Assembly (NCBI GenBank): GCA_965112155.1
Contig: OZ218112.1
DNA from: Podarcis liolepis
Lineage: Eukaryota
Direction: 5' to 3' (one strand)
DNA: 64,000 bases
Positions 1 to 64,000 of this stretch are shown in pieces. The first letter of the stretch is position 1. Every line of letters begins with the position of its first letter. The translations under genes were made by a program, and so were the position numbers. Under the pieces are notes generated by a model that was given only the letters and a program-made list of their open reading frames with translations, did no database searches and was not told where the DNA came from.

Positions 1-3000
1 GCGGCCTAGGCCCCTTTCTATGGCGGAAGGGTGGCATCGTTATCCGCCGCTGGCTGCCGGCCCAGGAGGGTGGCACAGGCCTGACTAGGTCTCAAAACGC
101 GGCCTAGTCACTTTCCTCAGTGGGGGGGGGGCGGCATTGCCCCCGCCACTGCCTGCTGCCCCAGGAGGGCAGCAGAGGCCTGAATAGGCCTCAAAACGCG
201 GCCTAGTCCCTTTTCTCAATGGCGGGGGGGGGCGGCATTGCCCACTGCCACTGCCTGACGTCACAGGCCTGACTAGGCCTCAAAACACAGCCTAGGCCCT
301 TTTCTCAGTGGCGGGGGGGCGGCATTGCCCCCCGCCACTGCCTGTCAGCCCAGGAGGGCGGCACAGGCCTGACTAGGCCTCAAAACGCGGCCTAGTCCCT
401 TTTCTCAGTGGCGGGGAGGTGGCATTGCCTCCCGCCGCTGCCTGCCGGCCCAGGAGGGCGGCACAGGCCTGACTAGGCCTCAAAACGTGGCCTAGTCCCT
501 TTTCTCAATGGCGGGGGGGGCGGCATTGCCCACCGCCGCTACCTGACGGCACAGACCTGACTAGGCCTCAAAACGTGGCCTAGTCCCTTTTCTCAGTGGC
601 GGGGAGGCGGCATTGCCACCCGCCGCTGCCTGCTGCCCCAGGAAGGCGGCACAGGCCTGACTAGGCCTCAAAACGCGGCCTAGTCCCTTTTCTCAATGGC
701 GGGGGTGGGGCGGCATTGCCCCCCGCCGCCGCCTGCCGACTCAGGAGGGCGGAACAGGCCTGACTAGGCCTCAAAACGCGGCCTAGTCCCTTTTCTCAGT
801 GGCTGGGAGGCGGCATTGCCACCTGCCGCTGCCTGACGGCACAGGCCTGACTAGGCCTCAAAACGCGGCCTAGGCCCTTTTCTCAGTGGCGGGGAGCCGG
901 CATTGCCCCCCGCCGCTGCCTGACCAGGCCCAGGAGGGCGGCACAGGCCTGACTAGGCCACAAAACGCAGCCTAGTCCCTTTTCTGAGTGGCGGAGAGGC
1001 GGCATCGCCACCTGCCGCTGCCTGCCGGCCCAGGAGGGTGGCACAGGCCTGACTAGGCCTCAAATTGTGGCCTAGTCCCTTTCATCAGTGGCGGTGGGGG
1101 CGACATTGCCCCCCACTATTGTCTGCTGCCCCAGAAGGGCGGCACAGGCTTGAATAGCCTTCAAAACGCGGCCTAGTCCCTTTTCTCAGTGGCGGAGAGG
1201 CGGCATCGCCACCCGCCGCTGCCTGCCGGCCCAGGAGGGTGGCACAGGCCTGACTAGGCCTCAAATTGCGGCCTAGTCCCTTTCATCAGTGGCGGTGGGG
1301 GCGGCATTGCCCCCCGCCACTGTCTGCTGCCCCAGGAGGGCGGCACAGGCCTGAATAGGCCTCAAAACGTGGCCTAGTCCCTTTTTTCAATGGCGGGGGA
1401 GCAGCATTGCCCACCGCCACTGCCTGACGGCACAGGCCTGACTAGGCCTCAAAACGTGGCCTAGTCCCTTTTCTCAGTGGCGGGGACCCGGCTTTAACCC
1501 CCCGCCGCTGCCTGTCAGCCCAGGAGGGCGGCACAGGCCTGACTAGGCCTCAAAACGCGGCCTAATCCCTTTTCTCAGTTGCAGGGGGTGGCATTGCCGC
1601 GTACCGGCCCAGCAGCGCAGCCTAGGCCTCACTAGGCCTCAAAACGTGGCCTAGTCCCTTTTCTCAGTGGGGGGGAGCCGGCATTAACCCCCCGCCGCTG
1701 CCTGTCAGCCCAGGAGGGCGGCACAGGCCTGACTAGGCCTCAAAACGCGGCCTAATCCCTTTTCTCAGTTGCAGGGGGTGGCATTGCCGCGTACCGCCGC
1801 GTACCGGCCCAGCAGCGCAGCCTAGGCCTCACTAGGCCTCAAAACGTGGCCTAGTCCCTTTCCTCAGTGGGGGGTTGGCATTGCCCACCGCCACTGCCTG
1901 ATGGCTCAGGCCTGACTAGGCCTCAAAACGTGGCCTAGTCCCTTTTCTCAGTGGCGGGGGGGGGCGGCATTGCCCACCACCGCTGCCTGATGGCACAGGC
2001 CTGACTAGGCCTCAAAACGCAGCCTAGTCCCTTTTCTCAATGGTGGGGGGGGCGGCATTGCCCACCGCCGCTGCCTGACGGCACAGGCCTGACTCGGCCT
2101 CAAAACATGGCCTAGTCCCTTTTCTCAGTGGGGGGGGGTCGGCATTGCCTCCGCCACTGCCTGACGGCACAGGCCTGACTAGGCCCAAAAACGTGGCATA
2201 AGCCCTTTTCTATGGCGGAGAGGTGGCATCGTTATCCGCCGCTGCCTGCCGGCCCAGGAGGGTGGCACAGGCCTGACTAGGCCACCAAACACGGCCTAGT
2301 CCCTTTTCTCACTGGCGGGGGGGGCAGGAGGGCGGCACAGGCCTGACTAGGCCTCAAAACGCGGCCTAGTCCCTTTTCTCAGTGGCGGGGGGAGCCAGCA
2401 TTGCCCCCCGCCGCTGCCTGATGGCACAGGCCTGACTAGGCCTCAAAACGCAGCCTAGTCCCTTTTCTCAATGGTGGGGGGGCGGCATTGCCCACCGCCG
2501 CTGCCTGATGGCACAGGCCTGACTAGGCCTCAAAACGCACCCTAGTCCATTTTTTCGATGGTGGGGGGGCGCCATTGCCCACCGCCGCTGCCTGACGGCA
2601 CAGGACTGACTAGGCCTCAAAACACAGCCTAATCCCTTTTCTCAGTTGCAGGGGGTGGCATTGCCGCGTACCGCCGCGTACCGGCCCAGCAGCGCAGCCT
2701 AGGCCTCACTAGGCCTCAAAACGTGGCCTAGTCCCTTTTCTCAGTGGGGGGGAGCCGGCATTAACCCCCCGCCGCTGCCTGTCGGCCCAGGAAGGCGGCA
2801 CAGGCCTGACTAGGCCTCAAAACGCGGCCTAGTCCCTTTCCTCAGTGGGGGGGTCGGCATTGCCCACCGCCACTGCCTGACGGCACACGCCCGACTAGGC
2901 CTCAAAACGCGGCCTAGGCCCTTTTCTCAGTGGCGGGGGGGGGCGGCATTGCCCCCCGCCACTGCCTGCTGCCCCAGGAGGGCGGCACAGGCCTGACTAG

Positions 3001-6000
3001 GCCTCAAAACGCGGCCTAGTCCCTTTTTTCAATGGCGGGGGGGCGGCATTGCTCACCGCCGCTGCCTGACTGCACAGGCCTGACTAGGCCTCAAAACACG
3101 GCCTAGGCCCTTTTTTCAATGGCGGGGGGGCGGCATTGCTCACCGCCGCTGCCTGACTGCACAGGCCTGACTAGGCCTCAAAACACGGCCTAGGCCCTTT
3201 TCTCAGTGGCGTTGGGGCGGCATTGCCCACCGCCGCTGCCTGATGGCACAGGCCTGACTAGGCCTCAAAACGCGGCCTAGTCCCTTTTCTCAGTAGGTGG
3301 GGGGGTCGGCATTGCCCACCGCCACTGCCTGACGGCACAGGCCTGACTAGGCCTCAAAACGCGGCCTAGGCCCCTTTCTATGGCGGAAGGGTGGCATCGT
3401 TATCCGCCGCTGGCTGCCGGCCCAGGAGGGTGGCACAGGCCTGACTAGGTCTCAAAACGCGGCCTAGTCACTTTCCTCAGTGGGGGGGGGGGCGGCATTG
3501 CCCCCGCCACTGCCTGCTGCCCCAGGAGGGCAGCAGAGGCCTGAATAGGCCTCAAAACGCGGCCTAGTCCCTTTTCTCAATGGCGGGGGGGGCGGCATTG
3601 CCCACCGCCACTGCCTGACGTCACAGGCCTGACTAGGCCTCAAAACACAGCCTAGGCCCTTTTCTCAGTGGCGGGGGGGCGGCATTGCCCCCCGCCACTG
3701 CCTGTCAGCCCAGGAGGGCGGCACAGGCCTGACTAGGCCTCAAAACGCGGCCTAGTCCCTTTTCTCAGTGGCGGGGAGGTGGCATTGCCTCCCGCCGCTG
3801 CCTGCCGGCCCAGGAGGGCGGCACAGGCCTGACTAGGCCTCAAAACGCGGCCTAGGCCCTTTTCTCAGTGGCGGGGAGGTGGCATCGTTACCCGCCGCTC
3901 CCTGCCGCCCCAGGAGGGCGGCTCAGGCCTGACTACGCCACCAAACATGGCCTAGTCCCTTTTCTCAGTGGCGGGGGGGGGGGGCGGCATTGCCCACCGC
4001 CGCTGCATGATGGCACAGGCCTGACTAGGCCTCAAAACGCACCCTAGTCCATTTTTTCGATGGTGGGGGGGCGCCATTGCCCACCGCCGCTGCCTGACGG
4101 CACAGGACTGACTAGGCATCAAAACACAGCCTAATCCCTTTTCTCAGTGGCAGGGGGTGGCATTGCCGCGTACCGGCCCAGCAGCGCGGCCCAGGCCTCA
4201 CTAGGCCTCAAAACGTGGCCTAGTCCCTTTTCTCAGTGGGGGGGAGCCGGCATTAACCCCCCGCCGCTGCCTGTCGGCCCAGGAAGGCAGCAGAGGCCTG
4301 ACTAGGCCTCAAAACGCGGCCTAGTCCCTTTCCTCAGTGGGGGGGTCGGCATTGCCCACCGCCACTGCCTGACGGCACAGGCCTTATTAGGCCTCAAAAC
4401 GCGGCCTAGTCCCTTTTCTCAGTGGCGGGGAGGTGGCATTGCCTCCCGCCGCTGCCGGCCGGCCCAGGAGGGCGGCACAGGCCCAACTAGGCCTCAAAAC
4501 GCGGCCTAGGCCCTTTTCTCAGCGGCGGGGGGGGCCGCATTGCCCCCCGCCACTGCCTGCTGCCCCAGGAGGGCGGCACAGGCCTGACTAGGCCTCAAAA
4601 CGCGGCCTAGTCCCTTTTTTCAATGGTGGGGGGGCAGCATTGCTCACCGCCGCTGCCTGGCTGCACAGGCCTGACTAGGCCTCAAAACACGGCCTAGGCC
4701 CTTTTCTCAGTGGCGGTGGGGAGGCATTGCCCACCGCCGCTGCCTGACGGCACAGGCCTGACTAGGCCTCAGAACGCGGCCTAGGCCCCTTTCTATAGCG
4801 GAGAGGTGGCATCGTTACCCGCCGCTGACTGCCGGCCCAGGAGGGTGGCACAGGCCTGACTAGGCCTCAAAACGCAGCCTAGTCGCTTTCCTCAGTGGGG
4901 GGGGGGGCGGCATTGCCCCCGCCACTGCCTGCTGCCCCAGGAGGGCGGCAGAGGCCTGAACAGGCCTCAAAACACGGCCTAGGCCCTTTTCTCAGTGGCG
5001 GGGGGGCGGCGGCATTGCCCCCCGCCACTGCCTGCTGCCCCAGGAGGGCGGCACAGGCCTGACTAGGCCTCAAAACGCGGCCTAGTCCCTTTCATCAGTG
5101 GCGGTGGGGGCGGCATTGTCCGCTGCCTGCTGTCCCAGGAGGGCGGTACAGGCCTGACTAGGCCTCAAAACGTGGCCTAGTCCCTTTTCTCAGTGGCGGG
5201 GAGGCGGAATTGCCACCCGCCGCTGCCTGCTGTCCCATGGGGGTGGCACAGGCCTGACTGGGCCTCAAAATGCGGCCTAGTCGCTTTTCTCAATGGCAGG
5301 GGTGGGGCAGCATTGCCCACCGCCACTGCCTGACGGCACAGGCCTGACTACGCCTCAAAACGCGGCCTAGTCCCTTTTCTCAGTAGGTGGGGGTGGTCGG
5401 CATTGCCCACCGCCACTGCCTGACGGCACAGGCCTGACTAGGCCTCAAAACGCGGCCTAGGCCCCTTTCTATGGCGGAAGGGTGGCATCGTTATCCGCCG
5501 CTGCCTGCCGGCCCAGGAGGGTGGCACAGGCCTGACTAGTCCTCAAAACGCGGCCTAGTCACTTTCCTCAGTGGGGGGGCGGCATTGCCCCCCACCACTG
5601 CCTGCTGCCCCAGGAGGGCGGCACAGGCCTGAATAGGCCTCAAAACGCGGCCTAGTCCCTTTTCTCAGTGGCTGGGAGGCGGCATTGCCACCTGCCGCTG
5701 CCTGACGGCACAGGCCTGACTAGGCCTCAAAACGCGGCCTAGGCCCTTTTCTCAGTGGCGGGGAGCCGGCATTGCCCCCCGCCGCTGCCTGACGGCCCAG
5801 GAGGGCGGCACAGGCCTGACTAGGCCACAAAACGCAGCCTAGTCCATTTTCTGAGTGGCGGAGAGGCGGCATCGCCACCTGCCGCTGCCTGCCGGCCCAG
5901 GAGGGTGGCACAGGCCTGACTAGGCCTCAAATTGTGGCCTAGTCCCTTTCATCAGTGGCGGTGGGGGCGACATTGCCCCCCACTATTGTCTGCTGCCCCA

Positions 6001-9000
6001 GGAGGGCGGCACAGGCTTGAATAGCCTTCAAAACGCGGCCTAGTCCCTTTTCTCAGTGGCGGAGAGGCGGCATCGCCACCCGCCGCTGCCTGCCGGCCCA
6101 GGAGGGTGGCACAGGCCTGACTAGGCCTCAAATTGCGGCCTAGTCCCTTTCATCAGTGGCGGTGGGGGCGGCATTGCCCCCCGCCACTGTCTGCTGCCCC
6201 AGGAGGGCGGCACAGGCCTGAATAGGCCTCAAAACGTGGCCTAGTGCCTTTTTTCAATGGCGGGGGAGCAGCATTGCCCACCGCCACTGCCTGACGGCAC
6301 AGGCCTGACTAGGCCTCAAAACGTGGCCTAGTCCCTTTTCTCTGTGGCGGGGAGGCGGCATTGCCACCCGCTGCTGCCTGCCGGCCCAGGAGGGCGGAAC
6401 AGGCCTGACTTGGCCTCAAAACGCGGCCTAGTCCCTTTTCTCAATGGCGGGGGTGGGGCGGCATTGCCTACCGCCGCTGCCTGACAGCACAGGCCTGACT
6501 AGGCCTCAAAATGCGGCCTAGTCCCTTTTCTCAGTGGTGGGGGGTGGCATTGCCCCCCGCCACTGCCTGCTGCCCCAGGAAGGCGGCACAGGCCTGACTA
6601 GGCCTCAAAACGCGGCCTAGTCCCTTTCATCAGTGGCGGTGGGGGCGGCATTGCCCCCCGCCGCTGCCTGCCGACCCGGGAGGGCGGAACAGGCCAGACT
6701 AGGCCTCAAAACGCGGCCTAGCAGCATTGCCCCCCGCCGCTGCCTGCAGGCCCAGGAGGGCGGCACAGGCCTGACTAGGCCTCAAAACACGGCCTAGTCC
6801 CTTTTCTCAATGGTGGGGGTGGGGCAGCATTGCCTACCGCCGCTGCCTGACGGCACAGGCCTGACTAGGCCTCAAAATGCGGCCTAGTCCCTTTTCTCAG
6901 TGGTGGGGGGTGGCATTGCCCCCCGCCACTGCCTGCTGCCCCAGGAAGGCGGCACAGGCTTGAATAGCCTTCAAAACGCGGCCTAGTCCCTTTTCTCAAT
7001 GGCGGGGGTGGGGCGGCATTGCCCCCCGCCGCTGCCTGCCGACCCAGGAGGGCGGAACAGGCCTGACTAGGCCTCAAAACGCGGCCTCGGCCCTTTTCTC
7101 AGTGGCGGGGAGCCGGCATTGCCCCCCGCCGCTGCCTGACGGCCCAGGAGGGCGGCACAGGCCTGACTAGGCCACAAAAGGCAGCCTAGTCCCTTTTCTG
7201 AGTGGCGGAGAGGCGGCATCGCCACCCGCCGCTGCCTGCCGGCCCAGGAGGGTGGCACAGGCCTGACTAGGCCTCAAATTGTGGCCTAGTCCCCTTCATC
7301 AGTGGCGGTGGGGGCGGCATTGCCCCCCACCACTGTCTGCTGCCCCAGGAGGGCGGCACAGGCTTGAATAGCCTTCAAAACGCGGCCTAGTCCCTTTTCT
7401 CAGTGGCGGAGAGGCGGCATCGCCACCCGCCGCTGCCTGCCGGCCCAGGAGGGTGGCACAGGCCTGACTAGGCCTCAAATTGCGGCCTAGTCCCTTTCAT
7501 CAGTGGCGGTGGGGGCGGCATTGCCCCCCGCCACTGTCTGCTGCCCCAGGAGGGCGGCACAGGCCTGAATAGGCCTCAAAACGTGGCCTAGTCCCTTTTT
7601 TCAATGGCGGGGGAGCAGCATTGCCCACCGCCACTGCCTGACGGCACAGGCCTGACTAGGCCTCAAAACGTGGCCTAGTCTCTTTTCTCTGTGGCGGGGA
7701 GGCGGCATTGCCACCCGCTGCTGCCTGCCGGCCCAGGAGGGCGGAACAGGCCTGACTTGGCCTCAAAACGCGGCCTAGTCCCTTTTCTCAATGGCGGGGG
7801 TGGGGCGGCATTGCCTACCGCCGCTGCCTGACAGCACAGGCCTGACTAGGCCTCAAAATGCGGCCTAGTCCCTTTTCTCAGTGGTGGGGGGTGGCATTGC
7901 CCCCCGCCACTGCCTGCTGCCCCAGGAAGGCGGCACAGGCCTGACTAGGCCTCAAAACGCGGCCTAGTCCCTTTCATCAGTGGCGGTGGGGGCGGCATTG
8001 CCCCCCGCCGCTGCCTGCCGACCCGGGAGGGCGGAACAGGCCAGACTAGGCCTCAAAACGCGGCCTAGCAGCATTGCCCCCCGCCGCTGCCTGCAGGCCC
8101 AGGAGGGCGGCACAGGCCTGACTAGGCCTCAAAAGGCGGCCTAGTCCCTTTTCTCAGTGGCGGGGAGGCGGCATTGCCACCAGCCGATGCCTGCTGCCCC
8201 AGCAGGGCGGCACAGGCCTGACTAGGCCTCAAAACACGGCCTAGTCCCTTTTCTCAATGGTGGGGGTGGGGCAGCATTGCCTACCGCCGCTGCCTGACGG
8301 CACAGGCCTGACTAGGCCTCAAAATGCGGCCTAGTCCCTTTTCTCAGTGGTGGGGGGTGGCATTGCCCCCCGCCACTGCCTGCTGCCCCAGGAAGGCGGA
8401 ACAGGCCTGACTAGGCCTCAAAACGCGGCCTAGTCCCTTTTCTCAATGGCGGGGGTGGGGCGGCATTGCCCCCCGCCGCTGCCTGCCGACCCAGGAGGGC
8501 GGAACAGGCCTGACTAGGGCTCAAAACGCGGCCTAGTCCCTTTTCTCAGTGGCTGGGAGGCGGCATTGCCACCTGCCGCTGCCTGACGGCACAGGCCTGA
8601 TTAGGCCTCAAAACGCGGCCTCGGCCCTTTTCTCAGTGGCGGGGAGCCGGCATTGCCCCCCGCCGCTGCCTGACGGCCCAGGAGGGCGGCACAGGCCTGA
8701 CTAGGCCACAAAAGGCAGCCTAGTCCCTTTTCTGAGTGGCGGAGAGGCGGCATCGCCACCCGCCGCTGCCTGCCGGCCCAGGAGGGTGGCACAGGCCTGA
8801 CTAGGCCTCAAATTGTGGCCTAGTCCCTTTCATCAGTGGCGGTGGGGGCGGCATTGCCCCCCACCACTGTCTGCTGCCCAAGGAGGGCAGCACAGGCCTG
8901 AATAGCCTTCAAAACGCGGCCTAGTCCCTTTTCTCAGTGGCGGAGAGGCGGCATCGCCACCCGCCGCTGCCTGCCGGCCCAGGAGGGTGGCACAGGCCTG

Positions 9001-11100
9001 ACTAGGCCTCAAATTGCGGCCTAGTCCCTTTCATCAGTGGCGGTGGGGGCGGCATTGCCCCCCGCCACTGTCTGCTGCCCCAGGAGGGCGGCACAGGCCT
9101 GAATAGGCCTCAAAACGCAGCCTAGTCCCTTTTTTCAATGGCGGGGGAGCAGCATTGCCCACCGCCACTGCCTGACGGCACAGGCCTGACTAGGCCTCAA
9201 AACGTGGCCTAGTCCCTTTTCTCAGTGGCGGGGAGGCGGCATTGCCACCCGCTGCTGCCTGCCGGCCCAGGAGGGCGGAACAGGCCTGACTAGGCCTCAA
9301 AACGTGGCCTAGTCCCTTTTCTCAGTGGGGGGGGGCGGCATTGCCCACCGCTGCTGCCTGACGGCACAGGAGTGCGGCACAGGCCTGACTAGGCCTCAAA
9401 ACACGGCCTAGTCCCTTTTCTCAGTGGGGGGGGGCGGCATTGTCCGCTGCCTGCTGCCCCAGGAGGGCGGCACAGGCCTGACTAGGCCTCAAAACATGGC
9501 CTAGTCCCTTTTCTCAGTGGCGGGGAGGCGGCATTGCCACCCGCTGCTGCCTGCCGGCCCAGGAGGGTGGAACAGGCCTGACTAGGCCTCAAAACGCGGC
9601 CTAGTCCCTTTTCTCAATGGCGGGGGGGCGGCATTGCCCACCGCCGCTACCTGACGGCACAGACCTGACTAGGCCTCAAAACGTGGCCTAGTCCCTTTTC
9701 TCAGTGGCGGGGAGGCGGCATTGCCACCCGCCGCTGCCTGCTGTCCCATGGGGGTGGCACAGGCCTGACTGGGCCTCAAAATGCGGCCTAGTCCCTTTTC
9801 TCAATGGCAGGGGTGGGGCGGAATTGCCACCCGCTGCTGCCTGCCGGCCCAGGAGGGCGGCACAGGCCTGACTAGGCCTCAAAACGCGGCCTAGTCCCTT
9901 TTCTCAATGGCGGGGGTGGGGCGGTATTGCCCACCCCCGCTGCCTGACGGCACAGGCCAGACTAGGCCTCAAAACGCGGCCTAGTCCCTTTTCTCAATGG
10001 CCGGGGTGGGGCGGCATTGCCTACCGCCGCTGCCTGACAGCACAGGCCTGACTAGGCCTCAAAATGCGGCCTAGTCCCTTTTCTCAATGGCGGGGGTGGG
10101 GCGGCATTGCCCCCCGCCGCTGCCTGCCGACCCGGGAGGGCGGCACAGGCCTGAATAGGCCTCAAAACGCAGCCTAGTACCTTTTTTCAATGGCGGGGGA
10201 GCAGCATTGCCCACCGCTACTGCCTGACGGCACAGGCCTGACTAGGCCTCAAAACGTGGCCTAGTCCCTTTTCTCAGTGGCGGGGAGGCGGCATTGCCAC
10301 CCGCTGCTGCCTGCCGGCCCAGGAGGGCGGAACAGGCCTGACTAGGCCTCAAAACGCGGCCTAGTCCCTTTTCTCAGTGGGGGGGGCGGCATTGCCCACC
10401 GCTGCTGCCTGACGGCACAGGAGTGCGGCACAGGCCTGACTAGGCCTCAAAACGCGGCCTAGTCCCTTTTCTCAGTGGGGGGGGGGCGGCATTGTCCGCT
10501 GCCTGCTGCCCCAGGAGGGCGGCACAGGCCTGAATAGGCCTCAAAACGTGGCCTAGTCCCTTTTCTCAGTGGCGGGGAGGCGGCATTGCCACCCGCTGCT
10601 GCCTGCCGGCCCAGCAGGGCGGAACAGGCCTGACTAGGCCTCAAAACGCGGCCTAGTCCCTTTTCTCAATGGCGGGGGGGGGCGGCATTGCCCACCGCCG
10701 CTACCTGACGGCACAGACCTGACTAGGCCTCAAAACGTGGCCTAGTCCCTTTTCTCAGTGGCGGGGAGGCGGCATTGCCACCCGCCGCTGCCTGCTGTCC
10801 CATGGGGGTGGCACAGGCCTGACTGGGCCTCAAAATGCGGCCTAGTCCCTTTTCTCAATGGCAGGGGTGGGGCGGTATTGCCCACCGCCACTGCCTGATG
10901 GCACAGGCCTGACTACGCCTCAAAACGCGGCCTAGTCCCTTTTTCTCAGTAGCGGGGGGGGCTGCATTGCCCCCCGCCGCTGCCTGCTGGCCCAGGAGGG
11001 TGGCACAGGCCCGACTAGGCCTCAAATTCGGCCTAGTCCCCTTTTTCAGTGGTGGGGGGGTGGCATTGCCCCCGCAGGAGGCGCCTGCTTACCCGGGAGG
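1..11100. repeat. GC-rich satellite array of ~100-bp and ~87-bp monomer variants with higher-order blocks; runs off the left edge of the window
   Basis: Core GGCACAGGCCTGACTAGGCCTCAAAACGCGGCCTAGTCCCTTTTCTCAGTGGCGG recurs continuously (e.g. gcacaggcct at 361 and 461, period 100). The short variant lacks the CCCAGGAGGG segment. Degenerates at ~11075-11100. Roughly 115-120 monomers (estimated from length). Confidence 0.97.
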
Positions 11101-11719
11101 CTCTGTTGAGATTTAAGATTTAATTTGTCTGTTGAGGCTTACTGTTGTGCTTGGTTGAAGCTGCTGCTGCCGACCCGAGTGGGATTCCCAGGCCCCAGCT
11201 AGGCAGCAGACACTGCCTGCTTGTTTATGCAGCTGGGGGGTGGCATTGCTGTCAGCCACTGGTGTTGCTGGCCAAAATGGAAGGCACGGGCCTCAGCTGG
11301 GCTGTTAGGCCGCCCTGCTTGTTTTGCCACCCGCACAAGGGGGCCACAAGGCGACCTTTTTGAACTGAATCACGCTGGGCTTGCCGGGCTGCAGGGCAAC
11401 CCCCTTCAGTTTTTCCTTATGGGGGGAGCTAAGTCAAGCCACATGGCGGTCATGCTTGCACCCCCCCCTGTTCCCCCAAGTTGGTGTTCAGGATGTGTGC
11501 TAACTGTGTCTATTTTTTGCAGTCTTAGCGTTTGTGCGCAGTTAGGTTGGCTGGTTCTGTCTTTCACCAAAACATTCTGATTGCAAATATAAATAAATCT
11601 AATAATTATAATTAATATAACAACAAACAAAAACAAACTAACAAACAAATACAACAAAGTGCCATCATACTTAGGTATTTGCAGGTCTTAGTAGTGGTTG
11701 ACTTGCTTCAAGGTGCATT

Positions 11720-13230
11720 ATGTCTCTAGCCGTGGCTGCTGATCAAAGAGAATTCTCCCCCTTGCACTCTCTTGGTGCCGTAGGGGTGGGCACCCCAAGA
11801 GCCACATCGAGGGGTACCCCTAGCAATGCCGTAAAGGCAGCCAACAGGATTAAAAAAAGGGCCTTGTCTTCCAGCCGGAAGGTCCCACCTATGAAGTTAA
11901 TTATCTCTAAGAAAAAAGTGAGGGATGATGGCCCCTCCACCTCTGATGCCAGGCCCTACAGGGCCCTTCTAAGAAGAAAAAGTGGGCATACACAGAGGAG
12001 CTCACTGCTGAGAGCGATAATTCCCAGTCCAGTGACGACGATGTGCAGGAATTGCTGGGTCAGAACCGCAGCCTGCAGCGTCGCCAGGCTAGGGCTAAGG
12101 AGCACTTAGATAAGTCTAAGTCCCCTCGTTGACGCTTTCGTGAGGGTAGGCGTAGGCATAGGTCACCTGTTTCAAGTTCATCAGACAGCTCCTCCAGCCC
12201 TGATTCGCGCAGAACACGTCACAGGAAGAAGAGGTCTTGCAGATCGAGGAAGCATGGGCGTAAGTTCAAGAGGGATTCTTCAGATGTGTCAGGTACGTGT
12301 GATTCCTCCAGTGGCGAGTTGGAAGAACAGTGCAAAGGGTACTGGGTTACTACCCACAAGGCCCCTGGCCTGCCTAGTTGGATTTGGGAACATCAGACCC
12401 AGCGCCAGCGCCGTACCTTTGGGGCCAAGGAGCCATGTGGGGAGGATGGGCTTGATGCGGAAGGGAAGGTGCGGGCTTCTAACTTCAACACCACGGATCA
12501 GCCTCCTGGCATCCGGCTTTAAAAGAATATACGCAATCGCATTCTAAATGGGGAATTTGTGGACTTGTTTGCCCTGCTCTCCCCGGCTTATTCTTGTAGT
12601 TCCAAGTTTAAGCCTGAATCGCGTCACAAGAAGGACAAGGCAGTGGATATTGATAGAACTTTTGACAATTGGCTAACTGCTTTCGCCTCTTACATGGGAT
12701 TGGTGGCCGCTGCTTACCCCGATAGGGCTTGGCACTTGGCTAACTATCTGGGCATTATCTTAAAAGCCAAAAAAAATGGCAGGGGACTCAGTGGCTTTGG
12801 CTTACGATGAGCTGTTCCGTGAGAGGGCTGCTGAAGAACCCATGGCCCGTTGGGACATCAAGGACAATGATCTTTGGTCCGAAGTAGTGGCCCCAAACTT
12901 CCAAAAAAGAGCTTTTGGGGAGAAGTCAGGTAAACCCCCCTCCAAAGTGCAAAGGGTGGCTATATCAACATGTTGGGAGTTTAATAATGGGTTGTGCAGC
13001 AGGGACCGATGCCGCTTTGACCATGCTTGTGAGCATTGTAGTGGTCCTCACTCACGGACTAAGTGTTTTCGGCTAAGCCCCCTTTTCGCAGTTTTCGAAA
13101 AGCAGGATTGGGGAGTGGAGCCAAGGATGCCAAGGGAGACTCAGGAGCCTCTACCTCTGGAGCCCAGTAAGCCAAGGCTGCCTCCCGAAAATGAGGTTGA
13201 GGCACCACAGACAGGGTTTAGCGTGTGTGC
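11720..13230 (+). pseudogene. Decayed ORF1 (gag-like) of a DIRS/Ngaro-type tyrosine-recombinase retrotransposon
   Basis: Stitching the frames gives a K/R/S-rich N-terminus, then ...PPGIRL*KNIRNRILNGEFVDLFALL...RTFDNWLTAFASYMGLVAAAYPDRAWHLANYLGII...ALAYDELFRERAAEEPMARWDIKDNDLW...CWEFNNGLCSRDRCRFDHACEHCSGPHSRTKC (Cys/His zinc fingers). These motifs are typical of vertebrate DIRS/Ngaro ORF1. Lesions: frameshift near 11950-11970, TGA 12130-12132, TAA 12520-12522, frameshift in the A-run 12769-12776. No RT, RNase H or recombinase follows. Confidence 0.85.
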
Positions 13231-13231
13231 C

Positions 13232-13975
13232 CGCAATGCATTCATTTTAATGGCCAACACTCTACCTAACAATGAAAGTTTCATCCTATCCCATATTTGC
13301 AAGTTTCTTTTAATATCCTCCCAAGTTTTCAAATAATAATCTTTACACAAATTGATATACTTTGCTGTTAACCATACAGTGGTACCTCTGGTTATGTACT
13401 TAATTTGTTCTGGAGGTACGTTCTTAACCTGAAACTGTTCTTAACCTGAAGCACCACTTTAGCTAATGGGGCCTCCTGCTGCAGCCACGCCGCTGCCGGA
13501 GCACAATTTCTGTTCTCATCCTGAAGCAAAGTTCTTAACCCAAGGTACTATTTCTGGGTTAGCAGAGTCTGTAAACTGAATTGTATGTAACCCGAGGTAC
13601 CACTGTACTCCTAAATATTTAACCTTTTTTTAATCTTTAAACCGGATATAACTTGTAGTAAATCTTAACATCATCTTTAATATTTTTTACCAGGAGCTTG
13701 GCTTTATTTTTATTTCTTTTAAGACCTGCTACTTCTCAAAAAAAAAAAAAAAAGACTCTGCTGGATCTGCTACAGATATCACCGCATCATCTGCAAATAC
13801 TTTTAGTTTGTACTTTCTTTATCCCACCCTTTTCCCTTTAATATCCTGATTACATCTTATTCTTTGCACCAAAACTTCTAAAACTATTATAAACAATGAA
13901 GGTGACAATGGACAGCCTTGTCTAGTTCCTTTTGTTATTTTACAGTTCTCACTCAACATTATTTACTATCAGAAA
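13232..13975 (-). mobile_element. L1-clade LINE ORF2 reverse-transcriptase fragment, interrupted by a MITE
   Basis: Minus-strand translation gives ITKGTRQGCPLSPSLFIIVLEVL, YKLKVFADDAVI (FADD catalytic motif) and YLKTWEDIKRNLQIWDRMKLSLLGRVLAIKMNA. Confidence 0.9.
13377..13605. mobile_element. Tc1/mariner-superfamily (pogo/Tigger-like) MITE, family A
   Basis: TIR CAGTGGTACCTC...GAGGTACCACTG flanked by TA on both sides; inserted within the L1 fragment. Confidence 0.9.
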
Positions 13976-14477
13976 CTCACTTCAATTCACATTTAAAGTT
14001 AAGCCCACCTAATCTGCATCATCCATCCTTTGCACTCTAACAAAGAAAATGGGGAAAAGATTTGATTCCTTTCTTGTATAAAGACGAACCTACCTAATTC
14101 ATATTTTTTGAAACAATATGTAAACTGAAACACAGACACCCTCCAAAATCCACACTTCTAATTTTGCAACAGAGTTCTCCAGTAGTGTACTAAAATGAAT
14201 ATGCTAGGTTGAAATGTGCATAAAAATACATGTATTTGCAACAATAACACACAAAGAATGCATATTAAAGGAAATTGCATTACAATGATGTGTGCACATG
14301 AACATGTATGTCAATAGTCCTTTTTGTACTCATCCTTTGGGAAGGGTAACAATTGTTCCTTGAAATGTATTTTTGATTAGTATCTTAGGGTTTTCTTATT
14401 TATTTTTGTTTTTACATATGGTTTTAATGTTCCTGTGATTTTTTTTATTTTATTGTGCAAATCACTTTGAGACACCT

Positions 14478-14680
14478 CAGGGGTGCCCAAACCTTTTTCA
14501 AAGTGAGCCAGATTTGATGAAGTGAACATGCATGAGGGCCGACCAAAATTGTTGTTGACCTTTTTGAACGCATTGAGCTTTTTGTAGGATTTGATCCCAA
14601 TAAATAAACTGCCACAGGGACCAAATAAAAACAGCCAGGGGGCCGAATTAGGCCCCTGAAACAGACTTTGGTCATGCCTG
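14478..14680. mobile_element. hAT-like MITE remnant
   Basis: CAGGGGTGCCCAAA ... TTTGGTCATGCCTG termini resemble hAT/Charlie-type TIRs; no clean TSD. Confidence 0.55.
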
Positions 14681-15655
14681 CCTTAGTGCAAACATGTGAC
14701 CAGAAAATAACAAGACTAAAACAACACACACAAAATGCAGAGAAATTTGCACTATGGTGCCGATGAGTTTTCTTTTTTAAAAAATCACAAGCTGTTGCAT
14801 AATGTGAAGTACTAAACTTAAAATTAGAAAAATGAGAATCTTAAGAGGGCTGAGAACGGACACATTCATCCAACGCCAACTCTAAGCTGCTACCAGGTCC
14901 CTTTCCCACATATTTCAAGTCTGCTTGTGTGTACTTGTTTGCAAAGGGCTTCAGTGTGACCTCCGAGTCAGGAGGACACGCCAAGCGAAGAAAGCTGTTA
15001 GTAAATCAATCCTAAAGTGATTTATTTTCCAAGTGACAGATACCAAGCAGGCAGTGTATATTTATCATTTGGACAAGGGCTTAATAAAGATAAATTCAAA
15101 GGACGAAACTCTGGAAGCTCATGCTTTGAAAACAGCCAGATGCCAAAACATACTTCTTTGATAATTAGCCAGCATTCATACATAATTTCAAGAGGTGTAG
15201 CTCAGTACTGTAATTTGGACATTGAATTCTCCAGTAAATAGTATGAAGTTTGCACAGGCGGGAAACTGGAGGGACTTTATATAGGAAATGAATATTCTTT
15301 TCCAGCCATAGATTCCAAAATGCTGAACCATCCTGTCTACAACTTATCATCCAAATTTTGAAAAGACACACAAGCACATTGGAATCTACCTTATAGGGAG
15401 ATAGACCCTTGGTCTATCTAGCTTAGTATTATCGACAATAAGAACCCAAGCACAGTAGCTCTCCAGAGTTCTAGACAAGGGATATTCCGTCCTACCTGGT
15501 GATAATGGAGATGGAAGCTAGAACCTTCTGAATGCAAATCAGGCTTGGGAAAGGACCTGCCAGGAGGACATCTGCTGATCTGAGAACACAATATGCAGAT
15601 TAAGGTGTTCTGTCGCAACTGTTCCTCACAGAGAATACAGTCCAGATTCCACACA

Positions 15656-15672
15656 TAATAATAATAATAACA

Positions 15673-15726
<54 letters not shown>

Positions 15727-15733
15727 TTATTAT
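15656..15733. repeat. (AAT)n/(ATT)n microsatellite, tail of the adjacent L2
   Basis: Direct reading. Confidence 0.9.
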
Positions 15734-16275
15734 GTATATGCTGCCCATCTAACTTGGTTGTCACTTTGGGCAGCTCCCAACAAAATACTAAAAGCACAGC
15801 AAAACATCAACCATTCAAAATTTCCCTGAACAGGGCTGCCTTCGGATGTCTTCCAAAAGTCAAATAGTTGTTTATCTGGCTGACATCGAGCAAGAGGGCA
15901 TTCCACAGGGCGGGCACCACTATCAAGAAGACCCTCCACCCAATTCCTTGTAGCTTCACATCTCACAGTGAGGGAACCGTCAGAAGGCCCTTGGAGGTGA
16001 ACCTCAGTGTCCAAGCCTGGATGGTGAGGTGGAGACGCTCCTTCAGGTATACAGGATCAAGGCGATTTAGAAATTTAAAGGTCAACACTAACACTTTGAT
16101 TTGTGCTCAGAAGCATACTGGGAGCCAGTATAGATCCTTTAGGACCAATGTTATATGGTCCCAGCTGCTGCTTACAGTCACCAGTCTAGCTGATACATTC
16201 TGGATTAGTTGTGGTTTCTGAACCACCTTCAAAGGTAGCCCCACATAGAGCACATTGCAGTAGTCTAAGTGGACT
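15734..16275 (-). mobile_element. L2-clade LINE 3' fragment
   Basis: Minus strand reads LDYCNVLYVGLPLKVVQKPQLIQNVSARLVT, a typical L2 ORF2 C-terminus, and ends in a TAA-repeat tail. Confidence 0.85.
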
Positions 16276-16374
16276 ACTTGCTTTTTTGTGAAAAAGAGAG
16301 TAGGCGGTTGTTAGCACACACCTGAAAGTATGTGCTTAATGCAACATGTAGTTCGCCCCTAGATTTGTTTACAT

Positions 16375-16611
16375 CAAGGGTCGGCAACCTGCAGCCCATG
16401 GGCCACAAGCGGCCCACAGGGATCGTTTAAACGACCCACGAGCTGCCCCCAAATCAATCTGTCGCTCGGCGAGTTGCTTCTGCAGCGCCGGACATCGTGT
16501 CTGCGCATGCACAGATGCCAGAAATCACATCTGCACAGACACGATTCGGCCCACGGAGCGATCTCCATGGGAGTGAACCGGCCCAGGCAAGGTAAACCTT
16601 GCCGACCCCTG
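16375..16611. mobile_element. hAT MITE
   Basis: TIR CAAGGGTCGGCAA...TTGCCGACCCCTG; perfect 8-bp TSD GTTTACAT (16367-16374 / 16612-16619). Confidence 0.9.
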
Positions 16612-17914
16612 GTTTACATGCAAGTTATCACTAAGAGCCTGCAAAAAATCCTGAATTGTTTTCAAGTGGAGTTGATGGTGGAGCTTCTTTCTTTAACCAA
16701 TACACCAAAACCAGACATGCAAATCTGAGCTGCTGAGTCTACAGTCATCCTGAGTTCCTCCAGTCAGGATCAGAAACAAAGAGAATGCATTAAAGCTGAT
16801 CAGGCAAAGCAAAAAATACCTTGCCTTGTGTATATACACAAGTAAGGAGATGAATCACTTGCACCCCTCGGGAACACAAATCCAGTCTTGTCAATATGAC
16901 AGAGAAGCAGGTGTTGGGTGCTTCAAAGCTACTCTTTAAACACACAAGTTTGCTTTTTCAGCACTTCAGAGAGGTGTAGGCTGAGAAAAGACAAGCACGC
17001 ACAGGAACATAAGCGCTTGTGAGATACCCACATTTAATGATGAATAGTTGGGTGGGTGGGTGTCCCCCCAACTGCTTATGTGGAACTGATCTCTATGTAA
17101 GCCAAACAATCATTGGAGGGCAGTGCAGAGAAGGTTCCTCTCCCACTTGTGTTCTAAGGCAGGCTAGCTGGACAGAGAAGGTGAAAAGTTCCATGGGGCT
17201 AGTTTCTACATCTTGAACCTAATGGTCAAACGAGATGTTACTCTAATTGGCAACTACATCTGGGAATTTTTAATAATGATAATCCTAGGGGGTGGCTGGT
17301 TATCATTGGGACCAAAGCATGTGGAGAGGTGAGGTTTAAGCCTTCCCTACCTGGCTGTATTTTAAAAAGAAGCACTGTTCAAGTGGTGCAATTAGTATCA
17401 GAAATGTCAAGATGAGCTCCTCCCACCTTATAGCATAGGTTGTTAGTTTTCATTGGTATCACAGATGAAAAGGACTAAACCTCCCTTTCCTGGCATGCTG
17501 TGGACCCAATGAAAACCAACCACCCCCTGAACTCCTAGCAGAGGCAGATTTAGGGGAGTGTGATTGGTTCAGTCACACTGGGCGCAGAGCCTATGGGGCA
17601 CCACAACTATTATGTAGAATGGAATACGAGAGGCAGGGAGGTGTTAATTTTGGTGTTGCACAGGGTGCCACTGAAATTTGACACCCTAAGGTCCACCATT
17701 GCAGATGTGGGAGGAGAATAAATCACTTTCTTTGCATTTAACATGTATCCTACATAGTTCACACTTCCTGAAACATTACATCAACACAGCCAAGCCATCC
17801 TTTGAAACTCGGGCTTCTCCAAATCTTGCAGCCAAGCACTGTGATTGATATATATATATATATGCAGGTTTTGGTGTCCTCGGGTGTCTTCCCGTGTAAA
17901 AGTTGGGGTGTCTA

Positions 17915-17954
17915 GGCGACGTTTCGACGAGGTCTCACTCGTCATCTTCAGGCT
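17915..17954 (-). ncRNA. Mirror copy of the hammerhead motif
   Basis: Exact reverse complement of 18021-18060 within the palindrome. Confidence 0.7.
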
Positions 17955-18020
17955 GGTGCTTTCGGCTTCTTGTTACTGGAACAGAGCGCTCTGTTCCAGT
18001 AACAAGAAGCCGAAAGCACC

Positions 18021-18060
18021 AGCCTGAAGATGACGAGTGAGACCTCGTCGAAACGTCGCC
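18021..18060 (+). ncRNA. Minimal hammerhead ribozyme motif (Penelope-type)
   Basis: CTGAAGA (18024-18030), T, stem II GACGAG/CTCGTC with loop TGAGAC, GAAAC (18050-18054), then a GTC cleavage triplet. Stem III is reduced to palindromic ACGT; stem I is short (GC/GC). Confidence 0.7.
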
Positions 18061-18138
18061 TAGACACCCCAACTTTTACACGGGAAGACACCCGAGGACA
18101 CCAAAACCTGCATTCCTGTACCCGTGAAAATCTACGAA

Positions 18139-18177
<39 letters not shown>

Positions 18178-18234
18178 AGATACCAACACACACACACTCA
18201 CACACTTACTTAAGTCCATGTTACTGTTTTATAA

Positions 18235-18685
18235 TTAGTGATATGAGGTGGAAAATTTGATTCAGTTCATGCTTAGAGTGGAAACTACGTAAATTGCATT
18301 TTTCGATACAATACGCAAACTGAAACACAGCCATCCTTTCAAATTTGCACTTCTGTGAATTCTTCAATGCCATACTCCATTTGAGTAATGTGTACAAAAA
18401 ATACATACGCTTGGGTAAAGTGGGCAGAAAGGCGTATATAAGTAAAAATAACATAGAAACATTAATTATCTTTGCAGAAACTGCTTTGCAAATGTGTGTA
18501 TTAGGCAAAATTGCATACCAACATGTGTATTAGAAAGAGTTCACATTAAAATGCTGAGCAATTTTCACGATGACTTAAAAAACAATTATCCCAAATTGAT
18601 GTGGAAATGTGGAGAGTGAACTTCAGTTGTGAAAAAATGAGAAACTGAGAGACACCAAAAAGAACAGCTTCATCCATCTGCATCT
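18235..18685. repeat. Unclassified AT-rich dispersed repeat; related copies at ~14130-14870, ~30620-30820, ~32050-32240, ~51750-52040, ~58280-59010
   Basis: Shared motifs such as aactgaaacacagccatcctttcaaatttgcacttctg and aaactgaga...gacag.ttcatccatc recur across these loci. Family not assigned. Confidence 0.6.
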
Positions 18686-19780
18686 AGGCCTTTTGGGGAG
18701 TGAGCAGATAACAACCCAGACATAATTGCTAATTATTGCATAACATGTAGTTTGGCCCTAAATTCGGGTTTGTTTGGTTGTTTGATTTGGTTGGGGGTTT
18801 TTTTTTAATAATTCAGAAGTGTGTCCTACAGAATTGTGGAGATTTCTGTCTGAGCAAATATGCTTAGGGCTGCAGCCTAAATCAAGCCTCTGCAAATGAC
18901 ACACGGCCCACAGTTTGCTGTTATTAAAAACCAAGAAACTGCTTTTAAGTTCTTTTTAACACAATCATTTCTGCGACTTCATTGAGCTGTGAAGATAAAC
19001 AGCCCTCCCACAGGTGATTTAGCCAGGGGATACCTCTCCACCCTGCAAAACCTTTCATTTTGCTAACCCTTTTAGCACCTCTCTTGATGTGACAAGTGAT
19101 AAGGGGCCTCATCCATCTCTTGTGTTAGTGTGTGTGTAGGGGTGACGGGTGGAGGGGGGGGTGTGGAGCCAGAGAAAACCTGCATGAAGCCCAGAGGGAC
19201 ATGCAACAAATCATCAGAGATTTTAATAGCTAGGAAAATAGAAGCTGCAAAATATTGTCATTCTAGATGTAAAGAAAACGAATCTTTTTATAATGTCACA
19301 TTTCCGCCATAGGGAATTGCAATTTATTGCCTCCTCCCGTTCTAATATCCAAAACAGGGATATTTTATGAAAATTGGAAGATCACTACACTGGCATGCTT
19401 CTGAAAAGTCACTCTGAGGTAGACCACCGCTGGGCACTTAGAGTACCTTAATCAGGGCAGTGTAACCAAATGGATCACCATCAGCACCCAATTATTATTA
19501 ATAATAGTTTATTAATTGTCTTCTGCACAATTGTCTCAGGACAATGTACAATAGAAGCAGCAGAAAAAACCAGTTAAAAAACATAAACAGCAGATCCATT
19601 TAAAAACAAAAACAACACAATACAAAATAAACACTCAAGGTAGAGACGCATTTATACAGCTGGGAAAACCCGTTGGAACAAAAATGTCTTCAACTGTTTC
19701 TTGAAGGTGCAGATAATGGCTGCCTGTCATACAGAGTTTACTCAGAGCTTCAGAATATAGAGCTTACCAAGACCACGAGG

Positions 19781-20066
19781 TAGGATTGACATATGTCCGA
19801 AATGTCCCAGTCGGACACATCCCTAGCCGGAATACTGCAGTCAGAAGCAGTGTCCGGGCAGAAATCGCAGAAATGTCCACAGAAATCCGGACATATGGCA
19901 ACCAGTGTTGGAAGTAGCTTAAAAATACTCAAAAAAGCCCCAAAACTTCCTTTTATGATATTTTGCCCTCTCTCCCCCCCAAAAAAAGTGCTCAACAACC
20001 TTGCCCCCCAAAAAGCTCAAAAACTTTCATGCTCGGATTTTCACTTTTTGAAATATGGCAAACCTA
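19781..20066. mobile_element. hAT (Tip100-like) non-autonomous element
   Basis: TIR TAGGATTGACATAT...ATATGGCAAACCTA; 8-bp TSD CCACGAGG/CCATGAGG, differing by one CpG transition. Confidence 0.8.
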
Positions 20067-20348
20067 CCATGAGGACACATCCCTGGCCAAAGGAATTGCA
20101 ACCTGTAATTCAGCATGGAGGACAACACAGGGAAACAAACTTAATCACACAGACTTAGGCTTTATTACAGCAGGTACACAGAAATGTAGGAGCCAGCCTT
20201 CTACCAGATTCAACCATCTAGTTTAGTCATGCCAACGTTGGACGGCAGCAGTTCTCAGGTTTCAAGCAGGAATCTTTCTGGGCCTTACTTAAGACATACC
20301 AGACCATGCAGCTTGGGTAAATTAGATTGGAATAATCAACTACAGTTT

Positions 20349-20831
20349 TGTCAGGATTTACGATCTACCTCTCACACCAAGAGATGGCTGGCTGGTTATT
20401 TTATAACTTTCAGATTTATTGGTATTTACACAGTAGTTCAGTCCAAGCACACAGCTCAATCTTCCTCACTCGATGGATCAGTTGAGCCTACTGGACGGTG
20501 GGCTCTTTTCCAACAGAATATATGCCATCTGCTCTGCCTTCTGTTGGCCTGACGCCAAGCCTGAACTCCTAGTAGTTCATCCTCCTAGTACGAGAAGACT
20601 CATGAGCAGATTGTCCAGTTTGCCCCTCCTCCCCTGAGAGCATGTCTGAAAGCTGCTGTCCTTCTGCCTGCCTTTCGCTGTCCTGGGAATTTACGACTTG
20701 CGTTCCAGGACCAGAGGGGCTCGCCTCACTCTCCGCATGTGAAGAAAACAAGCCTCTGTCACTTTCTGCCTGCCACTCCCCCTTGGTCCTCTGAACCCTC
20801 GCTGTCACTCTGGGAAGGGACGTTCCTTACA
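20349..20831 (-). mobile_element. Probable solo LTR
   Basis: Termini TGTCAGGA...TCCTTACA; flanks AGTTT/TGTTT (5-bp TSD with one mismatch); AATAAA on the minus strand (tttatt ~20415). Confidence 0.65.
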
Positions 20832-21387
20832 TGTTTCAGGACTTCAAAGGCTTTATTCATGCAGGAACTACTTACGGGATGAGCAGAGATTAGAGAGAGA
20901 AACAGAAGACATCTTGTCTCAACATGTTGGCAGAAAACAACAAAATGCCTCAGCTTAGTTAACTTAGACAAAAAAAGCTTACAAACAAATGCTGGCTAAA
21001 TTGCTAGGCAAAGAGGGCACTCATGTGGTTTAAAGTAACGCATGAATTAATTAGAATCTTAACGGAAGGAAATACTTTCCTCCAACAGTTCCAAGAACTG
21101 AATCATGGGCCTATTCCATACAAAGGATGAGCAGCATCACTGAGCTACAGCCCTTCCCTAAGTCAGGGAGATGAGGGGATTCTGTCAACAGCTTCATGGA
21201 AAAAATGGGTTTTGATGAGGAATTTGGAGGAACTAGGAGTGGTGGCATCACACAAGTGTTCTGGGAGACAGCTGCAAAGATAAGAGGCCACAAAGGAAAA
21301 ATAAAGCAGAGATATAACTAGTGGCAATTGACAGCGGTCTGCTCCATGAACATGAATGAAGGTCTTTTAAAGCTAAATCCATATATA

Positions 21388-21629
21388 CAGTGGTACCTCG
21401 GGTTAAGAACTTAATTCGTTCTGGAGGTCTGTTCTTAACCTGAAACTGTTCTTAACCTGAAGCACCACTTTAGCTAATGGGGTCTCCCGCTGCCACTGCA
21501 CCGCCGCCACACCATTTCTGTTCTCATCCTGAAGCAAAGTTCTTAACCCGAGGTATTATGTCTGGGTTAGTGGAGTCTGTAACCTGAAGCGTCTGTAACC
21601 TGAAGCGTCGGTAATCTGAGGTACCACTG
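21388..21629. mobile_element. MITE family A
   Basis: CAGTGGTACCTC TIRs, TA TSD, homologous to 13377-13605. Confidence 0.9.
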
Positions 21630-22147
21630 TATTGCCGTATCTGGTGGCAGCAACTTTCATAGTCCACCCAACCTTGCTGCAACCAATGGAAGCTGTAGCC
21701 CAAAGCACCTATAGTTCAAAGCACTAGGTTGATGAAGGCTGAACTGTGTGTTTTGTGAAGATGTACTTCCTTTTGTATGTTCTGAAACTTCCACCATTCA
21801 GCTGGTGTGGGGGTGACTTTCTCTCCATCTGTTTTTATCACATCACATGCAACTAAAGGAGTAGAAATACCAACCTGAGTAGTGCAGGTTTCCTGGTGAA
21901 TAAATTGAGAAGATGCAAGCAGAAACAGCAGGCACACAGTTGAGCAGGCTAAGCAACACAGCCTTATTAAGGTCGACTCAGAAGGAAGCCCCACTGAGTT
22001 AAACAGGACTTACTCCCATGTGAATGTTCATAGGCTGGGAGCCTTGAAAGGAAAAAAGGAGCATAGATGAAGGCAGGAATTGGTGCCTGAGTGGTAAAAC
22101 AAGGCTTTTATTGTCCCTTGGGTAGCTGAGTTCCATTTGGATTCACA

Positions 22148-22615
22148 GGAACATACAAACCACTTGCTGGACCAGGCTAGTGGTCCCATCTAGTCCACCA
22201 TCCTGTTCCCACAGTTGCCAAGCAGGACCCAAGCAAAAGTGCACTCCCCTGCTCTGTTATGGTTTCCAGCCACTGGTCTTCAGCAGCATTACTGCCACCT
22301 ACTATAGAGACAAAGTATAGCTCTCACGGCCAGTAGTTGTCAATTGAATGTACACAAGTTCTAATGCTTTGGGAGATGGAGAAAAGCTTTTCTCTACCCA
22401 CTTTCTCAAAGATTTGCATAATTTTATAAACTTATTTCATGTCTGTCTTGTCCTTTCTCTAAACTCAAAGTCCCAAACACTACAACCTTTCCTCAGGGCA
22501 AATTGCTCCAAGCCCTCAATAATTTTGGTTGCCTTTTTCTGATTTTTTTCCCCTGATCCACAGTAGCCCTTTTGAGGTGAGACAACCAGAACTGTGCATA
22601 GCTTTGCTCCACTTT
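22148..22615 (-). mobile_element. Degraded CR1-type LINE 3' fragment
   Basis: Minus strand reads YAQFWLSHLKRA... and RQPKLLRAWSNLP, resembling the CR1 ORF2 C-terminus; CR1-like 3' end at ~22150-22220. Confidence 0.6.
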
Positions 22616-23272
22616 AGAGAGCAAAATGCCTTGGGTCCTTACTGAGTGGCTGACTGCATGCATTACATTCAGAAGTTCAGTGCCCAACATGATCCAGTTA
22701 AAAGGATCTCAGGGAGCAGTATTAGGAAAAAATTACTGCTGAGATCTTTGTGAGCCACTATCCATCAGAGTGGTGAATACTAATACTAATTTATTATTTA
22801 TACCCCACCCATCTGGCTGGGTTTGCCCAGCCACTCTGGGTGGCTTCCAACAAAAGATTAAGATACAATAATTCATCAAATATTAAAAACTTCCCTAAAC
22901 ACTGGATTATTTGAACTAATTGTCTGACTCAGTAGTGCTAGGTCACTCCATATCCACCTCCATGGGAGGTTGACACATCCTCAGCTGACGTTCTGGACAA
23001 AGACAGGCTCTGCATGCAAATCAGGGCCACTGTCTTTTGTCTACAACTTGTATAAAGGTAAAGGTAAAAAGGTAAAGGGACCCCTGACCGTTAGGTCCAG
23101 TCGCAGATGACTCTGGGGTTGCGGCGTTCATCTCACTTTAAAGGCTGAGGGAGCAGGCGTTTGTCTGCTTCCGCAGTTTTCCGGGTCATGTGGCCAGCAT
23201 GATTAAGCCACTTCTGGTGAACCAGAGTTGCGCACAGAAACGCCGTTTACCTTCCCGCCGGATTGGTACCTA

Positions 23273-24902
23273 CCGTATTTTTCGCTCCATAGGACGCTCC
23301 TGACCAAAAGACGCACCAAGTTTTTAGAGCAGGAAAACAAGAAAAAAAAATCTGACTCAAATTTTGTACTAAACTATTTAAAACAGCAAAGTGTGTGGCT
23401 CCTGTCCACTTTGCTGCTTTAAAGCGAGCCATGGTATATAATGATGAGAATGGAAAAAGGACACATTCCATTATAATGTAGCTGTTTTCATTATCACTGG
23501 GAAGTCAGTATTGGCAGCAGTCACAAAAACTAAAATTTGAGCATTTTACTGTTATTAATCAAGAATATTAATAGTCAGGGAGAGAAACCAGGGCTGTGCA
23601 AATGAGAAGTGCTTGGAGTATGGAGGAACAGCAAAAAGATAACAACAACAACAACAACAACAACAACAATAATAATAATTTATTATTTATACCCCGCCCA
23701 TCTGGCTGGGCCTCCCCAGCCACTCTGGGCGGCTTCCAAAAGAATATTAAAATACTGTGAAGCTAAAGATCAAATAATTGTGCTCCAGTTCCTAAATCTC
23801 TGAAGTTTTCTCAAAACAGGCATGGTTATTTTGAAAGGAAGATTCAGAATGGAGTGGCTGAGCAAAGAACAGAGGAAAAGAGGGCAGATAAATAGCTTCC
23901 ATTCAATACCAAGAGAACACAATGTTTTTGGTTTAGTATAGGTGGACTGTACTTGTAAGAATTTGTATAATGAATTATAGAGTTGGAGTGGAATATCAGA
24001 GCCTCTTTTCAGCAGTAAAGATTAGCTACTAGGAACATGGTCCACACACACACAGAATGTCTGGTTATAGCTGTGCAGTTTAAACTGTTCCTGAGCCAGA
24101 TACCTGCTCAGTTTTAGCTGAAATTACTATTACTGGTTTGTGGAGATGCTTTGCGTGTATTTATGACTATTTCCCCAAAACTGTTACTTGAAGAAATCCC
24201 CAAACTTACCATTTTTAAACTTCAAATGGAGCTCAGAATCCAGTTAGGCAATCCTTTGCAGTTGAATTAGGAGGCACTAAGAGACAGCAATTTGCTGCTC
24301 CCCACCCCCACCCTCCACCCCAGGAGCACACAGCCTTCCCTCTGCTTGCAAACCTTGCAAACCTTGTCGGGACTTCAGGGGAAAGCAAAGTCTGTAGGCA
24401 GAGCAGTGTAGCTCCCCACCCCCCACCCCCCAAAAGCACCCCAGCAGCACACAATCTTCCCTCTGCTTGCAAACCTTGCAAACCTTGTCGGGACTTCAGG
24501 GGAAAGCAAAGGCTGTAGGCAGAGCAGTGTGGCTCCTCCCCCCACCCCCAAAAAGCACCCCAGCAGCACACAGCCTTCCCTCTGCTTGCAAACCTTGTCG
24601 GGACTTCAGGGGAAAGCAGAGGCTGCCGGCAGAGCCGCGTGGCTCCTCCCCCCATCCCCAAAGAGCAGCCCGGGAGCGCACAGCCTTCCCGCTGCTTGCA
24701 AACCTTGTCGGGACTTCAGGGGAAAGCAGAGGCTGCCGGCAGAGCACCGTGGCTCCTCCCCCCAGCCCCAAAGAGCAGCCCGGGAGCACAGGACAACAGC
24801 GATTTGGCTCCAGGGAACACACATTCACTCCATAAGACGCACAGACTTTTCCCCTTACTTTTTAGGAGGGAAAAAGTGCGTCCTATGGAGCGAAAAATAC
24901 GG
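23273..24902. mobile_element. Non-autonomous Tc1/mariner-superfamily (Tc2/pogo-like) DNA transposon, 1630 bp
   Basis: Perfect 25-bp TIR CCGTATTTTTCGCTCCATAGGACGC / GCGTCCTATGGAGCGAAAAATACGG; TA duplication; subterminal repeat CTCCATAAGACGC ~24828; no transposase ORF. Confidence 0.92.
24295..24790. repeat. Minisatellite of ~110-121-bp units (about 4.5 copies) inside the transposon
   Basis: GGGACTTCAGGGGAAAGC at 24369, 24490, 24600 and 24710. Confidence 0.95.
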
Positions 24903-27555
24903 TATTTATCTACTTGCTCTTTGACGTGCTTTCGAACTGCTAGGTTGGCAGAAGCAGGGACCGAACAACGGGAGCTCACCCCGTCGTGGGGATTCGAACC
25001 ACCAATCTTCTGATCGACAAACCCTAGGCTCTGTGGGTTAGACCATAGTGCCACCTGCGTCCAACTTGCATACTTTATCTTAAATGTCACCCAGAACCTA
25101 GTGCAAGATGAAAGTTTTGCTGAACCAATTGGAAACAGTGACTGTGGTCCTGTCAAATTCAACATATATTTAAGTGGACAATTGCCAAGAAAGTCCAACA
25201 CAGATTGGGTTTGTTTGTTTGTTTGTTTTTGTTTTTTTTAAAAAAGGAAGATGAAAGGGAAAGTCAAGAGGGTCAAATATCTCAAAACCACAAGAGCAGA
25301 AGCTCAACTAGAATATACTGCAGGTAGTGTAGTTAATATTGTCAAATAAGCTGTTAGAAGCAGTTGCAGGCAAAAAGGCTTCTTGCAGGAAACAAATGTC
25401 TTGGCCAAACAAAGACAACAAGAAGGAACAAGACCTTTGGTAAAAGAAATGCAAGATTTAACAAGAGAAGTTGTCTGATCCATCCACAGAAGCATAGCTG
25501 CACAATATGCCCATCTATGACACACTATTGTCTGCACTAGAAGCCTAATTACTAGTTGTGATATCTTGCCCTTTTATTAGGCATTGTCACCAGCTTCTAG
25601 ATCTGACTGATTCCTACAGGGGTGGGACTGCTCTTTATTAAGGGCAAGATAGCCAGAGCCACTGTTAACACCAGATGTAACTTTAAGACCTCTTCTTTTT
25701 CCCTTGTAATTTTTATTTTTGTTTTTTTAGATTGCAAGCCTGATGGACTGTCTTAGAACTGATTTTTCTAAGTCCACCTGAGAGCCATTTTGGCTTAGGA
25801 TAGGTTACTAAGGCTGTGGCTAAAGTGACTTTTGGTGTAATCCTATAACACACACCCCTGAGATTTAATCCCAGGGCATAAATGCTGCAAGTAAATGAAT
25901 AACATTTCTGAAGGACTAGGCATCTCTTATTTGTTTTTAAGAAGATGCTCATGCGTCATGGCAGGCATCATTGCAGAAGAGGCATTTTTCCTGTATGTGG
26001 AAGAGGAGAGAATGCCACTTTTAATATTTTGTGCATTTCACTTGCAGGTATAAGCACTTCTTTTAAAACTATTTTATTTTTATTTTTTAAAAAGAAAGAA
26101 ATATGGTGCCTGATTAATAAAAGGCACCTTTAAAGTTAATTAAACATTTGTCTTCATCAATTAATCTAACAAAAAAAATCAACTAAATTGTATGGTTCTA
26201 CTAATTATCTGTACTGCTGTGCAGCAATGTAGCAATATTTTGTGTGGATTTACTTGCTGTTATTATAATCTCCCAAAGACAAATGACTAATGAGCTTCCA
26301 CTATGGAAAATGTCAAGACATTTACTGTCTACCGTCTCTGACAAATGGAGAAAACGGGATGTTTCATATTGCAACTATCCATGAGACCAAGTATCAAACC
26401 ATGAGTGAGGCTCCCGAAAAAACAAGAAAAAATAGCTGTATCTGTTTTTAACAACCTCCCTCATGGCTTCTTCTCAAAATAAGAAGACACACTCTTATTT
26501 GAGCAAGAAAAAGCAGCAGCTTTTCTGTTCCAGCACATTTTGCACGCTATGTTTCCATTCTAGTCCCTAAATAATCCATAGAGGCAAAAAAGAATACCTC
26601 CCAAAATTGGATATGTGCATTTCTCACAGCTGTTTATTGGTGTTAGTAAGCAACTTACTTTTCACATAATTAATCTTGTCACTTGAGGCATCATCCTGCC
26701 CACATCTTGTGATCAACCACATGCCAGCACTGCTCTCTACATGCTAGAGGAAGGCCCATGAGGGTTGGTGGTGGTGCAGAAAGAAGGGGTGCTGCACAGA
26801 ACTGGGTTACACACACCCAGCATGAAAAAATGAGGAGAGGGAGATTTGCTGGATGTATTATTAGGGCATCTCCAGACATCTAGACAAATCCACAGAGGAT
26901 ACAGCTGTCGGTGCCTACTACCCTGATAGCTATGTTCTAACTCCACTGTCAGAGGCAGGGTGCCTCTGAATACCAGTTCTTGGAAACAACAGGAGGGGAG
27001 AGTGCTTTTGTGCTTAGGTCCTATTGGTGGGCTTCTCACAGGCATCTGGCTGGCCACTGTGAGAACAGGATGATGGACTAGGAGGTGTTGGGTTATGTTT
27101 TGTGTGTATGTACCATGGAAGCTTCCCCCAAGCAGTTAAATTCACCATATGGAGCAGTTTAACAGTGTTCTCTTTTACTTGGCACACACAAACATACACT
27201 ATATACAATTGTTGTGAGTAGGTATCTCTCTCTGATCCCAGAGAGGGTTCTTTGCTTCAAAAGTTAAAGCTGTTCCAAAATCCACAGCAAGCCCTATGTT
27301 CAGCTGCTTCCGAAGTCCTTGCAGCCCTTCATAAAGTGTTTTGCTTTCTTCCATGATTCCTCCCGCACTTTTCCAGCCAGCAACATACCTAATACTGAAA
27401 CACTGTGACTTTTGCTCCTTATCTACCCAGGGGTACATGCAAATTCTGCCCAGCAACAGAGATAAGATAGCCACCAGAATTAGACAGTTGCATTGTGGGG
27501 AATGAGTCAGAATTATCAACTCATGTGGAATTAACCCATTATACACTTTCTTATT

Positions 27556-27924
27556 GGGTTGTGGGTGGCACTGTGGGTAAAATCTCAGTGCCTAGGACTT
27601 GCCGATCGTATGGTCGGCGGTTCGAATCCCCGCGGCGGGGTGAGCTCCCGTCATTCGGTCCCAGCTCCTGCCCACCTGGCAGTTCGAAAGCACTCTTAAG
27701 TGCAAGTAGATAAATAGGGACCGCTTTATAGCGGGAAGGTAAATGGCATTTCCGTGTGCTGTGCTGGTGCTGGCTCGCCAGCTGCAGCTTCGTCACGCTG
27801 GCCACGTGACCTGGAAGTGTCTTCGGACGGCGCCGGCTCACGGCCTCTAGAGCGAGATGAGCACGCAACCCTAGAGTCGGACACGACTGGCCCGTACGGG
27901 CAGGGGTACCTTTACCTTTTACCT
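27556..27924 (+). mobile_element. Full-length Sauria SINE
   Basis: tRNA-like head with GGTTCGAATCC B-box, (ACCTTT)n tail, 14-bp TSD TACACTTTCTTATT. Confidence 0.93.
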
Positions 27925-30819
27925 TACACTTTCTTATTAACAGATGGGCCATTCATCTGATGCAGTAGAATCTTCTTGTTACCATGTTCTTTTTATAGCA
28001 CACTCATGATTATTTGTGTTCATGGTGCTATCACAATAATCCCATGCAATCCCACTTTCAATACTGTTTCTACCTGAAGTTTTGGGGTGGTCACACTGCT
28101 TCATTTTCAAACAGTGTATGTCCTGTGACTTCCAGGTAAATTCCTATAACATTTTATACCACAAACGTTCTGGTTTGTTTCTGTTGCGCTGCTGCCTCTC
28201 TGGATAGCAATAATGCAGTAGCATTGGGGAAGCATCACAGAAAAACTAATAAAGCAGAATAAATCCACCAAGTTGCACTATTATTGTATCAAGAACATGT
28301 TCCAGAATACACCCACTGCAATAAAGCACCAGTCTGGAGGGGCTCTTAGTTGAAATGTGAAATGTTATTTAGAAGAACCTGAAAAGTAGGTCCAAATAAG
28401 GCAATTCTGTTTGCTTCCTGACATAAGAATGTAAGAAGGGCTCTGCTGGATCAGGCTAAAGCCCATCTTGTCCAGCAGCCTTTTCTCACAGCAGCCAAGC
28501 TAGGGGAAGACTGCAAGTAGGACTTGAGTTCAACAGCTTCAGCCAGCATAGCCAATAGTCATGGATGATAGGAGTTGTAGTCCAACAACACCTGGAGGGC
28601 CACAGATTCTCAGCTCAGCTCTAAAGTAAAGATGGAGAACCTGTGACCTTCTATATCAGTGGTTCCCAAACATTTTTGGGCCACTGCCCCCTGGTTCCAT
28701 AAATACATCCGCAGTGCCCCCAAGCTTCTAAAAACTTTATTCATAGTATCCATTTGTATAACCCACTAAGGGCAATGACAACACAATAAAATTCAAAACA
28801 GGAACAATTAAGTGCACATTTATTCAGAATCCAGTTGAAACTATTTTGATCAACTTTATGCAGCAATACCAGCTTTTCAAAGTCAGATAGTCCTTTAAGC
28901 CTCCAGCATGCCGGGGGGGGGGGGGCAGTACCATTCATTTTGAATACCGTTGTGTTGTTGTTGGAAAGCCAGCTAGCATGAGCTGAGTGCAGCAGTACCA
29001 CCAGTCAGCATGGCTTATGTTTAGGGATGGTGGGATTTGTAGTCCATCAACATCTGGAGGGCTCAAGAATTACCCATACCTGCTTCAAAGACAGTTAGAA
29101 GAAGCACTGAGTCAAAGTTTCCCGCCTGTGTTTTGAGTTGCACTCAGTGCTAGTTCTATAAAATATTTTCCCCCCCCAATAATAATAATAATAATGCTAG
29201 TTCTATTAGGCACAGACACAATGAAAATAATGGACATGACTTACCAAGGTCAAATAATTTTAAAAGGTCTGCTCTAGCTTAGTTGGATACAACTCTTTAT
29301 TTTATTTTATTTTTGCACTTTTAGTAGTGGGAGTGTGGGAAAGGGCTGCTGAATTATTTATTGTTTTGGAAGGAGGTGATATATACAGTCCAATGTATCC
29401 TTCCACTTTGGTGGTAACCCAGCTGGCCCAACAAAATTGGGGGAGTTTTCTACCCACCACTGTTTAACAGACTAATACACCCTCATGCATGTGCCAAAAG
29501 AAAATAAAGGGGAAAGGTTTACTTTCTTATTTGAAAAGAGAAATGCAGTCACTCCTAATTCATTTGCAGAGTTAAGTAGTCAAAGTGTGTGATTTAGAGA
29601 CTGCTAAGAAAGCCCAAGCTTTGAGGAGTCCAATATCTATCTCTGAAATAATGATATGCAAATAGCAATTCTGTTTATCTGAACACCTGATTATCTGGAC
29701 ATTTGGATGCCTTCCAGCCATTCAGCAAGACAGATTGCATTCTAGTTTTTAAGAAAATAAAAAATAAAAATGGGCAGATAGATCCTATCTCCTAGCTGGC
29801 GTCTTTAGTGAGGGTTAAATTGCTTATCTGTTCCCACTGATCATTCTTAAAATCAACCCTGTTACCATGTCACTCCACTGGCTGATCTCTCCAGACAGGC
29901 TATTTCTGGGATAATATTTTAATGCCAAAAAAATACTGGTTAGTCCGCTCAGCAACACAGTTTCTCAGACGTGATGGTTCCACACACTGAACCCATGCAA
30001 GAAACATTTTCTAATTAATTAACCTACGTGTCTCTTTTCTTCCCCCATCACATCTGTATACATCAGTACTGACATCAAATTGTCTGTTAACTTCATCACA
30101 ACTATTTCCTTCCCTGGAATTTCCCTGGGGCTGTATCAAAACCAGCTTTCCCCTAAATCAGAGCAGCAGCCGGATGTAAAGTAGGTACCTACTGACTGGC
30201 CCCTTCAGCATATCTCTGAGTGCAGATGGTAAGCAAAATGGTTATTAAAAGGTTAGAGATCCCTTCAGCTGACAAGATGCCAAGCCCAGGTGACACGCCT
30301 TCTACAAAGTGCTAATGGACATGGAGTCTGAAGCTGCAAAACTGTAGGAGACATTTTGACAGCTCAGCTGAGTGGCAGTCCCCAAAGGCAAGGAAATGCC
30401 TCAAATAAATAAATCATCATTTTTAAAGGAGACCAAAAACTAGACACAGAAGGAAACACAGCAACAGCAATAGCTGGTGATGTTTTAGCCGAGCTAACCT
30501 TAGAACTGTTTTCATGCAATATTTCTAGGAATGAAAAAATCAACGGGGAGTCGGGAGTGGGGATATTTTAGAAAAACAAAACAAGACAAAAACTTTATAT
30601 ATGAATTATAAATAATAATGGGTGAATCTGTAGGCTTCATTTCTTCTAATCTTCAATTCATTTCTTCACATTTACATTTTTAATAAAATAAATAAACACT
30701 CTCATGAAAATTCATCAATATTTTAGACCAATTTTCTCCAGATATGCACATATTTGCCTAATATACAAATTGCAAAGCAATTGCCTCAAATATAATGCAT
30801 TTTGCATGTTATTTTCACT

Positions 30820-31960
30820 ATTTATTCATTCATTTATTTATTTATTTAGTATGCCATCCTTCATCCATAGGGGTACAAGGCAGTTCACAACATAAAAATA
30901 CAAAATGAGAATGCAAAATACATACAGTGGTACCTCAGGTTACATATGCTTCAGGTTACAGACTCCGCTAACCCAGAAATAGTGCTTCAGGTTAAGAACT
31001 TTGCTTCAGGATGAGAACAGAAATTGTGCTCCGGCAGCGCAGCAGCAGCAAGAGGCCCCATTTGCTAAAGTTGTGCTTCAGGTTAAGAACAGTTTCAGGT
31101 TAAGTACGGACCTTCAGAACAAATTAAGTTCTTAACCCGAGGTACCACTGTAATAAAACAGACAAACAAAAAACCTCCTACAAAGATATTTAAAAGGCCA
31201 TAGAATGTGAATCGGCCAAAGGCCTAGTTATAGAGAAATGTTTTCATCTGGTGCCTAAAGATATACAATGAAGGCACCAGGCAAGTCTTTCTGGAGAGAG
31301 CTTTCCAAAAACAGAGAACAAACAGAGAAAAGGCTTGTTCTCATGTTGCCACCCTCCAGACCTCTTGTGGAAGAGGCACATGAAAAAAGGTCTCAAAATG
31401 ATAGTTGCAGGGTCCAGATCGGTTAAATGGGGAGAAGCAGCCATACATATAACGTGTTGCTGTAACCAAACCTAGAGGCTACCAGAGCATAGACAGCAGA
31501 AGTTAGGTTATCCCCATCCAGATAGAGGCACAGCTGTGCTGGCAGCCAAAGCTGATGGAAGGCACTCTGCGACACCGAGGCCACCCGAGCCTCAAGCGAC
31601 AACAAAGGATCCAGAGGGAGTGCAACTCCATCAACAGTAGGCAACCTCCCATCCATCCAATCTAGGGAACTGCCCACTAAGAGTGGCTCATTCTTATCTG
31701 GATTGAGCTTCAGTGTGTTGGCTCTCATCCAGTCCATTATCAAGGCAAGACAACAGTCCAGCATATCCACTGCTACATCTGCAGATGTAAAGGAGTAGAG
31801 CTGTGTGTCATCAGCATATTGCTGACAACGTACTCCAAAACTCTGGATAACCCCACTCAGCAGTCTCATGTATATGTTAAACAGCATAGCGGATAAAATT
31901 GAACCCTGAGGAACACCCCACTGAAGGCTTCATGAGGCCCCCAGCATCACCCTCTGGAAA
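30820..31960 (-). mobile_element. L2-clade LINE RT/3' fragment, interrupted by a MITE
   Basis: ORF 31423-31887 reads LFNIYMRLL...QYADDTQLY...WMRANTLKLNPDK; upstream GVPQGS motif; (TTTA/TTCA)n tail at ~30820-30848. Confidence 0.9.
30925..31150. mobile_element. MITE family A, opposite orientation to 13377
   Basis: CAGTGGTACCTC TIRs, TA TSD. Confidence 0.9.
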
Positions 31961-32609
31961 TAGCCATCTAAGTATGACAAGAACCAATGCAAAGTAGTGC
32001 CAACCACCCCTAACTCTAACTTCTACTCCAGAAGGTACCATGATCGACGGTATATAGATTTTTGCACACTTTACCCTTCTGTATGTATTTTTGCACACTT
32101 TATTCAAATGGCATATTGCACTGCAGAATTCAGAGAAGTGCAAATTTCAAAGGATGGCTGTGTTTCAGTTCATGTATTGTATCAGAAAGTGCAAATCAGG
32201 TGGTTTCTCCCCTAAATCAAATTTTCCTTCCCCCATCACTAATTGTAAAACAGTACCATGCTTTGAAGAAAGCACAGGTGAGATTCTCAAAAGCTGGCTT
32301 GCTTGCTTTTCTGCAGATGAGCCCATGATGAAAAGGAACTGACAGCAGGGAAAGGCATTCTTTCCTGCAATTTGGATGCTATCAGCTATTGAAGGCAAGG
32401 GTCATCAAAACCGCAGCAGTCTCTTCACATCCCTAGCATACTTTTCAAATGTCCTGCGGATACTTATCAGGAAGAAAACCCTCAAACCAAAAAAAAATCA
32501 ATATTGAGCACAAGCTTTTCATCCTGCCCAACAAATGCTGTTCACATGCAAACCAACTGCATGTAACTTTTGCAGAGAGAGATAAGCTACCCCCTGTGCA
32601 AGTTTGTCT

Positions 32610-32750
32610 AACTTGTCTCATCCCCCTGTTAAAGCTGTCCATGTTAGTGCTAGCAACAGCATGCTGTGGTAGCGAATTCCATAGTTTAACTATGGACTGT
32701 GTGAAGTTCTTCCTTTTGTCTATTCTGCAGTTCCCAACATTCAGCTTCAC
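32610..32750 (-). mobile_element. CR1-type LINE fragment
   Basis: Minus strand reads RIDKRKNFTQSIVKLWNSLPQHAVASTNMDSFNRG, the CR1-type ORF2 terminal WNSLP motif. Confidence 0.75.
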
Positions 32751-33585
32751 CGAAAACTCAAAGTTGAACACTCCATCAATCTAAGTCCAATACTCTTCTG
32801 AGACCCAAGTCCATTGTCTGGACATTTGCTCCCAGACAACCGGACAGGGAAGTTTATATAAATGAGGTCTCTCCCCCAAGCCATTAATGGGTTAATAAGT
32901 GTCTGCCTTTTAAAAAACTTTTTGGATGGGCTCCTATTTAAAAGACTGAGTATATGATGTTTCAAAGTCAAATGCAGCACAAATAATTTGAACAGAAAAC
33001 ATCCAAAATGTGTTGAATAAGCAATCATTTATAATTTAACCATTCAAGAAATAAGAATCATCTTGGACTAACTCTGTACACGAAAAAGGAAAGCTTGATT
33101 TTCTTAATGGGCAACGGTTAATATTAAAAATGCCTTAGGCTAAATGAGATGGTGAATTTGGTTGGATGTGATCCTTTCCTCCCTCCCCCCCATAACATAA
33201 AAATTAAATTAGTCGAAAGCTGAGATGCAGCAATGCAACGTGAAAAGCCTATCTTTCTCAATCTGAGAAGAGTTGCATTTGCTAAATACAACACACCATA
33301 CCCAGAGGGAAGCTACTGCATGACTAAAACTCTCACAAATTAAATTAGGGGCCTTAAGTGGGAGACAGTAAAACATACATGCATCGGGTGGTTAATGAAT
33401 GACAACAAAACAATCTTTGACTGTTACCAGGCTTGCATGATAACACATGGGTTCCTATCCTGCTTTGCAGGTGAGCTTTCCTAGCAGGGCTGGAGGCAAA
33501 ATGGATAGGGGGGAAAAGTTGGTGGTTAAGTTATGAGCAAAGCAGATAAGGGAGCCAAAAAGAGACAAAATGGTTGGGGTGGGTT

Positions 33586-33732
33586 CAGTGGCGTAGCGTG
33601 GGTTGTCAGCACCCAGGGCAAGGCAAGTAATTTGCGCCCCCTAACCCGTGGATTTGTGCCCCCTAACCCTAACCCCCAGATGTTGCGCCCGGTGCGGCCG
33701 GCCCCCCCTGCACCCCCCACGCTACGCCACTG
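33586..33732. mobile_element. Young hAT-type MITE, 147 bp
   Basis: TIR CAGTGGCGTAGCGTGGG/CCCACGCTACGCCACTG; perfect 8-bp TSD GGTGGGTT; CpGs retained. Confidence 0.92.
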
Positions 33733-34158
33733 GGTGGGTTGGTGGTCAGATAGTAGATCAGGCAAATGAGAACCAGAAGATCCAGAAGCAGAAGATGTGG
33801 TCAAGGATGAGGGGGTGGTCAGCTGTCAGATGAGGTGGGACTGGAGCCTGTTTAGTCCTTCTGTCATTGAACAAGACTAGGCAGCCAAACCTAAGAGATA
33901 TGTTATATAGGCTTCCAATTGGGTCCTCAGGTAACATCGTTCCTCTTTGGCTGTATGGCTTAAGTTTTCCTCTGAGCTTTCCTCTTGGCACAGTGCTGTC
34001 ACGTTCCCTTGCTGGAACATGTCAGTGCCTTATACACAGGTGAGATTTTGTCCAAAATTGCAATGAGAGGGAAAAGATGGACCTTACTCACCTAGCCACC
34101 CAGCACGCCTTCCCAGTGTTCAACACCATTAGATATTTACACAGGGCTATAACGTTTC

Positions 34159-34456
34159 TCCATTCTGAAGGAAATCAGCCCTGAGTGCTCACTGGAAGGA
34201 CAGATCGTGAAGCTGAGGTTCCAATATTTTGGCCACCTCATGAGAAGAGAAGACTCCCTGGAAAAGACCCTGATGTTGGGAAAGATGGAGGGCACAAGGA
34301 GAAGGGGATGACAGAGGACGAGATGGTTGGACAGTGTTCTCGAAGCTACAAACATGGGTCTGACCAAACTGCGGGAGACAGTGGAAGGTAGGAGTGCCTG
34401 GCGTGCTCTGGTCCATGGGTCCAGAGTCAGACATGACTAAATGACTAAACAACAAC
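34159..34456 (+). mobile_element. Bov-B (RTE) LINE, 5'-truncated 3' fragment
   Basis: Reads ILKEISPECSLEGQIVKLRFQYFGHLMRREDSLEKTLMLGKMEG; CTAAACAACAAC tail; 10-bp TSD ATAACGTTTC. Confidence 0.93.
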
Positions 34457-36609
34457 ATAACGTTTCAGCAGCACATGTGTGAGTACAATCAAATGTAAGT
34501 GGGTACAAATCATACGATTCGTCCTTGGGGGTTTGCTTTCTTTCCTGGAAATTGACCATATGAAATGGGCCTACATGTGTCAAATTGTAGACATGTGGGG
34601 CCCATTTGAATATTATATCTTTGTGTGCATAACCCTAAGGTGGTATCAGAGGTAGAGTACTCATGCCAGATCAGTGGACCAGTACTGCACGCTCACTCTT
34701 GCTCTCCTTTATAAGGAAGCAGTTGGGAAAGTATTTTCCCATGAGGCTGTAGTTTGCAATGAACCTGGAAATCAGGTGGGTGAATGGAATGTGAAACAGA
34801 GGGTGGTGGTTATGATTCTGTTCATACAAATCATGGTTTGATATTGCATCTGCAGTGAACCAAGCCAACAATTTCATCTATTGTAAACACTATAAACAGT
34901 GGTTCCCAATTACCTAATTACTGAGGACCTCCCTATTTTTCAAAAGCCAAGCCATGAACCCCTTACTTTTGAAAAATTAGATAACTCTATGGTAGTTACC
35001 TGTACAAAGCATTTTTATTTTTATTTTTGGAAGAAAATATGGGGTAACCCCTAATAAGTAAAGGATTTTAGGTATACTGTAAAACAGACCATAAAATTTG
35101 TGATATTACCACAAATTGCCCATCCACAGACAGTAGGAAAAACATTTCTCCATTGCTCCACTACAACTAAATTTTAAAAAGCAAGTGTCCCTAACTTGCA
35201 AGCATTCTATATGCAGAAGGCCTATTTTATGTGAGAGAGTATTCAAACATGCTATTCCTTACTTGTAATCTGAGATGGTACATCTTAGCATAACTTCGCA
35301 GCATATGGTTCTGCTGAGTGATCTTGCATCCTCAAGACATAGGTGAAGGCTTGGTCAGGGCTTGATAAAGTATTGGTGAAGACTGAGTAGAAAACAGCTG
35401 GAATTTTGTAATGTTGGTAATAGTAGTAGTAGTTCCAGTCATCATGATATATTGGCATATGCCAGTATTTAGCTGTTGATATATCACAATGTTGAAAAGT
35501 TTTGCCCAGCCCTAGCACTAAACTGTATCGTCAGAGGGTGAGCTGTTGTGCTAATCATAGTGGCAATTTGCTTAGCTATTTCCCATGTTGTACTTCCAAG
35601 ATGAGACATCAATCCCAGTCTCATAAAGCAAGATTCACGGAAACCCTACCTACAAGCAGTGATAGAGTCCTTTAAACTTGATAGTCATTGAAAGCAGTTA
35701 GTTCTTTTCAATTAAAAACTAGAAAGTGAGAAGGGATCCCTTATATTGTTTTGAATGATAAGCATATGAGCTGTTTGCACTCTTCCCCCTCCAATCGCAA
35801 GAGCCCTAAGAAACTATATCAGAGGTTTGTGCCCAATTCCAGCTCGCTTGCCATCCAGCAAATATTTCACATGTTTTTTCCCCTGCCAGCAAGAAGGTGC
35901 TGGTTGTGAGCAGAGGCTGGATGATCCGTGCAAGGCTTTCACTGTGCAATTAACAAAATAAGTGAGTCCCAGGCAGGGGATGGTGCCAAGGACCCCTTGG
36001 ATGTGTTACGTGGACCCCCAGAGGTCCCCAGACCCCTAATGGGGAACCACTGCTATAGAATGTTTGTTTGTTTAAGCTTTTGGTTTATCATCTACGCCAA
36101 CAGACCCCAGAACCTACACCTATAAAATGAAACAAAATAACACACACACACACACACACACATTTTTATAACTCAACACAGAAGAAAAAGGGAAGCATTA
36201 AATCCTCCATCAATTCCAGGCAATGCTCAGCAGCCGCATTAATCATTTCCTGAATCTGTTTGTTTTTGCTTTATTTATGCACTCATGGTTTTAAAAAAAT
36301 GATTATTTATTATTACATTACATTTATAAACCACCTTTTCTTCCAAGGAGCTCAGGGCATTACTATGTTGATAGAAATGTTGGCTAATGCTGTAGTTATT
36401 ATTGTTAGCAACTTTGAGCACAACATTGTTGTTCGAAAAGCATAATAAGAGTCTCAAATCAAATCAAAATTCTGCTGTGAAAAATCAACTAACAATTATT
36501 CACCCCACCCCACCCCTCCTCCTAAAACCTACCAAAAGTAGTGCCTCTCTTGACCTGCTTTCTAAAAGTGTATAGATGAAAAAGTCAGTGAAGAGGGAAA
36601 TCTCAATTA

Positions 36610-36821
36610 CAGTGGTACCTCAGGTGACAAACACCTTGGGTTACAAACACTTCGGGTTACAGACTCCGCTAACCCGGAAGTAATACCTCAGGTTAAGAAC
36701 TTTACCTCAGGATGAAAACAGAAATCGCGCACCGGCTAAAGTGGTACTTCAGGTTAAGAACGGTTTCAGGTTAAGAAGAGACCTCCAGAATGAATTAAGT
36801 TCATAACCAGAGGTACTACTG
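36610..36821. mobile_element. MITE family A variant
   Basis: CAGTGGTACCTC ... GAGGTACTACTG; TA on the left, CA on the right. Confidence 0.85.
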
Positions 36822-39284
36822 CATTGTTTACAGATATGGCCTAATATTCTGATGCAGAAGGGGAAAGGTTCCAAGTAAGATAACTTTGAAACAAGGAAGA
36901 TTCAAACATCAACACCACACTTCAAAGGTTGACAAGTTTGTTGGTGTTCTACTTTTTAGTGAAATCTGAAAGTGATTTCATGCCTTCGGTGCAAACTGGT
37001 GTTCCTGTCAGCTGCTGTAGACTTCATACATTGGGGGGAGGGTACAATTGACAATACCATAAATAAAAATCCAACTTAATCTACTAGTGTATGGCTGGTT
37101 GGTTTTCTTCAACACCATTCAGGAAACAAGTTACTATTAACTAGTTCAGCGAGTCATGGAAGAAGCTCACATTTTTGTCAATTCTATTAATAAGCTAGAG
37201 AATTATACAGATCACCCTGACATTTGAGGTACTCACTGCTTTTATAGTCCAAAGAACAAATGATGCTGGAAGCTGTTTAAATGCACAAAAATAAAATGAA
37301 AATGTAGGATATATCAAAGAGAGAAAGGATCTGCAGGGGAAAGCAAATGTGATCAGCCCATTCTTATGGAAATTCACTCTGTCTAGACCTTCCAAAAATG
37401 CTACTTTACTGCTAGTCAACAAGAATGGATACAGCACAATGCAGAAGACATTGACACTGGTATCAAGGCAGATGCCATTAATATATGTATATTAAATTAT
37501 TCTGTTCATTTCTTATTCATGATGAACAGAATACATTTTTTCTCACATTCTTCATATCATTTACGAAGTCAAATCCACCTCATGTGTTGGCAGAACAAGA
37601 GAGAGAGAGAGAAGAGAGATTTCAGTTTTAATGGTGTCCTTTTTCAGCTGGACTGGGAGCACACAAGTTGTGGAGCAAGCTCTGAAGGAACTTACTAGGA
37701 GTACATTATATATTTTATATATTAAACACATTTATACTGAACACTTCATCAACACTGATACCAGAGCAGGATGCAATATATGGTAGGATCGACAGCCAAA
37801 TTTGTACAGCAATAAAACATTGAAACAGACTAATCAAAACAAATGCAAATAACACAGAGGAAGGCAGCTAAAAACAGCAAGGCAATCCTGTCCAATCCCA
37901 CACTTAAAAATACTTAAAATGCCTTTGCTAACAAGCAAGTTTAATTTCTGTGAAAACTGTAACATAGGAACACAAAAGCTGCCTTCTACTGAAAACAGGC
38001 TATGGGTTCATTTAGTGTCCAGACTCTAGCTTATTATTACCTACACCAGGTGGACAAGGAGATCTTTTTAGCTCAAGAGCCATATTCCCTTCTGGTCAAC
38101 CTCCCCAGGGCCACATACCAGTGTGGGCTGGGGCCAGAGGAAAAAGTGAGCAGACCCATGTTCATTAATTTCACTGTTGTACAGTATGCTAGTTCTCCCT
38201 CACCCACCCACACATTTTTTAATTTTGGTGATGGGGTGCCAACATGAAGTGATGCTTCATTTAATTAAGTCAAATCCAGGATCTCCATACATATTAATGA
38301 GCATCCTAATGAGCATTAATTTTTGATGCTTCTTCATTAACAAGCATTATAAGCCATGACAAATGCCTGTTTGACTGAATGCCAGAACTCTGATGAGCAG
38401 TGTCTAAGCGTTGCGAGGGAGGGGGGCATACTCTGGAAAGTCATCCACTGGGATTTGAATGCTAGACGAATGCTTGGCACTCGCAATGTCAAGTAGGCAA
38501 AAGTAAATGCCACGCCAGGGTACCTGCCAGTGCCCTTTTCTTCCATGTGTCTAATAGAGAGAAAAGCAGTTGTGAGCTGCAAATAACTGGCCTTAATCAT
38601 TTCATTTCAAGCTATAGGGGAAAGAAAGAAAGAGTGAAAGAAAGAAATTTTTGAATGCTAGAGTTGAAGGGAAACAATTTAGACTGAATAAAGTTCTTCT
38701 ATGACTTTTTAAAGCTGCACTTCTTGAGTAATGATTTTATCATCATCATTATTATTTACTTGCCTAAGATAGGGCAATATCTAGAAGACTTACAATCAAG
38801 TTTAAAACCATACAGAATTTTAATATATTAACAACTGAAGCAAATCATAAGGATGTGTAAATGTCTTTGTGGATTCTCTTGTTTATTTACTGGCTATATT
38901 TATATGTAACCTTTCCTCCGGGGAGCTCAAGGCAGTATACATAGCTCTTTTCCTTTCCCCTCCATTTTATCATCACAACAATCTTGTGAGGTAGGCTTGG
39001 CTGAGAGGTTGTGACTGGTCCTAGGTCACCCAGTGACCTTCATGCCCAACTGCGGATCTGAACCTGGGGCCAATCTGAAGGCAATTTGTTGCTGGGCTCT
39101 TCTCAAACCTGGAGCCAGTTTTGGTTTCCCCAGCACCTGAACCTGAAATGATATATGATGGATGAGAGAGATGTGAACATCTCTGCCTACCCTATGGCTA
39201 ACACTACCCTAGCTCCAACATTAACTTATCTCTGCCTTTCCCACTCAATAAAAAGTGAAGCGAGAAAGTGTCTGACCCCCCCCC

Positions 39285-39725
39285 CCACTTGTTGGCATCC
39301 ATCTGTCTTGTGAGACAGTGGAGGATTGTTCCTTTGAGGGTGAAGTCAAGCTGTTGGTAGGTTGCAGTGCCTGCTGTGGCTGTAGAGACTGAAATGCAAG
39401 AGACAGGTTTTGTTGCAGCTGGAGCAGATGGTGTCCTGTTGTGCTGCAGCAGATGCACCATGTTGTTTTTTTCTCCCTGCGCTCCTCCCAGCAGTCATTC
39501 CTCCTCTGGTCACTGCTATGGATACAGGACTTGACTGCCTGTCTCCAGGCACTGGAGGATTCCCACATGGACGGGTTGATGTTGCCAGCCTTCATGTCAC
39601 GTTTGCAGACATCTTTGTAATGTAGAGCTGGTCTGCCAATTGGCCTGGTGCCAGAAGACAGCTACCTGCAGAGCATGTCATTGGGGATCCTGTCGTCTTC
39701 CATTCTGTGGACATGACCAAGCCAG
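39285..39725 (-). mobile_element. RTE-clade LINE 3' fragment (not Bov-B)
   Basis: Minus strand reads WLGHVHRMEDDRIP..., KRDMKAGNINPSMWE and a terminal CSSCNKTC...LYSHSRHC zinc-finger-like motif. Confidence 0.8.
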
Positions 39726-40673
39726 ACATGAAAGGTGTTGTCAAGGAATAAGAGTGAGTCCCCTTCCGGTGGTGGAGCAGAGTACTCTGAAATGGAAGGG
39801 GACAGGCCCATCCCAGAAGCCTCATCATGTGATGAGCTTACTGGGTCAGTATCCCCCTCAGCCAAAGGATGTGGAGATGACTTTGAGGACTCCACAGAGG
39901 ATTCAGCGTAACCAGAAATTTCCCTGCTCCATTGTCATATATAGGAGAATAGGAAGCTGCCTTAGGAAGCTGAGTCAGACCATTAGTTCATCTTGCTGAA
40001 AGGCAGTGACTTTCTGATTTCAGACCGAAGCCTCTGAGACCTTCTGCTTGCAAGGTAGATGCTCTACCACTGAGAATAATGGAGAAGCTGCATCCTTTTA
40101 AGCAAAGTACAAGTGTACTGAGAATGATGGAGGTGGGGGCAAAGTCATCTTTTAAAACATATTTTAAAACTGAGCCACAGGTGACATCCATGGTCCAGGT
40201 GAGGTCTAAGTCCAGAGTGTTTAATGTTAATTTCTAAAGGGGTGGAGCAAACTTGTCCCTTTGGCAGGATAAAGGAGCACCCTTCTTTCTGTCATTCAGG
40301 ACCTCTGTGCAAAGCAAAAACAACACCCATCAATTTAGGGCTCCTCCAGCCCCATGTGGCCTGTTTATATACCGCTCATCCTGATTTGCTTCCACAATTT
40401 TTTTGCAGGGATTAGACTAATTCCAAACTTCATTAAGCATTATCTTTGGTTCGTTTATAGTGCTGTTGTACAACAATGAGCATTCATCCTGGCTTGCTTG
40501 TGGGATGTTTGCATGATTTTGCATTACTCATGGATTCATCCCACATTTTTTAGTGCATTTCCCTGTCTCTTAACTTACTGCAAAAAGTCTATTGTGGCTG
40601 CAGTTTTAAAAAGTGAATTCATTGTGCTAGGGTGCTTTAGTATACTACAATTGCACAAACCTAAATTTCCAGT

Positions 40674-40738
40674 AAGACAGGAGGGCCTGGCGTGCTCTGG
40701 TCACGAAGAGTCAGACACGACTAAATGACTAAACAACA
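40674..40738 (+). mobile_element. Very short Bov-B 3' end insertion
   Basis: GCCTGGCGTGCTCTGGTC...CACGACTAAATGACTAAACAAC; 11-bp TSD AAATTTCCAGT. Confidence 0.85.
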
Positions 40739-42454
40739 AAATTTCCAGTGTGCATTTGAATTCCTCCCACAAAATACTGACAGTCTGGGGGCACCATTAG
40801 TTTGCTCTGGGAATTTTGGGGGACATCCCAGTGGAGCTTCATCCCTGCTTTGCATTTGAGTTTTCAAACAAGGGTTGTAGCCTGCCAGGCACGTAAGGCT
40901 GGTGGAATGTTTAACTACTCTGAATCTCTAAAACATCTTTTCTAGAAGTGGCAGGCAAGTCAAGTTGTTTCCATGTCAACAGAGGTAAAGGGGAAAAAAA
41001 GGAGGAAGTAAATGGAATGTGTTTCTTCTGTAAACATAGCATATCAGCCATAGCCCACTGAAAGAGAGAGGGGGGGTGCACCAAGGGGAGAACCAATATA
41101 AATATGTATCGATGCCTGCCTACACACAAACACACACACACAATACAAATGGGGGGAAATGGATGAACTGGTGTGTTTAAATTCAAACTTAAGAAATCAC
41201 ACCACACAGGGCCTTATTTACATTTGTTTGTTATATTTTATATCAAGCAAGGTGGAGCACACGTTTCTCCAATTTCTCATTTAATCCCCACAGCAAATCT
41301 GTGAGGTTGGTTAAGTTGAGAGGCAGTGACTGGCCCAAGGTCCGCAAAGGAGCTTCCTGGCCTAGCAGGGATTTAAACCCTGATCTCCCAAGTTCTAATA
41401 CCCAAGTTCTGATACCCTAACCATTATACCCAGTGCTCTTTTTCTAGAAAGAAAAGAGGTGCGAAACTCACCATGAATGCCTCCCTTGTTCTCTTATAAT
41501 GGCAATGGCGCCCACCTGGGAGGTGCCAGAATTGAGTTCTGGCTGGGGGGAAAGCCCGGATTACACTACACTGGTTCTCCAATAAGAATTCCTTGTTCAT
41601 ACTGCAGAAGAATATCTCCCAATATTCTTCTTCAATATTAACAAGGAGTACTTCTTTCTTTCTTTCTTTTTTTAAAAAACCCCATGGATTAATTTAAAAG
41701 GGAAAGAGTTATTTGCACTTCTGAAGGATAATCAGTGCCTTATTAGGTATGCCAAGCAAATGCCATGAAAGAGGGGCAGAGGTGGTTGTGGGAGGATTTG
41801 TAGAGAAAGCAAGAGATTAGGAGAAGGGGGCGGGAAGGGAGAGCAGAGGGAGCTTCCTCCGGGAGAGTCCCATCATCTTTCTCGTGCCAGAATATACAAT
41901 GAAAGAGACAGCTTGGTATTTTTGGCTGGGTTGAGGAGCAGGAGTGCTATTAAGTTTCCCAATAAAGCCTGTTCTTCTGAGACAGCCCCTCACAGTTATG
42001 CAGGCTCAGGCTGTTTGGATAGAGCAGATAAGCTTTAGTTAAGCCTCCACATTTCCAAGCGCTTATCTGAGCCACGCTGTATATTCCAAGAAGCATCCAT
42101 TTTGACACACATTACCATTCTGGGAGGGCTGAAAACAGACAGAGTCCCTGACTTTGCATAAAGCTGCACCAATTCAAAAATCCATGGAAGGAAACAGGCA
42201 CACACACACACACACAAATATATATGTATTTCTGAGCTGGAATGCCTGCCCAGACTTAGGTGGCACCATGGGCAGTTGAATTTTGCCATAATCATAAGCA
42301 AAGAGTATTGCTTCCCTTGGGAGGAATGTAGATGGGAATCTGCAATATACTATGTCAACTTGTCCATCTAGCCCAGTATTACCTGGAACAGACTCCATTG
42401 GGAAGTTGTGGACTCTCCTTCATTGGATGTTTTTAAGCCATCTGTCATGTATGC

Positions 42455-42750
42455 TGTTATGTATTCAGTGGCCTGTGTTTGCCTGAGCTTGAGTCTGGAC
42501 TAAGGATTCTGAGCCCCTGTGTTCTGATTCAATACATGATATCCAATCACAGAACATTTCAGGATTTGGGCCTCTGCCATTGGCCCTTAATCTCTGCATC
42601 ATGATTCACAGCTTGGAATCATGTTGGGAGTGGGGCTTCAGAAATGTATATAAGCAGTTGCTTTGCCCCTGTTGTCCAGTTCTGTTAGTTCAATAAAGAT
42701 TCTTGCTGTTATCACTGTGTCTTGCTTCATGGGAACCCACCTACACTTCA
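42455..42750 (+). mobile_element. Probable solo LTR inserted into a CR1 3' end (~42395-42800)
   Basis: TG...CA termini, TATATAA ~42647, AATAAA ~42692; CR1 tail sequence resumes on both sides; TSD degenerate (tatgc/gatgt). Confidence 0.6.
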
Positions 42751-42847
42751 GATGTGTTAGTTGAGATTCCTTCCAATTCCACAGTTCTGTAATTCTATTC
42801 TTCTAGCTACACTGACCTGCAGCAGTTCTTCAAGTTCTCTGGCTGAG

Positions 42848-43340
42848 GAACATAAGAACTTATGAAGCTTCCTCATACTGAGTCAAGCTATTGGGTCAGC
42901 TTGCTCATATTGCCTACACTGGCTGGCAGTGGCTCCCTGGGATTTTAAACAGATCTCTCCCAGCCCTGCTTGGTGCTGCTGGAAAGTGGGAACTTATGTG
43001 TGCAAAGCAGATGTTTTGCTGCTGAGCTAAGGCCCTTCTCCATCCATATCATAGAATCATAGAATTGTAGAGTTGGAAGGGACCCTGAGGATCATCTAGT
43101 CCAACTCCCTGCAATGCAGGAATACGTAGCTGTCCCATATGGGGATCATATGAAGCTGTGTTATTCTAAGTCAAGCCATTGGTTAATCTAGCTCAGTATT
43201 GTTTCCCCTGCCAGTCAGTGGTTCCCCCAGGCTTTAGACAGGGGACATTCCCAGCCCTACCTGGGGATGCCAGAGATTGAAACTGGGACTTTTTGCATGA
43301 AAAGCTGATGCCTCACCACTGAACTGCAGTCCTTCCCATC
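42848..43340 (-). mobile_element. Cluster of SINE fragments with CR1-type tails (Squam3-like) plus a CR1 3' end at 43050-43125
   Basis: Motifs gaagctt/gcct..tactgagtcaag..attgg.tca.ctagctcagtatt and catagaatcatagaattgtagagttggaagggacc. Related pieces at ~15390-15540, 39945-40075, 47778-47850, 50990-51080, 54060-54305 and 58088-58230. Confidence 0.6.
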
Positions 43341-45471
43341 TTTCTCATCTTTTACACACCTTCCAGTTTATCCTTTTACCTGGAGAGGTTAGCAAATAGC
43401 CATCATCATTCCAAATGCAAAGCATGAGCTCTGCGACTGAACAAATGCCCCTCCTCTAGTGGTGGTGACGAGAGCAGCAGTGAAACGGGTAGGCCATTTC
43501 CTCAAACTGATGCTGAAATGTGGTGTTCTGAATTTTAACGTTGGGGGGAAATGAGAAAAGGAGAGTTTGTGTGCATTAATGACTTAAAATGCAGTGAGGC
43601 TGCCCCCCCCCCCACTGCAATTCATGTCACGTTTTATGTTGCTGCACACACATTTACTTGGTTACCTGATTTGCTTCCCTGCACCTGCAACCGTTCCAAC
43701 TCCGCTTCAATGAATCCCTCATCTTCGCATGTCTAAAATGTATCTAAAATATATCTAAAATGTACACATTTCAGTTTAATCATGGCATGTTTTCAATTCA
43801 AATGGAAGCTGTTTTGAGGGAGAACAAAAAAGCCAGCAGTATTTCTCAAGAAACTACAGGGTGTGTATGGATTGAGGCTAATGTCATGTGCATTCGGCTT
43901 CAAACACCAGCAGTGAAAGTGTGCTGGAGCCAGAAAAACTGGAATTGACAGATTTGTTCATCCCTGCTCCAAATCTCCCCATGCTTGATAATCTTGGATG
44001 AGCTAAAAGGATCCCCATGAGTTTCAGAAATCTTCTTAGGGCTCCTGTGGTGACCACCCTGCAGGGGCTTACAGCAAGATCAGAGAAGCAAATTCTGACG
44101 TAGTTTGTGCACACACCATACATTTAAAGGACATTTTGCCCCAAAGAAACCACGGAACTATAGTTTGTTCAGGGTGCTGGGAAATGTAGCTCTGTGCAGT
44201 GTATGCTGCAGTTCCCAGGATTCTTTTCAGGGTGGGTGAATAAAGACATTCATGTGCTTTCAGTGTGTGATGTGTACATAGTCATATCTTCTAGATCTGT
44301 CTCCCTATCATGCCTAGAAGACAATATTTGGAAATGTCCACCTAAATAAATAAGAAGCAAGCCACTTGTATGTGACAAAAATGCACTATTTTTCTGTCTT
44401 TTCAATTGTCAGCACACAAATGATGATGCAGTAAACATCTTCATAACGCATCAGGTTGCAGCTGCATTTCGGGGGAGGGGGAATCCAAATTCAATAAAAT
44501 ACAAATGGTGACACGTTCATGACTTATTTGAAAAGCACGGATATGTGTAAAGGGATCTGCCACAACAGGATTAAAAGAGTACAAGGTGTTGTGTTTGTTG
44601 AGTATTTGATTGTCTGTCTTGTCAGTGTAATTCTGTAACAGCTGGAGATTTCTGCACGTCAACTTGTAGGTTTGTGCTCAATTTCACATTAGCAATAAAT
44701 CAGTCCATATGTACGCTTTTCTTTTTCAATTTACTGCAACATAAGTTCATTAAATCACATTGTGAATGGGGGACAACATGCCAAGAACTAAATAATCCAG
44801 TGGCTCATGCATTTGAAGCATAATAAGATTATGTATTGGAGATGTCCTCAAGTTGTGGGTCCTGCACAGTCATTTAATGTGTGCATGCTTTGGGAATTTG
44901 ATCTTTGCAAACTCCTACACAAATTGCCCTAAGGGGTATTTCTTAGGACTGATGTCTGGAACTTAGGCGGCAGTCTTGCGTGACAAGGCCATGTGACCCA
45001 TTCGCTACCAATGTAATGAAGCAGAATGTAGACAAGTCAAGACAGCAGAATGTAGGTTTTGCGGGGTTAAGATAGGCCGAAACTTTATTGGTTACAGATA
45101 TGAAAGAACTGAGGAGAAGTGCTGGGCTGGCCTCAATTTATTCCTCAGCAGGTGGACACAATGGAGGCCCACTGGCCTGCAGTCCTCCCCAGCCAGCTGC
45201 CAGATTGTGGCTAGGCTGCAATGCTGCCTGACAGTTTAAGGTAAGTGGACTTAAAGTCTCAAGCTGAACATAAGGCTAATGGAACTTACTACTGAATAGG
45301 ATTGTGGCCTGTCAGTGATCATACAGATTCTGCACTCCCCCAAATGTGGTAATGCGGTTTAAACTGTCTTAAAATATGAATTAAAAGGTGAACTTTTGCC
45401 ATAAGATATGTTGATTTTGAGAGGAAAACTACATTGTGCATTTATTAAAATACACAAGGGGCTTTGGAATA

Positions 45472-45692
45472 CAGTAAGCCTGCAACTTATGCGCATTTAG
45501 CTTGTGCGCATTCAGCTTTATGAGTGAAACAAAAAAATGAAGAAAAAAGCAGTGGAAACAGGGCAGGGGTCAGTGGAAAATGACATTGGCAGTCCCACCT
45601 GCCATTGAACCCAGTGGGTTTTGACTAAACACAATTTTGGCTTTAGGCATGATCCCCAGAATATAACCCCTATGTAAGTTGCAGGCTCACTG
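45472..45692. mobile_element. TA-target MITE, family B
   Basis: TIR CAGTAAGCCTGCAACTTA / TAAGTTGCAGGCTCACTG; TA flanks. Confidence 0.85.
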
Positions 45693-45705
45693 TACTTTTT
45701 AAAAA

Positions 45706-45964
45706 TTGTTGTCGTTGTTTAGTCGTTTCCAACTTCGTGACCCCATGAAACATAGCACGCCAGGCACTCCTGTCTTCCACTGCCTCCCACAGCTTGGTCA
45801 AACTCATGTTTGTAGCTTCGAGAACACTGTCCAACCATCTCGTCCTCTCTTGTCCCCTTCTCCTTGTGCCCTCCATCTTTCCCAACATCAGGGTCTTTTC
45901 CAGAGAGTCTTCTCGTCTCATGAGGTGGCCAAAGTACTGGAGCCTCAGCTTCAGGATCTGTCCT
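45706..45964 (-). mobile_element. Bov-B LINE 3' fragment
   Basis: Minus ORF MRREDSLEKTLMLGKMEGTRRRGQERTRWLDSVLEATNMSL; homologous to 34159-34456. Confidence 0.92.
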
Positions 45965-47105
45965 TTTTTTAATTAAAAAGGTGCAAATTGATGCAAAAGT
46001 GGATCTAATATGGCACGATGAGAAATAGGCTGATTTGGCCATCCCTGGTTTAATGCTTAAATGAATATTTGTTTACTTTGCACACTATCTGATCACAGGG
46101 TTAGGCTGTGCTTAAAACCCCATAGAAATTCTCAAGCGCCTTGAGAATGAGTCAGAAAAATAGAAACCTTTCACACATAGGAATAAAACTTTCAAAAAGC
46201 TAGAATATACATATTGACACGGCACTAATCTTAACAGACTGATCCTGCAAAAAACAATAATGTTTCATTCTTTAAAAGTTGTGTACAGGGTTTCTTTTGA
46301 GATTATCCAGCATCTTTTATAATCTTTAGGAGGAATGCAAACATATTTGAACTTATGTGTTTCAATTCTGAGCTGTTATCTCTCAAATTAACTGCTGTTA
46401 ATGTCAGGTCTGACCCTCTGGTGGACTTGATGAATCACATTAATAATCATTTTCAGTGGGCTGCTGAATTATTTTTTAAAAACCATTTATTAGCTACAAG
46501 ATTGTTCTGACCTGACAATGAAGAATAGCTGTAAACCTGCAATCAAATGGTGGCTGATTTCAAATGGTGTTAAAAGTGTAAGAAAAACGCTGGGGCCTAA
46601 ATTGATCACTAGAGTGTTTGGTATGTGGTGGGCGGGGCTTGTGTGTTCTACTCCGGAATCAGCCCCTCCCTTCAGTCTGTGTTCCCTTAAGAATGTCAGT
46701 TAAGAGGGACCAACTGCCTCTTCTTGTTTCTTGCCTCAGATTTGCCTTATGTTGTTGTATTTAGTTTCTCTCATTATGCAGTTTTGATTATTATTAAAGC
46801 TTAGTTTATATTTTTGCGAGCCTCTTATTTTTCTCGAAGAAACTCTGCTGAGGAAAGGGATGGAATGTCCTAAACTACATGAGTGAGGGAATATTCCCAG
46901 TTTGCCAGGAGGATTGATTTTGTTAACCATCCTCACTGCCCCCCCCCACACCTCCACGACAAAAAGATTGCTGAAATAAGATTACAGACAAGATTCAATG
47001 AGGAAAAAGTTCAGACTGCAAAGGGGAGAAAAATGGTCTTCATTTACTGTATATTTAATGATTTTTAAAACTCACTGGTTTGCAACCACAACTCACAAAG
47101 TGTTT

Positions 47106-47531
47106 TGTTATGCCATGCCATGCCAATCTCCACGAGCAGTGTGAGATTCCAGGGGTATTAGGCGTGCTTACCAGGGTCTGTGTTCCCTTTCGGGACAGTG
47201 AGGCACCACAGAGACTTGTGGTGTCTTTATATGGTTTATTTACACATATATGTAACCTGCACCTAAATGGGAGGATTGTAGAGCATTCACATCCTAAGAG
47301 GGGCTGGTACTTCCCAGCAGCACAACATTGGATTCAGAGGCCTCCTAAGCATCACCCCTTGTCTAGTTCTGCCCGCTTCCTCCTCCTCCTTTCCAGCAAC
47401 ACTTGCAGACAACAACTCTTCTGCTTCCAGCATCTTGCCCCCCACCCCAGTCACACTGGCAACCTACTCAAGCCCACTGCAAAAGGCCCTTTTCCCCTAT
47501 TGTTTACACCAGACCATTGGTAATCCTACCA
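47106..47531 (-). mobile_element. Possible LTR remnant
   Basis: Starts TGTTA; gagacttgtggtgtctttat...tttatt block resembles the motif at ~62078-62095; boundaries uncertain. Confidence 0.4.
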
Positions 47532-49883
47532 AAAAAAAAAACTACTGGGAAGAGAGTCTGATATTTTGCCAATTGCTCACCATTATCAAACAAACCAGAT
47601 CCTTACCAACCTTTTGCTTCTTCAAGACCCACCCACAGCAAACTGTTTCATGAGGAAGCTAGCCAGTATTCTTTCCTGCCCTTGCTAAATTAATAAATGT
47701 ATGAGTTTGCTCAAATTCTAATCCTTCACTGAATGTAGAGTTTATGGGTGTTCTACCCCCCTGGGCAAGTTATAACAGTAGGAACACAGGAAGCTGCCTT
47801 ATACTCTATCAGACCATCTAGTGGTCCATCTACACTGTTTGGCAGTGAGTCTCCTTTCCTAGAGAAATTGTGTGTGCCAAAACACACACATAAAGGGTTG
47901 GAGTGGCATTGCTACTAGGAAGCAATAGAGGTATCCATGTCTAAACCAGATTATATATAAATTCCTCCACACAGCTGCCACCTCAGAAGTGTTTAGGCTA
48001 TCCTGAAGGCCTCAGATACTTTTAAAGCCCCATCAGCGACATCCTTTAAAACCTAAATGGCTTACCTGCTCATGAAATTGTCTCATGAATGCAGTGAAGT
48101 AGCATCCTAGAATCATATTTACTTAGCTGATGAGACCAGATGAATGAAAATGTGTCATCTGTTCACTCCAGGCAAAATGTATGGTATATTGCTAACATCG
48201 CATATTTAAAATAATTTTACCCAGATTTAAAATCTAGGGCAAAAACAAATATGTCCTCCTAATCCCGGAACACACGGCAACCGTCGGAACTGCAATAAGT
48301 GATTTAAAGCTTAAATTCTGTATTAACTGCCCGGCACACATGGAAGATTTTCTTTGAAATAATAATATGGAAAGGCTCCAAAGTCATTAACCACTAAACA
48401 AACTATGGGGAAAAGAATTTTTGGAAATGCCTGATCTTGAAAACACAATAGTTTCACTTTTTATCTCTTTAGCAAAGCTGCTTAAACTCTACACAATTGG
48501 AAGAGCCACCACCAGCTTTTCTAAGGAAGTTTGAGAACAGCCCACTACATTCCTTCAGATTGCTGAAGATTTGAGGGAACAGCAAAAGTAATACTGTTTG
48601 TTAGGTCTGTCTCTGCATCTTTTCCTCACCATCTGGTGAGGACCTTACTCAGAGTTTGGCTCCCCTCTTTCATTACAGGAAGCCATTCTGTTTGCTTTGT
48701 TTTACATACAATGTTGTCTCCCCTGTATTTTCTTTCCTCCTCTTCTTTCTCAGTCTCATAAATCTTTCCTCCCATCCATTCTCTTGTATTAGCAATTAGG
48801 GATTAGCGATGGCACACCCTAGGCTCAAGTCGGGGCCTCTTCTGGGAATGAATCTCTCACTCCTGTTGCCTAGTGTGACCCTGCACCATAACAGGATTCA
48901 ACACTGGGCAACACCCAGTGAGGGGGTTGGGGTGTTTCCCAACCCTGATGGAATGCTATTCCAACAGTATGGTCTGAGTGGAATGCCCTGCAATCCTACT
49001 GCCATGCCAACATCTCTCCCCACCTAATAATCATTAAGGATTTGGCCTGTTTTCACCAAACACTTGGTCTCCTGTGTTGACTTTCACAGGCCACAAAATG
49101 TGCCTGCCTGGGCAAACCATTTCTGCACCCTCCCTGCAATCCTTCCAATGTGAGGTGTTCCCACTCACCTAGAGTCCAACCAGCACTTGGAAAATCAAGA
49201 CATAACTTGCAATGGAGAGGACTAATCCACACTTAACCTTTTGCACCACTCTCTTCAGGCGCTCATCTACTTTTAAAAGCTCCGTGTCTGAGCAGTTTTG
49301 CTTTGTTTTGTTTGTTTTGTTTTGCCCTGGAGCTTTGCCCCCGAAAACGCACTCTTTGGCACCCAACTGGAGCAAATGTCAATTCAGGTTTTCTGGAGAT
49401 TGCTGTTTACTCCAGTTGAACTTTAAAGAACAGGTGAGGACCATGCCTGGCAAGAGCATAGCAAAGGTAAGTGTGGATAAGCCCAAAGTTACAGGGACAA
49501 GCAAACTCAGCTTTGGTTCCCTGCCCTTTTTAAACCCATCATGAGCTAGAGGGCAAACCTCTGAACCAGGCCAGGGGATGTACTCAACTCAGGAAAGATT
49601 CCTCACGTGGTTAAGAACTCAGGAGTTATATTTATGGTTATCCTCGAGCAAAGTGAGATTCCACTGTGAATCAGCTAAATTACCATTCATCAAGAAGTTG
49701 AATTCTTTTCATTTGGGTGTGAATAGGGACAATGGCTTGCTCTACCACAACTGATGTTAATTAATTCATCATGGCTAAGATGGTTGTATTGTAATCTATC
49801 ACTCTGAAGGGTCACTGCTTATTTTGCCTGCATTTAAGTGCTAATTTAGTTGTCAGTAGCTGTACTTATTTTTTTCAATTCTC

Positions 49884-50021
49884 NNNNNNNNNNNNNNNNN
49901 NNNNNNNNNNNNNNNNNNNNNNNNNNNNNNNNNNNNNNNNNNNNNNNNNNNNNNNNNNNNNNNNNNNNNNNNNNNNNNNNNNNNNNNNNNNNNNNNNNNN
50001 NNNNNNNNNNNNNNNNNNNNN
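49884..50021. other. Assembly gap (138 N)
   Basis: Run of N adjoining the expected repeat tail of the following L2. Confidence 1.
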
Positions 50022-50822
50022 TGCGTTTGTCCAGCCACTCTGGGCGGCTCACAGCATATATCAGAGCATACTAAAACATCAAACATTTAAAACTTCCCAA
50101 TACAGGACTGCCTTCAAATGTCTTCTAAAAGTCAGATAGTTGTTTATTTCCTTGACATCTGAAGGGAGGGTGTTCCACAGGGAGAGTGTCCCTACTGAAA
50201 AGGCCCTCTGCCCGGTTCCCTAGAACCTCGCTTCTTGCAGTGAGGTAACCAGAAGAAGACTCTTGGAGGAGGACCTCAGTGTCCGGGGTGAATGATGAGG
50301 GAGGAAACTCTACTTCAGGTATACAGGACCGTGGCTGTTTAGGGCTTTAAAGGTCAGGACCAACACTTTGAATTGTGCTCGGAAACACACTGGGAGCCAA
50401 TGAAGCTCCTTTAGGACTGGTGTTATATGGTCCTGGCGACCACTCCCAGTCACCAGTCTAGCTGCCATATTCTGGATTAGTTGTAGTTTCTGGGTCGCTT
50501 TCAAAGTTAGCCCCACATAGAGTGCACGGGGGAGATAACCAGAACATGCACCACTTGGGTGAGACAGTCTGCGGGCAGGTAGGGTCTCAGCCGGCGTACC
50601 AGGTGGAGCTGGTAGACAGCTGCCCTGGACACAGAATTGACCTGTGCCATGTACAGCTGTGAGTGCAAAATGACTCCCAGACTGCACACCTGGTCCTTCA
50701 GGGGCACACTTTCCTCATTCAGGACCAGGGAGTTCTCCATACCTCCTGTCTCCCCAAAGCAGTACTTCTATCTTGTCAGGATTCAACCTCAATCTGTTAG
50801 CCGCCATCCATTCTCCAACCAC
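50022..50822 (-). mobile_element. L2-clade LINE 3' fragment
   Basis: Minus ORFs read ALYVGLTLKATQKLQLIQNMAARLVTG...HITPVLKELHWLPVCFRAQFKVLVLTFKAL and LGVILHSQL...YQLHLVRRLRPYL. Confidence 0.92.
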
Positions 50823-53800
50823 CTGTATATGTATACCTGCCATTTAATATTGAAGTTCATGCACCTGACAAAGCGGATTCAAGTCCATTGCAACTTTTGC
50901 CATCATAAATTTGCAAATCCTGAAGATGCGACACGTTTTCCCTGCAACACAAAGTAACACATCTACTGCTTTGGAAACTGAATAAACATAGAAATGTAGC
51001 GAGCTGGCTTATACCAAGTCTGACTATTGGTTCTTCTCTTTCAATGTTATCTATACTGACTAGCAGCAGATCTCCAGGAACAGGTATATAGGAATTCTGC
51101 TGTTGTGGCTTCTGATGCCACGCCTCCCTGAATAATGTGTGACTTGGAATACAATTATCCTACAGATTTCACACTCCTAGTGGTGTAGCAGTAAATTATA
51201 AAGCACAGGAGCTCATAATGATGGACCCTATAGCCATGTCCCCATGGAGAGTCCAAAATGAAGGCAACTGTGTTGCTCAGTGTATGAATATACATATACA
51301 CACACTACAAAGAGCAGCAGTGCATAGCAATGTCCTCAGTTTATTAGGATCAGCTGACAGTAAAAAAAGACATTTGTTGAATAAAATCAACATAAAAAAA
51401 CACTGAACTTTAACCAAAGATCTTCAGCAACCTGAAATGAAATGCAACCTTTACCTTTAATTAGATATGAAAATAATCTGGCAAAAAAGTGTTGCTATTA
51501 AATCAGCTATTCTGAAGGAGAGATCCCATCAAATAAAAGGGAAGAAGAACCTAGCCTCTGTTTGACTATTTTCCTTGTACCCTGACTTCCTCCATGCTGA
51601 TTTGTGACCAACACTAAGAAAATATGAATGTCTCATCACCTCATTCACCTCCCTCGATTACCCAGGCACCCAAGCAGAAAACATGCCCTGAAAAAAACCT
51701 CCTGGAGCTTCCCCCTTCTGTGCTCCCCCTCCAGTACATCACTGCTTGCTTTTTTGAATTTTGCAATACAAATTTCAGCTAATAAAATGCACAAAAATGC
51801 ATTTTAATGTGTGTTTTTTTAATAAGCTGCCTTTAGAAATGTATACAATGAGACACAAGATGCACTTAAATATATATTTTGCTATAAAATACATTTAAGT
51901 ACAAATTGTAATAAAATGTTAAATACAAATTCTCTTATGGGTGTTTCTGTTGAATAGATTACTGTGGAAATGAAATAAGCTAATGACTGAATACATCCCA
52001 AATTGGTACAAGTCAGAAATAGACTGATCCATTCGACCCTAACTAGAAAACTGGGGCTATCGTTGATAAATGGGTGCAGCTGGGGCGTGCACAGATCCCG
52101 GTTTCAAAACAACCACTACCACTGGGTCATGCTTTCTTCTTTAAACTATTTAGGAAGGTGAAGGAAAGAAAGTGAAAACAGGCTGCTTGGAAAGAGCAGA
52201 TTAAAGGTCCCCATAAGAAAATGGCTGCAGCTACATGACAGATATCATCTCCTGCTCCATCAGCATTTGCCAGCCGCCAGGAGTTTCTCCCTATTCCGAC
52301 TTGTAAGTTCTCCCTTTACGACTTCCCATTCTCCTCTGCAGCTTTTTGTCAATAGGCCATAAATCTGAATACATTTGCAAGTCTAATACTGACTCTACTC
52401 ACAGCGCTTCTCGCTGTATTGCCTCCCAAGTGCCCATTATTGTTTTAAATTTGTACTTACATACTGTATGGGTTTGCAGCTTGCATTACTCATTGGCATG
52501 CTGCCCTAGGAGGAAACACACAGCATTTGGTGGCATATAGACTTTCATGTGGGAATAGCAACCAATATAAATCTAGATCAGGCTCCTAAATCAAACAGGG
52601 ATTCGGTTCCAAATAATGACTGCACATTATGCAGCCAGAACATGCACACATAACACCCACTCGCACTGCTCTTAGATTGAAACAGCATCGCTGAAAAGTC
52701 TGCATCCGTTCTATGCTTCTACTCTTGTTTTGAAAAATGCCTGGCTTGATAGGCATAACATTTGGGCTTTTCTAAACAGCAGGAGATTTTGGAGGCACTT
52801 TCTACTGCCTTTAAACACCCATGCTGGCAACATCCCAGTGTCAAAGTATTATCTCTTGTTCCTTCAAGGCACATTGTTTTGTTTCAAGGCACCAAAGCAC
52901 CAAAAATACATCTTTAGTGACCTGTCAATGCACAAGAAATGGAAAGCAATGTGTTCCGAAATGGCAGGTTAAGAAAAAAAATTGTGTCTACCTCCAAGCC
53001 TATCACTCCAAAACCGTACTTCCTGTGGCTTTTGATGGATTTGTAATGTGGCTTTGATGTTTGCAAATACCTCCAACAGAGGATTTCAAATTATTTCATG
53101 TGTTTCATTTTCAATATGCTACCGTTGGCAACGCATAAAGAACACATGGAAAGGTGTGTGAATTGCAAAAGATAGAGGCTGTTTAACTCTCTAAGATCCA
53201 TCCCAGATGTACAGCCCTAACTCAAGAGCAATATGCTTCCAGATACTCAGAAGATCATATGATCCCTTATAATTTCTCAACATAAAGTCAGGAAAGACAA
53301 GAACCTGCTAGAACATTTACGGGAAAGCAAGGAAGACAAGATACATTGATATTCACAAGAATATATTTCAACTCATATATAGGGTGCGGGGTTAATGGAT
53401 ATGCCAATCTTTCGTGAGGGTTGAGAGGAAGAATTATAATTGGCCCTGTAAAGGATAGAGCCTAGGGTGATAGTCTTGCTAATATTCCGTAAGAATTGGG
53501 AATGGTAATATCCCATAAGAACTTTTTCTCAACACCTCTGGAATTAAGAAACAAGACATTGTAATTGGGCTGGCCTATGGGTCATGTCTGATCTGCAATT
53601 TAATAGCTAGTTAATATGAACTTCACCTACTTCAGTGCAGGTAAATTTGCTGCCAGCGTGAGAGTTAGCAGATGGCATCTATTGCTGCTCATCTTATGTG
53701 GGTAACGAAATTCAGGTCTAAGCACTGAGTTTACAATCTAACAAAACAATATTTGCTTTTCACTATCCCAGCGACTTTATTGTGTGTTAAGGAGGATGCG

Positions 53801-55301
53801 TCAATGTCATCAGCCTTGAGCCAGTGCATGTTATGCTCAATTTATTTTATTTAAAGGCATTTATAAACTACTCTTTTTTTTTTAATCTAAGCAGTGCAGG
53901 GGCCATCAGGGCCTGGAAGGGGGAATGTTTCCATGCTTCAGATCGCTTTGAGTCATTAAACTATGAAGGATCTATTGGAATCTTCCTTCATAATTTTGAT
54001 GCCTTGATGTGTTCAATCATGTCTCTTAAACCTTCCTTACACTCACAACTAAATCCGCCATATGTCTTGGGTTCAAACCCTGGCATCTGCAAGTAGGCAT
54101 GGGAGACACTGCTGTCTGAAATCCTGGAGAGCTACTGCCACTCAATATAAAGACAATGCTGAGTTAGGTGGACTTGTGATGTGACTCAGAATCAGAAGGC
54201 TTTTTATGTTCCTGTCCTAAAGAGCTGCTTCCAGTCAGTGGAGACAATACTGAGCTAGATGGACCAATGATCTGACTCAGTGTACGTCAGCTTCCTATGT
54301 TCCTACATCCTTCTCTGTCAAAAGCCAGATTGCAGGGCAGGTTTCTTCCCAGACCTGCAGCATAAAAGAGGTGCCCCTTATATCAACACCACCATACCCA
54401 TACCTGACTGGGAAGCACGGGCCTTGTGCAGATGACCCAGTTTATCTGCCCACCTCTCTTATTCTAAGGAGAATAAGGGCAAGATCCTGGCCCCACACAA
54501 AACAGCCTGGGAACACCATTCCCTATACTGGTTGTGATGATAGAACAATGTGATATGAATATAGTAGCCTCAGCCATTTTCATCTGTAGGAAATAACTAC
54601 AAATTCTGGTGTACTGAAAACCATAATCTGTACAAATCATGACCTGCATTAGCCCGAAACATTGAGAAGAAGGCAGTTTTGGAAGGCAATTTCTTTAGGA
54701 TCAAAATAGCTTTCACATGTGTGGATTTATTATGTAGCTTCAGTAGATGAGTAATGTCAAAGTACTTATGGAGATGTCATTTAATTGTCTGCCTTTGTTG
54801 CCCGAGGGAGGAATCTCTCTAATAGAGGTTTTTACAGCTTTTTCTTTTCATCACACTGATACTTTCTCTGTCTGTCTGAACTTTGAGTAACCTGTATCCA
54901 GGTCAGTGGGACAACTGAGTGACTATTAAGAGATGGTAGAGAATTATTGATTTAGATGGTTTTGTGCACAGAATTTGGTGGTTGTGACTCAAATAAACTT
55001 TGCTTGCATCAGACACCCCCTTCTACTAAGTGATTACTTATGTCCCAGTCAATTGTACATTGTCGGTGTGCAGTAGATTCCACAATCTGTTGTGCAACAA
55101 AGTTTTCAGCAATCCATTTATGCTTTCTCATGTGCAACAATGTTCTGCTCATGCAGAACAAGTATACAGCTAAATGGCTAATTTAATTTAGCACTACATT
55201 GGATACACCTTTATAAGTGTATACTATATGTATAATATAATACGTATAATAATATATGTAGTAATGCATATAATTTGTAAGATTAGTTCATTTTTTGGCA
55301 G

Positions 55302-55601
55302 AAGCAAGGTGGGGGACATCCTTGTTGTTGAGATTAAGATCAGAAGGGGGGGATCGATGTGGATAAGCTTGACATCAAGATCTTTAGAAAATTCCATCCC
55401 TAGTGAAGATGAGAGCACCACTCCATCCCTGAAACAGTTCTGCATGTACACAGTAAGGAAGAGAAGGAAAGCTTCTATTCAACCTTTGGCCATCCCTATG
55501 ACAATCTCTTCATGCACAGACATTGAGCCTGTAGCAAACTGGTTTATGCCCTTGTTTTTTCTGAAGCGGTCTAATGGAAAATGGACTCAATTGTTCAGTG
55601 G
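55302..55601 (+). other. Candidate internal exon (300 nt, phase 2-2, open frame) of an unidentified transcript
   Basis: Acceptor ttcattttttggcAG, donor GG|GTAAGA; 99 uninterrupted codons. The peptide is not recognised. Confidence 0.2.
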
Positions 55602-55694
55602 GTAAGAAATCCATGCATAGACACTGGTCAATGGCAAAATATAGCACTTATTCTGAAACTGCTAGTCTGAATCCACTTAATCTACATAGTTGTT

Positions 55695-56047
55695 GGGACC
55701 CGGGTGACGCTGTGAGCTAAACCACAGAGCCTGGGACTTGCTGATCAGAAGGTCAGCGGTTTGGATCCCTGCAACGGGGTGAGCTCCCGTTGCTTGGTCC
55801 CTGCTCCTGCCAACCTAGCAGTTTGAAAGCACGTCAAAGTGCAAGTAGATAAATAGGTACCACTCAGGCAGGAAGGTAAACTGCGTTTCCGTGCTGCTCT
55901 GGTTCACCAGAAACGGCTTAGTCATGCTGGCCACATGACCCGGAAGCTGTACGCTGGCTTCCTCGGCCAATAAAGCGAGATGAGCTCCACAACCCCAGAG
56001 TCGGTCACGACTGGACCTAATGGTCAGGGGTCCCTTTACCTTTACCT
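55695..56047 (+). mobile_element. Full-length Sauria SINE
   Basis: GGGACCCGGGTG head, (ACCTTT)n tail, 12-bp TSD TACATAGTTGTT. Confidence 0.93.
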
Positions 56048-56144
56048 TACATAGTTGTTAAGATAGCATTAGATAGCATTATTCAATTATTGTCCCCAGT
56101 TATGAGATTGCCAATGTTTCTGGCAGATCCTTAAGTGTATAATT

Positions 56145-56480
56145 TGTCACACAGCAAAGTCAAAATGCAGTCTTCACATTAAATGAATAAAACTTTACTG
56201 AGGCAAAACATACTTCTTTGCAAACACATAATGTGGGAGAGCAAGGTAAAACAGAAGAAGATTAGACTACACTAGAGAGCACACATTGAGCCCACTTGTA
56301 TTTATCCTTTCTGGCTCCATGTGTCTTCCTGTAAAAGATACAATATTTGTACAAGGAATGAGTCACCTAGAGGATGAGTCAGAGTGAGTCAGCTAGCTAA
56401 ATGAGTCTGCACTTTTCAGCATTTTTCAACACTTTCTACACTTTACTGCTTCTGCTCTCAAAGACTTTTGTCACATGACA
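56145..56480. mobile_element. Probable solo LTR
   Basis: TGTCA...TGACA inverted termini; flanks TAATT/TAATC (5-bp TSD with one mismatch). Confidence 0.6.
56359..56408. promoter_or_regulatory. Homotypic AP-1 (TRE) motif cluster
   Basis: TGAGTCA at 56359, 56375 and 56385, plus TGAGTCT at 56402. Function not shown. Confidence 0.5.
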
Positions 56481-56706
56481 TAATCAAACCATGGGTGGTG
56501 ATTATTCTCCTTGAGTAACTAATGGGTTGCATCCAGTGCAGCGTTTACTAACTCATTCTGTCAGCACAAGGATTTACATTTGTGCAATGGAAGTTTCCCC
56601 CTTTATTTGTGCCACTCACTCCTAAATCTGTTCTGTGGTTTCCCACAACTATTTGGAGCAGCTCTGGGGAGTAAGCGAGGTAGGGTTCCATTGCCCAATG
56701 TCCATA

Positions 56707-57003
56707 CAGTGGTGCCCCGCAAGACGAATGCCTCGCAAGACGAAAAACTAGCTAGACGAAAGGGTTTTGCGTTTTTTGAGTCACTTCGCAACATGAATTT
56801 CCCTATGGGCTTGCTTCGCAAGATGAAACGTCTTGCGAGTTCTTGCGAGTTTGTTTCCTTTTTCTTAAAGCCGCTAAGCCGTTAATAGTCGCTAAGCCGC
56901 TAATAGCCGCTAAGCCGCTAATAGCCGTGCTTCGCAAGACGAAAAAACCGCAAGACAAAGAGACTCGCGGAACGGATTAATTTCATCTTGTGAGGCACCA
57001 CTG
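56707..57003. mobile_element. TA-target MITE related to family A
   Basis: TIR CAGTGGTGCC.C / GAGGCACCACTG; TA TSD; internal CGCAAGACGAA and GCCGCTAA repeats. Confidence 0.88.
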
Positions 57004-57205
57004 TATGTGCAATTTTGTCACCTGTTCAAAGTAGAGTTAATTACACCATAAGAGGGCAGAAGGAACACACACATGCTCAGTCTGCTGCTTTCGAGGGTCC
57101 TATAAGGTGCAGGGAGCATCCACAGATACAAATGGGTGGCCTTGCATGCATTGGAGAGCAACTAAAATAGCAATGGAGGGGGCATAGCTAGCATTCTCAT
57201 CCCTG

Positions 57206-57208
<3 letters not shown>

Positions 57209-57266
<58 letters not shown>
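57209..57266. repeat. Compound (TC)n(AC)n microsatellite
   Basis: Direct reading. Confidence 0.95.
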
Positions 57267-58358
57267 CTTTAATTAACCTCCTTTGGAATGCGTGGACTAT
57301 TTATTTCCCAGGTTCCTATTTCTGTACACATTATTTACATTCCTTCCCAATAGTATGATAGCATGTGAAATGGGACCTATTGTGTCAAATAAACAAATAG
57401 TTGCTTAGCATTTCCTGCAGGCCAGAGCATTTCTCCAGATAGGATTTGGGGATACAATGCAGGAGCATTTTGCGTATAAAAAGCCTATTTATTAGGAGAA
57501 TAAATGTGTCAGTCGTTTATGTCCCTCTTGTAGATAGCCTGCTGGATTAATGTAAACTTGAAATAACAACATCAAAAGTGACCAGAAGAAGCTTTTCTTT
57601 GTCTTAGCATGGGGGGGAAAGAAATGAATGAAGGGATTGTGAAAAATTGCTAGTCATTCTCCATGAATAGAAAGCCATGATGAGACTCCGTGCTATTTAC
57701 CAACTTAACTGCAAAGTACCTCATTAGCCAGCTTGGAATAGACAGGAGATTGCATTAGTTCTTCTGACAATATATTGCCAAACTGTTTTAAGATTGCTGT
57801 TTATCCTTCTTGTAAGGCTGGAGACCACATCAATCCCTTACGTTATGACCAGGTGTGTGTCATAAAGAGCCAGTCATTGTAAAATTTTATTGAGTCAGGT
57901 GCTAAGAAGTTCATGAGGAAAATGCAAACACCAAACATGAAACAAGAAGCTGTACTTCCTTCTCCCAAGTACCAAAGCTAGGATTTCTATACACTCTGCT
58001 TCTTGTTTGTTACTAATCCATAAAAGTGATTATCATCCTAGTAAAGAAATGTTTGAACAAGCCATTTCAGATTACAAAAATGTCACCTGGAAGGGTGGCA
58101 GCTCAGTGGTACAGCATGTATGGGTAGATGGGAAAGACCCTGGAGAATTGCTACCAGTCACTATGGATAGCACAGAGCTAGATGCATTACTTAGTCTGAC
58201 CTGGTATAGGACGGGTTCTAGGTTCTATCACTAAGGAATTTAAAGACCACAATCCCATTATACTTATATGGATGGATATATTAGGGATGGTGGAGATACT
58301 GATTCTGTTAAAATGTTGATGAGAAACAACTTAATTTGTACTTCTCTAACCAGTAGGC

Positions 58359-58701
58359 GGGATGCGGGTGGCGCTGTGGGTTAAACCACAGAGCCTAGGA
58401 CTTGCCGATCAGAAGGTTGGCAGTTCGAATCCCCGCAACAGGGTCAGCTCGGTCCCTGCTCCTGCCAACCTAGCAGTTTGAAAGCATGTCAAAGTGCAAG
58501 TAGATAAATAGGTACCGCTCCGGCAGGAAGATAAACGGCGTTTCCGTGTGCTGCTCTGGTTCACCAGAAGTGGCTTAGTCATGCTGGCCACATGACCCGG
58601 AAGCTGTACACCGGCTCCCTCGGCCAATAAAGCGAGATGAGCGCCGCAGCCCAAGAGTTGGTCACAACTGGACCTAATGGTCAGGGGTCCCTTTACCTTT
58701 A
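58359..58701 (+). mobile_element. Full-length Sauria SINE nested in an older AT-rich repeat
   Basis: Head GGGATGCGGGTGGCGCTGTGG, B-box AGTTCGAATCC, 13-bp TSD CTAACCAGTAGGC. Confidence 0.93.
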
Positions 58702-60175
58702 CTAACCAGTAGGCAATCAGCAAAGCTGCACTTTGCTGAATTTTGCAAAGCAGTTCTTCAGACAAATAAGGTGTACAAAAATACATGTGTTAGGGAAAAC
58801 TCTCCACATGTTCGTGAAATTATCATACAAAATTGTGTTAGAGAAAATTTCTTGCAAAGAAATGTTATATTAGTCCAAATGGTGTATATATTAGGAGAAA
58901 TACACACTAAAATGCAAAAAATAATAATGTATATTTCTTTTTTAATCACAAAACTGCTGCATATATGTGAACTGAATTTAAGACTGGGAAACTGAAATTG
59001 ACAGATTTGTCTATTTTTTCTGTGCGTGTGTGTCTAGGTATGTATGTAATATTAACATATGCATTATTGAGGGGGGGATATTTCCCACCTTTTGATCCAA
59101 TTATCCTCAAGACAGCTTATAGCAGATTGCCATGAACAAAATGTGATTGCTCTCAGATTTGCTCGGGTACAGACTGGATGCTCTACACACATTAGCAGCC
59201 TTACTTTGTCCTCTGTCTTAGTTCGATTAGCTCTTTTCTTGTCTTTTCTCCCAAATTCCACTTTCAGCCCTCCACTGTCTCATCCCAGTCCCATGTCTTT
59301 TTCTTCAGTCAGGTAATCCCTTGGGAACAAACAAACCTTCCTTTATTTGACTTGCACCTTCTAGCTGCTCCTCCAGGGACTGGGAGTCCTGGAAATTTGG
59401 AGGCTTATAATACGGATGGTTTTCACAAAAGGAGACTGGTTCAGTCAGGTAAATGAGGCACTGCCACACCAAACTCAGTCTGCCCTTAGCCAGCCCTCAC
59501 CTACCTTCTTACTTACAGCCAGTCCATGGGAGTGGCTCTGGCTATCAGCTCCCGCCACCTTCCAGTGTTGCCATTATAACAGCTTCAGCCTACCCATAAG
59601 GCAAGGTGAGGCAACTACCTCAGGTGGCAGGATCCACAGGGACAGATCTGGGCTCCAAGGAATGCATCGCCCACTGCTGCTGTGGTGGCAGTGACGGCTG
59701 TGGTATGCTCCTCAGCAGCCTCTCCCCCATGATGCCTCTACAGTGGCGTCTTGGCAAGTAGGAGGCACTGCTGGTTTATCATCTTTGTTCCCATTGTAGA
59801 TCTTTATCCCCTCTTGTTCCTGATGTTGTTATCCCTTCTGCCCTGGTGGGAGGGGAGGGGACTCAATTTTGTGGTTTGCCTCAGGTGCCTGAATGTCTTG
59901 GGCCAGCTCTGTATTATAGAACTCACCAGGGGCAAAAGTAGGACTGATTGGCTCTGCTTGTCATTGGTTCTGACTCCAACTATTGTTGGGTTCTCTGTCT
60001 TCCACCCCAGCTGTCTCAGTGGGCAACCAGACAGCACTGATTCTCACCTTCCAGGGAAAGGCTATCACTCATGTAGGAGGCTTCAAACTCAGTCTCTTTG
60101 CTACTAGGCTACAACCAGCTCTGCACTTTCTGAGAACATGAAAATCTCATCATGTTGCAAAGATCATTTTAAAAA

Positions 60176-60177
60176 TA

Positions 60178-60221
<44 letters not shown>
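60176..60221. repeat. (AAT)n microsatellite
   Basis: Direct reading. Confidence 0.95.
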
Positions 60222-61583
60222 GTTAAAAGCAATGAACGTTCCATATGTTCCCAAGGCTTTGATAGAGTCTTGATCTTATGATTAATTTTGCTTCATCAGC
60301 TCCGTGCATCATGTACTATATTTACAAGAGACCAACCCCACTGTCTGATGGAAAGATATTGAGGGCAGAACTAGACATAAAGATAGCTCTGCATTATTAC
60401 CATTATCTTGATAAAAGAGCAGGGACACACAGCCTGCCTGTCACAATTAGGGTGATAAATGTCTTGTTCTTTGAAGCTTGTTTGAAAGTCAATTATGCAG
60501 ATTATTTTGAGAATACAGACAGATGGTCTTTTCCCCCTTATGAGACAATCAAGTTGAACTTTGATATGTGCATAAAAATGCTATAATTTGTCAGGCTCCA
60601 ATGGGGCCGCTTTATCACACATCACCCAAGGACTCCATGGATCGTTATATTTAGTCCTTCTCTACTGTCATAACTGGCGCTCTATTTTTTCAACAAGAGC
60701 AACAACAAAAATCAGAATATTTCATCTCTAATTGGAAGCTTTGCTACATTTCATACAGAAGCCAAATATTGATCTTACACTCTTGAGCTTCAGGTTTTGA
60801 TTAACGCTGAAGGTTGGCAAGCTAGCGGCTTTTCCTTGGTATTCTGCTAATTTTTAAAATTATTCTTCTTTGCTTGCTGCAGTAAATCTTTCTTTTTATT
60901 GTCCAGCCACTGAAAACAGGGGAGCAGGGGTGGATTGATCCAAAAACCTGAATAATTCACAAGGCAGGCCTTTACTGGAAAAGCCTAATGCAACAGTGAC
61001 CTTCAATACCACTCCTGACCATGCTTTCTTGCCAAAGGAACTGTAATTCTGACATTTTAATGGTGGTTTTAATGGCTCAAAAGCTTTGAGGGGATTATTT
61101 TCAAGGCGTGCATTGACTCCAAGAAAAATACATCCCTGTTGGCATGATTACAAAACAATGGCCCTGATCCAGAAATGTGATGCACTGGAGAAGATGCTGC
61201 CCCCAGTCCAACTAAAGAGATGCACTATTATCACTGTCAGCTCTGACAACTGTGATGCCCTTTGGTGTTTGAGAAGGGAAAGAAGATATGTCAGCATTGT
61301 TCAACATTTGGAATACTAATTTATCCAGCTCATGATCCTCTCCTCCATTGAAATGAAAGCGCCAGTTATCCCAAATTTATGCATCTCCTGAAACTTTCAG
61401 TGCTGCAACAGCAGTACTACAGAACCCCTGGGAATGTGATTTTTCCAGGGTGTTCAAGTCCTGGGCTGTCCTGTATGGACAGCAGGCATCCTGGAAACTA
61501 TGCTGTTTAGGACGTTTTACAGCTGCAGTATTGCTTGGGATGTGCTGCTATCACTGGGCTAAATAAGTGTGAAGATAATGAGT

Positions 61584-62304
61584 GTCAGAACAGGGTATGG
61601 GATAGAACGTAGTACAGGGAAGTTGAGGGGAATTTGTGGTTAGTGCTTGGAACTACCCGGGTGAGTGGAGGTGGCACAACATTGCCCACTACCTCATTTC
61701 TGTGGGATGTAATCCACTGGGAGCAGTCAAATACAACATTCCTTTTTTAGCTAGAGTAGACATGCAAGGGAATGTTTGGTCCAGCTAGTCGATACTCCCT
61801 GTTCCTCCTGGCCTGGAGCATCATTCCTTGCATGTGACTAGTAGGTGGGCGTGACCTTTCCAGACCTGGTAAAAGGCCAAGGCATGCTGCCATTCTCTCT
61901 CTCTCTTTTCCATCTTCTTTTCGTACTGCGAATTCCCTGGTATGAACTGCTGGCTGCCAGCCAAGCAGTCCCCCAGGTTATCTCCCTTATGTAACTTTAA
62001 CCGTAAAGCATGCCTTCAGGGATCACACTGCGCTGTGCCTGATCATGAGTAAACTTTATTTTTATTGCTTATGAATAAGACTGTGGTGTCTTTATTCTTT
62101 TAGGAGGGGTTAACAAGGGGAATTTACCAGGAACATATAATTCAATCTGAAGGAGATTGAATTGCATAATAGTAGGAGGTTCTAATGAGCCTGCAACCAG
62201 ATTTCTGCTGTTCATGAGAAGGGGGATGTAAATTCTGCTAAGTAAAGGAACTTGCTAGTGCAAGTTAGGAAGGATATTAATAAACAATATATCCTCTCCT
62301 GACA
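61584..62304 (+). mobile_element. Possible LTR remnant
   Basis: TGTCAG...CTGACA termini and LTR-like internal composition; no matching TSD. Confidence 0.35.
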
Positions 62305-64000
62305 CCCTGAAAATTCTCAAAATTTCCCCATTTCTCAATCCCTCTTTCCTTGTAAGCTGCAGTGACTCCTATGCCAGATATACCAAGGGTGACAGCAGCA
62401 CCCCTCCTAATCAGAAAAAGCTGTCTTCAAACCTTAAACTCTTCCTTCCCCTCCCTAGAATGGAGTAAAACAGAAGAACATAAATAGATTACTAGCTGGA
62501 GCCTGACAGCCAGTCTCAACAAACAAACAAACCTAATGATGCTTGCCTCCAGCAACACTGCTTAGCTGGCCACACTTGCTGTGACCCTCAGTATATCTTT
62601 AGCAATAACTTTGGACATCATTGACCCATAGCTTCAGCTGCATATCTTGACATTGCTGGTCATGACTAAATTTAAATAAACAGATTTCAAGTATTTGTTC
62701 ACTGGAAAATAAACGTTCAGACTTGAACTTCCATCTTGAAAATCCATTAAACCTACTGAGTGCAAGGTTCACTGCAAATATTTACTTCACTTCTATTCAT
62801 ATTTGTTTATTTGTTTGCTTTATTATATTCAACACATACACAATACTGAACAGGAATGTGCTGTCAGCCAACACGGACATCATTCATTAGTGGAGTCTAT
62901 GGAAATATTTAAAGCAAACAATCACAGGGTTGGAAGGGGCCAAACACAGAAGTTCATGGCTATCTTATTGTTCAGTGAGGCTAATGGTGTGCTCCATTGG
63001 AACGTCTGCTATTTCTTGTCGCATAAAAGCTATTGTTGAAATCACTATTATGCATTGTTGTAACATCGAGTGACCGAACACAGTATTACAACACTAAGCA
63101 AATTGGAGGGAGGGGACCACCTACATGTTCCAAGCCACAGATGTTTTCCCACTTACAATAGGTGTCACAACTATCTGCAGACAAATCCAAATAGTCAAAC
63201 ACAAAAAAGAAGTTGTGGGTGTCTTATAAACCTACTCCAAGTCTTCTGTGAATTGGCTTCTCACTTGCTAGAATTTGCCCACTCACGAAGCCTGAATTGG
63301 ATGGGGATGTTGGGGGGGGGGAGGGAGACATAAGCCTTGAGAAGTGATGGGTATGGGAGGAGACAGCATATCACTGTGGAGATTCTTGGGTAGACTCTCC
63401 AGAGCAATTTTTGGTGGCCGCCAAAGCCCCACAACAATTTGGTTTTCTTTTAATTAAAAAAAATGACCATCAGATGGTGCTGTAGAGCATTACTAGCATA
63501 CTGGGGCGGGGGACACACCTCTATTCCACCTATGCAAAATTATCCCTTCTCCCCTATTGTTCATAGGTTGGTACCGCTGTTTGAAGTTTTCGGCTACAGT
63601 AATCAGTTACTGGTACTTTTTTATTATACATTATCCTGTTTCTTCTCTATAATAAGATCCTTGAAATGAGTCCTATCTAAAGAAGGGCCCACTTTTTACA
63701 TAAGAGACAACTTAGACTGTTTGATGGCACGTTTGTTTTTTTCCAAATGGCCTGATGGCACATCTATTTTTTCCAAATGGCCTTATGTTCAGATAAGTAC
63801 AGGGAAACAGGAAGTATGTCTAGGACAAATAGGGATGATCCAGGCTTTAAAGCAGTTTTCCCCAACAGCTTACGTTTGTTTGGGGAGCCATAATTGAATT
63901 GGTGGTGACAGTGCTTGCAAACAAATTAAATTTCTGAATGGGAATCTGGATGCTTAAAAATAGTAAAAATGAGACAGACATAGAGAAAGAACATTGGAGT

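Follow-up and report, generated by a model that had tools for sequence, protein, structure and literature searches.

The tandem array at the left of the window (the whole 64,000-nucleotide stretch of Podarcis liolepis DNA analysed here) lies inside a single, pol-deleted copy of a Ngaro-type retrotransposon. Very probably it grew in place after this copy had inserted, by repeated duplication on the chromosome and within a predicted intron of the 5′ UTR. The nesting of the array in the element, the copy numbers of its unit in paralogues, its restriction to a single locus, a unit variant private to it, young duplications of blocks and the anatomy of the family were all observed directly.

Extent and internal order of the array

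Fifty kb left of the window were added to the analysis. Anchoring of the units and repeat analysis placed the array on the plus strand at G000:C21:24549768-24563075 (window part 1..11073), in the middle of its contig (24.55 of 51.7 Mb). The array was introduced in the preliminary description as an 11-kb satellite; its real length is 13.3 kb, with its start at G000:C21:24549768. In total, 13,308 bp hold 140 units (141 anchors), with 11.07 kb in the window and 2,233 bp to the left of it. Most units measure 85–103 bp and the GC content of the array is approximately 66%. This length rests on the assembly. Two read runs, maybe from the source sample, share 0.58 and 0.52 of the array words, and eighteen further runs share 0.08–0.18. 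In two raw-read runs of other individuals, consulted on unit number, single-copy DNA was hardly covered, and there was no positive control. Rfam gave 0 matches at three loci.

The mean identity between array units is 86.8%, and at 97% identity they form 68 clusters. Exact duplicates account for 26 units, and 113 of the 140 lie in blocks duplicated at ≥96%. The higher-order structure consists of blocks of 1,052, 1,347 and approximately 3,360–3,465 bp, with lags of 11–37 units; blocks of 7–11 units recur at lags of 1,052, 1,347, 3,362, 3,465 and 4,859 bp. The five longest block pairs differ by 30 substitutions in 4,142 columns (0.7%), with 3–10 substitutions per pair. A short unit type lacking 13 bp makes up 53 of the 140 units; a pattern search for its join yielded 36 matches genome-wide, all 36 within the array. 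Folding of the plus strand indicated hairpins in all four units tested (z −2.2 to −3.2), while diverged leader sequence gave z values of −0.8 and −0.2.

Genome-wide counts were obtained by pattern searches; a DNA similarity search with the unit missed the array itself. Allowing up to two mismatches, the unit core had 167 matches in the genome and none for the reversed control; the exact core had 102 matches, 85 of them in the array. Since 138 of the 167 matches fall in the array and 27 in 15 copies of the element (the remaining 2 were unplaced), the assembly contains no second array. As a long head-to-tail array with higher-order structure, the repeat agrees with the strict definition of satellite DNA. 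In abundance it does not: a satellite would be expected at high copy number, at a number of loci or in heterochromatic blocks, but the 1.57-Gb assembly has one array. The repeat is thus better called a single-locus array, midi-satellite or nascent satellite, and further arrays may exist unassembled.

The element around the array and its relatives

The window's copy reads, in order, 5′ end of the element, 415 bp, array, leader, broken ORF1, deletion and the last 37 bp. Past the left end of the array, where the preliminary description had advised looking for the 5′ terminal repeat of the element, 415 bp of element 5′ end are indeed present. This segment occurs in many other copies, with at least 45 matches (40 of 223 candidates were scored), and on this side the copy is 88.6% identical over 555 bp to a copy on C20 bearing five units. 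To the right of the array, the leader (11075..11522, plus strand), which forms the 3′ part of the predicted intron, diverges by 7.5–15% from other copies. It is followed by a broken gag-like ORF1 (11720..13194, plus strand) in four frame pieces with in-frame stops, encoding a Ser/Arg-rich middle and Cys/His motifs at the C-terminus. The pieces are 85–90% identical to P0001, a 439-aa database protein of a lacertid lizard labelled by its source as a C3H1-type domain protein. The first 31 residues of P0001 match 11720-11812 at 90%, which backs the ATG at 11720. P0001 skips the stretch 11813-11967, perhaps owing to an indel or to another intron. Pfam contained no family for the four ORF1 pieces or for two database relatives.

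ORF1 is the only reading frame that remains in the window's copy of what had been described as a DIRS/Ngaro-type element. Likeness to pol-bearing copies ends at 13198, and the deletion junction (13195..13199, plus strand) marks the loss of approximately 3.3 kb containing reverse transcriptase (RT), RNase H, recombinase, the SGNH ORF and most of repeat B. Comparison with other copies identified 13200..13236 (plus strand) as the final 37 bp of terminal repeat B; they end in AA and border on host flank. The ends of the family are sharp: 5′ ends begin with AAT in 26 of 27 cases, and 3′ ends finish with AA in 14 of 16, with unrelated flanks. These ends would fit integration by recombination at an AA core. 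The copy at G000:C20:15502034-15504527 ends no more than 2 bp from the point at which the window's copy is deleted, but the gag tree does not place the two as sisters. Descent of both from a shared non-autonomous master was considered and rejected, as the tree pairs the C20 copy with a pol-bearing one (support 100/99). This copy and two others clipped at the 3′ end, L092 and L075, are flanked by target duplications of 44, 16 and approximately 7 bp, an unusual feature in a recombinase element.

At fifteen other loci, members of the family carry one to five units at the matching place in the leader, flanked throughout by the same pieces of upstream and downstream leader wherever these are preserved. 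Five unit cores are found at C20:15.50 Mb, three each at C20:23.05, C20:13.96 and C9:57.26 Mb, two each at C16:7.42 and C19:11.60 Mb, and one elsewhere. Full units outside the array (11 units) are 83.5–96.5% identical to the array unit that each resembles most. Shared flanks or a common fold-back suggest that four loci at C16:7.37-7.50 Mb probably go back to one insertion that was duplicated, so the independent insertions number about a dozen. The region C16:7.37-7.57 Mb holds five element copies with shared flanks where compared, and in four of them the 5′ end is replaced by an inverted (fold-back) unit. The proposal that the array does not end in unrelated DNA and has grown from the leader of the element is supported by its nesting and by the units in other copies. 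The contrary pattern, copies lacking units and a satellite with no element beside it, was not encountered: units occur at 15 loci and no array is free. Of the two settings that had been proposed, a site of satellite birth agrees with these data, whereas an array-carrying family does not, since the long array belongs to the window's copy alone and the others hold one to five units.

Two leader segments had been singled out as monomer-like. Both read as given, at 11160-11183 and 11235-11293 in the orientation of the array, and they lie 560 and 427 bp upstream of the ATG at 11720, in accordance with the earlier estimate of roughly 430–560 bp. To test their resemblance, they were locally aligned with three natural units of the array, and the scores were compared with those of 1000 dinucleotide shuffles. 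The diverged unit containing the second segment (11230..11300, plus strand) scored 49, reached by 0 of 1000 shuffles (mean 19.8, maximum 34), and that containing the first (11155..11215, plus strand) scored 38, reached by 1 of 1000 (mean 20.6). Shuffles readily reached the scores of control stretches (11330-11520, 926/1000; gag 12000-12200, 131/1000; first 278 bp of the element, 646/1000), and the stretch just upstream of the array was borderline (44/1000). Both diverged units are present in other copies, including those with one unit only, which rules out that they are the decayed edge of the array. They are older sister units of the same module and not the direct parent of the array unit; the leader on both sides of the array reads as older versions of this module.

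The units are probably situated in a 5′ UTR intron, because conserved motifs for a donor, a branch point and an acceptor bracket them. The putative donor GAG|GTAAGT lies at G000:C21:24549606, 253 bp into the element and left of the window; GT is present at 16 of 16 sites and GTAAGT at 14. A predicted branch point CTAAC, a pyrimidine tract and a 3′ splice site CAG (11500..11522, plus strand) recur in all six copies in which this region is retained, members of the most diverged subfamily among them. The predicted intron encloses all units and measures approximately 0.6 and 1.0 kb in two ordinary copies and 13.9 kb in the window's copy. When intronless copies were sought by pattern, 5 matches resulted (control 2), none of them in the element. 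This would be compatible with copying of unspliced RNA only, splicing itself being predicted from motifs. At C13:1.69-1.76 Mb and on C271, the element 5′ end recurs every 11–18 kb beside repeats of 84-bp period. Such a pattern is expected of a duplicated zinc-finger gene cluster, where the nearby splice donor may serve host transcripts.

By its domains and its repeat layout, which match published descriptions, the family is assigned to the Ngaro-type tyrosine-recombinase retrotransposons. The Ngaro half of the earlier label is thereby retained and a DIRS1-type element is dismissed, because the terminal repeats are direct and there is no methyltransferase. RVT_1 was found above cut-off in two copies (E 1.6e-10 and 2.1e-11), and longer copies contain an RNase H-like frame with a weak RVT_3 match (E 0.058). 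The recombinase ORF follows RNase H and matches the Phage integrase N-terminal SAM-like domain at E 4.7e-4 and 9.5e-5, below the curated cut-off; its catalytic domain is broken and had no profile match. Behind it, as in the amphibian type, an SGNH ORF in the longer copies gave a weak Lipase_GDSL_2 match (E 0.0067). The RNase H frame overlaps that of the recombinase by 73 nt, so that a methyltransferase would have no space after RNase H, and the profile search of the longer copies detected no such domain.

Self-comparisons showed direct terminal repeats and no inverted ones of the DIRS1 kind. The split direct repeats A1-ORFs-B1-A2-B2 were recovered piecewise: a B1-A2-spacer-B2 end at C13:3.56 Mb (B1/B2 89%), A1...B-A2 at C14:0.88 Mb (83%) and A1...A2-B2 at C21:38.72 Mb (90–96%). 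The anatomy is assembled from several broken copies, none of which combines intact split repeats with all ORFs. Five matches to a pattern spanning the B-A junction (control 0) comprise three true junctions, a plain 5′ end and an unrelated sequence; one of the true junctions belongs to the complete B1-A2-spacer-B2 end. Short A+B relics are common in the genome. Copies on C20 are often interrupted by nested elements; a 1,246-aa open LINE-type frame (L026 2827-6567) and an LTR-element insertion (L038 3641-6586) are likewise nested in family copies.

As described for the Ngaro-like elements DIRS-53_XT and DIRS-54_XT of Xenopus (PMC9210276) and those of Cafeteria (PMC8547959), the lizard family has overlapping gag-like, RT/RNase H, recombinase and SGNH ORFs, split direct repeats and solo A+B relics, and lacks a methyltransferase. 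Repeat A measures 236 bp in Xenopus (PMC9210276) and approximately 214 bp in the lizard family, which differs from the Xenopus and Cafeteria descriptions in its B repeat of approximately 410 bp and in a 220-bp spacer that separates A2 from B2. Neither 'tandem' nor 'satellite' appears in the main text on the Xenopus elements (PMC9210276).

Timing and mode of growth

Compared with its nearest copies, the unique parts of the window's element differ by 5.3% (gag), 7.5% (leader) and 8.4% (5′ end), with a best identity of 96% and an overall distance of 4–8%. Because the short unit is private to the array and the blocks differ by 0.7% against 4–8% between copies, growth most probably took place after insertion, on the chromosome. 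On average, the units are about as far from one another as the element copies are, and the first expansion steps may thus be nearly as old as the insertion. In another organism, one contig carries the short unit in tandem and two more match the leader and ORF1 without a difference, over 135 and 134 bases; among the contigs listed, none bridges the right junction of the array. Probably the expansion preceded the split from the lineage of this organism, as these single contigs suggest.

We propose that the GC-rich leader descends from an ancient tandem run, now decayed, of a single hairpin module of about 100 bp, in which a young unit would have been duplicated to one to five units while the family was mobile. 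One copy would then have integrated at an AA core at the present site and lost its enzymes. Slippage at the hairpin-rich unit could have supplied enough units for unequal exchange or gene conversion; the unit shortened by 13 bp would have arisen at the locus, and duplication of multi-unit blocks of 1–3.4 kb would have brought the array to 140 units. A copy devoid of RT and recombinase that bears private, young duplications points to this sequence, in which slippage comes first and unequal exchange or conversion later, although the data make no distinction between slippage and unequal exchange. If the leader is spliced, the number of units would be cost-free for ORF1 translation, and the family could therefore tolerate them. 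Most likely, the array is neutral.

Circular DNA intermediates had been hinted at as the driver of amplification. They gain no support from variants and block duplications that are private to a dead copy, and the appeal to circles is weakened by the report that DIRS-1 cDNA is mostly linear and single-stranded (PMC7192593). Amplification during replication, by jumps of the reverse transcriptase or by rolling-circle copying of a circular intermediate, with insertion of an already long array, is accordingly very improbable. The unit number does vary from one to five in mobile copies, and the first few units may well stem from a replication-linked change, but the blocks, at 0.3–1.2% divergence, are far younger than the distance of the copy to its relatives, the short unit is private to the array, and rolling-circle copying would repeat the whole element and not one internal unit. 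We likewise consider it highly unlikely that the leader took up a unit from an independent satellite, the long array being a relic or a re-expansion. Such a capture could account for the most diverged subfamily (C21:38.72, C20:13.19 and C13:2.59 Mb), which has no recognisable units, and collapsed satellites can be missing from an assembly. The assembly, however, holds no free array of the unit, and older versions of the module on both sides of the array are what an origin of the unit inside the leader would predict; in two other organisms, contig depth summed over the unit, a weak measure with no positive control, was only a few times that over the leader.

There is similarly little reason to believe that near-identical blocks were duplicated by the assembly and that far fewer units are real. 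Exact duplicates exist, and no independent long read was observed across the whole array. However, 68 clusters cannot derive from a few units, the members of each block pair differ by several substitutions, and the contig of the other organism carries the short unit in tandem as well. Growth in place thus remains our preferred explanation. Whether this vertebrate Ngaro family has a spliceosomal 5′ UTR intron that acts as a nursery of repeats, with splicing hiding the repeat from translation of ORF1 and unspliced genomic RNA spreading seeds of one to five units, one of which was already expanding before this species and a relative parted and became a higher-order array, is in our view an evenly balanced question.

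Known satellite donors and neighbouring sequences

Satellites of Lathyrus sativus have been traced to tandem repeats in the 3′ UTR of Ogre/Tat LTR-retrotransposons (PMC7004042). Both systems have a short tandem run that is dispersed with its retroelement and forms a long array in a few copies. The lizard donor, in contrast, is a tyrosine-recombinase element in a vertebrate, its repeat lies in the 5′ leader and is predicted to be intronic, and one mid-contig locus has expanded, whereas Ogre/Tat gave rise to an abundant pericentromeric family (PMC7004042). In squamates, SINE-derived satellites (sSats) are known (PMC10702118). They likewise are arrays from part of a retroelement with parent sequence at the array ends and reflect early satellite birth. 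In sSats a piece of the SINE is duplicated anew, whereas the Ngaro unit was already in tandem in a mobile family and both ends of the element are kept.

Full-text searches of the literature turned up no array attributed to a DIRS or Ngaro element, and word searches of PMC13130569, PMC3783388 and PMC6681497 yielded no relevant passage. Subscription journals and repeat databases lay outside these searches, and repeat libraries in supplements or Repbase/Dfam may already contain the family. If the nursery reading is true, this would be the first satellite-type array from a tyrosine-recombinase retrotransposon, with stages from 1 to 140 units in one genome. The general route from a retroelement-internal repeat to an array is already established in plants, flies and squamates. 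The list of elements known to give rise to satellite-type arrays gains Ngaro elements, and motifs point to an intron in their leader. Seeds of 1, 2, 3 and 5 units, both parent ends, a private variant and datable duplications make up an unusually complete record of the start of an array. The orthologous site in public lacertid assemblies could date its growth and reveal its speed and why one of about a dozen seeds took off.

As to host genes, 29 of the longer frames in 15,868-60,104 gave one match, a piece of LINE-type RT; short exons would escape this search. Positions 13375-13607 of the window hold a very high-copy short element, MITE-like and with sharp ends in four read runs. A near-perfect inverted repeat of approximately 120 bp per arm lies between TA runs at 17870-18120. 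Finally, a second small tandem run (24354-24790) has a period of 110 and 3.9 copies, and adjoins an element that we take to be a SINE.
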